Below are positions 1-64,000 of a DNA stretch of 64,000 bases, piece by piece; the first letter of the stretch is position 1; every line of letters begins with the position of its first letter. The DNA lies in the NCBI GenBank assembly GCA_004764695.1, contig SMSO01000025.1, positions 1,178,001 to 1,242,000 on the forward strand. The letters run 5' to 3'. A program made the position numbers and the translations under genes. The notes beneath the pieces were generated by a model. That model did no database searches. It had not been told where the DNA came from and saw only the letters and a list, made by a program, of their open reading frames with translations. Origin of the DNA: Schizochytrium sp. TIO01 (lineage: Eukaryota; Protista; Bigyra: Labyrinthulomycetes).

Positions 1-2
1 TT

Positions 3-227
3 CGCAGTGATGCTGGACGTGTCACTGCAAACATTCCTGTCATTAGCTCAATGCAACCTACCGCGGATAAAAAGTCTGTACGATTCGTCGCTGTATCTTA
101 CTCTGAGGATTCAGACGGAACGCCGAAGGCCGAAAATGAAGGCAAACCTGTACCTTTTATGCTTCGAGTGAAGACGGAAGAGGATGCTGTAGAACTCAAG
201 ACCAAGATCGAAGAGACGATCGCATAA
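3..227 (+). CDS. 3' end of a Ran-binding-domain protein (Nup50/RanBP1-like); 5' part lies outside the window
   Basis: Frame 3 is open from the window edge to TAA at 225-227: RSDAGRVTANIPVISSM...KPVPFMLRVKTEEDAVELKTKIEETIA*. The FMLRVKTEEDAxEL ending matches the RanBD C-terminus of Nup50-type proteins. Confidence 0.7.
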   Translation, partial: RSDAGRVTANIPVISSMQPTADKKSVRFVAVSYSEDSDGTPKAENEGKPVPFMLRVKTEEDAVELKTKIEETIA

Positions 228-1957
228 ATCGAGCGAGGCTCTGGACTAGTGCAATAGCACTTGATCTTCGGAAAAATACTGTTTTTTCTTTGGAGGAATC
301 TCTTTTCCTAACTCACTCTTCATTGTTCACATCACTGCAACGCATTACGCTTAATTGCATGTAACTCTGCAATGATTCTGTTTGATTGTTATCATGTCCC
401 TTACTCTACTTCTACTTAAGTATTCAGGGACTGTTTGAGCTACCTCCAATGTTTCCACGCGCGGTTATCTTTGTCCTGCCTGCCTTCTAGTGATGCCTTT
501 CTTTTATGATATGCATCGACCTATTTCATGCAACCTGCCTCATTTAGGCGTGTCGCTTTTTTGATACTCTACCAGAAAACCTCATCAAATCTACTTAGAC
601 TCATTAGTATTTAGTGCTAGCCACCGAAAATAACTATCTACCTACGTACCTACCAGTTTTCTGCATTTTTGCTTTATATTCTGGAAATCTCCTCTCCAAG
701 ATTGACTTTGGCTACAATTTAATTTTGCACATGTACATTTTGGTATAGTAAAGCGTAGTACTTTTATTCTCTTGATTAGCGCCTCGACTTGAAAGATCAG
801 CATGAGTGTGTGAATCAAGCAGAGGTATAAACTGATGGTTGGTATCACTTACAAATACTTCTTAGGCCTCCCCAGCATAGACCCTTGTAAAGGGTCGGTT
901 GCTTGCAGATAATCTGGACATCAAGCACACAGCGACGCCAATTTGTTTTTGTCATCCAGAACAAATATCTGTGAAGGCAGAATATCATGGGATCTAGCTG
1001 TAGTTTTGAAAAATTATTATTATGCAGGATAAAAACTGCTTATAGTTTCTGATCTTTGTGACGAACCTCCTTTAGGGTGGAGAATCATTCTCTATATGCT
1101 TGTGTCATGAAATACCAAAATCTATGAATTTGATGAATGAAGAGAGCGCATACGGTGCTGCAATCTAAATGATGTATATCGAGCAGCGTAGTATTTAATA
1201 GGTAAATTTATATCGGGTACACCCTTAATCACATAATCTTGAGATAATTCTAAACGTGGAGGCTCATTGTTTGTATTTTGCAAAATTCGAGGCTCATTTT
1301 GAATAAAAGGCCGAACCAACATTGGCTGAAGGTAGCTCTCCCCAACCAATTTTTTTTCGTCAACAATGATTCAACATGGTTGAACAAGATTGGCCGTGCT
1401 CTTTATGAATCACAGTTTTATTTTAATCACTTGGTTCTGCAGGCAATGCTATCAAACAGTTGACAATGAAATGCTGTTGAAAATCGATTTATAAAGAAAT
1501 GGCTGCAAAAGTACATGTATGTACTCAGTACTAGATAATGTGGAGTGGTGTGCACACGCCTTGGACATCATTATTTTCACCAACATAAAGATGAAAATGT
1601 AATGTCCAGTTCAATGGTCCACAAGAGAGTTGAGACTATCAAAATGAGACATTTCGAGATAGTGCAGCGCTCTTTGTCGTGTTCATCATAACTTGAAGTA
1701 CATGCAACTCATTATATCCTGTTATGACGGTATGTAGCAGTAGGTACTGTGTGTAGAAAGAAGCCTATCTAAACAAGCTCACTCCTCATAAGAAGGTACC
1801 TACCTACATACTTACCTACCTACCTTGCAACCATTTAAGTGATTCTAGAAACTCAAGCCAAATTATTGATAGGAGTAGCCCTTTACTGATGAGTGCCTTG
1901 CAACATGTTTTATGTGATCCAATCCAATTGCCATGCTTGCCTCTCCTTTACAATAAA

Positions 1958-1992
1958 CAACACCCTCTCAGCAGCAACACCCTCTCAGCAGC
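1958..1992. repeat. 17-bp tandem duplication (CAACACCCTCTCAGCAG x2)
   Basis: Two adjacent exact copies visible in the sequence. Confidence 0.85.
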
Positions 1993-2749
1993 TGCCAAGG
2001 CATGTCTTAAGCTCAAGTGAGTCAGTCCATCGGTCAACTTTTCACCCATCTTATCTCCTATTGCAGATTCTGGTGAAGTAAGCAGACGCAGCCTTGACGT
2101 TGTTTATTTACCCCGACATCATCATTACCAGGTAGGGAAGTGCTACCTAGCCAGCTACTTGTCTGAATGACTGAAGAACGGTGGAGATCATATCTCCAAG
2201 TCAGCAGGACATGTTTGATGATCATGCACCTCATGCACGCACATCTTGCCCTGAGGTGTTCTATACTACGGCATCTTGTCCTATTGCCTCCTCGCTACCT
2301 ACCTACCTACCCACAATGATGCCACCATGATTACTGCATCACAAAATTCTGACGCCATCTCTTGATTGATCAATGAGGTACAGTTAATATTTATCAATTG
2401 ATTATTTATTCCCTTGTCTCCTTTCGAGGAAGAGGAATTGGGCATGCGCAGCTCTCCTATTACGGGACCCACGCTGCGATTCGCAAAATAACTTTGACGC
2501 TGATTCGGAGTAACATTAAGCCAGAGTTCACTCTTATGCTGGTGGATAAGGGTGCCTACCTACCTAGGCATTATGCCTGTACTAGTACCTTCTAAAATGA
2601 GCAGACTCCAAACTTCAGAGTTCTTGTGCTTCTTGCCAAGACTTTCTTGTGTAGATAATTGATCCTGTGGGCTGCACGCGCTGCGAGATCGCGGCGCGTG
2701 CGGGCGTCGTGGTCTGGGTTGGGCTAGATCTTGAGAGCGACGGTGATCT

Positions 2750-4528
2750 ATGGCGGGCTTAGAGGACTTGGGCGAGGCCCGCCTGACGGAATGGAAGCTA
2801 GTCAATACCAAACTTAACACGCTGCGCAGTCATGCGGAAACCTGGGCGGCGCTGTGTCCTTCGGAAAGACTTGAATATCTTGGCAAGGTTAAACGAGCAT
2901 TGCAACGGCTTAATGTGTATGCGTGGTGTGTAGAATCCGCAAAAATCCAGGGATGGGACCTTGGAACCAAGTATGGCCAGAACATTGCAGCTATGGAGAC
3001 ACAAACTATGGCTACTTTGATTAAAGCACACGTTGACGCGCTTATCGCAACCTACTCGGACCTCGTCGAGGGAGGTGACACATATGCATCTATTGGGCCT
3101 GTGAGACAAAACTTGCGAGTTGAGAGTCATGATGCCCTGAACCCACCGCGGACTAGTGTTCATGTTCCAAGATCACTTGGGGAATGGGCTTCAGGAGCCT
3201 CGCTCGACATCTGGTTACAGGAACATGCATCAAATCCTTGCGATTCACCGCCAGCAATTAATAACAATGCGGGCAAGGTCTGCGTCATCCTTGGAGGTGG
3301 TAGCCAGTCCTATCTTGCTGTTACAGATGTCTTGCACCAGCTCTTTGTAGAAGGTACTGCATCTCTCCTCAAACATCATCATGTTCGTGCTTTCTCGTAC
3401 GCACCGATCGGCCAACTTTTCCAGAGTTTAATTGAAGACGGGTTTCTAGATCACGTTGTGTGCGAACCACTCATCACAAGACGCCTTGCGGCAGATCCGC
3501 GCGTTGATATGCTCCATATCACTGGATCAAAAACAAGTCATGATGCAATCCTACGGTTTTTGCGAGAGAATAAGCAAGAAAAGATAATTACAAGCCAATT
3601 AGGGTGCGTCACACCTTGGATCGTGGTACCTGGAGGATCTCTATGGAGCTCTAGTGAACTTGAAGCTCAAGCCAAAGCCTTAGTTAGCGGAATTGTCCGT
3701 CAGCAATCATGTAATTGCTACTCACCAAAACTCATTATTGTAGATGCTGATTGGCCTCAAAAAGAGACTTTCTTGACTGAACTGCGTATTGCATTAGCAA
3801 TGGCGCCTCAGCCCCCTGCATACTACCCTGGCACAAGAGAGCGATACGATACAGTTATTGCAGCCTATGAAAACCGGGAAGATGCAGAGCTCGAATTCGT
3901 GGAGTCCCCAGAACAGGAAGGTCTTAACAGCGATTTCACACGTGAAGGAGATCCGCGCAACCCGCTACAGGTTTTGCTTATTACTCATAAAGTTAATATG
4001 CGCTCATTCCAACGCGCACCAGCCTATACAATGGAGCCCTTTGCCCCAATTGTCACTATTTGTGAAATTCAGGACGGCATGAACAACGAAGACAAATTTC
4101 TGCGTTTAGCTACACGCTTTGTCAATAACCATGTCTATGGTACTTTGTCTTGCACTCTTATTGTGCACCCGAGTCTTGCTAATAATGAAGCTGTTGAGAA
4201 AGCGATCGATGAATTGCGTTATGGGTGCATTTGCGTGAACGGATCTACAGCAGCTATGTACGCCGCACCAAATGGTGTCTGGGGGGCACACCCTTCGGAT
4301 GGTAGCATTGACCTTGTCAAGTCTGGCAAGGGTTTTGTGCATAACTGCTTGCTAATAGACAAGATTGATAAGGCTGTCTTGCGGCTTTCCTTCCTAAACA
4401 GTATGCAGCAAGATCAACCCGGAAATGATCCAGGTAACGTTTCACTCGTGCGTCGCGGGGCAGAATTTATGCTTCGTCCAAACCCTTGGCGTTTGGCCAA
4501 GGTAGCAGGAGCAGCCATGTTTGGATAA
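2750..4528 (+). CDS. Aldehyde dehydrogenase-family protein (bacterial-like subgroup) with substituted catalytic motifs
   Basis: 592-aa intronless ORF. Motifs: HITGS (NAD binding), SQLGCVTPWIVVPG, SCNC (catalytic Cys region), EPFAPI, GTLSCTL, LRYGCICVN. Confidence 0.85.
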   Translation: MAGLEDLGEARLTEWKLVNTKLNTLRSHAETWAALCPSERLEYLGKVKRALQRLNVYAWCVESAKIQGWDLGTKYGQNIAAMETQTMATLIKAHVDALIATYSDLVEGGDTYASIGPVRQNLRVESHDALNPPRTSVHVPRSLGEWASGASLDIWLQEHASNPCDSPPAINNNAGKVCVILGGGSQSYLAVTDVLHQLFVEGTASLLKHHHVRAFSYAPIGQLFQSLIEDGFLDHVVCEPLITRRLAADPRVDMLHITGSKTSHDAILRFLRENKQEKIITSQLGCVTPWIVVPGGSLWSSSELEAQAKALVSGIVRQQSCNCYSPKLIIVDADWPQKETFLTELRIALAMAPQPPAYYPGTRERYDTVIAAYENREDAELEFVESPEQEGLNSDFTREGDPRNPLQVLLITHKVNMRSFQRAPAYTMEPFAPIVTICEIQDGMNNEDKFLRLATRFVNNHVYGTLSCTLIVHPSLANNEAVEKAIDELRYGCICVNGSTAAMYAAPNGVWGAHPSDGSIDLVKSGKGFVHNCLLIDKIDKAVLRLSFLNSMQQDQPGNDPGNVSLVRRGAEFMLRPNPWRLAKVAGAAMFG

Positions 4529-4932
4529 TTCAAATCTAGGTGTGCTTTCATATTTCAGTTGCATACTTTTTAAGCATGCATGTATGAACAAATTTGGGAA
4601 TCGATGACCATGTGACTCATGTCATGGGTTTCGCAGCAAGCCCATTCAGAATCATTCCTGATTTGTGTTCAATTACTGTTTTACTTTTTTATTTTGTGCT
4701 AAGCTTTTTAGCATTCTGTTGTTTGTTTTCTAAATTTGTACACATCGAGTCTTAATTTCTCTTTTTCGATTTTCAATTTTTTTAATATTATATATACTTA
4801 TGTGAGGAACAAAAGACCAGAAAACAATACTGTTTATCCTTTTTGGTATTTACGGCTTGGCCGACTCGAGAGAAAGCTTGACCTTTTTCCACGCTTATTT
4901 GCTAAATGTTTGCTTGCTTAAAGTTAAGTCTT

Positions 4933-7194
4933 TTAGGTTTGCTTGCGTTTTTGAAACAAAGTTGATAACTTTACAAAAGGTTTCGAACGGCACATCCGCG
5001 TTGTGAAAGTTATAAATAGCATGACGCACAGTAAGCAAGTCCAAAGTTCATCAGGAATGCCATAGCGGTAATTCCGTGAAACGGCGAGAGTATCACTATT
5101 AACCCGATTTTCGGATGTATTGAATGGATGGGATGAACTCTCGTAAACATGGTGTTTGCCAGCTTGTTCAATCATACCCCGATGCAAAATCCTGTAAGTT
5201 CCTACTTCTTGGTCTTGTGGAATCACCCACTGACATGTACATACACTGAAAAGAAGCCACTTTCGACGCCAATAGAATCGAACAGGCCAATCGTGATCTT
5301 TAGCGATAACTAACCATTTGTTGCCACCATCATTTTGCTGAACTTTACGCTGAATATCACAGAACGATCCCACAAGAAGCTGGCTATTCAAAGGGCGAGC
5401 ACACCAAAATGAAGCTTGTGCAACCTCACCTCGTGCAAATGCACTTCCTGGTAGAATGTCAGATAAGACCATTCCCAGTTCAACTGAAGGAGGTAGAAGT
5501 GGGTCCTTTTCAAGTAATTGGGTTGCAACGACGAGAGGCGCAGGTCGACCCTGCGCAACAAATACGGGGGATCCTAGTTGGTGTGGCTGGTCTTCCAAGA
5601 TCACACGTGTCAGCATATCTTGGACAGCTCGAAGCTGATTTCTTCCGAAGTGGGTTGATGCCCCTTCGTAATGCTGTGTATCATACTCTTCAGCTGTGGC
5701 AAGATATCCTGAGTAGGCGTTACTAACTGCCAACACTTCGATGTGAAGGTCTAAGGATCTGGGAGTGCCACTTCGCTGGTGGAAGGCATTACTCACGGTG
5801 TTCCGAATTCTACGCCCAGACATAGTTGTAACCTCAAATGGAAGAACAGCCAGAACGAAGTCGCCAATCGCAACTACTTGAATTGGCAACACTGGAGGTG
5901 TTGCAGGCGGATCTGTGAGTCCTGTCGCCATGGCCGCAATTTTCGGTTTGTGACACTCCTGGACTTCCTCTGGGATATGAATTCGTCCTATAAGTGCGCC
6001 AGAGAACAATCTTGCAAAGGTCCCACCTGGACTGGATCGTAGAAAACCTTCGTACACCAATGGCACACCTCGACCATCTTCTGTACCAGCGAGCATATGC
6101 AAACCGGTTACAGCAGGGCAGAGTGTGAGGCCATCACTTTGTGTCTTGTATTTGGGAAAATCAAAAGCTACTTTCCGGGCAAAAACTGAAGAGTTCAGAG
6201 TAACCCAAGGTCGATGTTTCGTCTCAAATAAGACAACCTCCGCGGCGTCTGCTTGACATCTCCCGATTGCTTCTGCACTTCGCACAAAGTCCTGACCATG
6301 TGGTCCAGCAAATGTACCATCCTTCATATCTACCACGTTTGGGCTAACATCTCCTGCATCTATTTGGAAAAATGCGAAACTTGTGTTAGGGTACTTCGAC
6401 TCCAAAAGCCACTCTGCGTAACCTTTGTTGTCAGAGCTAATCATGTTGTTTACACCAGCTAGACTTGTCGTATGGACCGCAAAAAATGTCCAGACGGCAG
6501 AAATCTTAGTTGGGTCGTCAGCTTCAATAACTCGAACTACAGTCATGCGATTGTTTTTAGCATCGTCGTAAAGATCTCGCTCTTCCTGTGGGTTGGCAAG
6601 GTATGCATCCATTGAGCGCTGCTTGCTGCAGTTAGGGATGTTAATCGATGAGAGTTCAAGTCTACGCGGCAGACGCAGATTATGGGCATCAACTATGGCC
6701 TCGACAATGCCATTGGCTACCATTTCGAAGTGAAGTGGTGTAAAACCTAGAACAGAGAGATAATATAAGTAAAAAGAGTGCAGCCCACCTGGTCCTGAGT
6801 GAGTATGCTGCGCATGGAGAGTTACAGTGTCGCTGTTGTATACACCTGGAACCCTTTTTTCAAGTTTCTCAATCACAGCCTCATGTAAGGCCAGCGGTAT
6901 GCTGTGAATATCACAGTGTGCGAGTGCAATGATATTATTATCAACGTCCTCAATCACATATGCACGCACATATAGTCTGTTTAAAAGCCCTTTGGCGCGC
7001 TGCAGAGTATCTGCGTAGCCCATCATGGTTTGCTCAGCGACGGGCCCAGTGACATCTGCTTTGCCAATACCAATATTAAAGATGTTTGACATGGCTTTCG
7101 CCTCTGTCGTGTTTTCTGATAGTGCCCCAAATGAGGAGTACACAAGCACAGCAAACGTTAGGAAACTAACGAATCCTCGCCGCAGTCTCAACAT
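4933..7194 (-). CDS. Neutral/alkaline non-lysosomal ceramidase with N-terminal signal peptide and C-terminal hydrophobic anchor
   Basis: 753 aa. Motifs: GIGKADVTGP, MMGYA, HTHSGPGG (Zn ligands), SSDNKGYA, GDVSPN, AGTEDG, EVTTMSGRR, NAYSGY, QHYEGASTHFG, GTYRILH. Confidence 0.95.
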   Translation of the reverse strand: MLRLRRGFVSFLTFAVLVYSSFGALSENTTEAKAMSNIFNIGIGKADVTGPVAEQTMMGYADTLQRAKGLLNRLYVRAYVIEDVDNNIIALAHCDIHSIPLALHEAVIEKLEKRVPGVYNSDTVTLHAQHTHSGPGGLHSFYLYYLSVLGFTPLHFEMVANGIVEAIVDAHNLRLPRRLELSSINIPNCSKQRSMDAYLANPQEERDLYDDAKNNRMTVVRVIEADDPTKISAVWTFFAVHTTSLAGVNNMISSDNKGYAEWLLESKYPNTSFAFFQIDAGDVSPNVVDMKDGTFAGPHGQDFVRSAEAIGRCQADAAEVVLFETKHRPWVTLNSSVFARKVAFDFPKYKTQSDGLTLCPAVTGLHMLAGTEDGRGVPLVYEGFLRSSPGGTFARLFSGALIGRIHIPEEVQECHKPKIAAMATGLTDPPATPPVLPIQVVAIGDFVLAVLPFEVTTMSGRRIRNTVSNAFHQRSGTPRSLDLHIEVLAVSNAYSGYLATAEEYDTQHYEGASTHFGRNQLRAVQDMLTRVILEDQPHQLGSPVFVAQGRPAPLVVATQLLEKDPLLPPSVELGMVLSDILPGSAFARGEVAQASFWCARPLNSQLLVGSFCDIQRKVQQNDGGNKWLVIAKDHDWPVRFYWRRKWLLFSVCTCQWVIPQDQEVGTYRILHRGMIEQAGKHHVYESSSHPFNTSENRVNSDTLAVSRNYRYGIPDELWTCLLCVMLFITFTTRMCRSKPFVKLSTLFQKRKQT

Positions 7195-9265
7195 CGTTAC
7201 TACCAGCTTTTTGAAGATGGGCGATCCAATGGCACAAAGTTAGGTACTCCAAGGTTAATCCAGTTGATAGATTAGTTTTCCTAACACCAAGCTTCTTGTG
7301 CGTGGTTTTGCATGCTGTTCTTCTGGCAACAGCCCGATTTGCTTTTGGTGTAAAGGGTTTGTGCCGCGTAGTCCTACAGGTTTCGTGTTTGCAGACTGTG
7401 GTTCTGACAAATAAAATGCGCTCACAGTAGGTAGGGTCTGGTAGGTACTACTCATAAATGTTCTTTTAGCGAAAAGGTTAAATAGGCCAGGTCGTGGCAC
7501 GAACATATTTTACACTAATTAGATGAACAAATATTGTTTCGTACAACCCTGCTAGGCTATAATTATGAACATGCTCACCCCTTGCACCTACTAAGTACCA
7601 CATGTCACGGGGATTGCTCCAGCATGGCGAAAGAGTTCTCGTCATCAACGCATACGCAAAGGTTCGATACGTAAAATTACCCAAGCTCTTCTTGTATGAG
7701 GCGTAAAATTTTCCCTCTCTCGCGGAGAAGCGCCGTAGCCTTGTATAAAGAAATAGGCTATATCTGCACGTAGATTTCCGTAAATTGCTCAAAATCAATT
7801 TTTAATGCTACACGATGTAAACTTTCTCATTTCGAATCCATCAAAAATCTGTTTTTGAACAAATGAAGTGTAGTACAATCATAAGTAATATCTTCAACTC
7901 TCCGGCCTCACTACCACTAGCCAGGTGCTCCTCCTGCCAATCCTATTACTTTCATAAAAACTTAAGTTAAAGAATACTATTCATTTCTTCTCAATTAGCT
8001 GCAGTCTTGTTTTGAGCTTTGGATTCCAAAAACTTCTACCGCAAATTCGCGATTGGCTCGTTCCTTGTTACACGCGCAGCTTGATATTCATCATCCGATC
8101 ATACCCTTATTCCTTTTGTCATGACACTCATAATCTCTCCCTTTGAGAAAATAATAACAATGGCAGATTTTCTCTTGGGCAAAAACATAACAACGGTTCG
8201 ATGAATGTTGTCGGATATGGGAATCCGCTTGATATCTGGAGGAAAGTGAGAAAAAGTCGGACACCTACTTTCCATTCAGCAACGTGACGAAGTTTGAGAG
8301 AAATCTTTATTAACTTTTTCATGGCTATGTTTAAGTCCTCTTTAACATGGGTGCTGCGGAAATATGCATAGGAAACAGTCTCGTGGTTTGTTGTTCAACT
8401 TTTAATCTTATCACCTGACCTCTTGAAGTAACTTCCTCGACGCTCTTCTTGAGAAATTCTAGCCTTGAGTTGGTCTTTACATAGTCAAACCGAATTTTTA
8501 GCTGTGCGTTCGCCTGCGTAGCCGCTGGGACGCATACGTCAATGAGCTTAGCCAAAGAAGTCGGTAACGTGTCTTCTTTATGAAGAATATGAAGCTGTTT
8601 TCTGTGAAATACTAAATATTTTTATCAAAGGGCTTTTCGAGTATATGGCAGTCATATTTAAAAAGAACTACGTAAAAGGGATATTCTTGGAATGTGTGTC
8701 GTGGTAGTTTAGTACCTCATTTGTTCACCATTTTTTAAAGTCTCGTTGCATGCATCTGTGACGAACACATTGATGGTTAAGCTTTGAAGGGCATCGCCAC
8801 GATTCTTTATATATAAAGACATCTCTCAGGTCGCAGGGGTATCGATAAACAACTGTTTGTTGTGAGCTTAGCGACAGAAACGGGCGTCGTTGGGGTCATG
8901 ACCTTTGAACTATAACTTATCACTGCTTATTTGACACTTATGAGACTATAACTCATATTGGTATTGGGAAGACTGCTTCCCGCGCCTAAGCATCATTTCA
9001 CGGATATCCCTTTCACTCTTCTCGGTCGAACCATTAGGTTCTGTGTTAAAGATGATGTCTCGTAAATTATATGGCTGGTGTATTATTGAGTTTCACACAT
9101 TTGTCAGTACTTTTGAAGCCTTAGAGCTGTCACCCTGTGTATGAGGTTAAAAGACAAGGTCTTTAAGAATAATTTCGATTGAGACTCACTTATTTTTGTC
9201 TGATCACAGCCATTTTCCCTAGGGTAATACGAGGTGGCCAGACTGGTTGTTTGTTACACAGGCAT

Positions 9266-12200
9266 TCATGAAGGACGGCTTCTCTTTGTAGGCCTCTTCT
9301 CAACTTCATCAGCATCTCCGTCCTTGGGCTTTTGAGCACTAATGTCTTTCCCAGCATTGCTAGTCTCAACCTGCTTCTTAGACATCAGTTGCGTGCATTC
9401 GCTCGCGTTGACGATGGGTTTGATGGGATTCTGATCGAAAGCAAAGCACGAGAACTTCCTGGACGAACCATAGGAAGCGTGAGAATTCGCCGCAGCAAAT
9501 GCGAACAGTATTCTTCTATCACTTCTAAAGTTGCTAGAAACAATTCGCTGCACTATTACGTTCCCGTTTAATCTTCTCATCGTGGGCGCAGAAATGTGAC
9601 CAATTGATACCTTCAGTCTATTTTTATTCCCTAGTTCTGCGTCTGACGGTACCTTAATGAGTTTGAATTTTTCTCCAGTACACGTCATCGTCAAGATCTC
9701 CACTTGGAATGATTGCCGAAAATTCGCCGCAACAAAATCAATGACTCTCCTCAGCTGGAGTTTTTCGTTTGAATTTGCTCCCTTCCTAACTTCCTCCAGA
9801 AGCTTCATAGAGATGTTTGCACCAACAGGAGTAGCTAGATACTTGAGCCACAAATCTTGCAAAATAATTGCCTCCAGTTCAAAATCATCCTTAGCAAGCT
9901 TGCTGATGAGCTTGCGCAGGGTTGTCAACATTCTTGGTTCCCTGTCAAATGACATTGCCATCAAAATAGCCTAAACTTGCTCCACAAGATCGAAAAGTAT
10001 AACATTCGGTACGCAGAGGAGCACCTTCTGGAGGTTTGGGCAACAGCTCTTCACTTCGGGTACTTCTATACATTTAGTATAAGGGCCGACCTGGGACATT
10101 GCCGAGCCTTTATTACAATCATGGAGAAGGGGAAAGAGTGATAAACCCATGCTCAGGCTTGGGTGAACAGCAGCCGGTAAGCTCGGACCTGGGCAAGGTA
10201 CAGCTTTTGAAGGGTAGAATTCCCGAAATAAACTGTTGATACGAATGCGCTCGTCGACGGATGAGTGCACATCTACCCACGGCATGGTTTTATGAATTGG
10301 TTTTAATTCTGAAGTGCGCAGGCGATTTGCTCTCAAAGCAGCAAATAGAAGTAGCATATCACCTCGAAGTGCACTGACATGTCTACTTCCAATCAGTTCA
10401 TTCAAAATACAGTGGAAGCGTTCGAAGGTATTCGTAGCCCCTTTCGCAGACTTTTGACAGTATTGAGCAATTGTATCGTCAGGATCGTCAAGGCAACCAC
10501 AATCAACATGCACTAGCATGTCCTCAAAAAATTCAAAACGTTCACGTCCTACCTCATGTGTCTGGTGAGGATCCGAGGGTTGGGCCCTCGAGCGAAAAAG
10601 CCTTACATATTTGGGTTTTCTAGACACTTTATAAGGTAATCTCTTGCCGAAGCTTGTGCTCGAGAGAAGTTTATGAACAGCGTCTTCTACTTCTTCTGCT
10701 CTATCTGGGGCTATTCGCGCAAAAAAGTCATTGCCCTGACTCGCCTGAGCTCCCTTTTCGTCAGTCTCCACGAAAAGCATACAGAACCGCATTAACGCGT
10801 GCGCTCATAATGTCTTTGCTTGGGATGCGATATATAGACTCGCGGGGACGTTTCCGATATAAGTTGATGACCTCATCGACATCTTCTTCATTTTCTTATT
10901 CTCCATGCGGGTCTTTCTTCAAATATTTTGTAAGCAAATCCCTACCAGTGGATAAAACTGCACCTACAAAAGTTTTTGCGCAATGGATGGCTTGAAGGAA
11001 CATTCTAATATTCTCGAAGCGATTAAGCCAATTAAAAATATTGAGCTTGACCGCAACGTGAGGCCAGATACGCCGAGCTAGCTTACGAACGAGGCAACAG
11101 TTATCAGTGTAAATAACCTTTGGAGCTGAAACAGACCCAAAGATTTTATGTCGAGAATCATCGGAATTTTGTAGAGCCCTAGACAGACCCCTAGCGAAAG
11201 TCTCTCGCGTACAAATCCATTCAACCCAGACGATCTGGTTAAGCTCGTTCGTAATCGTTATTATCGCTTCATATGGCTGGAATTCGTAAATTTTATCGTT
11301 GCCTATTTGAGCTTCCATCTTCACTTGCTTCGCAAACTGGAAGCTGCAGTCAATCTGCAAAACGTTAGCTTCCGCGCTCACTAGTTCATGCAACATTGGG
11401 CGTGCCATTTCACAGAAATAATTAGTATTCACAGTGTCTAAAAATGCATAATGAAGCTGAAAACCATTGTAACCATCAGGCATTATCAAATTCACCGAAG
11501 GGTTCGGGACCTTCTGACCTAATGCGAGCAACAAGAGCTTCTATCACCTTGGCATCTTGATCGCTGAGTTCCTGATGTTGAGCGTTGTTGTGCTGCTCCC
11601 GTTCTTCCTTTTCACGAACAAGGTCTTTGACTTGACCGATTGTTAAAGAGGTAGCTTCATTCCACAGCATCTTCACAGCTTCGTGCGCTTTATTGATAGC
11701 CTCTTTCACACGAACTGGCCTGAAATTTTCTCAGAAGCAATTATGCTAGAATTCTCTCTTAACCATCCAGGCTCATGTCGGGCTTTTGATTCAACATAGT
11801 CTTGTGTCAGCTGCATCACATCTGTGACAAGCATAGGCTGGGCAGACGTGGCTCGTTCGTCGTCAAAGCGCCATACTAGCTGACTAAGTTTGGCCTTGAG
11901 ATGGGGGGGCAAGCCAGAAGAGCTTGTCAGCAAGTCTTGCACCCTCCACTTGGCCAATGTACAGGCTTGCTGCTCTTTGTCGTACTTTGATTGAGTGGCA
12001 AGTTCAGTGTTAGCTCGATTGGTAGCCTTTTGCTGCCCTGCAATCTGGCATCCAGCCCTCTTCGGTGGATGACCTACAAGAGCAGGGTCTAGGTTAGAAA
12101 GGTAGTATTCCTCACGAACCTGCTCAAAGCGACGAACATGAGCACCTTGCACAAGGTCGAGAGCTTGCTGTCCAGATTTCACCCAAACGTCATAGGACAA

Positions 12201-12775
12201 TCTTGCCAAATGCTTCTCGATCATGTATTACTTATGATCAATTACGAAGAAGCGGTCTCGAGTTAATTCAGGACAACTTCTCAAGAAACTATCACACGTG
12301 TTTAAAAAAGTTCTTCCGCATTTTCTATTTGTACAATGGTATTGCCGACCAACTAAAAGCCATGTTGAAACAAGGGCAATGACCTCGCGAGTGATTTTAA
12401 CATCAAACCATTTACCGGTTGTGTGGTCAATGGGAGTTTTACAGTACGGGTAGAGTAATTTTAATTTATCTCGCATCTCATGAAACATCTTTGCTGGATA
12501 CCACGTTCCAATAGCTCTCGCATAGAAATATTCCTTGTCATATCGATTAATCATGTCAAGTTTCCGCGAAGGCCACCATAACCAAGATTTCTTGTTGCTT
12601 GTATCAAACCGTTCATGAGCATCCTCTATATTCATGCTAGAAACCTTCGATGTGCAATCCTGAATAAATTTTACTTCATATTCTCTCTAAGAGACTTGTT
12701 GCGACCATTTTCAGCCGGAGCAAATTCTGAGTCTACAAACTCACTATTCGGCCCACTATCACCCTCCCCCATCAT
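9266..12775 (-). mobile_element. Decayed DDE DNA transposase, Dada-superfamily-like (DUF6729-type N-terminus); element termini not identified
   Basis: ORF fragments 12228-12635, 11706-12224, 11476-11709, 10896-11534, 9971-10792 and 9266-9964 join into one frame across in-frame stops (12228-30, 10896-98, 9971-73) and frameshifts. Motifs in order: Zn-finger remnant YPYC...YHCTNRKC, PFGEFD/DGYNG, LQIDCSF (D1), TNELNQI, YTDNCC (D2), KLNIFNWLNRF (DxxH position), HVDCGCLDDP, ATNTFERFH (E). Confidence 0.75.
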
Positions 12776-13564
12776 GTTCACTCACGTTCCTCATAAACTT
12801 CACTCTCTTTAGCTAGAGTCAAAGATGATTTGTGATTTTGCGATTCCTTTGGTTCACATTGTAGTTCTGAACGGTCAGTTCTGCATACTAGTTACTTCTC
12901 TTGTCTTATAATATCCAGATATATTGATCATTATATTTTAAAGTTAATCAATAAAATACAAGAATCAGACGTGACAGACCCACAATATTAATAATGTCTT
13001 GTATATACACTGAAAAACCAGACTCAAGTTAAGAACTCAGGTTTCCATCAGTAGGGAGGTAACTACTCTCAAATAAAAAGTCTTCAGGTTTTCTATAACC
13101 TTCATTCCACTTCTTCAAAAAGAAGGTAAAAGGGAGGAAACTTTTCACGTGAGCAGGTAAAATTTAAAGCAAGAAGACAGAACCACTCATTCTCGTGATG
13201 TGATGGTAGGTCTAGTAGATTAAAAGGGCTGATGTACAAAACTCTGTTTTCAAGATTCATCTGCCGGATAGTCTAACTTTCAGCCAACGGCTTGAGAAGT
13301 TTCGTAGAAAGCGTTCATATCAGTGACATGGTATTGTTTTGGCTGGACTTGTCAAAGGATTTAAATGCGATACCTCTTACTAGTGGGACTGGGATTCAAT
13401 ATAACTTAAAGGTTTTATACATCGGTTCCCGCACAGGGTGCACACCTCATGTATTCTCTTCCTACTCTCACTATTATCTCCTTCCGTTTCACGTAACCTC
13501 TCGTTTAGAACATAGCGGTTATTGATTTTTCGGGATCTCTTCCAGAAAGTGTCACCTTAAAACT

Positions 13565-13580
13565 ACCCTAACCCTACCCT
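13565..13580 (+). promoter_or_regulatory. Telo-box-like motif upstream of RPS13
   Basis: ACCCTAACCCTACCCT about 145 bp upstream of the ATG. Telo-boxes are known in plant ribosomal-protein promoters; function here is inferred. Confidence 0.35.
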
Positions 13581-13723
13581 GGACAAAGGTTTTATCAAGG
13601 GAGAGTGGAGATAGTTAAGGTGATAATTCCAGTGGCGGAGAGCAGCGGAAGGCAGTGGCGGAGGTCTTCAGGTCAGCAAACTTGAGACAGGACACTCGCA
13701 GCAAGGTAGCTCGAGAAGACAAG

Positions 13724-15187
13724 ATGGGTCGCGTCTACGGCAACGGCAAGGGCATCAGCAGCAGCGCGCTGCCGTACAAGCGCACCCCGCCCAGCTGGCT
13801 CAAGATCTCCCCGGAGGTAGGTGACGCTCGCGGTTAGTCAGGTGCCACTCCCGAGCTTTTCTTTACATGAGTTGACCGATTGAAGGCATTGCCATGGCGT
13901 ATGTTATGAGTCCATCCTGAAGGCACCTAGACTTTTAGGCCTCGCGATTTCTACCATGCTCGATGCAACTGTGCCCGACATTCCTCTGCTCCTTGTTCAG
14001 ATAAAGCCCGATCGAGCTCGCTGGGTTTGTATTTGATACAGGCCCGATGTAGCTGGAGCGGCCCGGCATAAATTGCTGCGGCGACCACGACAGCCTCTCG
14101 ATTTGCATTTGGTATGCTTTCGAAAGAGGCGGGAGCAAGCGACAAAACATTACATTTGGAGCGTGAGATAGACAAGTGTCAATAGGCCCAGGCCATACCT
14201 TGTATCTCTTAGACCCTTTCACTATTTGCTCTGCTAGTATTCTTACTTGCTTGGTGGTGGAAGACATCTTATACGCACGGACTGAACTGCTGCTTGGCAA
14301 TGCGGTTTTATCGGTAGAAGTGGTTCGCTGATGCATGATTCTATATCAGTGACTCGTCTGAGTTTGTTCGGTCTATTGCTGATTTCGGTCAGGGTTAGAT
14401 TGAATCCAGGTCGAGACCTCTCTACTGTAACCAGTGTAATGTCGCTGTTCACTAAACCAGCCAAAATCTTTTCGACAGTCATTAGTACTTGACAAGGCTT
14501 GATGCTATGGAGAGAACTGATTCTGCGAATAAAGGTTGGCTGTGCTCTTCCTCGTTGGTTTGCTTCGCGCAAGGGTGTTAGTAGAGCTAGTGGCTCGCTT
14601 ACACACCTGACTTCGCGTTTAATATTATGTGTACGGCGTTTAGAACGTCAATGTCCGAGAGGACGTAGGGACTAACAGTTTGATATTCGTTCACGAATGT
14701 GTGATGTTTGATTTATAATTAACAGGAGGTCGAGCAGCAATGCTGCAAGCTCGCCAAGAAGGGTCTTAACCCTTCCCAGATCGGTGTCATCCTCCGTGAC
14801 TCCCACGGTATTGCCCAGGTCAAGAGCATGCTCGGCCACAAGATCTCCCGTATTCTGAAGAAGAACGGTCTTGCCGCTGAGCTCCCTGAGGACCTCTACT
14901 TCCTCATTAAGAAGGCTGTCTCCATGCGCAAGCACCTCGAGCGCAACCGCCGTGACACCAGCGCCAAGTACTCCCTCATTCTCCTCGAGTCCCGCATTCA
15001 CGTAAGTTTCTTTGATGAGCCTAAATTAGGTTCTTCAGACGCATGGTTCTGGAATCGTTGACTAACGTTACCTCTGTTATTTTGTCTTATAATTTTACAG
15101 CGTCTTGCCCGCTACTACAAGCGCACCAAGCACCTTCCCCCCACCTGGCGCTACGAGTCCAGCACCGCCTCTGCCCTCGTCGCTTAA
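13724..15187 (+). CDS. RPS13: 40S ribosomal protein S13 (uS15); 3 exons: 13724-13816, 14726-15001, 15101-15187
   Basis: Spliced product is 151 aa: [27 protein letters not shown]...GVILRDSHG...[13 protein letters not shown]...ESRIHRLARYYK...STASALVA*. Introns are GTAGGT..AACAG (13817-14725) and GTAAGT..TACAG (15002-15100), each with an ACTAAC branch site. Confidence 0.98.
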
Positions 15188-16996
15188 ACGAAGACATTTT
15201 CAGTGCTTTATTGTTTGTTCCAATCTTTTTTCTTTCCTTGATTAATACTTGTTTTAATCTTCAGTCTCGATTGAATCTTGAGGTGTACGATTACTTTGTT
15301 TGTTGGGTTTGTCCCGGCTGTTGCACAGGGAGTGCTTCAGAGTATGTGGCTGGCTGTTGTAGTAGAGTCAAGTAAAGCGCCTTTTCTGATGTAGCTACCT
15401 TGTTCGCCTCGCTGTTTACCCATGGATATGGTAGATTGAGACCCGTTAACCAAACGTTGGGTTTCACAGACTTGCCTCGTTAGGCAACCCATGCCAGTTT
15501 GTGCTACAGTATTCAGTTGGTTTATCTGTATGATTGCCATGTTTTGAATTTAACCATAGTAAATTCTTGTGCCAAAAATAGGCAATGGGTACTGATATTG
15601 TTTTTATGCGCAGTGTTCACTGCTACAAGTAGGACTGAAGCCCTGGAAGAAACCTGGCCAGGTTGATAGTGGTCCTGCGTGTTTCCTCAGTATTACAATC
15701 AAATTTTTAAGCACTGGTTCGTGGAAGTTGCGAGCTTCAACGAACTTTGACGCTGTCTTCTGTTCAAACTGAGTTAAAGAAAAATTCACTCAAAAACCTT
15801 CGTGAACTTTTTTTCATGTGTCCAAGAATAATGCCTAGAATCTTAAAAACAGGACATTATATAAGTTGCACCGATAGAACCAAAATGTCAACTTTGATAG
15901 TGTATATCTTTTAATGTAGGAGGTAGAGACGTTAAAAACAAGGTCATAGATATGTATTCAACTTCGATTTGGTTGATGTATAGCCTCTGTTTGCGTGTTC
16001 TTTTGACCCAACAACAGCTCCTATAAAAAGCTGTTGCACAAATATGCTTAATTTGAAATTAGGTTGAGAAATTGGTGTTGCAGATACTTTTATATATTGA
16101 AAACATTCCTTTTAAATAGAGATAATTTATCTACCCTTTATTCAACCATTAGTTTGGGATCTTGAATGCTTTTTAAAATGATGTCATGATAGACGGACCC
16201 AAATTGAAAGAAGGGAGATTTAGGAAGATATAACTTAGTTTTAAATTTTTATTTTTTATTTTTATTGTGAAGCCAAGTTTTCTGGTGTAAAACATATATA
16301 TTGAACGAGGACCGCTGAGTACTAAGTTCGCGAGCGCAAACCCTTTAAAACTTCGATTCGGGTGCTGAGGTGATGTGCCTCATGTCATGAAAGATTTACG
16401 GAACTCCTAATTGAAATAGGGGAAATCCCCCTGCTTATTTCTTAATTGCGTGTGCCTCTGTTACCGTACTAAGTAATATTCATCCCTTTATATTATGACC
16501 GTGTGCACGCGCTGGTTACCCTGTCAAGACATGAAACCAAAAAGTTTATCATAGCAGAGCAGAAGTCGATGGGGGCTTGCGTACTAGGGAGTGTTGCGCT
16601 TGTAAAGACCCTGTTCTCTTGGCGCTTATTCTAGGGCCGGCGTAGCTCAGACAGGCTAAAAAGTAACAACCAAGTTCATCGTGACCGCATCTTACACCCT
16701 AGCTTGCTGTTGTCAGAGCTTGTAGCAGGCTTCACCACAGGCACGAGCACTTGGACGCGCACATTCGAAATCTCTTTCTTGTGTATGCAGATTGGCTACA
16801 CTCGCTCAGAGTTGCAGTGAGCCTGTCTTGACAAGCCAGCCATTCTAGGGGATAAACTTCTTCAACAGGATTAATCACAAGGTACTCTTTGGGTCACTCG
16901 ACGTCTCACAATAGAGACTTCACGTAACCCCTCAACAGGCTGAGAAAAGAGGACTTAAGAAGCCAAGGAAGTTGACTGGAATCCCTAAAGACAACC

Positions 16997-17656
16997 ATGT
17001 CTCCACCATCACCGGCGAACGTTGAAGAAGGACGCGTCTATCTACCAAAGCCAGATGAGCATCGTGAAAGTATCGTCAGTGGTCTGACGAGTGTTTCAGA
17101 TGGTTCTTCGAGGGACGGGAGTACGTGTGGAACTACATGCGTGGCAATGATGCATGCATGCAACTGTTTTCTTGTTTGGACTTGGCGAATACTGATGATC
17201 TTGAGTATACTTTGCGCCATAGTTGATTGCTACTGCTCATGGGTAGTCTACGCACGGTCGCAAAACTTTGCGTTGCTAAAGGACTCCGCCGACCTCAGTG
17301 TTGGACTTCTCTTTTTAGTTTTCATTCTAGGCTATGAGTTAGTTGCTATTTTTTTACCCCTTCTGATGACGATGAACAAAAATGAGAAGAAAAATGACGA
17401 CTTTGAATTGATGGTTACCTCGGCACCTGTTCGTGTTGTTGCTGCGTGGGTAATCTTTGGTATCTGTACGGTGCTCTTAATTCTGCGAGTCTATGTGTTT
17501 TTCATTTTCATCTCGATCATAAATGCGTTCTTAACGCCTGCGGTGCTTCTCACTTATGCAGTGGTTCATCTTGTTCGATACTACAAGAGGAGACGTCAAG
17601 CTGTATCTTCACAGAGCCATTCTTCAGATGTTGTTCCAAGTGCAACAATGCCGTGA
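16997..17656 (+). CDS. Uncharacterised multi-pass membrane protein (~4 TM helices)
   Basis: 219-aa ATG ORF with several long hydrophobic segments and a basic stop-transfer tail (RYYKRRRQ). No family recognised. Confidence 0.7.
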   Translation: MSPPSPANVEEGRVYLPKPDEHRESIVSGLTSVSDGSSRDGSTCGTTCVAMMHACNCFLVWTWRILMILSILCAIVDCYCSWVVYARSQNFALLKDSADLSVGLLFLVFILGYELVAIFLPLLMTMNKNEKKNDDFELMVTSAPVRVVAAWVIFGICTVLLILRVYVFFIFISIINAFLTPAVLLTYAVVHLVRYYKRRRQAVSSQSHSSDVVPSATMP

Positions 17657-19543
17657 TTGCATCAATTGTTTTTTTTTGTCTTTAATGCGAGCTTTCATCG
17701 GGAAGTATGTATTAGACGAGGAGGTTCTCTACTCCTGGGTGACTAGACCCGCATGCCCACAAAAGTATATATGACATATTCTGTACTTGGTTTTATCCAA
17801 AGTTCTAATATACGCTACAATAAGTGCTTTACCATTGCTACTTATTTCTAATTCTAATTTGATGTTTTGTTTGAGTTGTGATATGCCTCTATAGTTCTTT
17901 CCAAGTTTTTTGTAACGCGCAAGGTTAATATAGTACACGTAACCACGAGTGTCAAATTCCAAGCAATGAATAACTAGGTAGAAAGGGTCTGTCAAGAATG
18001 AACAGCAAATTTATTCTATAACTTGAAAATAATTTGTCCTAAAACATACATAGAACAAAGCTGGGAATCATTTCCAATGCCTCTCTACTGCTGTGCAGCA
18101 TTTGTGCGCCTCATTCACGTCTTTCATGCCTCCGGCTCTTTACATTCCTGGGAATAAAAATCCCAATTTGGCTTCCACAATGCTACTGCCGTACCTGAGT
18201 GCTTAAATTGATTCTAGAGAACTAAAATTGACTACCTAGCTTGAAATCTTGATGAAGCATATTTGACAATCGTATGCCTGACAATACTATCTATCACCTT
18301 GGTCTTTCGAAAGAATGAGTCCAGAAAGAGATGCGTTGGTCTTCAATTAAAAAGGTGTGAATATTCACCTCGCGGCACTCGTTTCTCTGTACTTCTGAGC
18401 CTGGCCAGTTGTTGATATGTGCTCTATTATCTCCTGTAAGAATCCATGTGCCACCCTGCAGAGTACTAGGCATGTCCTAATAGTAGTACTATAAAAATAG
18501 AGTGAGCCACCCTCAAAAAGATCTAAATCATCACCACACAGACCAATAATTCATGCACCAAAGCAGCACGACTCGCAGGGAGAGAGAGAGCTTATGCCAC
18601 ACTTGGGCTGAGCAATGTGCAAACGAACAATTCTCAGGAAATCTTTCTCCCTTTCTTTGCAAATACAAATTGAGGCACTGCCTAGTGGAATTCCATGAGG
18701 CCGGCCACCAAAGCCAAAGTTCTCGACCCCTCCGAGTTTTCTCCACCACCGCCACCACCACCACCCAACTTGAAGCGTTCAATGCCGTTTTACCATCCAA
18801 GGGTGTTCTGAATTCCGCAGGGGCGCGCTGTATCCTCTCTCCAGTATCATCATCTCCAGCGGCTTCCCAGGCTCGCGGAGACCCGGAGCGGACAACTCCG
18901 CCGGCGTTTCTCTCCCCATCGCTTAACATTCTCATTCTCAAGAAATTCACTCATTCATTCAGCGATTCATTCAACATTTCATCCAGTCAACCGTCAGCCA
19001 GCAGCTGCCCCAAAGCCAGGATCAATTACGATGCTTCTTTGGAGTCGGACGGTCGTCTTCTCTGCCATCTCGCTCAAGCTCCACGCTGGCAAATTACAGC
19101 CAGCTTATAGCCGAGCTCGCGCTGGTGCCTCAGACAGGCGCTCAGCTGCGTTTCATCTGCCACAAGCTGCCTGCTGCTTCCAGCGATCAGAACCCAGGCG
19201 GAACCTTTTCAGAACGCGTTCTTTTTCGTTCCTCCCCGTGTTCTCTCGCAGTTCCCTGCTTGCTCTTAGAGGCGGCTGGTCTCCTTGAGCCTCTCTCGGA
19301 CTGCATACAAACAAATGATAGTTTGGGTACCTACTGCTGACTTGCTTACTACCTATCAGTTAGCGATAAGCCAACCGTCCTGACCCCAGAAACGAGATGG
19401 TGCAATGCTTAGGCAGGAGGTAGAAGGAGCTACAAGGTCAAGGGAGAAAGAATTTGCAGGAACTGTAAAGTAGAGCTTACTTAGCTAGCTAGCTTCCTCC
19501 AATTTATTATTATTTATTTTTTTATAGGAAGAGGCATTTATGA

Positions 19544-19607
19544 TTGTTTGTTTGTTTGTTTGTTTGTTTGTTTGTTTGTTTGTTTGTTTGTTTGTTTGTT
19601 TGTTTGT
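19544..19607. repeat. (TTGT)n microsatellite, ~16 units
   Basis: Direct inspection. Confidence 0.95.
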
Positions 19608-19785
19608 CTCTTTCTTTCTTTTCTTGCCCTGCCTACTCCTCTAATTCTTCTTCTTCTTCTTCTACTTCTTCGATGTGGATGATTTGCACTAACTTGGAGG
19701 CTGCCTTCAGCTTCAGTGGTGTGATCGCCACTGCCCGAATGCACGGCGTCCTGGGCCCGATTGTAGGGTGGCTGCCTCGATATGT

Positions 19786-19826
19786 ATTCATTCATTCATT
19801 CATTCATTCATTCATTCATTCATTCA
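19786..19826. repeat. (ATTC)n microsatellite, ~10 units
   Basis: Direct inspection. Confidence 0.95.
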
Positions 19827-20493
19827 CTCACTGCTTTTTAATGAATAAAAAAGTGCTTTCTTTATAAGGAATGAAAACAAACTTGAACATCAGCAGACCT
19901 CTAAAGGGTTGTAATTAGGCTTATTCCGAGTCACCGCAGTCCTCCTTAGCGCTTATAGTTCTTAGAGGAGGTGTGCGAACTGGAGGAGAAAGCTTTTGAA
20001 GAAAGATAAAAAGGAACAGAAATGAATAGGAAAAGAATGGCGGTCCTTTCTTAAATTTACATTTTAAAAAAATATATGTATGTTTTTCCAATTATTATAT
20101 TCTTTTCCCTCATTTTTAAAAAAGTGAATGGCACAAGCGCGCACGCACGCACTGTAGGGCAAGAGCAAACCAACAAAGAAAGAACAACCAAATCGTAATA
20201 GGCCAAGAGAACATAAATCTCTCCGGGGTTGGGCTAGGGTTAGTCTGGACGGGGCATTCGCTCTGGTGGTCACGCTCAGCGGGTGGACGCTGGGCGGGGC
20301 TTATCGTAATTTAGCTACTGGCTGGCTGCTATTTTCTTCGCGGACAGGGGAGATTCAATTGATTAAGCAATCCGATCGCTTGCAGTGATTGATCGATTTA
20401 GTTTGCACAGCCTAAAAAAAGAGGAGCTTCGTCGCACGGCTGAAAACCTTTCGTTTGCAGCAGCAGTAGGCATTAGACTGTGGTGACGAAAGA

Positions 20494-21345
20494 ATGTCAG
20501 TAGTTAAGAAGCCAGCAGTCTGCCTTGCGCATGGGCTTATCAACCCATTCGCAAGCGCATGTGATGCAATTATGCAGCGCACATATTTTACAGGAATTCC
20601 TGCTTTTCTCCGAAGCCATGGCTACCGCGTTTTGCAGCCCCAGGTGAGCTCAATGGGCCATGTACATGAGCGTGCTAGTCAGCTACGCGAGCAAATCGCA
20701 GCATGGGATGAACTAGAGCCCGGTGAGAGAATCATTGTCATAGGGCATTCCATGGGCGGGCTTGACACACGTTGGATGATTTCCAATTTAGGTGGAGACG
20801 AGCTTGTCAGCTCCCTAGTGACTATTGCATCCCCTCACTACGGCACATGCCTGGCTGATACTGTCGTAGACGGGCTCAATCCAGTGGAAAAATACTACCA
20901 CCGCCTTGACTCTATAGGGTGGAGCATCCGTGCATTGAACTGTTTGACGCGGTCCTTTATGCGCGAAGAGTTCAACCCCAACTGCCTCGATTCTCCTGAT
21001 GTTGACTACGTTTCTGTGACTGGAGTTACAGAATCACACAAGGCTACCCGAATGATCCGCCCGCTGGTAAACATTCTTTATCGCGAAGAGGGCATAAATG
21101 ACGGCCTCGTTAGTGTGGAATCCTCCAAGTGGGGTCGCTATGTGGGTGTATACGAACTTGACCACATTGCCCAAATCAACCACATTCCTCAGACTCTTAC
21201 CATGTACCAAAATTTATTAAAGGAAGTCGATCACACTGCCGCAGAGACCTTTGCTGCTTCCATTGATGCAATGAATGAAGCAGCAGAAAGGGCGTATGCG
21301 TTGGGCGAGATGGAACGGCAAAAGGAAGGGGCCATCATGGCCTAA
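20494..21345 (+). CDS. Triacylglycerol lipase-type alpha/beta hydrolase (Tgl2/family I-like)
   Basis: 283 aa. Oxyanion motif LAHGL, nucleophile GHSMGGLD, TIASPHYGT, acid NDGLV, His in LDHIAQI. Confidence 0.9.
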   Translation: MSVVKKPAVCLAHGLINPFASACDAIMQRTYFTGIPAFLRSHGYRVLQPQVSSMGHVHERASQLREQIAAWDELEPGERIIVIGHSMGGLDTRWMISNLGGDELVSSLVTIASPHYGTCLADTVVDGLNPVEKYYHRLDSIGWSIRALNCLTRSFMREEFNPNCLDSPDVDYVSVTGVTESHKATRMIRPLVNILYREEGINDGLVSVESSKWGRYVGVYELDHIAQINHIPQTLTMYQNLLKEVDHTAAETFAASIDAMNEAAERAYALGEMERQKEGAIMA

Positions 21346-24300
21346 ATACCTTCCTTTTGGATACGATCCCCTCATCCAATTGCGGATACTTCCCACTTGA
21401 TTCATTCACAAAGCTTGTTCCTCTGCAATTGGTCTGCCAAGTTTGGTAAGCGTCTAACATTGTCAGAGCTCGGCAAGGATACTTTATGATAGTCGCAATT
21501 CTAATAACAGCAAGCGTAATAAGATGAACCCCCACAGCAGACTGTTGCATAAAGCACTGCACTAGGGAGCAGTATCTTATGCGAGCCTTTGCTTGCTTGT
21601 TTGTTAAATGAAAGGTTCTCTTGATTAAACGACATCAACAACTCGTCCTCGTACACTTTAAATTTAACTGTACAAATGAAGTATATTGGACTAGGCAAGT
21701 TCTTCGTATATGATTTATTGGAAAACTTGATGGTGTGGAAACACGCTTTTTTTACTATAGAACTTGTACTTACTTTCTGTAAAGATGACTCTTTTCTTCT
21801 TCTTTTAATTCTTCTTCGTTTCCCTCTCCTCAAAATATGATTTTTATGGGATATTTTTTGCATTCTTTTCGTGGTTTCTTGAGCAAGCAATTTTGGCTTT
21901 CTTGGTTCTTCATCAGTATTAAGAGGGATATGAAATGGGAAGGAAGTATGATCTTCATAGAGTGTCGTTTTGCGATTGAAGAGATCGCGTTATTTGTGGT
22001 TGGCCGGGTCAATGTTAAAACTCGGTGGTTGCCGCGCACCTGTGGCGGGCAATGTTTCTTTCTTGTATTGATTGCTACCCCGACTGCCTAGTTATACTTT
22101 TCAGCATTTTCAACGGCGTTGGGGTAGCCAATAATGATCCATTGTACAACATCGAGGAGTATATACGCAGGGCGTGGGTGGATATAGTATGAGCAGATAT
22201 GAGTGCGCAGAGTGCTTTGTTGATAGTGCTTTCCACTTCTTTGCTCACTCTATGCCGTGACGATGTAGGCAAAAGGAAGGTCGTGTAACGAACTAATTCC
22301 CCACCGAGTATTCTTTGGTTCGCACCACAATTGATGAGTTCCAGAGCACGGCAAGGATCTCCTGATCGTGATTACTTCCGCTTACTGCTGCTACTGCTGC
22401 TAAAACTACTACTACTAAAACAACTTGGAATGCAATGCCCAGTGCCATATTCAAGAGCTGTTGTTGCTCAGATTGTTTTTGTAAAGCCTTAGGAGGCAGA
22501 TAATACCTGTCAGTACTGCTGATTTCGAAAAACACTCCATCTGCACGACTTCACCGTCACGAGGAAACTGTTAACCCCGTTTTCTTAAAATAGGAGAGTT
22601 ATTCCAAAATGACGTGACGCACGTCACATAATATCTATTCGTCTTTGAGCGCACAAGGTCTATGCTAAGCTTCCTTCAACATTGAAAGTCTATTCCCATC
22701 GTGCAAGTAAGTATTCTTGCGATGTCTGAAGGAGACCTAAGGTGTGCGAAAATATAATCCCAAGCGCATCTTAACATATGACCAGCATACGCAATAAATG
22801 TCCGAAGACATAAAAGGTAGAATCGGATAGAAAATGAAGTAAGACACGACGTGGGCTCGCGGTGAATGTTGTGGAAAATTTCACAAAGAAAGCGATACTG
22901 CCGCTTCAAAGGAAGAAGCACAAAAGGCATATCTCAAGCATGCAACCGTAAACATATCCGGTGTTCAGAGAACAACAACGATTCACTAATATGTAAATAG
23001 CACAGAACATTAGCAGCGAATGGTAATCAGAGCACAAAGCTAGGGCAATTCTCTAGCGAGCGAGGATATAGAAAAACAGTGGGTGGCAGGAGGACGATCG
23101 CATAACAACCTGATAATCAGCGAGTGTTTCGGATGAACACTCCTGGAAAAACGTGTTTCGAGATCACAGCGCTCAGAACAAGCACGCCGAGGAGAAAATA
23201 GTAAGCACTATTTGCTAGGCGATAAGTTAAGAGCTGTGTAATTATGATTGCGCAGATGAGAGAGAAACCGTGTGCGAGAGGAAACCATGGTGTAAAAAGA
23301 GATTATAGAGCGGGTGCGGGGTAAAGAGGTACGCACCGTTTGCCACAGCACCTTTGTTGGTCGAAATAAGAAAAAATTCAGCAAAGAATTGTCGACACAG
23401 ATGCGTGTGAAGGGTTGTGTCTTTCGCAGCGTCTCCATAAGGTAACTTGATTGCAAAATCAAAGAGGTGAAACGCTTTTGATAAATTTTGATGGCGCCAA
23501 TGATGTTAAAGATCAGACTTTGCAATCACGAGATCAGATTGTTCACCAAATGTCTTCCTTTGCAACAATCTGTAGGGCTTCCAGATCAAGGCCTAAAAGA
23601 TAAAGGTGAACAATCATTCTTCGTCATTCTAAGTAAAACTGTAGAACATTCGCAGGTTGCGCAATGATACACACATTCTGTGCGGCGAAGACATCTACCC
23701 TCTAAGGAATCTTAGAAGCCACCATATGCTTCACTTTTATGTATCTCGCGGGAAATTGAAAGTGCGGGCTTCTTTCGCCCTTGGTCCGTAGGAACGGGTT
23801 TCCATTCAAAAGGAAAGAGGTGCAGAAGATACATAGGAGTGTTTGGAAGGGGACCTGAGAGAGTGGTGATAGGAGAACAGGGAAAATAAAAGAGATGACG
23901 GCACGGGCGACGAATCTGGCATCCCGCGCAGAGAGTTTTGAAGAGACTAAATGATGATAGTGCAGGAGTAATAGGAGTGGTCACGGATTGGTCCAGACAG
24001 TCAAAGACAAAGCAGAAGAAAAGTGAATATGTGTGCGAGGAAAAATGGAGAGGAGGGATATTTGGGGTGTAGCGAATGAGAGTGATTGGGTGGACAAATG
24101 GAGTATTGAATGCGGTATTGAAAGAGCGAGCAAATGTGGAGAAAAGGTTTTAGGTCACACGTAGGGTTTGGAAGCGCAAATGCCTTCATCAAGAGCTCGC
24201 CACAACCAGGTGAACCGTCCACCCCACCCCCTCGCTCAGGTGAATTAGCAGGTCAGAGAAATATATTTCGTTAAGTCGGACGTTCAAGCAGCAGCATAGA

Positions 24301-24349
24301 TCATCAGTCAAACAGTGAATTGATCGATCGATTAGCGCGCCTCAGGTGT

Positions 24350-25597
24350 CTAGCGTGATGACGGTGAAGACGAAAGACTACCATCAAGCCTGTCGTCGTC
24401 ATCATCAACTCCTGCGAGGAGCTGCTTGTCTCCTGATAGGCCTTCCATCTCAAACTGTTCAAAAGGCCCGTCGTCCATATCGAGTCCTGCGTGTGCCGAT
24501 GTATCTAGGTCGAGTCCCATTTCCATTTCCATATCGTCCATGTCGATTGACGGCACGTTATGTTGCAGGTAGGTGTCTGCGTCTGCGTCTAATCTTAAGC
24601 TTTCCAAGTCTCCAACCATCGCCGCTGTCTCCGCTGCCTGCACGGCTCCCGTTTGCGGCGAGTTTTTCCTCGAGTTAGGCGACATCTTGACGCGTCCATC
24701 CTGAGTCAATCCCACATCCATACCTCCGCTTTCAGACTGCTTATGCGAGAATTGGTCGTGCAACTGCATGTCAGTTCGCCTCGCAAAGCCGCTCCTATCC
24801 TCAGTGAGAGACCTTATCGCAGAAAATACTTCCATGCTTGATGGCTCCATTTGCAAGCTCCTGTTGCTTCCTTCCCAGGCATCCACCAGCCCAGTGCCAA
24901 GCTGCTCTTCCTCCTCTTCTTCCTCTTCTTCCTCGTCGCCCTCCAGCAAGATCGGGGACCGCCCGAGGTCCCCATCAAAACTCACACGCTGCCGTGAACG
25001 AGCCCGTGATTCGCGCTGCCGCCGCTGTTGTCCGAGATTATACTGCGAGTTTGATCCAGAGGCCTGACCGCTCTTGGCGAGGTCGAGACCATCGTTACTT
25101 CCACTGCGAGGGCGGATTCGGAGCGCGTGGAGAATGTTAGTGCCGGCATTGCCTGCGTACGTGGGGGCTGACTGTGCCAGGTTGCGGGATCCGAAAGCGC
25201 TAGCACCAGGTGACGGAGGAGGCAGCTCAAGGTCTGGCATGCGTCGCGACAGGTAAGAAGGAGCAGGCATTGAGCCGATAATGGGAGCTCGCGGCGCCGG
25301 TGCGGACTGAGCAAAGTTCTTGCCCGCGCCTGTGGCCAGGGAGTTTGAGTTTGGGTTCATAAGACCCCCTGCGCGAGCCTGAGACCGCATGATTGGGATT
25401 GGACGCGAGGTCGAAGAGGCAGATGGAGACGCCTCGCCTCCTGCCGATGGTGAAGAAATGCTGTCGCCGCCACTCATGCCGCCCGAGAGGCCGCCAGGCG
25501 GAGCCTGCGCCTCGAGGCCACCATGAAGGTGTTGGTGAAGATGGTGGTGATGATGATGACGGTCCGCGTCGCCGCCCAGGCCGCCCTCGCCCGACAT
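24350..25597 (-). CDS. Uncharacterised low-complexity, disordered protein (poly-His, poly-Glu, repeated AQSAP)
   Basis: GC-rich open frame of ~415 aa from ATG 25597 (MSGEGG...). The ORF-track start at 25657 is not ATG. An upstream exon is possible because TACAG lies just 5' of the ATG. Confidence 0.75.
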   Translation of the reverse strand: MSGEGGLGGDADRHHHHHHLHQHLHGGLEAQAPPGGLSGGMSGGDSISSPSAGGEASPSASSTSRPIPIMRSQARAGGLMNPNSNSLATGAGKNFAQSAPAPRAPIIGSMPAPSYLSRRMPDLELPPPSPGASAFGSRNLAQSAPTYAGNAGTNILHALRIRPRSGSNDGLDLAKSGQASGSNSQYNLGQQRRQRESRARSRQRVSFDGDLGRSPILLEGDEEEEEEEEEEQLGTGLVDAWEGSNRSLQMEPSSMEVFSAIRSLTEDRSGFARRTDMQLHDQFSHKQSESGGMDVGLTQDGRVKMSPNSRKNSPQTGAVQAAETAAMVGDLESLRLDADADTYLQHNVPSIDMDDMEMEMGLDLDTSAHAGLDMDDGPFEQFEMEGLSGDKQLLAGVDDDDDRLDGSLSSSPSSR

Positions 25598-26370
25598 ACT
25601 TGACGCCTGTAGATGGAAGCGGCACGCCTTAAGAAGCAGCTGCGGCGAAAACCGCAACCTTACGTAACCTTCCGCGCTCTGTAGCCTCCGCGAGCGCCGA
25701 CCCGCGCGGCCTCGCTCCAGCCTGATCTTTCTGCCTCCCTCTTTTCGCTCTCTCTCTCTTTCCGCTATAGCCTACTTGTATAGGCGCCTATTCCCTTCTT
25801 TTCCTACTGTGGCTTTAAACTATAACCTACTGTGACCTCTCTATCCGACTTATTTGTTTGCTTTTTCTCACTGTGTGAGTGAGAGAATAACCTATTTCTA
25901 CGATTTCCAAGAAGGTCGGTAGGCGCCTCATACCTATTGCTACTGCTACTGAGTGCTAGTTGGGTACCTAGTTTGTTTTCTGTTTCTGTTTCTGTTTCTG
26001 TTTCTTTTCTTTGTTCCTTGTTATACCGATTGTCACGAAAGAAAATAAGAGTCATCAATAGATGATCATCGTCATCGACATCGTCATCAACATCATCAGC
26101 TTTCGGGGAGAAATGCGTACGCAGGTAAACGTGGCGTCGAATGCTTTCAGGGGAGAGCAATTCTTCGATCGTTTCATGAGGGCCCTGTGGTTACATAGAT
26201 AAAATCGCATGCTAGGCGCTGCTCTTTTCATTCAAGTTGTTTCATTCATAGATGGCACTCCGTTTTCCGGTGTAGTAGCAGGGTTGTGTATTTCTTACAA
26301 CTAACTCTAGATATAGCTGGACTAGGCCTTTTCCGTCAATGTTTTGTTTCTTTTAGTCATCATGAATTTA

Positions 26371-26397
26371 GTAAGTAGGTAGGTAGGTAGGTAGGTA
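26371..26397. repeat. (GTAG)n microsatellite
   Basis: gtaagtaggtaggtaggtaggtaggta. Confidence 0.9.
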
Positions 26398-29300
26398 TAC
26401 ACTCCAAGTTTCAAGTTCAAGTTAAAATAACCAAGACAACTATACTAAGTAGTTTTTTGTTTATGGCTTAAAGAAGAAGAAGAAGGACAGGAATGGGAAA
26501 GAAACTCGAAAGAAAGCAGATACACTCTGATCGTAGTGTATCACTTAAATATGATTAGCAAAACTTTATTCTTTCATTCGTTCGCTCATTCTGGTTTCTG
26601 TTTGTTGGTTTGAAAAGGTTTGTTTATTATCAGTAGTAAGTATTATTTTTCTTTTAGGCCTACATTTAGTAAAAAATAAAGAAAAATAAAGAAATTAACA
26701 TAAAACTTGAAGGTTGATAGTATGAAGCAAATGAAGAGCAACTTTTTCTTTCAAAGGACCAGTTGGTATTTACCGCTAATGGGTTCTAATCCATCTCGCT
26801 AGAGGGCTGTTCCAACGCGGACATTATTCAAAGTGACTTTTGAAGCACCGGAATCATGGGATACCGTGAGTTATATGGAAGGCTGAGTGAAGCTTGGGAC
26901 AATAAGCCATTAAAAAGCTATGAATAATACAGATGTAGGAGGGTAAGGTGCAGAAACAGTATAAAATATGATTTGATATGGAATGGCCGAGAAGATGGGC
27001 GAAGGGAGGAAGGAGAAGGCAGGAAAGTTTGTGCAGATGGACACGAAGAGGCACATGAGAGAGCTTGCGCAAAATCACAGCCCATTCGCGTCAAGGTTTC
27101 TACAAAGAAGACGACCTGAATCGAATGCAGCTTGTGCAAGAATTTTAGTTTGCTAAGACAGAAAACGCTAAAACTGCTATGATCTGAAAACGCTCTTGCT
27201 GTAATTTTTACCAATTGGCAAATTCTACCTCCTAAGCGATCCTACGTAAACTATCATCATTATAGAGCTCCGTGCCGCGAGTTCTCCTTCCTCAAGTATC
27301 CTCGACAAGCTCTGCTTCAGATTGCATTCGCTCCAGGTCTTCAGTTGTCTTTGTTCAAAGAGGAGCCATAGAAAATCCCAGAACTCAGCGTTGCCAGCAA
27401 AGGCTATGAATTTAGAAAGCTTGTAAATCAAAGAAAGCAACCAACTTGCATGAGTGACTGCTTTTCAATTGAGTGCAGCTTGTTTTACAGAGCATCATTC
27501 AAGACATCTTCATTTTGAGGTGACATCTCCATCAAAGTTCCTTTTAGCGTAGGAGCAGTCCTTAGACCGGACCCGGAAGTTGCTCGAGCTGTGCTACGAC
27601 TGGCTGCTTGACATGCACCAATAGAATGGCTTCGCAGGACTTTCGCTGTGTTTGTGGTTTCAATCTGGCGAACGTCTTCAAGATTTCGCTGATCCTGGAG
27701 TTCTTATGATGTCATCGTCTCCTACATTTACGATGTGAATCCCGATGATGTTCACGAGGGTGATTCTATTTTATCTTTTCCAGGGAGATAAGCCAAAGAT
27801 CTCCTTCCTTTTGCTAGTTATAGTACTAAGCTAGAGCTTGTTACCTAGTACTCCACTTTTGCATGCATATATACCTACTAGAACTACCTAGTGCCTATTA
27901 TCGATGCTTTCTTTCATTTCTATTCTCTAAAGGCACATACGTATGATATTTATTCTATGAAATCAGGTGTTTCTCTGGAAATATGTTTAGGTACAAATCC
28001 GGGTTTCTTCACAGCTGTATTTACTCGTATACTCTCGTGCAAAGACTGGAAGGTAGCCGATCGAATGGGTGGACGCTGCGTCTGCGTTAAGAAAAAGGCT
28101 GACCAAAGGATGGGGCACGTTTCGTGAACTCTGTGGACACCAGCATTTTGGTTCTTTTCAGTAAATATAAAAAAAAGAAAACCTGTTTAATTGTTAAAAA
28201 AATAAAATATTATTAGTACCACTATAGGCAGAAAGCAATACGTGGCCGTTGAGCGACACCACAATACAGAGCAGGATCAAATATCTCCAACGTGGGAGAA
28301 CCTGGTGGCCAGGAATCAATTCAAGTCGAGCCGCTGCCGAATCAACCAGCCATCACCAATGCACTAGACTTTAGAATTCGTTTGTACTAGCAAGAAATGA
28401 CTTGGCTATTCATTAGGGGAGTGCCAATTTTTCTTTTAATTAATGTAGGAGAAAGTACTCAAAGAACCTTGATTTATTTCTACTGAAAATGTGCAGATGG
28501 CATACACACGTCAACCGTTGGCCCAAAAGGCATGGCCTCCTAGTTTCCACTCATCTACAGCAGAGTGCGTCATGACTAGAGTATGATGTATACTTCCCAA
28601 CATGGCTTCTTTTTGCTCTCTTATTAGTTTGAATGAATTAAAATGGCATTTGGCAGCACCTAGGTGCTTGTGCTTTTTAATGAAGAAATTCGAGGCAATG
28701 TATGGCGATTGAACTCGGAGTTGTAGATCTTGAAGCTTGAATCCAGAGTTGTAGATCTTCGTAAAGGAGCTAGTTGCGTTCGTCTTTGTAATCAGTAGCA
28801 GTCCTTGTTTGAAGAGCTAAATAAATCCGAACTCAATCACAGTTCCACCTTTTATATCTGGAATATAGCAATCAAATGAAAGTCACAATCAGGAATACTC
28901 TGGTGAACGGGTTTCGGACTTGTTAACGAGGACTTTCTTCATCTACTGTATGTTTGTATCTTAGTATCCATGATAAGAATACTTCTCCTAAACATTCTTA
29001 AAGGGATACACTCTAATCAGCTTTTAAAAAAAAAACTTCCATTGGTGAGGGTTTTCTTATACACTCCTCGGACTACTTGGCCGGGATGCCTGTATTTAAG
29101 AAAAATGTGATTGTGGGCTATAGATTCAAATTCATGATTGATCCATTGACTCGAATCATACTTGGGATAAAATTAACCGGAAGGTAACATTTAAAGTACA
29201 TTTCGCAAGCATCAATCCTTGAAAACAATAGTAATTAGATGCTTTTGGCTCGATGAATACCACTTAAAGAGGAGTGAACTAATAAGACTCCGTACTCAAC

Positions 29301-29612
29301 ACCTCGAAAAGCTTCTACGGACGTACGATATATTCGGGTTCAATTCTATTTTGGTATTATACATTTCCAGGAAGACTCAGAGAAAATTGAAAAAGAAAAT
29401 AAAAATCACTCTCTATTTTCCTCCTTCGCTTCTTATCTGTGGTTGATACCCAAACAACCACTGTCGAGGACGGCTCCAGGGCTTGTGGAGCTTTTTGAGA
29501 GATACATCCTGAAGCTAGTCTGCCTGGCGGAGGCTTGATAAAGCCTGTCTGGACACAGCTCGGCTAAGCAGAGCCCGGTCTTGAGCGAAAGCCTTCAACA
29601 GATCGAAACATC

Positions 29613-30149
29613 ATGGCCTTGACACTTCATACAAACAAGGGCGACATCAAGCTTGAGCTCGCGTGCGAAGAGGTACCACGACTTTGTTTTAATTTCCTTG
29701 CTCTCGCCGCTAGTGGTTATTATGATGGCTTGACGTTGCATCGTAGTATCCCTGGATTCATTATCCAGGGCGGAGACCCCACTGTCGGCGCCACCAAGGT
29801 TGGGCAGGCGTACGAATATACAACTTTTACAGACCGTGGACCAAAAGGCGGCGAGAGCATCTGGGGGGGCAAGTTCGAGGACTCATTCCACCCAAATCTT
29901 CGTCACAACAGGCGAGGCGTGCTCTCGATGGCCAACAAAAATGCTCCCAACACAAATGGATCACAATTCTTTATCACGTACAGTGCTCAGGACCATTTAG
30001 ATGATAATTCGTCCGCATTTGGTATTGTCAAGGCTGGTCTTGAGGTTCTCGACACACTCGAGGCCATCCCTGTTGGCAAGAAAAACAGGCCTGTGGAGCC
30101 TGTCGTGATTGAGCGGATAACAATCCATGCAAATCCTCTTGCAACTTAA
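29613..30149 (+). CDS. PPIL3: Cyclophilin-type peptidyl-prolyl isomerase, PPIL3-like
   Basis: Motifs: MALTLHTNKGDIKLEL, NFLALAASGYYDG, HRSIPGFIIQGGDPT, GGESIWG, RGVLSMAN, NTNGSQFFIT, HLD, and the C-terminal TIHANPLA typical of PPIL3. Confidence 0.9.
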   Translation: MALTLHTNKGDIKLELACEEVPRLCFNFLALAASGYYDGLTLHRSIPGFIIQGGDPTVGATKVGQAYEYTTFTDRGPKGGESIWGGKFEDSFHPNLRHNRRGVLSMANKNAPNTNGSQFFITYSAQDHLDDNSSAFGIVKAGLEVLDTLEAIPVGKKNRPVEPVVIERITIHANPLAT

Positions 30150-31089
30150 TGCAAACTTAAAGTGTGCTGCAGAGAAGTCTTCCATTGATTGGCAGCTTCA
30201 TGTCCAATCCAAAAAATCTAGGGTGGAGGCATATGGTTCATTGCCGATTGCAAACTTTTTGATTTGAAAGTACAACATCCAGCGCAGACGGAGACATACC
30301 TTGCGACTTAAAGAAAAATCCGCTCACTCTTCTATTGGCCAAAACATGAAGAAAAGCTTGATAGTTTGTTGACATCAATGAGAATCTGGCGTAATTCTTT
30401 CTCTGGTCCAGACATGATGCTGCATATTTGATTCACTTTTTGTACTATAAAACTCATAAATAGTTAGAACTGACTTTAGCGAGATTCAATCAGTACTTCG
30501 TATGAAGTGTATAGGGTGCATTGATGTTTGATTGTTGCTTGTGGACAAGTACAGCGTCAACGGAATGGTATGACCAGGATTGACATTACTTCAAACAATA
30601 ATGTTAAAAAAGACAACCATCAGCAAGCGTACAAAAAGAAAAGAAGGATATCTATGAAAGTTCTTGTAACAAAAAAAAGGGGTGGGGAGGAAACTTCACT
30701 TTACTGAGAACATGGTCAAAACCCAGAGCGAGATCCGGATGTTGTTGGCTAGGGGTATGGTTAATTAATGCTTTGATAAATGTCATTTTAGAGAGAAGAG
30801 AAATAAAAGAATCGTTCGGCTCATGTACAAACTGTCCTGCCGAGAAGAACCCCCTATAATGTATTTCTCTTGAATGTGCAATGCACTGCTGGTATTGATT
30901 TGCTCGTTTGAAGTACACTGACATGTAGCTGGGCAACGCTAGTCATACATAGCGAGAATTTCTGCTCACTGTGTAGAAGGGTGAAGGACAATGTTCAACG
31001 ATCTGGCCTGCACTGTACATGATAGCGAGCACAATAAATGCACAGGTCGAAAGTAACACGGACTAAGCAACACGCGTAGAACTATCGAT

Positions 31090-31539
31090 TTAGCGACGGC
31101 GACCAGAAATGCGCTGGGAAAGGCGGGCAGCTCCCTTCTTCATCTTCATGGCAAGACTGGTCTCCTTTTTGACAAGCTTAGTAACATCCTCAACACCGCG
31201 CTTCTTGGCGTAGTCAACAGCCATCTTGCCGGAATTGTCCTTCTTCTTGATGTCAAGATCCGGGTGGGCAAGCATAAGCTTGACGGCATCAAGGTTGCCA
31301 CTAAGAGCGACGTTCATGAAAGGGGTCGTGCCGGAGTTGTCGGTAGCGTTGACGTCAACATCGTCCTGGGCAAGGAGAAACATGAGCATATCTTCGTCAC
31401 CATTGTAGGCAGCATTGTGGAGAGGAGTCCAGTTGGACTCATCAGTGGAGTTGATACCTACGCCCTTGTCAAAGATCAGGTGGCGGACCTCATCGACATC
31501 GCCCTCAGCGGCGGCTTCGCACAAAGCAAGACCAGACAT
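31090..31539 (-). CDS. Small ankyrin-repeat protein
   Basis: 149 aa with ankyrin consensus units LCEAAAEGDVDEV, WTPLHNAAYNGD, GTTPFMNVALSGNLDAVKLML and GKMAVDYA. Strongly biased codon usage. Confidence 0.92.
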   Translation of the reverse strand: MSGLALCEAAAEGDVDEVRHLIFDKGVGINSTDESNWTPLHNAAYNGDEDMLMFLLAQDDVDVNATDNSGTTPFMNVALSGNLDAVKLMLAHPDLDIKKKDNSGKMAVDYAKKRGVEDVTKLVKKETSLAMKMKKGAARLSQRISGRRR

Positions 31540-31567
31540 GTTTCGAGACGCTTTATTTATTCACGCG

Positions 31568-31710
31568 CTGCACAAACAAACTCTTGTGAGCAATGTCAGT
31601 AAGGTCTCCTGCGTTCGGGTTTTGCTTCGAATGGAGTTTAATCGATTTCGGCTCGTTCGCAGCTACGAAAGTGACCACGGGGAGAGTCGAGAGAACTCGT
31701 TCTAACTTAC
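31568..31710 (-). other. Probable 5'-UTR intron of the ankyrin gene (143 nt)
   Basis: On the minus strand: GTAAGT donor at 31710, TACTGAC branch-like site, and TTTGTTTGTGCAG acceptor ending at 31568, 29 nt before the ATG. Confidence 0.6.
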
Positions 31711-33783
31711 GTAGTAGATAGCAGATTTGCTTGATCTGTCGCTACGAGTGAAGATGGAGCAGAAGAAGAAGCCCTGCACGGAAAACTTGGACTCTCTTAT
31801 TCCACTTTTCTCCTCTCCCCTCTGGCTATACTTCTATTAGTAAAACGTAGAATCTCTATAAGAGTAACTTTCCCACTGGACAAATAATGTCTTTTACTTG
31901 ACTATGATTAATATGGAAGACACTTTAAAGTTTTTCTATTTTCATTTTCATCACTCGCTCGCGGTGCACACTAGGGCTACTCGCAACGACGCACCTGCCA
32001 ATCCATAGGTTACACGGCGCTTGGTTCTCGGCGGATATAGTATCGACCAACGAATAAGGGCTGCTTGAGGGGAGCTTCAATAAGCGCTCCTCAGGAGCTG
32101 CGCCAAGGTAAGCTACTAGTGGCTTCGGCAGGGCTAAATCAGCTTCAATTTAAGCTATCTCCATTTCTTTTAAGCAATCAATCCACATTAGAACTTGTAT
32201 AAAGGCAAGTGTATTACGGAAAACAATAGGATTAGCAAGAGTCAGCGCTTGCAGCACACAAAACAAGTCTTTTCCAGCGTGGATAAAGTACCTATTAAAC
32301 CCCCTTAGTGATCGCACACTTGTTTATCATCTAGGATAAATTTCCTGGAAAGGGTATAGATTAGGAGTAGTTCTATTTTGTGTGGGACCGCTCTACCTAA
32401 CAAGTGCTTCTTTTTTACAGAAACTTGTATATAGTTCATTAAAAGTGATAGAGGTGGAAAGAGTCTTGTACAAGGGCACACGGCACGTGCTAGCCCCGCT
32501 CAAGACACTTTGGTTCATCTGCGCCTGAAGGAAGACAGGAGTAGTAAAAGGTATGTGCCTAAAGAATTCGAAAAACTACTCAACTTGAACGTGAAGAATA
32601 GAACAAAGTTTTGAAAATATGTTTGAGTATGTCCAAGGCAACGAATGTTTCGAAGAGTTGGTGACGAGCGACTAACACCTTGTTTGGGCAAACGAATCTC
32701 AAGTTTATATGTTGAATCGGAAGTAGCCTTGAATCGGTTGTTTTTGTAGAATAAACCAGTACGTGCGCGATGTTTTGGTGAAGTAAAACGAAAATTTATC
32801 CTGGACTTTTAGTTTGAGGGGATGACAACTTAGTCATTATATTTGAGAAATCATGCAGACTTTGCTTGGAACCGGCTTGCAAAGAAACTAGCTCATAAAG
32901 CTTACTCTTCAATTTTATGGACTTCGATGACACTAGCTCACCACCCACTTACTTTCGCAAAGAAGGCCCAAACTTTGAAGAAAACATAAAACAAAAACGG
33001 AAACAATCTAAGATCTTTGGACTTCCGCAAGAGCCGTCATGAACACTGATTTGCTTCCTGCCAGCTGCTAAATGGGAGGATGGAATCCCTCGCAGAGAAA
33101 AGCAACTAGGCGTCTAAGGAGGGTACGAGGGACAACTGCGGTCGCGTCAGTCTATACTCCTCACTCACAGACTGAAACTGCCGCTCAATCGCAAGGGCTG
33201 CTGGAAATCTCTCGCTCACTCGCTCACTCACGCGTCTTGCATGGCACATATTGAAAAAGAAACGAAAAGAAAAAAGAAAAGAAGATGTAGAAGAGGTTTT
33301 GTTTTTAGCAGACTCTTAGCTTCTGCATTAATTTCTGACAGTCTGATATCATAGAAAATATGGTTTAGTAGTTTAGTAGTTCTAAGAAGTCAATATGTTT
33401 ACAGCAATTGTTTTTTTGTTGTTTATTTTATAAACAACTACGCGCCGGCCCTATAACATTCGACAATACTACGCTCAGTTGCAATTGTTTACCGCGATAT
33501 AGTACGAGTACGGAAATGAGGGCATTTAAGAGCCTGGCCAACAAGTGAAAAACACTAACTTGTGGCAGCCTGAAAGAGAGCCATCCTGAAAAAGGGGTTT
33601 TGGTAGTGTCCGTTTGACTTAGGAAGTAGCAAATTTGAAGTACCACTGGAGCCACCACGTCATTCAGATATGGAAGTTGCAAACCAAAGTCTCAGAGTGT
33701 GACACGCTCTTGCACTAGATTTTCATTTGCTTAAACAGTCTGGTTGAATTTAAAACAGTAAGTATCATGATGACATGATTGAA

Positions 33784-33817
33784 AAGAAGAAGAAGAAGAA
33801 GAAGAAGAAGAAGAAGA
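33784..33817. repeat. (AAG)n microsatellite, ~11 units
   Basis: Direct inspection. Confidence 0.9.
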
Positions 33818-34310
33818 CAGACAACTTGTCAAAATATTGAAAGCGTTCTTTCATGTGACAGCCCCTCCAAATAGTAAAGATAGGATAGCAGCTTGACAAC
33901 AATGCTTTCCAACTTTTCAAGCACAGCCTGGCTCTTTCTTTTACACCAAACTATAGACTAATCTCGTTAACAGATCACAGTCTCCGAACTATTTGGTCTA
34001 GATCTGAGTTTCAAGTTGTACAAGAATAGTCTTATTCTTAAAATGCTTCGCATACAGTATAAAATAATCTCCACTTCTGTGGCGGGAGTGGTGGCTGCGA
34101 CCTTACACTTCGAATCACAACTCACCTAGTAGAGGTATGCCACCCTTGGGAACTCACTGGGCATGTTTAACAGTGGACAATAGTTGAAGTCAGATAAGCC
34201 AATGCAAGAGATAAAAGATAAGGTAAACACGTGGATACATGAGAAGCAAGAAAGATGTCAAGCTCAATTTTAGTGCGTAAAGTAGAATATCTACGATGCA
34301 TTACATCAGT

Positions 34311-35216
34311 CTAAAGAGAAGAAGGCTTCGAAGTTCGGAGGTGAGTGTTAAACCAATCCTCAGCTGCCTGAATCATCGGCTCCGGAGTGGCATGTTCAAC
34401 ACCAGGGAGAATGGTGTGTTGGAGATGAGAAGGCTTTTGTGCAGACTCGTACAAAGGCTTGAGAGCAGCGTTGAGTTTCACGTTGCACTCTACAGGAACA
34501 AGAACATCAGCGCCACCATTTACCATAAGAATGGGGCGTGCACCGGCTGCGACATTTTCCACATTGTGAATAGGATCGTAGTGCTCAATTGTACGAAGCA
34601 AGGCGGGAGGGACTAATGACTCAAAACTGGGTACAACCGCGCCTGATTCTTTTGCCTTCTCCTTGAGCATCGCATAGCGTTTCTGCATGTTAAGCAGATA
34701 GTCTCCAGAGGAAATGAGCGAGACGCAAACGTCCATGCGTGGCTCATTGGCCATAATCAGCAGTGCTGTGTGGCCGCCCTGGCTAATGCCGAAAATACCA
34801 GTTCGCAAGAAGTTTACCTGCAAGATTGATGGCAAGATGTCTAGCATCATTTGCACGTCACGGTGTGCGCCAAGCATTTGTGCATACATGTCCGTAGCAT
34901 GCTGTGTGTTTTCCTTATCCCATGCATGGTTACGCTTCACATCGAGCAGACGATCACCGTGGTTTGGATTATCCCAGAAAATCGCCATGTAACCATTCTT
35001 GGCAAATCGCAAAGCATGGCGTTGTACATGTTTACGCTTTCCCAATCGACCATGAATCAAGAACACAACCTCGACACCATGCTCACGCGCCCGAGATACG
35101 ACTTTTGAGTCAGGAGCACCAATCTCTGTCTCGTCGTCAGCGGCTTGCTTCGAGCGAGAGTCATCCTGAGGCCAGACTACACAAGCCTCCAGGCCGCCTA
35201 CAACCACGGTTTCCAT
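34311..35216 (-). CDS. Alpha/beta-fold esterase/hydrolase
   Basis: 301 aa. LIHGRLG, DNPNHGDR, nucleophile GISQGG, acid NGGADVLVP, His in PGVEHA. Confidence 0.88.
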   Translation of the reverse strand: METVVVGGLEACVVWPQDDSRSKQAADDETEIGAPDSKVVSRAREHGVEVVFLIHGRLGKRKHVQRHALRFAKNGYMAIFWDNPNHGDRLLDVKRNHAWDKENTQHATDMYAQMLGAHRDVQMMLDILPSILQVNFLRTGIFGISQGGHTALLIMANEPRMDVCVSLISSGDYLLNMQKRYAMLKEKAKESGAVVPSFESLVPPALLRTIEHYDPIHNVENVAAGARPILMVNGGADVLVPVECNVKLNAALKPLYESAQKPSHLQHTILPGVEHATPEPMIQAAEDWFNTHLRTSKPSSL

Positions 35217-35816
35217 GTCGAGTGTCTCTGCTCGAATCCTCCTATCTTATTTGACTCAAGGCAATGTTCTTCGCGCTGGCAAGACTTGCCTGCCCAGACT
35301 TCTGGGTTTGCTTGCCTTCAAAATGCTGCTTCTGGTCCCGAGTGAATTCCTTCTTAGTAATTTATGTTACTTAAAAAAAATAGAGATTTATAGGTAAGAG
35401 TATGTAATAGTAGGTACTACCTTGTGCTGCTGCTGAGAAGAAAGTAACGGGGATGGACTGACGGGTTCTTCGCCGATCGGAACGGAGTTTTGACGCGGCC
35501 GAGGAGTCTGAATGCCGGAAGTGCGGTGGAGTGGACAATTGGCAGTCAAGTGTACCACTGCAGTATTGTAACACGGTCAGTGGTGAAACAAAAGCTTCAA
35601 ATATTCGAAGAGGAAAGTGTTCGCGACATCGCCAAATTCTGCGTTGTGAACTTAAGGAGGACATGTGAGCGAAATTTGAGCAAAAAGTATCTTTTCCCAA
35701 ATAAGCAAAGCTGTAAATTCGTTTCATCGTTTTGACTGGTTGTGTTATTCATTATCGCTATTCTCTTGCAGAGAATAAGCAATGGCAAAAGATTGTCGAG
35801 ACAAAAAGGCCTGGTT

Positions 35817-38800
35817 TTACAGTTGGTATGATTCGCCATCATCTTCATCTTTTGCCGCTGGAGGGTAAAAGTTTTGATCTCCAGGGTGCAGAATAATGCT
35901 CTTGGAGCGTTTAATTCGCGGCTTTGGTGCTTGAATAACGTGCTGCTTGCGATGAGTCTTTGATTCTTCGAAATCAGATTCTTGAAATTCATCCTTCTGC
36001 TCCTCCTCAACAATACTGACACGCGGAATTCGCATCGAGCTACTCTCTCGCATCGAGCTGTTCTCTGTACCTGAAATTCGCTTGCCAGAGTTGTTATTTA
36101 TATCTTGGTCGGTGACAGACTTTCGAGACATTCGGCGTGTTAATGGATCAATTTGGAGATTTTGCTGGCTGGCTTGCGGGGCAAGAATTCCCGGATTATA
36201 CGTCCAAACAGAGACCTTCTGCATATCCCAAATTCCGTCCCAACTCTCTTCAGGAGGATTCTCGATAAGGAACTCGCAACGTTCCTCGAAGAGACACGCG
36301 GGGCCATCACCAAGGTCAGCCGCCTCATTAAAGTGCTGCAGTGCCTCTTTCACATCGCGGCTGCGGTAAGCTTTCAAACCCATGTTATAGGCATGCAAAG
36401 CACGAACTTGACGATCAGTAAAGGCATTATTCAAAGTATGGCCGGCACCAATAATCTCAAATAGCTGCGTCTGGTCGTCCTTTCCAGCAACTCGGACACG
36501 ATCGACTTCGCGCAAATAGATCACCTCTTTCTCTCCGTCTGCACTCTCAATAAGATCTGCGCTCCCATCAACAATACATACAGGACAGCCACTATCCTTA
36601 ATATCTTCGAATGTAGCCGCACTCACCAAATTAGTGACCGAAAATTCTTTGGTCGAAGATTCTAAGCGCGATGCAACGTTCACTGCATCACCGATGACTG
36701 TATACTCGAAACGGTTCTCTGAGCCAATATTTCCGCAAAAAACTTCGCCCGTACTTACGCCAACCCCAATCTTGATGACTGGCTTGCCTTGAGCCCGCCT
36801 TGGCGCATTGAACTCCTTCAACGCTATCTCCATCGCTTTTGCAGCCATGCAGGCATTGTAAGCATCCTGGCTACTCTGCTTGGGAACTCCAAATACTGCC
36901 ATTAAAGCATCGCCAATGAATTTATCTACAATCCCTCCGTGTCGCGTAATGACTTCGACCATACAACTGAAGTACTCATTTAATGTAGCGAAAACCTCCT
37001 TGGCACCAACTTTCTCACTAAACGTAGTGAATCCTCGAATATCGGAAAACAAAATTGATACCTTTTGTCTACTCCCACCAAGTTTGAGCTGGCCATCATG
37101 CAGTAAGTGATCGACCACATCAGGTGCCAGGTACTTGTTCAACGTATTCCGAAGTTTTTGTTCGGGTGTTTTATCATCAATGCATAAAACAGCTCCGATG
37201 ACTTCGCTGTCTGTAGCATTTTTGCTTCCATAGTTCGAGCAAGGGGCTCCAGCTTGAGTGTCTGTAAGATCTGTGTCCTCTACACTAGCACTATCAGCAA
37301 CAAACAATGATCTGTTGGAGCCGAAATTGTCCCAAATCTTGGATAATTTTTGGTTGGCTAGCATTGGCGGTTTACCTCCGGCAGCCATTGGGGAAGGCTC
37401 GGAAAATCGTTTGACAACATCATTTTGCATGTTGCCAAGCTCTTCTTGGGCATTTATGAGTTTACTTAAGCTGTTACCCATGCCAAACATTGGGTTCACG
37501 GAATAGTTCACAACATGGCCACCAGCAGCCATGGGGTACTCTGAACGTGTCACGTTCAGGTTTCTCGCTTGGCGCTCGTCTTTAATAGCTTCTTGGAGCA
37601 CTCTTTGGATATCATTAATCATTGACTCTTCAGGCAGCCATTCCAGGACCTTTGTCGTTCGCATGACTTGAGTAGGGATGTCTGTGCCAAAAAGCTGGTT
37701 GAGTTCGGTGCTACTTCGATTACAACCCATCAAAAACCCTTCTTTATCAACTGTAATAACAAGCTCGGAGACATTCTCAAGTACACATTTCAAACGATGC
37801 CGAGCGATGAAAGACTTAGAAAACAACTCCGTATTTGCAATAGCTACGCTCATCATTGAAAACATGCCGCTCAGTAGCTGTTCGTCCTCCTTATTAAATT
37901 CAACATGTTTAATCGCCGCGCCATACACAACACTTCCACGACGAAGCATGTCATTGTTGTGAACGCGAAAGTCACCAGTAAGAGATGCTGCACCAGTCCG
38001 ATTCTTGGAAATATGATTTTCCGTACGCATTTGGTTATTTGAAATAAGCTCTCGACCTTTGCCAGAGTGCGCCATTGACATGGATTTATTAGAATCCAAA
38101 ATCGATGTTTTCGATGATGTGGATGACCAGTATGTTTCATCTGCTGCCGCGTTCCTAGGCGTAATCCCAATGCCTGTGTTTGGAGGGTGTTCCTCCTCGG
38201 GGGATTTCTTGTTAATGAGTTGAACTACTGCGATAACTGCTCCTTCGGAGTTCTTGATTGCTCCACATAAAATAGTATGCGTACGATATTCAGTTTTAAT
38301 GTCTACGTCCTTGTTGAATCGCTCATCTTCGTACGCATCTTTGACATTAACGAGCTCCCCAGTCCGTGCAACGTAACCCAGGATACCCTTGTCCATAGGT
38401 AGACGAACAATGTCATCATTATTTGAGACTTTAAGCCACTCTTTCGAAGAGCTTGTTGCAACTGTCCAGAGTGTCTTTGCCTCAGGATCAACAAAAAATA
38501 GGGAACACCTATCTACCATAAAGGTCATCTGGAGTTTACGCACGACAGTCCAAACAAGTGAGCGGATATCCAAGGTCGCACCCAGCGCCACAGCAATATC
38601 TAAAATAGCCTCCTTCCGTCGACGTTCATTAAACTCTCGTTCACGGAGCTCCACATGCATCATATATCCAGCTACAATGCTACTTGAAGACTCAAGAAGG
38701 ACGACATCATCAGAAGTGAAGGGCACAACTGCCTTGCCTTCATCGCGTTTGTTGATCACCTGAATGACTCCAATGACATGCATTCTTCCCTTTTCACGGT

Positions 38801-39647
38801 GTTTTTCAGGGAGAATCCGATTTAAGTCCTGCTGGTGAACAGTCTCCAGGTCAAGGGATGTAAAACCTCGACCAAGACGTACCGGGGCCTTCGGATCAAT
38901 GTATCCTATTGGAATTGTGAGCACTGATATCGCAGCTGCATCTGTACTGCTGTTCTCATACTCCATACCAAACCTCTCATCAAGCTTAATGTCCGGAATA
39001 TTAATACATTGTCCTGTTGTAGCGACGTGCCCAGCAAGACCTTGGTTCATAGGGATTGGCATAGAAATTACATCTGCAGCATTATCCCCTTTATCAAAGC
39101 TTCGTTTTCCAGAGCTAGCATTACCCTTGGTTTGCCCGCGAGAAACCTGCATTCGTAGACACTTTTGCTCTGGGTCCACAACGTACAAGATCGCTCGGTC
39201 AGCTTCTACAAGCTGCGACAGAGTGCGAATAATGTATGCATATTGGCTCTTACGATCGTACCGCTTAGAGAGTTCTCGCGCAAGGCGGTTCACCTGCCAA
39301 AGTCTTCGAAGCTGAAGCACAGACTCTCGCGCGATATTGCAAAGTTCATCAGGGTTATCCTTGTTATCTGCCAAGTAGTTTTCTAGCTGAGCTGGGTCGT
39401 AGGTCGTAGTAACATCCGTCAAAAACTCTCCAGGATTTCTCGGAGTCCTCATTGAAGATTGTGACTCAACATCATCGTCGTGGCGTCCACTGGAGCTGCT
39501 TCTCAATGGCTCAAGCTTTTTGCTAGATGGCATGAGATTATGTATTTCATTGTGTTCTCCTCCTTGGCGATTATCATTAATCTCTTCAAGGTAGCGTTTA
39601 CTGGCGAGCGGCGCCGTCGATGACTTCGACGAGGCGCCTGCCCCCAT
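35817..39647 (-). CDS. Class III adenylate cyclase, GAF-GAF-PAS-cyclase-TPR-like tail (cyanobacterial CyaB-like architecture)
   Basis: ATG at 39647 (MGAGASS). Two GAF domains (ADRAILYVVD..GLAGHVATTG..INK..FTSDD; VDRCSLFFVD..GILGYVARTGE..DAYEDERFN..INK..FNKEDE), then a PAS-like segment, then cyclase motifs LFSDIRGFT, DKFIGDALM, GNIGS, YTVIGDAVNVASRLE, VAGK, and the tail PPEESWDGIW. Confidence 0.93.
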   Translation of the reverse strand: MGAGASSKSSTAPLASKRYLEEINDNRQGGEHNEIHNLMPSSKKLEPLRSSSSGRHDDDVESQSSMRTPRNPGEFLTDVTTTYDPAQLENYLADNKDNPDELCNIARESVLQLRRLWQVNRLARELSKRYDRKSQYAYIIRTLSQLVEADRAILYVVDPEQKCLRMQVSRGQTKGNASSGKRSFDKGDNAADVISMPIPMNQGLAGHVATTGQCINIPDIKLDERFGMEYENSSTDAAAISVLTIPIGYIDPKAPVRLGRGFTSLDLETVHQQDLNRILPEKHREKGRMHVIGVIQVINKRDEGKAVVPFTSDDVVLLESSSSIVAGYMMHVELREREFNERRRKEAILDIAVALGATLDIRSLVWTVVRKLQMTFMVDRCSLFFVDPEAKTLWTVATSSSKEWLKVSNNDDIVRLPMDKGILGYVARTGELVNVKDAYEDERFNKDVDIKTEYRTHTILCGAIKNSEGAVIAVVQLINKKSPEEEHPPNTGIGITPRNAAADETYWSSTSSKTSILDSNKSMSMAHSGKGRELISNNQMRTENHISKNRTGAASLTGDFRVHNNDMLRRGSVVYGAAIKHVEFNKEDEQLLSGMFSMMSVAIANTELFSKSFIARHRLKCVLENVSELVITVDKEGFLMGCNRSSTELNQLFGTDIPTQVMRTTKVLEWLPEESMINDIQRVLQEAIKDERQARNLNVTRSEYPMAAGGHVVNYSVNPMFGMGNSLSKLINAQEELGNMQNDVVKRFSEPSPMAAGGKPPMLANQKLSKIWDNFGSNRSLFVADSASVEDTDLTDTQAGAPCSNYGSKNATDSEVIGAVLCIDDKTPEQKLRNTLNKYLAPDVVDHLLHDGQLKLGGSRQKVSILFSDIRGFTTFSEKVGAKEVFATLNEYFSCMVEVITRHGGIVDKFIGDALMAVFGVPKQSSQDAYNACMAAKAMEIALKEFNAPRRAQGKPVIKIGVGVSTGEVFCGNIGSENRFEYTVIGDAVNVASRLESSTKEFSVTNLVSAATFEDIKDSGCPVCIVDGSADLIESADGEKEVIYLREVDRVRVAGKDDQTQLFEIIGAGHTLNNAFTDRQVRALHAYNMGLKAYRSRDVKEALQHFNEAADLGDGPACLFEERCEFLIENPPEESWDGIWDMQKVSVWTYNPGILAPQASQQNLQIDPLTRRMSRKSVTDQDINNNSGKRISGTENSSMRESSSMRIPRVSIVEEEQKDEFQESDFEESKTHRKQHVIQAPKPRIKRSKSIILHPGDQNFYPPAAKDEDDGESYQL

Positions 39648-41668
39648 TCTCTCCCAAAACTTTGCCTGCAAACAAGCTGCTTAAGCGATTGCTTGATGAA
39701 AATACGCACTTGCCAATCAATCCTAGATGTCTGCTTTGAAAAGTACACTGCACCGGGCAGTTAAAACCTGCTGTCTCCGTACTGTATGAAGTGCATCTCT
39801 TTAGTGAGAAAATAATGCCATTGTGTTCTCAACGCTATTGTACTCCCCTTTTGTAATTTAAAGATATCCTTGCTTATCTAGCTATACTATCTACCTACCC
39901 AAGAGTGAGAGGACTCGGGGAACTGAGAACCTCAACTTTTTTGCGCGCACCCCTCCATAACCGCTCCTTTGAAAGTGCCAAAAGAAGACTATTGAGTTTA
40001 CATTTCAAGTCTCGCTCATAGAATCTTGTAGCATCAGAAACTTGATGTGTTCGAATGCATTTGTAAACCATGACTTCAGCGTAGTGAACGGGCATTGTCA
40101 AGCTATAGAGTAAATATTCTCCCATGGAGGTACCTGGAGGTAACTTGATACCTTGCTTTGCTCCAACCTTTTATAGAATAATAGCAAAATGATGAAAAGT
40201 TTTTATCCAGAAAGAAAGTATCTGACTGATCTGGTACTTTTGTTGTTGCTTAATTTTTAATTTTTAATGTTTTAATTAAAAATATGAAAAAATGAAAAAA
40301 TAAATTTAAAAAATACACCCTCCACATAAGCCGTCTCCATAAAAGCATTCGCAGCATATTGGCGTTTCTGCTCACGTGTAATAATTGTGATACCGAAACC
40401 AAAAAGAGTTAAGGAAAGATAAATATAAAAATACGTTTTGAGACACTTTGAGCAGTCGCGACGTCAACACTGAGAATCGTTCATTAAAATATCAAGAAAA
40501 CATCAAAAAAGCACACGCAAAAGTAGCCGCAACCTTTATAGTACTGGTTATGCCAAAATAATTTATTATACTGAGGAGACAAAAAAACAACCAACTTACA
40601 ACACCTTGAAGCTTGACTCTTTCCAGTGCGTCCGTAGAATCTTTTTTTGCTTTCTCAAGTCTTGTTTAACGTAGACAGTGTAAGTTGTACAACCCAAACT
40701 TCAGCTTTACAGAATCTAATACATATATATATATAATAAAAAACAAGGTTAATTTCACTAAACAAAGCAAATGCAAGTTCTGTTGTAGCCACAGCCAAGT
40801 GATAGATAACTCCTTCGAATCAAAACGTGCGTATTCCGTCAATCTAAGAGTTTAAAGGTCAGTGCATCATTCTCGACACTATCAACACGTTATCCAAGAC
40901 ACATCTTACGAAATATCGCAAGAAAAAAGAAACTAAAGCGAGTTTCTTACCACGTCTCAAACGCGAAGACTTTCCATTTTAACTACCAGAAGGTCCTTCC
41001 TTAACTAAAGTTTCCTTCTCCTGCGTTCCTTCACGGTTCAACGGATCTTCTTCAAAGATAGTAGCTATACATTATTGTAAGATGAATCAAGAAAGGGTCC
41101 GAACATAGATAAGTGATGGGTGGCGATTGCCGTCTAACCAAGCAAGTGTGTGGCTTAGAATAGGACCCTTCATTTGCATGTTGCGTTCTATGTAGCACAA
41201 ACTTGTAGAAGAAGAGTATTTTTTTTTAAAATTTAAAATAACGGATAAATAAAGAGTTAAAATTTCTATTATCCTAACCTTTTGCATGATTATGAGAAGC
41301 TTTCCAGGAATCAAAAAAGTGTAATTCCAGAAGATAATGACTGATGATGAGCACGGTAGTAGCCTCGTTCCGGAACGCATAAAAACAAAATGAAGAAAAA
41401 GTGAGTTATCATCATATACGAAGACACCAATTTACCACGTTTCCATCAAATTGTTTTTATTTGTAAAACAAAATCAAGCCCTAACAGTGGGAAGCCTAGA
41501 TTTTCTCATTTCGATCGATCATTCAGCCACATTGATCATAATATAAAAGAAGTAACGCCTGTCAGACAATGGTTGACTTCTTCTAAGGAAACACGAAGAC
41601 CTGACTGGAAAAATAAAAGACTTGAGTAACTTCCTCTTTCAGGAAACCTTTCACAACGATGTGGGAGT

Positions 41669-43855
41669 CTAATCAAAATCGTCAAAATCTGCGTCATCAG
41701 TAGTGGCCGCAGGGGCAGGGGCGTGTAGATTATCAGTACCTGTTTCGGCAGCCTTGGCTTCTTGGAGAAACTCGAGGGCATCTTTTGGCGAGACATCATC
41801 AACGGCCACAGAATCATCGCTTGAAATAAGCGTCAATTCTGCATCAACTATTCTTTTCCATAAATCTTGCGGTGCAGTTGACTTCGTGCTGCGCAGGAAT
41901 AAGTTGAATTCTTCTTCAGTACTTGCCCGTAGAGATCCCTTTCTTAAAGTTAACATGCACTGGACGGCCTTGGGATAAAATTCCTCTCCTCCATCTGGAC
42001 CGAGAAGAGTTTCAATTTGGCCCACCATACCGCGAAAAGCAGGTATGGAAAGATCCTTGTCTTTACGATCTAGCATATGGTTATAATCGTTTTCAGGATT
42101 GACGCTTCCAACTTGATCAACCAAATCTTTACTACTGAACCAATCTCCCGAAGAGGTCCCAACATTAGTATCTGTGACCATGCCAATTGCAGCAGGTTCC
42201 GGGGGAGCTGATAAAGTTGCCTCTACCGTGCCACCCGAGATAGAGTCACCAAGACGCGCCCTTTTTGACTTTGACCCTCCTTCATCTAGATGTTCTAGTT
42301 GAAAGAGTGCTTTAACTTTGTCAATCTGGGGTTGGCATGCTTCCAGGATTTGAGCATCAGGTTTGTATAGCTTTGTGACTTCAGGGTCTTCCTGCGGCAG
42401 GGCAGAATCTGGAGCTTTGGAACGTTCATAGAGTAATTTATAAAGTCGCTCTAGAAAAGGGTTCAACGTGTCTTCGGGACGAAAAAGCTCCCTTTTGAGC
42501 CCGTGCGAACTCTCGCCTTCCAGTTTCACATTTGAGCTCAAGTCCATTTTGGTCACAAGATCGTCAACAGCTGCAAGCTGCTCGCTTGATGGAGTAAGAG
42601 ATGGCAACTTGATTGTACCAAATGAAAATTCTCTTGTGTCTTGTTCAAACGGGAGCTCACGTGTAAATAGGCACGTATAGCCCTCCATCTCGTCTTTATA
42701 AGGGATTAATGCAACGATCACCATGTTGCCTCTCTCCCTCGGAACAAATCGAGCAATTGCAACACGTTTCATCTCCAAAAGGGCCTCGACCCAGGCTTCG
42801 AACCCAAGATTGGAGTTTGGTTGGCCTGGCATTGCTTCAATGATATAAACTGAGCCCATGTTCATCCACAGCGGGACTTTTTCTTGTCTCAAGTACCCTA
42901 GCACAGACAATTCCTTTTTCGTTTCGTAAATGGCCATTTCAGCATCATGGCCACTGATCGGGACAACTTCGCGACCATATCGATAGCCTTCGGCAATATG
43001 ATCAGGGGAGACGTCCGTATCGGGGTCATCCGGAAGCGTGTATGATATTTGTCGCGATACTTGAGCCTTGTTAACATTAGTGACAGCATCTTTGTCTTGC
43101 TCAGTCACAATTTTCGAGACCTTTTTCAACGTTGGCGCTGATTCTGGCCTCGTTTTGGTGAATGCTTGCACATGGAAACCAGCACTCTGATTGAGTATAT
43201 TCAGCGGGCCTCTATACGCAGCAACCTGTCCTTTTGACCCAACATGTTCTTTGCACAGGTCTGCCCTGGCTTTGCTTGGTGTTAAGAGTGTGCAAATATT
43301 GGGCATAGACGCCACAAAGCTTTTCAGTTCGGTTTCATCACCAGCAATCTCATTGCCTTCTGCATCAAGTTGGACAAAATCCATTTTCAGTTCGGGGCAT
43401 GCATTGATCTCATCTATAGATGATTTTAGGGTCTCTAGGTCTGCCGAATCCTTTGATGTCATGACCACGATCTTACGAGCATACTTGTTTTTCTTAGTTC
43501 TTTTCATAATGATTTGTCTCGCTACCCGAATCGCGCTGCCAAGATCGCCTTTAGGCTGCGAGCTGGCGGTTAGGAATGGATCATTGCTAGCAAGCGAGAG
43601 GGTCTCCACACGGCATGCGCCAATGTCTTGAACAACCACAATATTCTCGCACCCGCCGTACTCTCTATATTCGTCGTTGTCGCTCTCGTCGGTGCCACAG
43701 GCGATGAGAGCGACCTCATCTCCAGCTTTACCTTCACGCAGAACGTTGCTCAAGTATCCCTGAGTGAGCTCTCGGGCTCGAGCAAGAAGTCCATCGCATC
43801 CGTTCGGCTCGCTCACGTCGAGCACAAGCGCTAGCGCGATCTTGGGGCGTGCCAT
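41669..43855 (-). CDS. KU80: Ku80 NHEJ DNA end-binding subunit
   Basis: N-terminal vWA domain (LVLDVS...GTDESDN), Ku core (EGYRYGREVVP, VAIARFVPR, ELPFEQDTREFSF, PEDTLNPFLERL), and Ku80 C-terminal domain (VGSVNPENDY, YPKAVQCMLTLR, LTLISSDDS). ATG at 43855. Confidence 0.93.
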   Translation of the reverse strand: MARPKIALALVLDVSEPNGCDGLLARARELTQGYLSNVLREGKAGDEVALIACGTDESDNDEYREYGGCENIVVVQDIGACRVETLSLASNDPFLTASSQPKGDLGSAIRVARQIIMKRTKKNKYARKIVVMTSKDSADLETLKSSIDEINACPELKMDFVQLDAEGNEIAGDETELKSFVASMPNICTLLTPSKARADLCKEHVGSKGQVAAYRGPLNILNQSAGFHVQAFTKTRPESAPTLKKVSKIVTEQDKDAVTNVNKAQVSRQISYTLPDDPDTDVSPDHIAEGYRYGREVVPISGHDAEMAIYETKKELSVLGYLRQEKVPLWMNMGSVYIIEAMPGQPNSNLGFEAWVEALLEMKRVAIARFVPRERGNMVIVALIPYKDEMEGYTCLFTRELPFEQDTREFSFGTIKLPSLTPSSEQLAAVDDLVTKMDLSSNVKLEGESSHGLKRELFRPEDTLNPFLERLYKLLYERSKAPDSALPQEDPEVTKLYKPDAQILEACQPQIDKVKALFQLEHLDEGGSKSKRARLGDSISGGTVEATLSAPPEPAAIGMVTDTNVGTSSGDWFSSKDLVDQVGSVNPENDYNHMLDRKDKDLSIPAFRGMVGQIETLLGPDGGEEFYPKAVQCMLTLRKGSLRASTEEEFNLFLRSTKSTAPQDLWKRIVDAELTLISSDDSVAVDDVSPKDALEFLQEAKAAETGTDNLHAPAPAATTDDADFDDFD

Positions 43856-44681
43856 AATGGTGGCGTCCAAAAGGGTTCTGCATGGCGCTTGCAGGTGTTC
43901 TTCATCAAACTGCGACTACCCAATAGATACTGCTAAATAAGTCCCCTTACGAGTAAGTAACCTTACCTACCTATCTATTTTACACCTAGTGCTAATTAAT
44001 AACTCTAGATAATGCTGGACCTGTTTTCGCGATTACTTAGGTAGCAGTTACTAGGCAGATACGTGCTCATTAGTTACAGGTAATAATTTAACTTTCAAGT
44101 CGGGAGAACTCAAGTCAGGAGAATTAGTAAGTGTCGCGCAGGCCCATAAGGTGTCTCATATTCAGGTTGCAACCATGATCAAGCGTATCTGATTGCGAAC
44201 ACCAGAAGCAAGGAAAGCATTATACGTCAAGACATTTTTTCTGCAGCTGCATAGGTTGGTAGGTTAGTAGGTATGTAGGTACTTATATTCTTATCTTGAG
44301 GTTTTAGAATAAGGACAACTTGATCAAGTCAGCGCTTTGTAAAACCAAGGTTCCCAAAGCTCAAGACTATTTGTGAAACAAATGACAGGGGAAAAGAAAT
44401 CTCGTTCACATTTTTTTTTCTATATATAATTTCATAGAAATGAAGAAATTCACAAGAGGTGAAGTGAAATAAGGTCACATTCGATGCAATGAAAGTAGTA
44501 TGTAAAATTTGAAGAGACGAAAAAGGACAAAACTTCGATGGAGCAGCAGTCAGTGTGTCACAGGTGTGGCTTTTGAACTCTGGGCAGTATGCAGTAGTAT
44601 ATAAGACGTAAAAAAAAGTCGCTGTAAATGAAATTGAGAAAAAGGTCATCGTAGGTAATTGTAAAGTAGTAGTCACGGTGT

Positions 44682-47600
44682 TCAAGGTTCAAGGGTAGCG
44701 TGTTGATTAACGCGGCCCATTTCAAGATAGTTGCCAGTTTGCATATCTTGCACTTCGAGGATGACAATACTGTGTAGCATTTTGCGATCACGGCTAACCC
44801 AGTTGATGCGAGTGACTCGTTGGTCACCGATCATGTGGGTAAGGATGATTTTGTGGTCCTCAATCCATGCACGATAGGTCCATCCCTGGGAGAGCTGAGA
44901 GAAGGGTGCTGGGAGACTTATACCCCAAGCATGCTCCTCGCCATCTAGCACAAAGCGTAAGATTGTGTTTGAAATCCACTTGCGATTGAGACGGGTCACC
45001 ATGTTCAGACCAACAATCTCAATCTCATATCGGGACTCCATAAATTCAAACATTTTACTTAAAATCCAAGGCGTGCCCATTTTAACTCGTAGCTCCTGCA
45101 TGAGATTCTCCGACACCTCGGTCTGCCTCCATCGACCTTGGATATTGGGGATTCGGACGTTGCCTGGTCCTTCCAGATAAAGCGGCTGGTCCGGACTAGC
45201 ACTATAACTTCCTGTACTTGCAGATGAGCTAGTGGACACGAATGATGTCAGGGCGCCGAACGCGGACCCCAGCAGGGACTGTCTAGGTGTCACAACAGGT
45301 TCTTGTGCATCCAGACTTGGTGATACACTTGATTCTCCCGACATGCGTGTAGGATGTTGCTGTTGGAACTTGTTTACAGCATTGTTGAAGACACGATCAA
45401 ATTCCGAGCGGCTGATGTTCCGGCTCCGTCGATATGACTCTAGATAATCCTGAACCATACGCAAGAAGCCTTGGTAGTCAGGCGCACCGTTGTGAGCTTG
45501 TCGCGTGATATTACCTAGTGCACGTTGGAATTTGGACTCATTACTCAAATACTGTGCAACATCATCAATCATCTGCTCGCTTGTGGTTCGTTTTAGGGGT
45601 CGCGGAAATGGAACATTATCACCAGGAAGAAGACTATTTGTAGAGACACTTGGGTTATGCGATTCAGACTGGACACTGTAGCCATTTTCGATGGTTCCAG
45701 AAGTCCCTGAGGAAGAGTGATATTGCTGAGAGTCGCCATCCTCGTGCTGGGAATGCTTTCGATGTCGTTGCTGGTGCTGTGTGAGATGCGTTTCGCCATT
45801 TTGATGGTGATGCGCAGAACCATGGGCAGGGGGGTAACGAGAGGACTGGGACTGGTGATGAAAGGCAGTAGAATGATTAAGGGACGTTGGTTCAATCGAA
45901 GAATAAGGTGCTCCACCAAAGGAGTCTTCGTTGTTTGCAACGCTGTCAAACATAAAAGGGTCATCCCCAAAATCTGGCATCTTGGTAAAGAGTTCCAATG
46001 CGTCAAGCACGTGAACATTGAAAGCGTCATCAGTGGCTTCATTGTCTTCTTCTGTATCGTTGAGTGGCGCAAGTCCATCAACTATTTCTACAGGATCATG
46101 TATTGCTGAGCTGCCATGAGGGTCGCTTCTAGACGCTACTGTACACGACGAACCTGGCCCTGCAGCCATAGGCGGGATTAGTGGTGGAATTGTCATAACC
46201 ATGGGTCCCATCGAGCTTCGCGCGGTTGGGCCTGGAGCAGACATCGAGGAAGACGAGGCACTCGCGACATCTGAGGCATGCTGTTGTTGTTGCTGCTGCT
46301 GCTGTTGTTGAATGCGGCTCATAATGACCGCTAGGCGCTTAAAGACAGACTCTGCCCTTGAAGAGTCGGCCATTCCTATTCCACCAAGGCGAATAGAACC
46401 AGCCGTGTATGTCGAGCCTTGCGATTCTCGTGATCGATTGGAGTGGTTGGGTAATTTTTGAGCGGCGACTTTTGGAGGCATAGAAGGTACAGATTGAGAA
46501 TGTACAACTCCTTGCATGGATGACTGAACTGGACTCACTTGCGGTGTTAGAGATGACGAAGAAGATGAAGATGCAAGGGCAGTAGGAGCATGATATTTTT
46601 TTCCAGAGGGTAACTTTGATGGACCTACCCGAGAGCTTGGTTGTGGGTACTGGTGTTGATGTCCTTGGGACTGGTGAGATAAGGGTGTAGAAGAGGTGGA
46701 GGAAGAAGAAGAAGAGGCATCCGCGGGATTCTGAGGATTGAGTCTACCAACATTGCCTGAATCTACAAGCGACGAAGAGAGAGAGGTTGAGGACGTCACT
46801 AAAGCAACATTTTCCTCTTCATCGCCATCCTCAACATCCTCATCGTTTCCAAAGTCTTCGTCATCATTTCGCTCCAGACGCTCTCTTTTTACAGTAGCTG
46901 CGTGTTCATTAGCACTTGCTGCAGAACGAGCACGTTTTGTAGGTGCAGATGTAGGTGCAGATGGCATAAGGGTAAATCGGCGACGCCGCCGACAAAACAA
47001 CATGAAGCTTGGTGAGCGCACGATCAGCTTGCAGACATGTTCATTCGGGTCATGCTCGGAAGCCTCGAAAATGTAGCACTGTAATGCATGTTGGGCGTTG
47101 CATGTGTGTTTGTTTGATGCCCAACCATAATGCCATCCCCGACGCTCTCTATTAAATTCAAACGAAGTAGAAGACTCAGTACACTTTTCATCTAGACGCT
47201 CTCCACGGACTAGAGGTTTGATAGGTTCATCCTTACTCCTCTCAAGATCCAACAAAACATCCATAGAAACACGCTCGCCAAGATGATAACGTGGTGGCTC
47301 GTCTGTTCGTACAAATTCTACCCAAGTGTTGAATCGGCTCGAAGATGTTTCTGGAGGATGCGACAAGTCAATTTCCACAGATCGGCCACAGAATCCCTTT
47401 TCTTTGTGTCGAAATCCACATGATGGGAAACACCTCAGGTTCTTAAGTCCACCGCGTTTATTGTTTCGTTGGTATCTTGGTTTAAAAATAGAGTTCTCAA
47501 AGCTTCCGCGCATTCCGCCTGTGCCATTAATACCCCCCTGAGTACCAACCGGACCATGGCGTGTTCGCGGAGCCGTCATCATTTCCATAGTATTTTGTCT

Positions 47601-48107
47601 GATTGGGCCAATAGTACCACCGTCCCCAGTGCTTCTTCCACCTAAAATAGGGGCTGATGCAGCTCTTGAGCTAGTAGCGTAAACTTCCTCAGAACTGTCT
47701 CTAAATGCCATCGAAAATCCTTGTGGTTCATTCAAAGATGTTGGGACAAGTGTAGATTGCTCATCATTAAGTCGACCTGACATGTGCGGTGAGGGGGCCA
47801 AGGAGTGCAGTGGTACGACCACGGGCCCTTGTGAGGGCGTCCTGCGATAATCTGGGTGCGGTCGGCGATATATTAAAGTATCTTGATCGTTTTGGTACAT
47901 AGCTTCTGCAAAGTTCTCTCCGGGTAAAGTCAGCTCATGCATGGGGTCTGGAAGTGCATGGTTTCCTCGCCGTGAATAGGCCTCTGCAGGGTCTGGAATC
48001 ATGTCATAATTAGCAGGCATGCCCGCTTGAGCAACCGAGTCATACCCGGCTTCATTCATAGCGAAGCTGTGGTGGGCCAAATCTCCCCGGGGCTGTGGCA
48101 GCTGCAT
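44682..48107 (-). CDS. 1141-aa uncharacterised protein: Cys/His basic N-terminal domain, long S/Q-rich disordered region, C-terminal FABP/lipocalin-like domain; putative transcription regulator
   Basis: Long ATG ORF with a globular block at ~aa 200-380 ending in RRRRR, poly-Q/poly-S tracts, and a C-terminal NIQGRW..SENL..KMGTPWILSKM..FVLDGEEH pattern. The ORF is confident; the function is inferred. Confidence 0.85.
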   Translation of the reverse strand: MQLPQPRGDLAHHSFAMNEAGYDSVAQAGMPANYDMIPDPAEAYSRRGNHALPDPMHELTLPGENFAEAMYQNDQDTLIYRRPHPDYRRTPSQGPVVVPLHSLAPSPHMSGRLNDEQSTLVPTSLNEPQGFSMAFRDSSEEVYATSSRAASAPILGGRSTGDGGTIGPIRQNTMEMMTAPRTRHGPVGTQGGINGTGGMRGSFENSIFKPRYQRNNKRGGLKNLRCFPSCGFRHKEKGFCGRSVEIDLSHPPETSSSRFNTWVEFVRTDEPPRYHLGERVSMDVLLDLERSKDEPIKPLVRGERLDEKCTESSTSFEFNRERRGWHYGWASNKHTCNAQHALQCYIFEASEHDPNEHVCKLIVRSPSFMLFCRRRRRFTLMPSAPTSAPTKRARSAASANEHAATVKRERLERNDDEDFGNDEDVEDGDEEENVALVTSSTSLSSSLVDSGNVGRLNPQNPADASSSSSSTSSTPLSHQSQGHQHQYPQPSSRVGPSKLPSGKKYHAPTALASSSSSSSLTPQVSPVQSSMQGVVHSQSVPSMPPKVAAQKLPNHSNRSRESQGSTYTAGSIRLGGIGMADSSRAESVFKRLAVIMSRIQQQQQQQQQQHASDVASASSSSMSAPGPTARSSMGPMVMTIPPLIPPMAAGPGSSCTVASRSDPHGSSAIHDPVEIVDGLAPLNDTEEDNEATDDAFNVHVLDALELFTKMPDFGDDPFMFDSVANNEDSFGGAPYSSIEPTSLNHSTAFHHQSQSSRYPPAHGSAHHHQNGETHLTQHQQRHRKHSQHEDGDSQQYHSSSGTSGTIENGYSVQSESHNPSVSTNSLLPGDNVPFPRPLKRTTSEQMIDDVAQYLSNESKFQRALGNITRQAHNGAPDYQGFLRMVQDYLESYRRSRNISRSEFDRVFNNAVNKFQQQHPTRMSGESSVSPSLDAQEPVVTPRQSLLGSAFGALTSFVSTSSSASTGSYSASPDQPLYLEGPGNVRIPNIQGRWRQTEVSENLMQELRVKMGTPWILSKMFEFMESRYEIEIVGLNMVTRLNRKWISNTILRFVLDGEEHAWGISLPAPFSQLSQGWTYRAWIEDHKIILTHMIGDQRVTRINWVSRDRKMLHSIVILEVQDMQTGNYLEMGRVNQHATLEP

Positions 48108-50816
48108 GTCAATCCCAGCTTCTACTAAACTTGAATTTACGCTCTTCCCGGCCTTTTTAGATTAAGGTTCTCCTACTGTGACTGGATGCAGTGTCTGAAT
48201 TCCTGTGTGACAAGTTTGTTTGCAGTTGAAGCCTTCTTTGTGGAACGTGCGGTACGTGCGATATCTCGGTCCACGATTGGCTTCCGATGTTGCCAGATTT
48301 TTTATCAAGTCTGACAATTTTCGCTACTGGTCCCGTCCAGTCTAAAGAGCGCCCTCAGAACCTCTAGTCGCCTTGAAATGGCCTCTCCGATGCAGTAGCA
48401 AAGGCTTTCTTGCCCGGGCCAAATGCGGCCACTGTGAGATCACTAACACCAATATGGACCTCAGTAGTATCTCCTTTCTTTTGCTTGCGTAGACCTCGGA
48501 AAAGCCTCGTAATCGGGCTCGACCCGCTGCCACGATTTGGCGCCTCGGGGTCACCTTCCGGCCGCCTGGCTGCCGGCAGGCCCCGATTGGACCTGTGAAG
48601 CGCCTCAGTCGACGCAGGTCGGCAGCCAACCGAGGCCGCCGCCCGCACGACTGCGCGGGATTGAGAGTCTGACTCGGCGGCCAAATGGAAAGCGACGCGA
48701 GACAGAGAAAAGAAATGTGCCTTGGCCTCTTTCCATTTCCATAATAAACCCGTATCATTCCCTACGCCGCAATTTCTTTCATTCTGGCCATTCCGCTTTA
48801 CTCCACTTTCCAGTCTATAACATACAGTTCTGTATCCTATAACCTACTGTAAAGGACTTTATAACTCACTTGCAATCTCCTCATTCCGCACTTGCGACTC
48901 CTTGGTTCCTCTTTCTGCTCTTGTGCCTAAGATTACTCTCCTTTTATTTATTCTTCAATTATTGCTTTTCGCTTCTTCTTCCTTTAACTTATCCTTTCTT
49001 CCTCCTTGATAGATATAAATTGATAAATTTATTTTTCTTTATTCCTCCTTTTGCTACATAGGTATACATAGTATTTTTATTTGATTTATTTAAAAAAAAC
49101 TTTAAAAACTTTTTATTTTATTTTTTAAATGTTGTTTCTTAATTAAAAGATTACATGGTATCCTAAGTACCACTCTTTGTTGCCAAAGGAATTCAATTGT
49201 CGGAAAAACCAAGCATAGCAGAAGAACGAAAAAGAGTGACCCCATAAACCAAGAACAACTTGTAAATCAACGCCACCAATACCACAATAGAACCACGAGG
49301 TGGAGATAAAGTGCGTGTGAGTGGGGTGTTGCATGTGGGGCACTATGCGTAACTCGCTTCCTATTGTCGCCTATTAAACGAAAACGTCGAAGTGCCCCAC
49401 GATCTCGTTCTTAGTTCCCGGCATCCTTAATCTCTTTCTGTCCAAGTCATTCTATATAACATTACACTCTAAAAGTAAAACATTTATTTTACATTATTTC
49501 TGCAAGTGAAGCCTTCTCGCAGCACAGCAACTATCGATCTCTCATATTTGTATGCTGCCTTAAAGGCTAGCCAGCTGTCCAGATAGAGGCCCCTTCTCCG
49601 ATGAAGTCTGGTACGAGTTGCCTGCCACCTTTGGTCCCTCGGCCATGACTCCTCTTGCTGTCTGTCACGAATACTCGCCCGCGTCGATGTCAGTTGTTAT
49701 CAAGACTGAAAGGACCTCCAGATACTTCTTCAGAAGGTACGCACTGTAAGACAGAAAGGGTCTCGGAGCAGAGCAGATGAGAACAGATCAGTGGGTGGGT
49801 ACTTCGATACCCCACCACCTACCTACACATAGAGCAGCAGGCACAGTGAAACAAATAGCAGCTGCTGCTCCTGGTGGATGTTTACCCACCATGTGTCTGT
49901 CATGAACCACGCGAATAAACAGCACAAATACCGTAAATGCCTTCATCAATCGAGGCGAATAGTTTCCATCTTGAGCTAACAACTAAAACCACCACCCCAA
50001 ACTTGCTTTTTCGATGGCAGCAAATGGCATCCCTACAACAGCAACAACGAAGACAAAATTAACAACAGCGACAATGTCCACCTCGACGAGTTTTCTCTCC
50101 AGACTTCCCTGCTCGTTGGCTTCGTTCTGCAGCTCCGCTCGAGTGCAATGCCCTGCTTCGAGTCCTTTTCTCCACAGTCTTCTCCTTCATTCGTGAGCTC
50201 TTCAAAGTGATCGACAACTAGGTACAGTACTTCTAAACGAATGAACGAATGAACTGCGATGTGCGAAGATTGCGACACTCGTGGCTGTCTGCCATTTTGT
50301 CTTCTTGAAGGCAAGCCCATTCGTGGCACGAGTTGATTGGCTCGAGCTGGAAAAGCTAAGGCGGACTCTGCTTGGTTATGCAGCCCTTTCCGCATTCCTT
50401 CGCTGAGCATGGTCGATTGTTTTGATTCTCCAAAGCACGCAAAGTTCGAGTTGGTTCAATCATTTACCTATCATCCTCAGCCTGTTTTCTGACATTTTTA
50501 TTCGATGGTAGATACTAAGTACCTACCTATACCCTACTTCAACGCCGCTGCATTTATTTATAGGCCTATAATTCGTTCTATGATGATTCCATGGTTCATT
50601 CCATCAATCACAGCGCAGCTTCTTCCGCCTCGCGGCGACTGTTCGCGCCTTCCTCGGCGTAGCTTCCAGCTTCGATCGCGCTAGCACGCTCGCCGGCACG
50701 CCGCTTCCACGCCGACCATCGCAGCGATCGAACTCGAGGTCTCTCAGAGCCCTGCTCGTTCATGCAGCGCTCAGGATGCCTCCATCGATCGGCTGTTGCT
50801 CCTCAATCGATCGCGA

Positions 50817-50896
50817 TTTGCTTTGCTTTGCTTTGCTTTGCTTTGCTTTGCTTTGCTTTGCTTTGCTTTGCTTTGCTTTGGTTTGGTTTGGTTTGG
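50817..50896. repeat. Compound pentanucleotide microsatellite (TTTGC)n(TTTGG)n
   Basis: About 13 TTTGC units grading into TTTGG units. Confidence 0.95.
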
Positions 50897-53888
50897 TTTT
50901 CTTTCTTCGCTGCTTCTTTCAGAGAATGTCAAATAAGAGGATCAATCTCCATTGACTCAGTTCGCAGCGATGATCGAAAATCAAATATCACGATCGAAAG
51001 TCAATGCAAACTCGATGGTACGTACCTACCTACCTACCTACCCACATGGCTGAGCGCTTGAGATCGGTCTCGCTCGAAGCATTACGCACTGCTTCGCGAA
51101 GACCGGCAGTAGAAGCTTGATGGAGTCGGGTCTGTCGTACCAGTGATGATGATGCACATTCATTCATTCAATCATTCATTTAATCATTCAATCATTTAGT
51201 TAGTTGGATTAGTTTAACTGCCGATGAGAGGATGAGAGTGTTCTCTTTTCTGCTGCTCCACGAGAACCGCAATGGACCCTGTGTGAATTGTATCGAGGCT
51301 TCCTGGTGAAAGCGAGGGGGTTGGCGTGCTTGGGTATTTCGTTTTTCTAGTGCACATTGATGAACGTCGAAGAAAGAGGCGCTTGGTCGCTGCTGTGTGC
51401 AGAGGTTTCGCAGTGGTCGGGTTGTCCACGCTAAGGTCGTCATGGTCAGAAAAACAAGCTCATGAAAATCAGATGAGAATACTTTACCTGGGAAAACAAT
51501 TATTTTACATTGACAATATTTTTATTTTATTTTTTAAATTAGAGAATTAAAATAATGAAAAATTGGAAGAAAAAAATCGTTTTTAGGCCTATATTTATTT
51601 GCTGATTATTTTCTTCAACTTAAAGACAATTATCAGGTATGCATAGGTGGTACTAGCTAGCTCAGGCTGTGGAATGATGAAGATTATGGTCAAATTCTTC
51701 GATGGTTATACTTGTGATTCAAGGAATGCTTCTAATTCCATTGCACTTGCTTTAAATGTTTTCGTTCTTCTTTCGTTCACTCAATTTGATTTATTCAATT
51801 TTTTAATTTTATTTTTTTAAAGTAATTGTTTTTTACTCTTGAACTTAAAATAAAGAAGTTTTATAATTTTAAGTGCGGTTCCTAGATGCCTACTATGTAG
51901 ACAAGTAGGTATGTTATTCCCCTTTTATTACCAACAAAATTTGACGTTTCATGAATATTCAACATTCGATGGCGATTCTGATGGGAGCGCCTTCCCTCCA
52001 GAACAAGTTTGCTACACGCGTACAGACAGTTCAAGGGCTTGCGAGCGGCCAGGATCAGCGCGAAACCACCCGAGCTTGAGGAGAAGAAACAAAGTCAACA
52101 GATGGCTCGATGAGTCGACCTTGAAATGGTTTCATGTTTAATCTAATGGAAATCCAACGATTCTTGACAATTGCTACATAATAAATGCGTAGGATGGAAA
52201 GGCTGCTTGCTATGCGGACCAGTGCGCCTAAGGAAGAGGGAGTGACGCTGACATTCAGGTTTGGGCAATAAGCGAATGGCATGACTGATCGCTATGAGCT
52301 AAACCCCTTCTCATCAATTAACATGACTTGTCAAGGGACATCCAGAGTCATCCTTAGGCTGCTGCAAACCTCATTATTGTTCGAGAGAGTTTATCTGCAA
52401 TCGATTCATGCACTCACACACTCACTCCCACGCCCAAGTGATATAAATGCCTGCGAGTCTGAAAACCCCACTAAGGATGGAATCTATGATGGCGGCAACT
52501 TATCGAAGTGGTGTGCCTTTTCACGAGCGAGCTTAGGTACACAGCTTATAGCTACCTAGGACATCAAGTTTACGACGATGATGATGAGCAGAGACTTTTA
52601 AGAAGCAACTTTAAGACTCAGGAGCCTGGCAACCCGAGGCTAAAGATTCCGGAAGCGCTGGTGTTTATTCACTCAGACGCAGTGCGTACTTAAGTGCTAT
52701 ACTGCTGCGGCAATCATCTTCTCTTCTTCTGTTGCCTTTGATGGGCTGCGCTGCAGCCTTCAAAAATGAATTATTTCTGTTTTGTTTTATGGTAAGTGTT
52801 AGGTTAGGTTAGATTTTCAGCTCTCTTCGTCACTTTCTGCCGGTTGGAAGTTGGCGCCTAATGACGCAAACAGGGCTATTATATTCCCCGCGTTCACCTT
52901 CGAAGATCCGTTAGGCCTATTGTCAAGGTGCGAGGGGAAGAGATAAATCTCGCACACCCTTGGCACTTACTTGGCGTGTAAAAACATGATAGGGACATCT
53001 ACCTGGTAGAGCTCGTCTTGACTGAGATCCAATTTTGCTTGCTTAATATTTTAGTAGATTGATTTAGAAATATAGTCAAGGGCACAAGAGTAGCGGTGGT
53101 AAGAATACGAAAGTATTGTTTCATGCGCAAGTTTTGCTGACTTTGTCAACAATCATACTCACAGTTGCACATTTGGAAAAATAAAATACAACGAAAAACG
53201 AAAAACGAAAAGAAAATAGAGCCACCTTTCTGGGGAACTGTTTTCGAGAATAACCCTGCCACTATAATAGGTAGACGTGTAGGTCCTGGGGTGCCGTAGT
53301 AGGCTCAGTTTCGCGCCCCCCCGAAACTCGCCGTTCAGCTTATTCGAAGCACCAGTCTGCTGTCGAGTTCCTAAACTTAGCCGCCTTAGAAATAACCCCT
53401 CAATAAGCGGCTGTGTTTGTAGTACTCTAGGTACTTCTTTCAAGTCAGTCGAACACCAAGTTTCCGCATTAAACGTATACCCGGTGGTAAAAAAGAAAAT
53501 AAAAGGAACAAAAGGTGAGTATCGCGGTGAAACAGCGCCGCAGGAAGTGCTTCAAGTCTCGACAGATAAAGAACTCACTGCCGGTCCATGTGGGTTCTTG
53601 TTCACACGCCTGTGCCCTGGTTCGCCTGACTGCTGCGGTGCAGGACAGAGGGGCGTGGCTGAAGAGAAAGCTATTGTGGCGTTTTCTCCTTGCGCGCTCG
53701 TTGCGTGCTCACCTAGGCTCTCAGGAAGAAGCGGCATCGACACTCGATAAATTGAAAAGCCGTAGTGATAACCATCACTCCTGCCACCAAAAAATATCAA
53801 AAGCTACAGAGAACAGCCGGCATAACTTGTGAACAAAACTCTGCACGAAGCTGTTTTTTGTTTGAAGTGGATTTCAAAACTCTCCAGC

Positions 53889-54815
53889 ATGGATTTTGTT
53901 GCCTCAAACGAAGGCCAATACAGGAAAGATGGACATGGGAACTCTAGTGTTGGACAAGCACAAGAAAAGAAATCAATGCATAATGAAACAAGCTTCGCTA
54001 CAGATGCAAAAACGGATGGCCTATTGCATAGAAGACAGCATTCCTCAGTTTGTCGTGACGTTGAATCCAAAGAAGAGCAAGACCAAAGTAAACGCGTGTC
54101 CAAGGGAACGGAGTCTCGTCATGATGCCACTGGTTTTGCACTGTATTGTATATTTCACCAGATGACCACCCAAACGAAGAACACTACAATGACGAAGAGC
54201 CAGCTTATCACAAGCTTGAAACAGTTAGGTGCAGACGAAAAAAATGCTCGGGACTTGGCTGCTGGGGTGGCGCCAGGTATTGAGCAAATCTCTTACGAAG
54301 TGTTCCAAAATCTAGCAAGACCTTACCTACGCAGAGCTGCTTTGCACAAACCGATTACTGTAAGTGGCAATACAATATCCTTGGTTACAAGTCATGTTCA
54401 GGTATTTCTCGGAGGTGCATGTAATCCTACGACTTGGCGCCGGGATATTGCTATTCCACAGCTTCAAAATGCTAACATTACATTCTATAACCCTCAGGTT
54501 GAAGACTGGTCGCCTGAGCTTGTACAAATTGAGGCAGACATGAAAGAATCTGCCCTTGTACTACTATTTGTCATTGGTGCACAGACCCGATCAATTGCTT
54601 CCATGATCGAGGCCGCAGAATACATCGCAATTCAAAGAAACGTTATCTTGGTCATCGAACCTCTGGACCCTAACTATTTTTCACCAGATGAACTAAAGGA
54701 CCTGGAGCGCGGTCGTGAATATCTTGCTGATATAGCTACTCGCAACCATATGCCAATCTATGCTACAATACCGGAAGCAGTAGATGCACTTATTCACTAT
54801 GTTCAAACACAATAA
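53889..54815 (+). CDS. Nucleoside 2-deoxyribosyltransferase-like (Raw-like) domain protein with a degenerate EF-hand-like region
   Basis: VFLGGACNPTTWRRDIAIP..ITFYNPQVEDW..LLFVI..TRSIASMIEAAEY..DLERGREYL is the NDT-like/Raw repeat pattern. First in-frame ATG is at 53889. Confidence 0.8.
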   Translation: MDFVASNEGQYRKDGHGNSSVGQAQEKKSMHNETSFATDAKTDGLLHRRQHSSVCRDVESKEEQDQSKRVSKGTESRHDATGFALYCIFHQMTTQTKNTTMTKSQLITSLKQLGADEKNARDLAAGVAPGIEQISYEVFQNLARPYLRRAALHKPITVSGNTISLVTSHVQVFLGGACNPTTWRRDIAIPQLQNANITFYNPQVEDWSPELVQIEADMKESALVLLFVIGAQTRSIASMIEAAEYIAIQRNVILVIEPLDPNYFSPDELKDLERGREYLADIATRNHMPIYATIPEAVDALIHYVQTQ

Positions 54816-56179
54816 ATTAAGCCTTATCGTAATTTTCAAACAATCTCAGGTAACTAACATTATGAAGTACAACGAAACTTTTTGCTTTGAATCGCTCGCA
54901 ACGCATGGATACACTAAGTGATTTTGCTTTGTCTTTTCAGCTGCACGTTTTGCATTTTATATCAACAAATCCATACTCAGACAAGCACTCATTAATTTCG
55001 CTTTGAACACTTAATATTCTGTAGCAGTAATTGTGAATACAAAAGAATGAATCATGCAAATGCACAACTCGAGGTAAGAGAAGGAAAAAATAATAAAAAT
55101 CTTTATATATGCTGGACTTTGCATTAGTATTAAGCAGTTTCAGCTTCTCTAGAAATGATCTAATTCGACTATAATAATATTCCGTTTTTCTTCGTGTATA
55201 AAGTACTTCGTTTTGTGACTGGGCTCACAAAACTTGACTAAAGAAGCTTTATTCGAATAATCCTTACTAAGAGGGGATACTTATTGATTCGGAGATCGAC
55301 TAATGAAGATGTTGTTAATGTACAGAGTGCAGGAACAATGAATGTTACGAAGTTTGACATGAATTAGAGACCTGCTAACTTCAGCTAAGTGATCCAGGTC
55401 ATCTGATCATCACATTTAATGATGTATATACGAATCACCGTAGGATAAATCAATGTCTTACAAACATAATTAAAGTTGAAGTGTCCAATACTGTCTGCAA
55501 CCTAGGAAGATCTTGGTTTTATGGATTGTTGCGTATTTCTGACTTCACGGCTTTTATGCCAATCAAGTTTAACGCCAATGCGCATCTGCTTCTTTTAATG
55601 TAACCCGAGAGTTTCATAATAGGTCTCCTACAACTCTACCATATTTCAAATCGACTAGACCTTCGATTGTCGATCCATCAATCAGTAATTTGAATATTTA
55701 ATTTGGAGTTTTATTTATATTATGCAGATTTGTCTGTTCTTTTAAACCCATATTTAAAAGAGTCCTAGGCTGGCTTTGCTGAAAGATAAATCCAAATTTA
55801 GGTAAAGATTACTTTAGGCTGCATTTGTAAATTCAGCTAGAAGTTCCTCGAGCTGTGCGTGTATTAATGCAACCCGGGCAATGTCATTTGCTGATATGGG
55901 ATAGATTGTCTAGGAGTCGAGCTTCATATCTTGTTTAAGCCTAAGCACATATAAGGAAGCTAGGTATGTATTATCTTGCATGAAAAACGAAATTGTTACT
56001 TCCGACTTAATCTTGGCAAGGAAAGTTACTTGCCCAGTGCCGCACGATTCCTTAACACTTTATCTAGTTTAAACTATAGGCTATCATTGCACCGCGACCA
56101 CAAGAATGACTGACTGAAAGAGAGATATTGAATTATATGGAAAAATTATAAACTCGCAACTTAAGCCTCGATCTCAACG

Positions 56180-58684
56180 ATGCTGTCTCGTCCTCGTGGC
56201 GCAAGGCTCTCCTCGCTGTGGTCTCGGGGCCTTCGCGCCCTGAGCTCTGGCCCTTCGGGTGCCGAAAGCTTAACTTTGACTGATGTTGACCGCAAGTGGC
56301 AGACTTTATGGGCAGAGAAAAACAAGCATGGCGCTGCGGGCGTCCGCGATGACAACACTTCTCAAACTTCATCCATGTCGAGCAAAGATTCCAAGTACAT
56401 CTTGTGCATGTTTCCATACCCATCTGGAGACCTCCATATGGGCCACGTACGTGTTTACGCTATCGGAGATGTTCTCGCCAGAGCTGCGAGAATGCAAGGC
56501 CATGATGTACTGTTCCCTATGGGCTGGGACGCATTTGGACTGCCTGCAGAAAATGCAGCCCGAGAGCGCAATGTGAGTCCTCGGGATTGGACTGAGAACA
56601 ATATTGCGTCCATGAAGAAGCAGCTTCAAGGCCTCGGTATTGCCTTTGACTGGGAACACGAGCTTGCCACATGCAAGCCGGACTACTACAAGTGGACTCA
56701 GTGGCTTTTCTTGCGTCTTCATAGCGCCGGTCTTGCATACCTAGCAGATGCCACTGTGAATTGGGACCCGGTGGATAAAACTGTTCTTGCCAATGAGCAG
56801 GTAGATTCAGAAGGTCGTTCATGGCGCTCAGGCGCTGTTGTGGAGAAACGTGAGCTGCGCCAGTGGTTTTTGGAGATTACTAAGTATCAAGACGATCTCC
56901 TCGACGGACTGGACACCCTCGGAAATGGCTGGCCGGACCTTGTTCGGAATGCACAACGCAACTGGATTGGCCGCTCTGAAGGTGCTTCAATCACTTTCGA
57001 GATGTCCGAGGGTACTGATGCTGTCACAGTTTTCACCACACGCCCTGATACACTCTCCGGGGTGACCTTTTTGGCGCTCTCTCCAAAGCATTCCATTGCG
57101 CAGAGGCTAGCAGAGGGAAATCCTGAGATGAAGGCAGCCCTGGCTAGTCTCGACGGCGCCGAAGGTCCTCAGGGCATTCGCTTGCCAATTGAAGCCAAGC
57201 TTCAACTCACTGGAGAGAACGTACCTGTTTTTGCGGCATCTTACGTTCTGGACGAGTACGGCGAGGGCGCTGTGATGGGTGTGCCCGCCGAGGATGAGCG
57301 CGATGCTCGTTTTGCAGAGGCCCACGATCTCGAGGTTCGTGACATTAATCCCACTTACGATGACCGCATTGCGGAGGTTACTACTCCGACCAAGACATAT
57401 AAGCTGCGCGACTGGCTTGTCTCACGTCAGCGCGGTTGGGGTGCCCCGATTCCCATCATCCACTGCGACTCTTGCGGTCCTGTACGTGTTCCTGAAGCTG
57501 ACCTTCCCGTAGTTCGTCCTTATGACCAACAAGAGGCAGAGGCCTGGGCAGAAGAGGCAACATGCCCTAATTGTGGTGGCAAGCATGCACGCCGTGACCT
57601 TGACACTTTAGATACTTTTGTTGACTCGTCATGGTACTTTCTGCGCTTCTGTGACTCCTTGAACGATAAGGCAGCCTTTGACCCGGCCAGAGTGCAGGAG
57701 TGGATGGGTACCAAGGGTGTCAGCCAGTATATTGGCGGTGTGGAGCACGCTATCTTGCACCTGTTGTACTCTCGATTTATCAATCGTTTCTTGAATAGCG
57801 AAGGCCTAGTCAGCTGTGTCGAGCCTTTTGATAAGCTTCTCACTCAAGGTATGGTACTTGGTAAGACACGTAAGTGTACCAAGACCGGCCGCTACCTGAA
57901 AGCTCACGAGGTCAGCGAGGGTGATGAGATCGACTATGTGTGGGAAAAAATGTCCAAGTCCAAATATAACGGAGTCAGCCCAGTTGATCTCTTGAGTACC
58001 GTTGGCGCTGATGTTTCTCGTTTGGCAATTCTTTTTGCTACCGCTCCCGAGGCCGAGCTGGCTTGGGATGATGCAGCGCTTGCAGGTCAGGTTCGCTGGC
58101 TGCGTCGCATCTATGCTTCTATTGAAAACCTCGCTAACCCTACTCAACAAGAGGCTAGCGCTCCGGGGGATGCCACGGCTAACGCAGAACTCAACAAAAT
58201 GATCCACAAGACCATTTTCGATGTTTCTGAGCAGATTAACACTCGCTACCACTTGAATGTTGCGATTGCGTCTTTGATGAAGCTATCCAATGCGCTTTCT
58301 GACTTTGACCAAGCCTCTTACCGCCTGAAGCTCGAAGCTCTCAATGTGTTGGTACGCATGCTTGCGCCCTTTGCGCCGCACATTACTGAAGAATACTGGG
58401 AGATGCTCAATAGCGGCCAGCGTGGATCTGTCCATGATCAAGCGTGGCCCGTGGGCGACCTTGAGGTTGTCAACAAGGTAACCTCCATCAATGTGGTGGT
58501 GCAGATCCGTGGCAAGAAGCGCGCGGTTCTTGACATTTCTTGTGATCCAGTCATGCCTACCGAGGCCGACATCCTCGCCGCTGCCAAAGCTGCCCTTGAC
58601 GAGAAACTTGATAGCGAAAAGGTCCGCAAGGAGATTGTCGTGTTTCCCAAGAAGGATCGCTGTATCGTCAACATTGTCATCTAA
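56180..58684 (+). CDS. LARS2: Leucyl-tRNA synthetase, bacterial-type, mitochondrial
   Basis: 834 aa. Arg/Ser-rich transit-like N-terminus; MFPYPSGDLHMGH, GWDAFGLPAENAA, TVLANEQV, LRDWLVSRQRGWG, DTLDTFVDSSWY, GGVEHA, KMSKS. Confidence 0.96.
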   Translation: MLSRPRGARLSSLWSRGLRALSSGPSGAESLTLTDVDRKWQTLWAEKNKHGAAGVRDDNTSQTSSMSSKDSKYILCMFPYPSGDLHMGHVRVYAIGDVLARAARMQGHDVLFPMGWDAFGLPAENAARERNVSPRDWTENNIASMKKQLQGLGIAFDWEHELATCKPDYYKWTQWLFLRLHSAGLAYLADATVNWDPVDKTVLANEQVDSEGRSWRSGAVVEKRELRQWFLEITKYQDDLLDGLDTLGNGWPDLVRNAQRNWIGRSEGASITFEMSEGTDAVTVFTTRPDTLSGVTFLALSPKHSIAQRLAEGNPEMKAALASLDGAEGPQGIRLPIEAKLQLTGENVPVFAASYVLDEYGEGAVMGVPAEDERDARFAEAHDLEVRDINPTYDDRIAEVTTPTKTYKLRDWLVSRQRGWGAPIPIIHCDSCGPVRVPEADLPVVRPYDQQEAEAWAEEATCPNCGGKHARRDLDTLDTFVDSSWYFLRFCDSLNDKAAFDPARVQEWMGTKGVSQYIGGVEHAILHLLYSRFINRFLNSEGLVSCVEPFDKLLTQGMVLGKTRKCTKTGRYLKAHEVSEGDEIDYVWEKMSKSKYNGVSPVDLLSTVGADVSRLAILFATAPEAELAWDDAALAGQVRWLRRIYASIENLANPTQQEASAPGDATANAELNKMIHKTIFDVSEQINTRYHLNVAIASLMKLSNALSDFDQASYRLKLEALNVLVRMLAPFAPHITEEYWEMLNSGQRGSVHDQAWPVGDLEVVNKVTSINVVVQIRGKKRAVLDISCDPVMPTEADILAAAKAALDEKLDSEKVRKEIVVFPKKDRCIVNIVI

Positions 58685-59165
58685 ACAAGATGCACGGGTA
58701 TTCTTCACAACATATTATTTCTGCGCTCTTCAAAGCTATTGAAGGGTGTTTCTGTTAAGGCTATCGTTAAGGTTCTTATTGGTACCAAATGGTAAATCAT
58801 TCATGCACACAATCATCAACCAAAAAGTTAATCTAATATTTTTAAATTGACAAACAACAAAGTGCGAGCAAACCTTGAGGCTGATCTCAGTTTTGAAGAT
58901 TGAAATCGTCGATCATGCCCTGCTTGTGATGTAAAATGCCGCATCACGTTTCAAGTATTTTGACCTACAGCTGAACCTCACTACCAATAATATTATTGTC
59001 TATAATTATTATGGGTAAGATCGTCTGTGTGATTTCAAGCGAGCCTAAGGCTGAACATAACTCAAATGTTGATGAGAAATTGTCTTCTGTACGCACATCT
59101 CCAAAGTGATCTTACTATAGTATGTTTATATGAATCATTGCGCAATCGTTCATCATATCAGAAAA

Positions 59166-59239
59166 GCTTGTATAGCTCAGCTGGTTAGAGCGTGGAGCTA
59201 ATAACTCCAAGGTCCTGGGTTCGATCCCCAGTGCGAGTA
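59166..59239 (+). tRNA. tRNA-Ile(AAU) copy 1
   Basis: Cloverleaf: D arm GCTC/GAGC, anticodon arm TGGAG-CTAATAA-CTCCA, T arm CTGGG-TTCGATC-CCCAG, followed by an oligo-T Pol III terminator. Confidence 0.95.
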
Positions 59240-59345
59240 AAGCTTTCTTTTTTTGCACGGATGATATGTCTTTTTCAGTTTTAGTAAATTATTCGTATCA
59301 ACAGAATAGATAGATCCAATCAACATCGAAGAACATATCAGAAAA

Positions 59346-59419
59346 GCTTGTATAGCTCAGCTGGTTAGAGCGTGGAGCTAATAACTCCAAGGTCCTGGGT
59401 TCGATCCCCAGTGCGAGTA
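59346..59419 (+). tRNA. tRNA-Ile(AAU) copy 2
   Basis: Identical 74-nt sequence 180 bp downstream of copy 1, followed by a T-run terminator. Confidence 0.95.
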
Positions 59420-59968
59420 AGCTTTCTTTTTTTTCTTTTTCAAGAAAATAAAATTTGTCGTACCTTCATCTTCTCATTGGCATTCTTTTTTGATGTATTC
59501 CTGCATATACTTCGAGCCTGAGAGAGAAACTTTCTTCTGCCAGTTCGATAGCAGGCATAGAAAGTATCAGTGGAGAAGCAGTATGCTCTATGATGTGAAA
59601 GATGAATCTACCTGCATACAGAGGAATATTCCGATTAATCCTTTTACCAGTGTAAACAAGTTTTGGGGGCCTGAGAATAGAGAACGTAATTCCTTGGATA
59701 CACGATCTCGAGCTTCGTTTGCTATGTGTAGTCTTTCCAAATGACGTGCTTACCAATGTATTCCTGCCTGGTTTGGATTGGGTAGAGAGTAGCTCCTTTA
59801 AAATGACTCGACCTGCTTAAAGATTTCCCAAGACAAGTTCTAAAGCTTGTACACCTGCATTCTCCTACTTTTAGTAATAATTTGGAAAACCACAAATCAG
59901 CAAAAAACTTAATGATACAGAGTATATGAAGTAACTTTGATTTTGTCTGAACAGTTCTGTTCAACAAG

Positions 59969-60042
59969 GCTTGTATAGCTCAGCTGGTTAGAGCGTGGAG
60001 CTAATAACTCCAAGGTCCTGGGTTCGATCCCCAGTGCGAGTA
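59969..60042 (+). tRNA. tRNA-Ile(AAU) copy 3
   Basis: Identical 74-nt sequence, followed by a T-run terminator. Confidence 0.95.
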
Positions 60043-61518
60043 AGTCTTATTTTTTTAATTAAAAAAAACGTAAAGATGGAGACTATATATTCAATAGTAT
60101 TTTTGTTATTATCATTATTATTAATGAGAATATGCTTCCCAGGGTGTACGTTGTACGTGTAGTTGATGAACGATTACTAATTACAGATGAGCTAGGCCAT
60201 GGTAGATTTTGTTTTTTTTAAGTAAAGAAAGAGAGACTAGTTAACTCTAAATAATTGAACCCTCCTGAAAGCAAAGTAAATTGTGAGAGTGCATGGCACT
60301 CTAAGAACTGAGAAATGCACACTACAAATCTTGGTCCAGAGTTGTAGCGCAAATCTCATTTGAAAATTTTAAAAGCAGAATTGACTCAATGGTTCACTTT
60401 TCAAGAGCTACAAAGCGTGTATTTAATTAAGCTTGGCTGAGGTTTTAAGATATTCTCTAAACTAAAAGCAAATCATAATACTCGTGCTGAGGCTGAGGAA
60501 CACAATGGACTAGGCTAAGTTTACAATGTAACATACTCAAGCTTAAAATTGATACCTCTGCCCACCTCTCCGCCTCTCCACCTTCATTGCTCAACTGAAT
60601 TCACATTTTTCTATTAAATTTTAGACAATCATGCACCCTGAAATTCAGATTGTGAAGCGAAGTCTCAAAACCTACCGTACTCTTATGAAAGCACAGTCAA
60701 CTTGCACACCATTAATGATATAGTGTGGATTATCGTGCATTTGTGAAGGTCCTAATATGAACATCAAGCTCGATACATTTTACTTTGCGGTTTTACTGTC
60801 TTTAAATGCGAAGCTCTCAATTGTTATTGGGTTCGTTTTAGTTTTGCTGATATAGTCTATGAAATATGACAAAAGTACTATCCTTCATGTAAGAAAAACT
60901 TCCGAGATTTGAATTTTAGAACTCTAGAGACAGGCTCCACAAGAAATCCATTTGATAAACTTCTTCTTGTATTCTTGTGCTCCTGATCTGAAGACTGGAG
61001 CGGATCTTGACATCACAGTTTCCTAAATGCTATGTCAACCTAGATACTCACAATTATAGATTGCTCTGACATAAGGGAATTTTTTAAAATCAAATCCCAG
61101 GGACGTTTTCATGCACATATTATTCATGCGCGAATTCACAAAGACCTTACTGAGATATTCTCATTGAGACAAATGGGCATTGGAGAGGCAATTGTCTGTA
61201 ACGAGGAGCCAAGTACCCCAAGATCATAGGCTCGATAGGTATCTCCGACGGAATGAATGTTTGAGAAAGAGTTTGCAAGTGCAAAAGGGGCTTATTAGCA
61301 AGGTATAAATCAAAGGCGGGCGAGAGCAACAAGTATTTCCAGTTCTGCTTTAGGCAGTGGCAAATAAGCACATAGGTTTGAGCTATAATAAGATTATTGC
61401 ATTTTAACATAAAGATAACATAAGCTCAAAATTGAATTATAGATTTTGCCATGTACGATCTACATGACTCACAGCCGCAGTTTCATGCTCATTCAATGGC
61501 TTCTGTCGCGTCTTTCGC

Positions 61519-61875
61519 TTAGAGATCACGCTCAGTAATGAGAATGAGGTGGTATCCAAACTGAGTCTTCACAGGGCCGTGCACAACGCCAACTTCATAG
61601 TCCTTGCCAAAGACGACATCGTTGAACTCGGGCACCATCTGGCCAGGTCCAAACGAACCGAGAGCGCCTCCACGGCCCTTGCTCGGGCATTTGGAGTGCT
61701 GCTTAGCAAGGTCGGCGAAATCTTCGCCCTCGGCGACACGGTCCTTGAGCTTCAAGGCTTCGTCTTCAGTGGGCACGAGGATATGGGAAGCGCTAGCCTT
61801 GGCAGCCTGAGTCGGCACCATCACAAAGGCAGCCAAGACGGCGGCGAGGAGAGCGAGAAAGGCCCACGAACGCAT
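61519..61875 (-). CDS. Parvulin (PpiC/Par10-type) peptidyl-prolyl isomerase with signal peptide
   Basis: MRSWAFLALLAAVLAAFVMVPTQA leader, then ASASHILV, FADLAKQHSKCPS, GGALGSFGPGQMVPEF, HGPVKTQFGYHLI. Strong codon bias. Confidence 0.93.
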   Translation of the reverse strand: MRSWAFLALLAAVLAAFVMVPTQAAKASASHILVPTEDEALKLKDRVAEGEDFADLAKQHSKCPSKGRGGALGSFGPGQMVPEFNDVVFGKDYEVGVVHGPVKTQFGYHLILITERDL

Positions 61876-62380
61876 TGTTCCTTGCAAGTTAAGTAAGTTC
61901 TTGACTTTGAGGAATAAGATTTAATCTGAGCTCTGGTCTGCTTATCGAAGAGAATATTGCCAATGTAGTAGACAGAGTTTTACGAACAAGAGATATACAG
62001 TTTATGACCCATGAGTGAGTTCATGTTCATGTTCATCATTCATCGCAAGGAAGTTAGTCAAGGCTTTGTGTCTTTTGCCGATTTCACCGTGGGGATTATG
62101 ACGGTGGTAAAGCATGGCAGTCTCGGGGTATGCTCAGAGGAAAGGCGGCGCACGTACGTTGTGTAGGAAACTCTCTCTAGTTGATGATACGATTCTGCTT
62201 CTACGTCGCAACGTTTTCTTTGATTCTTTCTTGCTAGAGTATCATTTTCAAAGAACAATATGACATAGACGAAACTGTAGACCCAAGTAGAATCATCTGG
62301 TGCTCCTTACTTCACAAGGATAGAGTATTCTCGCTGCTAAAGTTTCCTGCAGCGGGATCCTTCCCAACCTGACTCTTCCG

Positions 62381-62441
62381 TTTGAAGTGGAAACGGGGTT
62401 TGAAGTGGAAACGGGGTTTGAAGTGGAAACGGGGTTTGAAG
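62381..62441. repeat. 18-bp tandem repeat TTTGAAGTGGAAACGGGG x3.4
   Basis: Three perfect copies plus a partial copy. Confidence 0.95.
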
Positions 62442-62587
62442 AACTACTCTTGATCAAGCTTAATGCGTTTGATAGCCGGAATATTCATGGATGGCCTTTG
62501 GCGCCTTGTTTCACCAGCGTGTCTGAAAATGGCCAGGTGGCGTCCAAAAACGCATTTAAAGACGTCACGAAAATTTTTATACATGCC

Positions 62588-63829
62588 ATGGAAATCAAAA
62601 TTGGAATGATCATGAACTCCGAAGCGCGATCAAAATTGCACCTAGCTCGAGAGGAAATTGCTGAGGCAATTGGCGTGCTCGAGGCTCACATCCGAGAGCG
62701 CTGGGGGGCTGCGAGGTCCTTTGCAGATGGCGAAGAGGAGGAGGAGGATGACGAAGAGGAGGAGGAGGAGGCCGCTTGTGAGCCCAGGTCAATAAAAGGT
62801 GGCTCTAAACGCCCTCGAGAAGACGTTGCCAAAGTAACTACGGATGGACATTCCGTTGATCCAGACATGGAAGAGGATAACGATGAAGATGAAGATGATG
62901 GTGAGAATGACGACGAGAACTTCACTCTGAAAAAGATATTCCCAGGAGGTCGCTTCGCAAACGCGGATGCCATGCAATGGTACATGAATGCAGTTCCAGC
63001 TTCTGGGTTCGTACCATGGACCTCTGCGGCAGTCCGCAGACTTATCAATGCAGCACATGATTATGCGGAGGACTGGGAAAAGGTACAGCGTCGCCAATTT
63101 CCAGGTTATTCTGTGCAAAGTCTTAAGCTACGACATGCTTACGAGGTGTGTCGGGCTCAGGATGGACCTTTTACAAAAGCGCAAGACAAGTCACTGCGGG
63201 AAATTGCAAAGCGTCATAGGGAACGTTGTTGGGATCTCATCAGCAAAGAGTTTAACGAAGCGCACGATACGCAATACACAGAATGGGCTTGCTTAGAGCA
63301 GTTCGTGCGTAAAAAGGCACCTGCTTCATTTTCAAGCCTTGATGACGAGAAGTTAACAAAATTGGTCCAGGCCTTCGGAGATGGAGATTGGCAACTTATT
63401 GCTGAATTGATGCAAACCTTCACGGCACGTCAGTGTGCAGCAAGGTATCGCGAGCATCTTGAAGCTCGACAAGAGGTGGCGGAACACCGGGCGAGAACTC
63501 CCTGGACATCTCTTGAGGATGACCGTTTGCAGCGCTGCGTCGGCGCGTACGGTGAAAACTGGACCCTTATTCAAAAACACTTGCCGGGCCGGTCCGCTAT
63601 GCAATGTAGAGAGCGATGGAAAAATGTTCTCGATACATCATTGAACAAGTCTGCTTGGACGTCTGCTGAGGACACTTTGTTGCAGCAGCTTGTAGCTAAG
63701 CATGGTGCTGGTAAATGGAGTAAGATTGCGAAAGAGCTCAGCGCTCATCAACAACATATCGGCCACGGAGCACGGACGCCAACAATGTGTCGAAAGCGCA
63801 TGGCAACTTTGGCGCCTTTAGCTAAATGA
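62588..63829 (+). CDS. Multi-Myb-repeat protein, SNAPC4/SNAP190-like
   Basis: Five Myb-like units (WTSAA, FTKAQD, FSSLDD, WTSLED, WTSAED) with LPGRSAMQCRERW and an acidic N-terminal region. First in-frame ATG is at 62588; the true start is uncertain. Confidence 0.75.
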   Translation: MEIKIGMIMNSEARSKLHLAREEIAEAIGVLEAHIRERWGAARSFADGEEEEEDDEEEEEEAACEPRSIKGGSKRPREDVAKVTTDGHSVDPDMEEDNDEDEDDGENDDENFTLKKIFPGGRFANADAMQWYMNAVPASGFVPWTSAAVRRLINAAHDYAEDWEKVQRRQFPGYSVQSLKLRHAYEVCRAQDGPFTKAQDKSLREIAKRHRERCWDLISKEFNEAHDTQYTEWACLEQFVRKKAPASFSSLDDEKLTKLVQAFGDGDWQLIAELMQTFTARQCAARYREHLEARQEVAEHRARTPWTSLEDDRLQRCVGAYGENWTLIQKHLPGRSAMQCRERWKNVLDTSLNKSAWTSAEDTLLQQLVAKHGAGKWSKIAKELSAHQQHIGHGARTPTMCRKRMATLAPLAK

Positions 63830-64000
63830 ATATGGTTCCATCATCAGAATTGTACAAAATGTCTAGTATATCAAACGGAATTCTAAATTAGTGTAACTTA
63901 GTCTTTATAAGAGCAACCTATATATTTATACATTGTTTAGTTTTGACTCATTATAAATTTACCAATAGGATGCAGGTCAAAAAAAGTAAATATGGATATT

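Follow-up and report, generated by a model that had tools for sequence, protein, structure and literature searches.

Does a single open reading frame in Schizochytrium sp. TIO01 join a DNA-binding domain to a lipid-binding domain, and could the one be switched through the other? The question is raised by a long frame (Table 1) in the window, that is, the whole 64-kb stretch of DNA analysed here, which an initial annotation made from the letters alone had read in this way. Every motif it quoted is found in the frame (RYQRNNKRGG, the Cys/His cluster, WHYGW, SPSF..CRRRRR, the helical block and the C-terminal domain). The protein runs from sandwich through a long linker and a four-helix domain to barrel. 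A complete frame of 1139 residues is on record from a transcriptome (P0004), with an N-domain 99% and a barrel 100% identical to those of the 1141-residue protein, which rules out that the fusion arose from faulty gene modelling. A weak hint comes from one contig, among those of four runs guessed to be RNA, that covers 44388-48555 without a joint. The order sandwich, four-helix domain, barrel is kept across dozens of diverged homologues. No membrane-like segment was found in the protein, and no second copy of the N-domain or barrel in the window. The neighbouring gene is Ku80, and nothing ties the gene to lipid metabolism.

Table 1. Features of the candidate regulator (positions are those of the window)
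Feature	Residues	Positions	Strand	Remarks
Candidate ligand-regulated transcription factor, open reading frame		44682-48107	minus	1141 aa, ATG to TGA, uninterrupted
N-terminal beta-sandwich, predicted NF-kB/velvet/CSL-like Ig-fold DNA-binding domain	200-386	46950-47510	minus	pLDDT 94.8
Conserved basic loop, likely DNA-reading element	211-225	47433-47477	minus	includes RYQRNNKRGG, 211-220
C226-x3-C230-x3-H234-x5-C240 cluster		47388-47432	minus	likely single structural metal (Zn) site
GWHYGW..NKH..H conserved segment	324-340	47088-47138	minus	WHYGW, 325-329
SPSF..CRRRRR domain end, basic tail	365-377	46977-47015	minus	
Short helix-like conserved island in linker	584-600	46308-46358	minus	immediately precedes poly-Gln run
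Acidic-hydrophobic linker island	about 693-720	45948-46031	minus	partly conserved, close homologues
Four-helix domain	842-917	45357-45584	minus	four predicted helices, pLDDT about 87-95
FABP/CRBP-fold 10-stranded barrel with helix-turn-helix lid, predicted ligand-binding domain	986-1141	44685-45152	minus	

Structural comparison of the modelled N-domain points to the Ig-fold of transcription factors. Places 1-9 among 48,161 chains are all held by such proteins (NF-kB, CSL, NFAT5, velvet), which, judged from titles, make up 14 of the top 20 rows. The top match (rmsd 3.8, 137 aligned residues) has Z 7.5, a moderate score in the tool's range where likeness may reflect a common arrangement. Foldseek places VosA, Grainyhead, VeA and STAT5 best, among antibody domains, with a best E of 3.6e-3 and no match at 0.001 or better. 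Protein language-model neighbours, which serve as leads only, include clusters of LAG1, p53 and NDT80 (0.80-0.75). Third in that ranking (score 0.90, 184 shared features) stands a cluster in which 50% of 66 members carry the family DG1062_N (PF28397, Pfam 38.1); the two oomycete clusters ranked nearer have no common Pfam family. The Pfam copy scanned, which may omit the model of PF28397, gave no match to the protein. Neither query nor homologues matched RHD, velvet, p53 or NDT80 in Pfam scans, and Pfam and single-sequence PDB searches matched the N-domain to no known DNA-binding family. In predicted structure the annotated guess of an Ig-fold domain of DNA-binding type holds up at the moderate level of its best score.

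Conservation within the domain was read from 188 aligned homologous domains, the median net charge of which is +9. In the basic loop, K/R is found at R214, K217, K222 and R225 in 178, 177, 182 and 182 of them, and in the secondary structure of the model this loop joins strand 1 to the core strand that follows, a position like that of loop A in VosA. Basic residues of loop A are required for DNA binding in VosA (PMC3876986). The cluster residues C226, C230, H234 and C240 are kept in 182, 181, 180 and 183 domains, with exceptions that are mostly gaps, and a six-frame scan of the window turns up the C-x3-C-x3-H-x5-C pattern a single time; the cluster likely coordinates one structural Zn. Also conserved are W325 (185/188), Y327 (186/188), W329 (179/188) and H340 (186/188) and, at the domain end, F368 (177/188) and K/R at 374 (177/188) and 375 (163/188). 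Basic clusters lie at residues 373, 391 and 407, and the SPSF..CRRRRR tail likely serves in DNA contact, as a nuclear import signal, or both.

The C-terminal domain is modelled as one strand, two helices and nine strands (pLDDT 88-98) and aligns with CRBP4 over 132 of 133 residues (Z 14.2, rmsd 2.6). In the structural ranking (VIA), nine FABP-family chains and nanoKAZ luciferase fill the best ten rows (Z 14.2-11.9), after which the score falls to 8.8. Foldseek gives E 1.2e-5 to intestinal FABP and 175 matches at E<=0.001, of which those listed all have the FABP fold. From sequence the relationship is faint: family profiles find FABP9, CRABP2 and I-FABP weakly (best E 0.12 and 0.022), Pfam lipocalin/FABP models match the barrel nowhere at E<=1 and none of 62 members at E<=0.05, and single-sequence PDB and Pfam searches returned nothing useful for either domain. 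The nearest language-model neighbours are NanoLuc-like clusters, not FABPs. The G-x-W calycin start is present across 86 barrels (G991 97%, W/Y993 96%). As predicted structure, the FABP-like guess has held up, in the form of a ten-stranded FABP-type barrel with a lid.

FABPs grip the ligand carboxylate with a clamp of Arg106, Arg126 and Tyr128. Arg1100 of strand H, which faces inward by FABP register, is the equivalent of Arg106, is kept in 80% of the 86 barrels and aligns with the Arg of FABP9 TTIKR. Gln1135 and Ala1137 are in register with Arg126 and Tyr128, as judged from the strand end, and Arg and Tyr are not conserved there. Since only one of the three clamp residues appears kept, a fatty-acid ligand is less sure. 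A conserved Pro-rich insertion (residues about 1063-1075), absent from FABPs, could cap or fill the cavity. Strong conservation is also seen at R1007, P1013-W1014, K1018 and K1043-W/L1044, which belong to the lid and the turn between strands C and D, and in much of the family lid helix 2 has a basic pair at the positions of CRABP2 R29/K30. No His or Cys is invariant (H1091 58%, H1059 53% of 86 barrels). On the model, the barrel probably binds a hydrophobic ligand of some kind; that this should be a fatty acid specifically is doubtful.

The linker is 455 residues long, with 18% Ser, and is poorly conserved among 7 close homologues; from its composition and poor conservation it is taken to be disordered. 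The island at residues 584-600 is kept in those 7 homologues and present in 10/85 barrel carriers, and the acidic-hydrophobic island is a candidate activation motif. A short helix at about 945-957 is also conserved; the initial annotation had overlooked this helix and both islands. The four-helix domain is present in 70/85 barrel carriers and, searched as part of a model with the barrel, gave no distinctive structural match. The pTM of that model (0.59) gives no sign of packing between the two. Dimerisation or cofactor docking is the likely role of the four-helix domain.

The N-domain family comprises 710 cluster representatives. Both domains occur in 64 of 154 homologues, or 64 of the 77 with at least 300 residues after the N-domain, and the barrel is absent from the other 13 long homologues (the best shuffled and reversed profile controls gave E 3.1 and 2.1). 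Named carriers of the fusion are labyrinthulomycetes, and barrel carriers, at 75 of 105 rows, are spread over many deep branches. Oomycetes share the N-domain, with no clear barrel in any named oomycete protein tested. The co-occurrence of the two domains for which the initial annotation looked to both groups is thus seen across labyrinthulomycetes, whereas in oomycetes the N-domain alone is clearly present. C-terminal regions of a Thraustotheca/Aphanomyces set (n=5) match the barrel profile with a probability of 26% (E 7e-4, 102 columns; reversed 0.09%), and other oomycete regions with 45% (P0206), 6% (P0118), 1.2% (P0214), 0.4% (the P0119 set) and 0.3% (P0037). These values are suggestive of a barrel-like region in some oomycete homologues and do not establish it. 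One homologue (P0013) also has Myb and AP2, another (P0219) zf-CW, and five without the barrel (P0120, P0137/P0179, P0221, P0223) end in a membrane-like helix, so the N-domain pairs with alternative modules. Two further apparent fusions were rejected: P0180, the same N-half joined at a poly-Gln run to a kinase, is likely a transcript chimera, and P0006 is merged with NAD-binding and Ku80 genes. Of the pattern matches, none of six in viral contigs and one of 114 in prokaryote genomes were confirmed; the latter is incomplete, being cut off where its 6-kb contig ends, and is probably contamination.

One-component lipid-sensing transcription factors include the nuclear receptors, plant HD-ZIP START proteins and fungal Upc2/Oaf1. 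The protist protein would share their logic (a DNA-binding domain, a disordered activation region, a ligand domain and paralogue expansion), but every component fold is different. It has no C4 zinc-finger Pfam match, and both predicted folds are beta, without the all-helical ligand domain of nuclear receptors. The N-domain resembles the Rel N-domain of NF-kB, velvet (VosA/VeA), CSL and NFAT5 in a near full-length structural match and in the basic loop after strand 1; it differs from them in identity (5-12%), in the lack of a Pfam match, in the contiguous Cys3His cluster in the loop, in the fused barrel and in its stramenopile distribution. Unlike Rel, it is followed by low-complexity linker, with neither an IPT domain as second Ig unit nor ankyrin repeats. 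The barrel shares ten strands, a helix-turn-helix lid, the GxW start and the Arg106 equivalent with animal FABP, CRBP, CRABP and LBP-8. Animal FABPs, however, are stand-alone cytosolic proteins of about 130-140 residues, whereas the barrel sits in protist proteins of 600-1100 residues, at about 14-19% identity, with Arg126/Tyr128 not kept and the Pro-rich insertion added. Animal intracellular lipid-binding proteins are reported to deliver lipids to nuclear receptors (PMC5399370).

Human THAP4, a nuclear protein, has an N-terminal THAP zinc finger and a C-terminal 10-stranded nitrobindin barrel, for which a coupling of ligand chemistry to transcription has been proposed (PMC6275384, PMC13631171). 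The protist protein likewise combines an N-terminal (predicted) DNA-binding domain with a C-terminal ten-stranded barrel. It differs in its DNA-binding fold, in having a lidded FABP-type barrel in place of a heme barrel (Z 14.2 vs 7.7) and in belonging to an expanded family, whereas THAP4 is the sole human paralogue with its barrel. The query has no THAP Pfam match, and no His exceeds 58% in the 86 barrels. In the Vibrio bile-salt receptor VtrA/VtrC a calycin barrel with a lipid-like ligand activates a DNA-binding domain (PMC4933562), but this system is bacterial, consists of two proteins, acts across a membrane and uses an 8-stranded barrel and an unrelated DNA-binding domain. No prior description of the protist architecture was found in the literature, covered mostly through open-access sources at title and abstract level. 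The initial view that no characterised family is built in this way seems right for the exact architecture; the general pairing of a DNA-binding domain with a calycin-like barrel has precedent in THAP4 and VtrA/VtrC.

We propose that this protein, with predicted NF-kB/velvet-like and FABP-like domains in one chain, is a one-component transcription factor switched by a fat-like molecule, a reading to which we give a probability of about 0.5. The sandwich would bind DNA, and a small hydrophobic ligand, probably acidic, would sit in the barrel and alter the activity of the protein. By analogy with loop A of VosA and NF-kB it is quite probable that the basic loop and the Arg-rich tail read DNA and that the loop is braced by Zn bound at the Cys3His cluster. 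The barrel would enclose a cavity, with the lipid-like ligand held through Arg1100. Ligand binding may shift the lid helices and, by way of the neighbouring four-helix domain, alter dimerisation, cofactor docking or nuclear import, the Ser/Gln/acidic linker serving as activation region; the odds on this relay are about even. The many diverged paralogues would amount to a nuclear-receptor-like panel of sensors made from unrelated folds. More tentatively, labyrinthulomycetes may have independently evolved a nuclear-receptor-like system from a zinc-braced NF-kB-like domain and a FABP-type pocket, with a different lipid for each paralogue, and the N-domain may represent a hidden transcription-factor family of oomycetes.

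The protein could also be a transcription factor in which the barrel is no switch, being ligand-free or permanently filled and acting with the four-helix domain in interaction or inhibition. Two of the three clamp residues appear lost and the Pro-rich insertion is present, the conserved lid and C-D turn positions could form an interface, and homologues without a barrel occur. However, the complete ten-stranded barrel and its lid are retained, with Z 14 to ligand binders, and by FABP register the inward polar residues R1100 (80%) and H1091 (58%) fit a pocket better than a filled core. This is the strongest of the alternatives, though unlikely. It is more improbable still that the targets of the sandwich are RNA, chromatin proteins or acidic membranes instead of specific DNA, and that the protein is a lipid-carrying adaptor. 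The moderate Z 7.5, the Ig domains of carbohydrate enzymes and receptors that come next at Z 5.7, and the lack of a sequence match to any known DNA-binding family would allow it. Against it stand nine top structural rows that are all DNA-binding transcription factors, near-invariant basic residues in the loop those proteins use, and a long Ser/Gln/acidic linker with Myb/AP2 and zf-CW fusions typical of nuclear regulators.

A THAP4-like heme, bilin or redox sensor, with a tetrapyrrole in the barrel or the Cys/His cluster as sensing element, seems very improbable. The barrel's structural list does contain UnaG (Z 14.0), the phycobiliprotein lyase (Z 7.8) and THAP4 nitrobindin (Z 7.7). UnaG is a bilirubin binder. 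THAP4 also couples a zinc DNA-binding domain with a heme barrel (PMC6275384). The barrel itself, however, offers neither an invariant His nor an invariant Cys, and the two-helix lid and a Z far higher to FABPs than to nitrobindin favour a FABP-type pocket.

Thraustochytrids are industrial DHA producers, and two small, well-folded domains of a direct lipid sensor would open the control of their oil accumulation to experiment. Catalogues of stramenopile transcription factors are built on known families, and a family of 710 cluster representatives without a Pfam model would escape them. A survey of binding in Phytophthora is described as restricted to 19 families already successful in other species (PMC11267843). 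If confirmed, the protein would extend NF-kB/velvet-type DNA-binding folds to stramenopiles and would place within a protist regulator a barrel of FABP type, which the literature describes as a family of animal proteins (PMC4933562). The frame varies between strains at 16 sites, too few for a selection test; nine of the changes are non-synonymous, with eight in disordered parts and one in the N-domain.

All motifs quoted in the initial annotation are found in a single ORF encoding a protein of 1141 aa. That the N-domain (aa 200-386, a predicted Ig-fold sandwich) and the C-terminal barrel (aa 986-1141) lie in one frame follows from (i) the uninterrupted reading frame; (ii) P0004, a near-identical protein of 1139 aa recorded as a complete transcriptome ORF; (iii) one jointless contig from a run guessed to be RNA. 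Contigs in four runs from four studies (RNA guessed, not on record) cover the gene and end in flanking intergenic bins. The barrel is 74-75% identical to a cluster named Mucochytrium quahogii. P0180, a transcriptome record, was rejected as a real fusion; it switches at the poly-Gln run to an unrelated kinase and is likely an assembly chimera.

Coordinates of the gene, its sub-features and its neighbours (window positions)
Feature	Position	Strand	Remark
Gene for the 1141-aa protein	44682-48107	-	single ORF
Jointless contig	44388-48555		run guessed RNA
Poly-Gln run	46275-46315		CAG/CAA
Lid helix 2, aa 1017-1018	45054-45059	-	aligns with CRABP2 R29/K30
Ku80 gene	41669-43855	-	directly downstream
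GAF + adenylate/guanylate cyclase protein	35817-39647	-	neighbour
Neutral ceramidase	4933-7194	-	neighbour
Three-repeat Myb protein	62588-63829	+	neighbour
415-aa ORF without Pfam match	24350-25597	-	neighbour

We propose, with a probability of about 0.5 and from predicted structures, that the protein is a one-component ligand-regulated transcription factor. With N-domain and barrel in a single chain, ligand would regulate transcription-factor activity. AlphaFold2 on aa 835-1141 (62 sequences) predicts a four-helix block (aa 842-917) that a low-confidence linker joins to the barrel, in which a first strand and two helices precede nine further strands (pLDDT 88-98). Foldseek with the barrel model gave 175 matches at E≤0.001, led by intestinal FABP (E 1.2e-5), and VIA (48,161 chains) placed CRBP4 highest (Z 14.2, rmsd 2.6, 132/133 residues), then UnaG and LBP-8 (both 14.0), nanoKAZ (11.9), the next chain at 8.8 and THAP4 nitrobindin at 7.7. 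These matches, on predicted structure, bear out the FABP-like C-terminal barrel claimed initially. Family profiles recovered FABP9, CRABP2 and I-FABP from sequence alone, below significance. The best-conserved positions in 86 barrels are G991, W/Y993, D1055, P1066 and R1100, the last aligning with the strand-H Arg of FABP9, which is Arg106 in FABP numbering. In the register we infer, the FABP partners Arg126 and Tyr128 appear to be replaced by Gln1135 and Ala1137, and a Pro-rich insertion is without FABP counterpart. The FABP fold is thus secure as a prediction and a ligand pocket plausible; a fatty-acid ligand is less sure. That the barrel works independently of ligand we consider doubtful; that the protein is a heme or redox sensor, very improbable.

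The transcription-factor part of our proposal concerns the N-domain, whose AlphaFold2 model (107 sequences) is nearly all beta (pLDDT 94.8, pTM 0.90). VIA ranked p52 first (Z 7.5, rmsd 3.8, 137 aligned), followed to rank 9 by RelA/c-Rel, p65, RBPJ, TonEBP, VosA, a p65-range chain, VeA and p50, with TBX5, STAT, RUNX1, Cep-1 and MYRF also in the top 20. Near-invariant in 188 N-domains are R214, K217, K222, R225, C226, C230, H234, C240, W325, Y327, W329, H340, F368 and an Arg tail. A Z of 7.5 is moderate and would be weak on its own; it is the uniform function of the top VIA rows, with residue conservation, that gives weight to an Ig-fold transcription factor. The initial claim of an Ig-fold DNA-binding domain stands in part: all nine top VIA rows are such factors, but Foldseek gave nothing at E≤0.001, its best rows (VosA, Grainyhead, VeA, STAT5) being interspersed with antibody domains. 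The basic residues follow the first strand, the place of VosA loop A, where Lys/Arg replacement abolishes DNA binding; VosA's own assignment rested on a p50 match of 113 residues at 2.8 Å and 13.7% identity (PMC3876986). Atlas neighbours are unnamed oomycete clusters and DG1062_N (50% of members), then, as leads, LAG1, p53 and NDT80. A sandwich that does not bind DNA seems improbable.

The proposed ligand-regulated factor would resemble in its working nuclear receptors, THAP4 (PMC6275384, PMC13631171) and VtrA/VtrC (PMC4933562). It falls outside the nuclear receptor, THAP, Rel, velvet and stand-alone FABP families. Animal FABPs use a basic signal in their lid when handing lipids over to nuclear receptors; in CRABP2, R29/K30 are part of a nuclear-localisation signal (PMC5399370). 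Here carrier fold and predicted DNA-binding fold share one chain. At the aligned positions of lid helix 2, R is found in 50% and K/R in 84% of 86 barrels (Ser-Lys in this protein), a possible ligand-gated import signal.

The family is real and conserved. The Pfam copy scanned gave no match for either domain in the protein, 62 members and 25 further homologues, and PDB single-sequence searches were blank for both. The family is apparently undescribed so far: no description was found in openly accessible papers (supplements apart), and the accessible part of PMC13389560 mentions neither stramenopile nor oomycete. At E≤0.001 the search with aa 200-386 reached 710 cluster representatives, 339 of them also passing 1e-10, with the best 150 listed. 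The barrel is also present in 64 of 154 proteins having the N-domain, and in 64 of the 77 in which the N-domain is followed by 300 aa or more; its profile was built from the same N-domain proteins (seeds, 48 direct BLASTP matches besides the protein and its near copy), and no shuffled or reversed control scored better than E 2. Co-occurrence of the two domains across labyrinthulomycetes is upheld, with Mucochytrium (two paralogues), Hondaea fermentalgiana (P0097, P0187, P0188) and Aplanochytrium minuta (partial barrel match) as named carriers. Another carrier, P0182, labelled Batrachochytrium salamandrivorans, nests among the others in the tree; we suspect a contaminated assembly.

In oomycetes the N-domain is present in Phytophthora, Peronospora, Plasmopara, Hyaloperonospora, Pythium, Globisporangium, Lagenidium, Aphanomyces, Saprolegnia and Thraustotheca, but no named oomycete protein that was tested matched the barrel profile, some C-terminal regions aligning weakly with it. 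Homologues P0196-P0213 (Phytophthora, Peronospora and relatives) form a conserved oomycete subfamily, P0196 and P0207 carrying a separate conserved-looking region of ~180 aa before the N-domain. In P0048 (Thraustotheca clavata), a 1471-aa model, a unit of N-domain, helical region and barrel-like region occurs three times in tandem; these are possibly merged tandem genes. The only N-domain match in the prokaryote collection (L001:2977-3197) is partial, being cut off where a 6-kb Saprospiraceae MAG contig ends, and is probably contamination.

In a quick tree of 105 N-domains, 75 barrel carriers spread over many deep branches, with 8 label changes versus 26 for shuffles. Its rows have at least 130 profile positions and, where barrel-less, a tail of at least 300 aa; 21 near-duplicates and query pieces were removed. 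Support is poor at the root and in the deep branches, so no order of events is read from the tree. Of 85 barrel carriers, near-duplicates counted, 70 have the four-helix domain; the Ser/Gln/acidic linker is unconserved outside two islands, aa 584-600 and about aa 693-720. Other N-domain partners are Myb + AP2 (possibly a merged gene model), zf-CW, Cys/His repeats (three proteins) and a C-terminal membrane-like helix, a variety in keeping with a regulator whose control modules can be exchanged. The helix is found in the barrel-less homologues P0120, P0137/P0179, P0221 and P0223 and suggests membrane-tethered transcription factors. P0006, an NCBI gene model named Ku80, merges a close homologue of the protein, an NAD-binding gene and Ku80; the neighbourhood is conserved and the annotation misleading.
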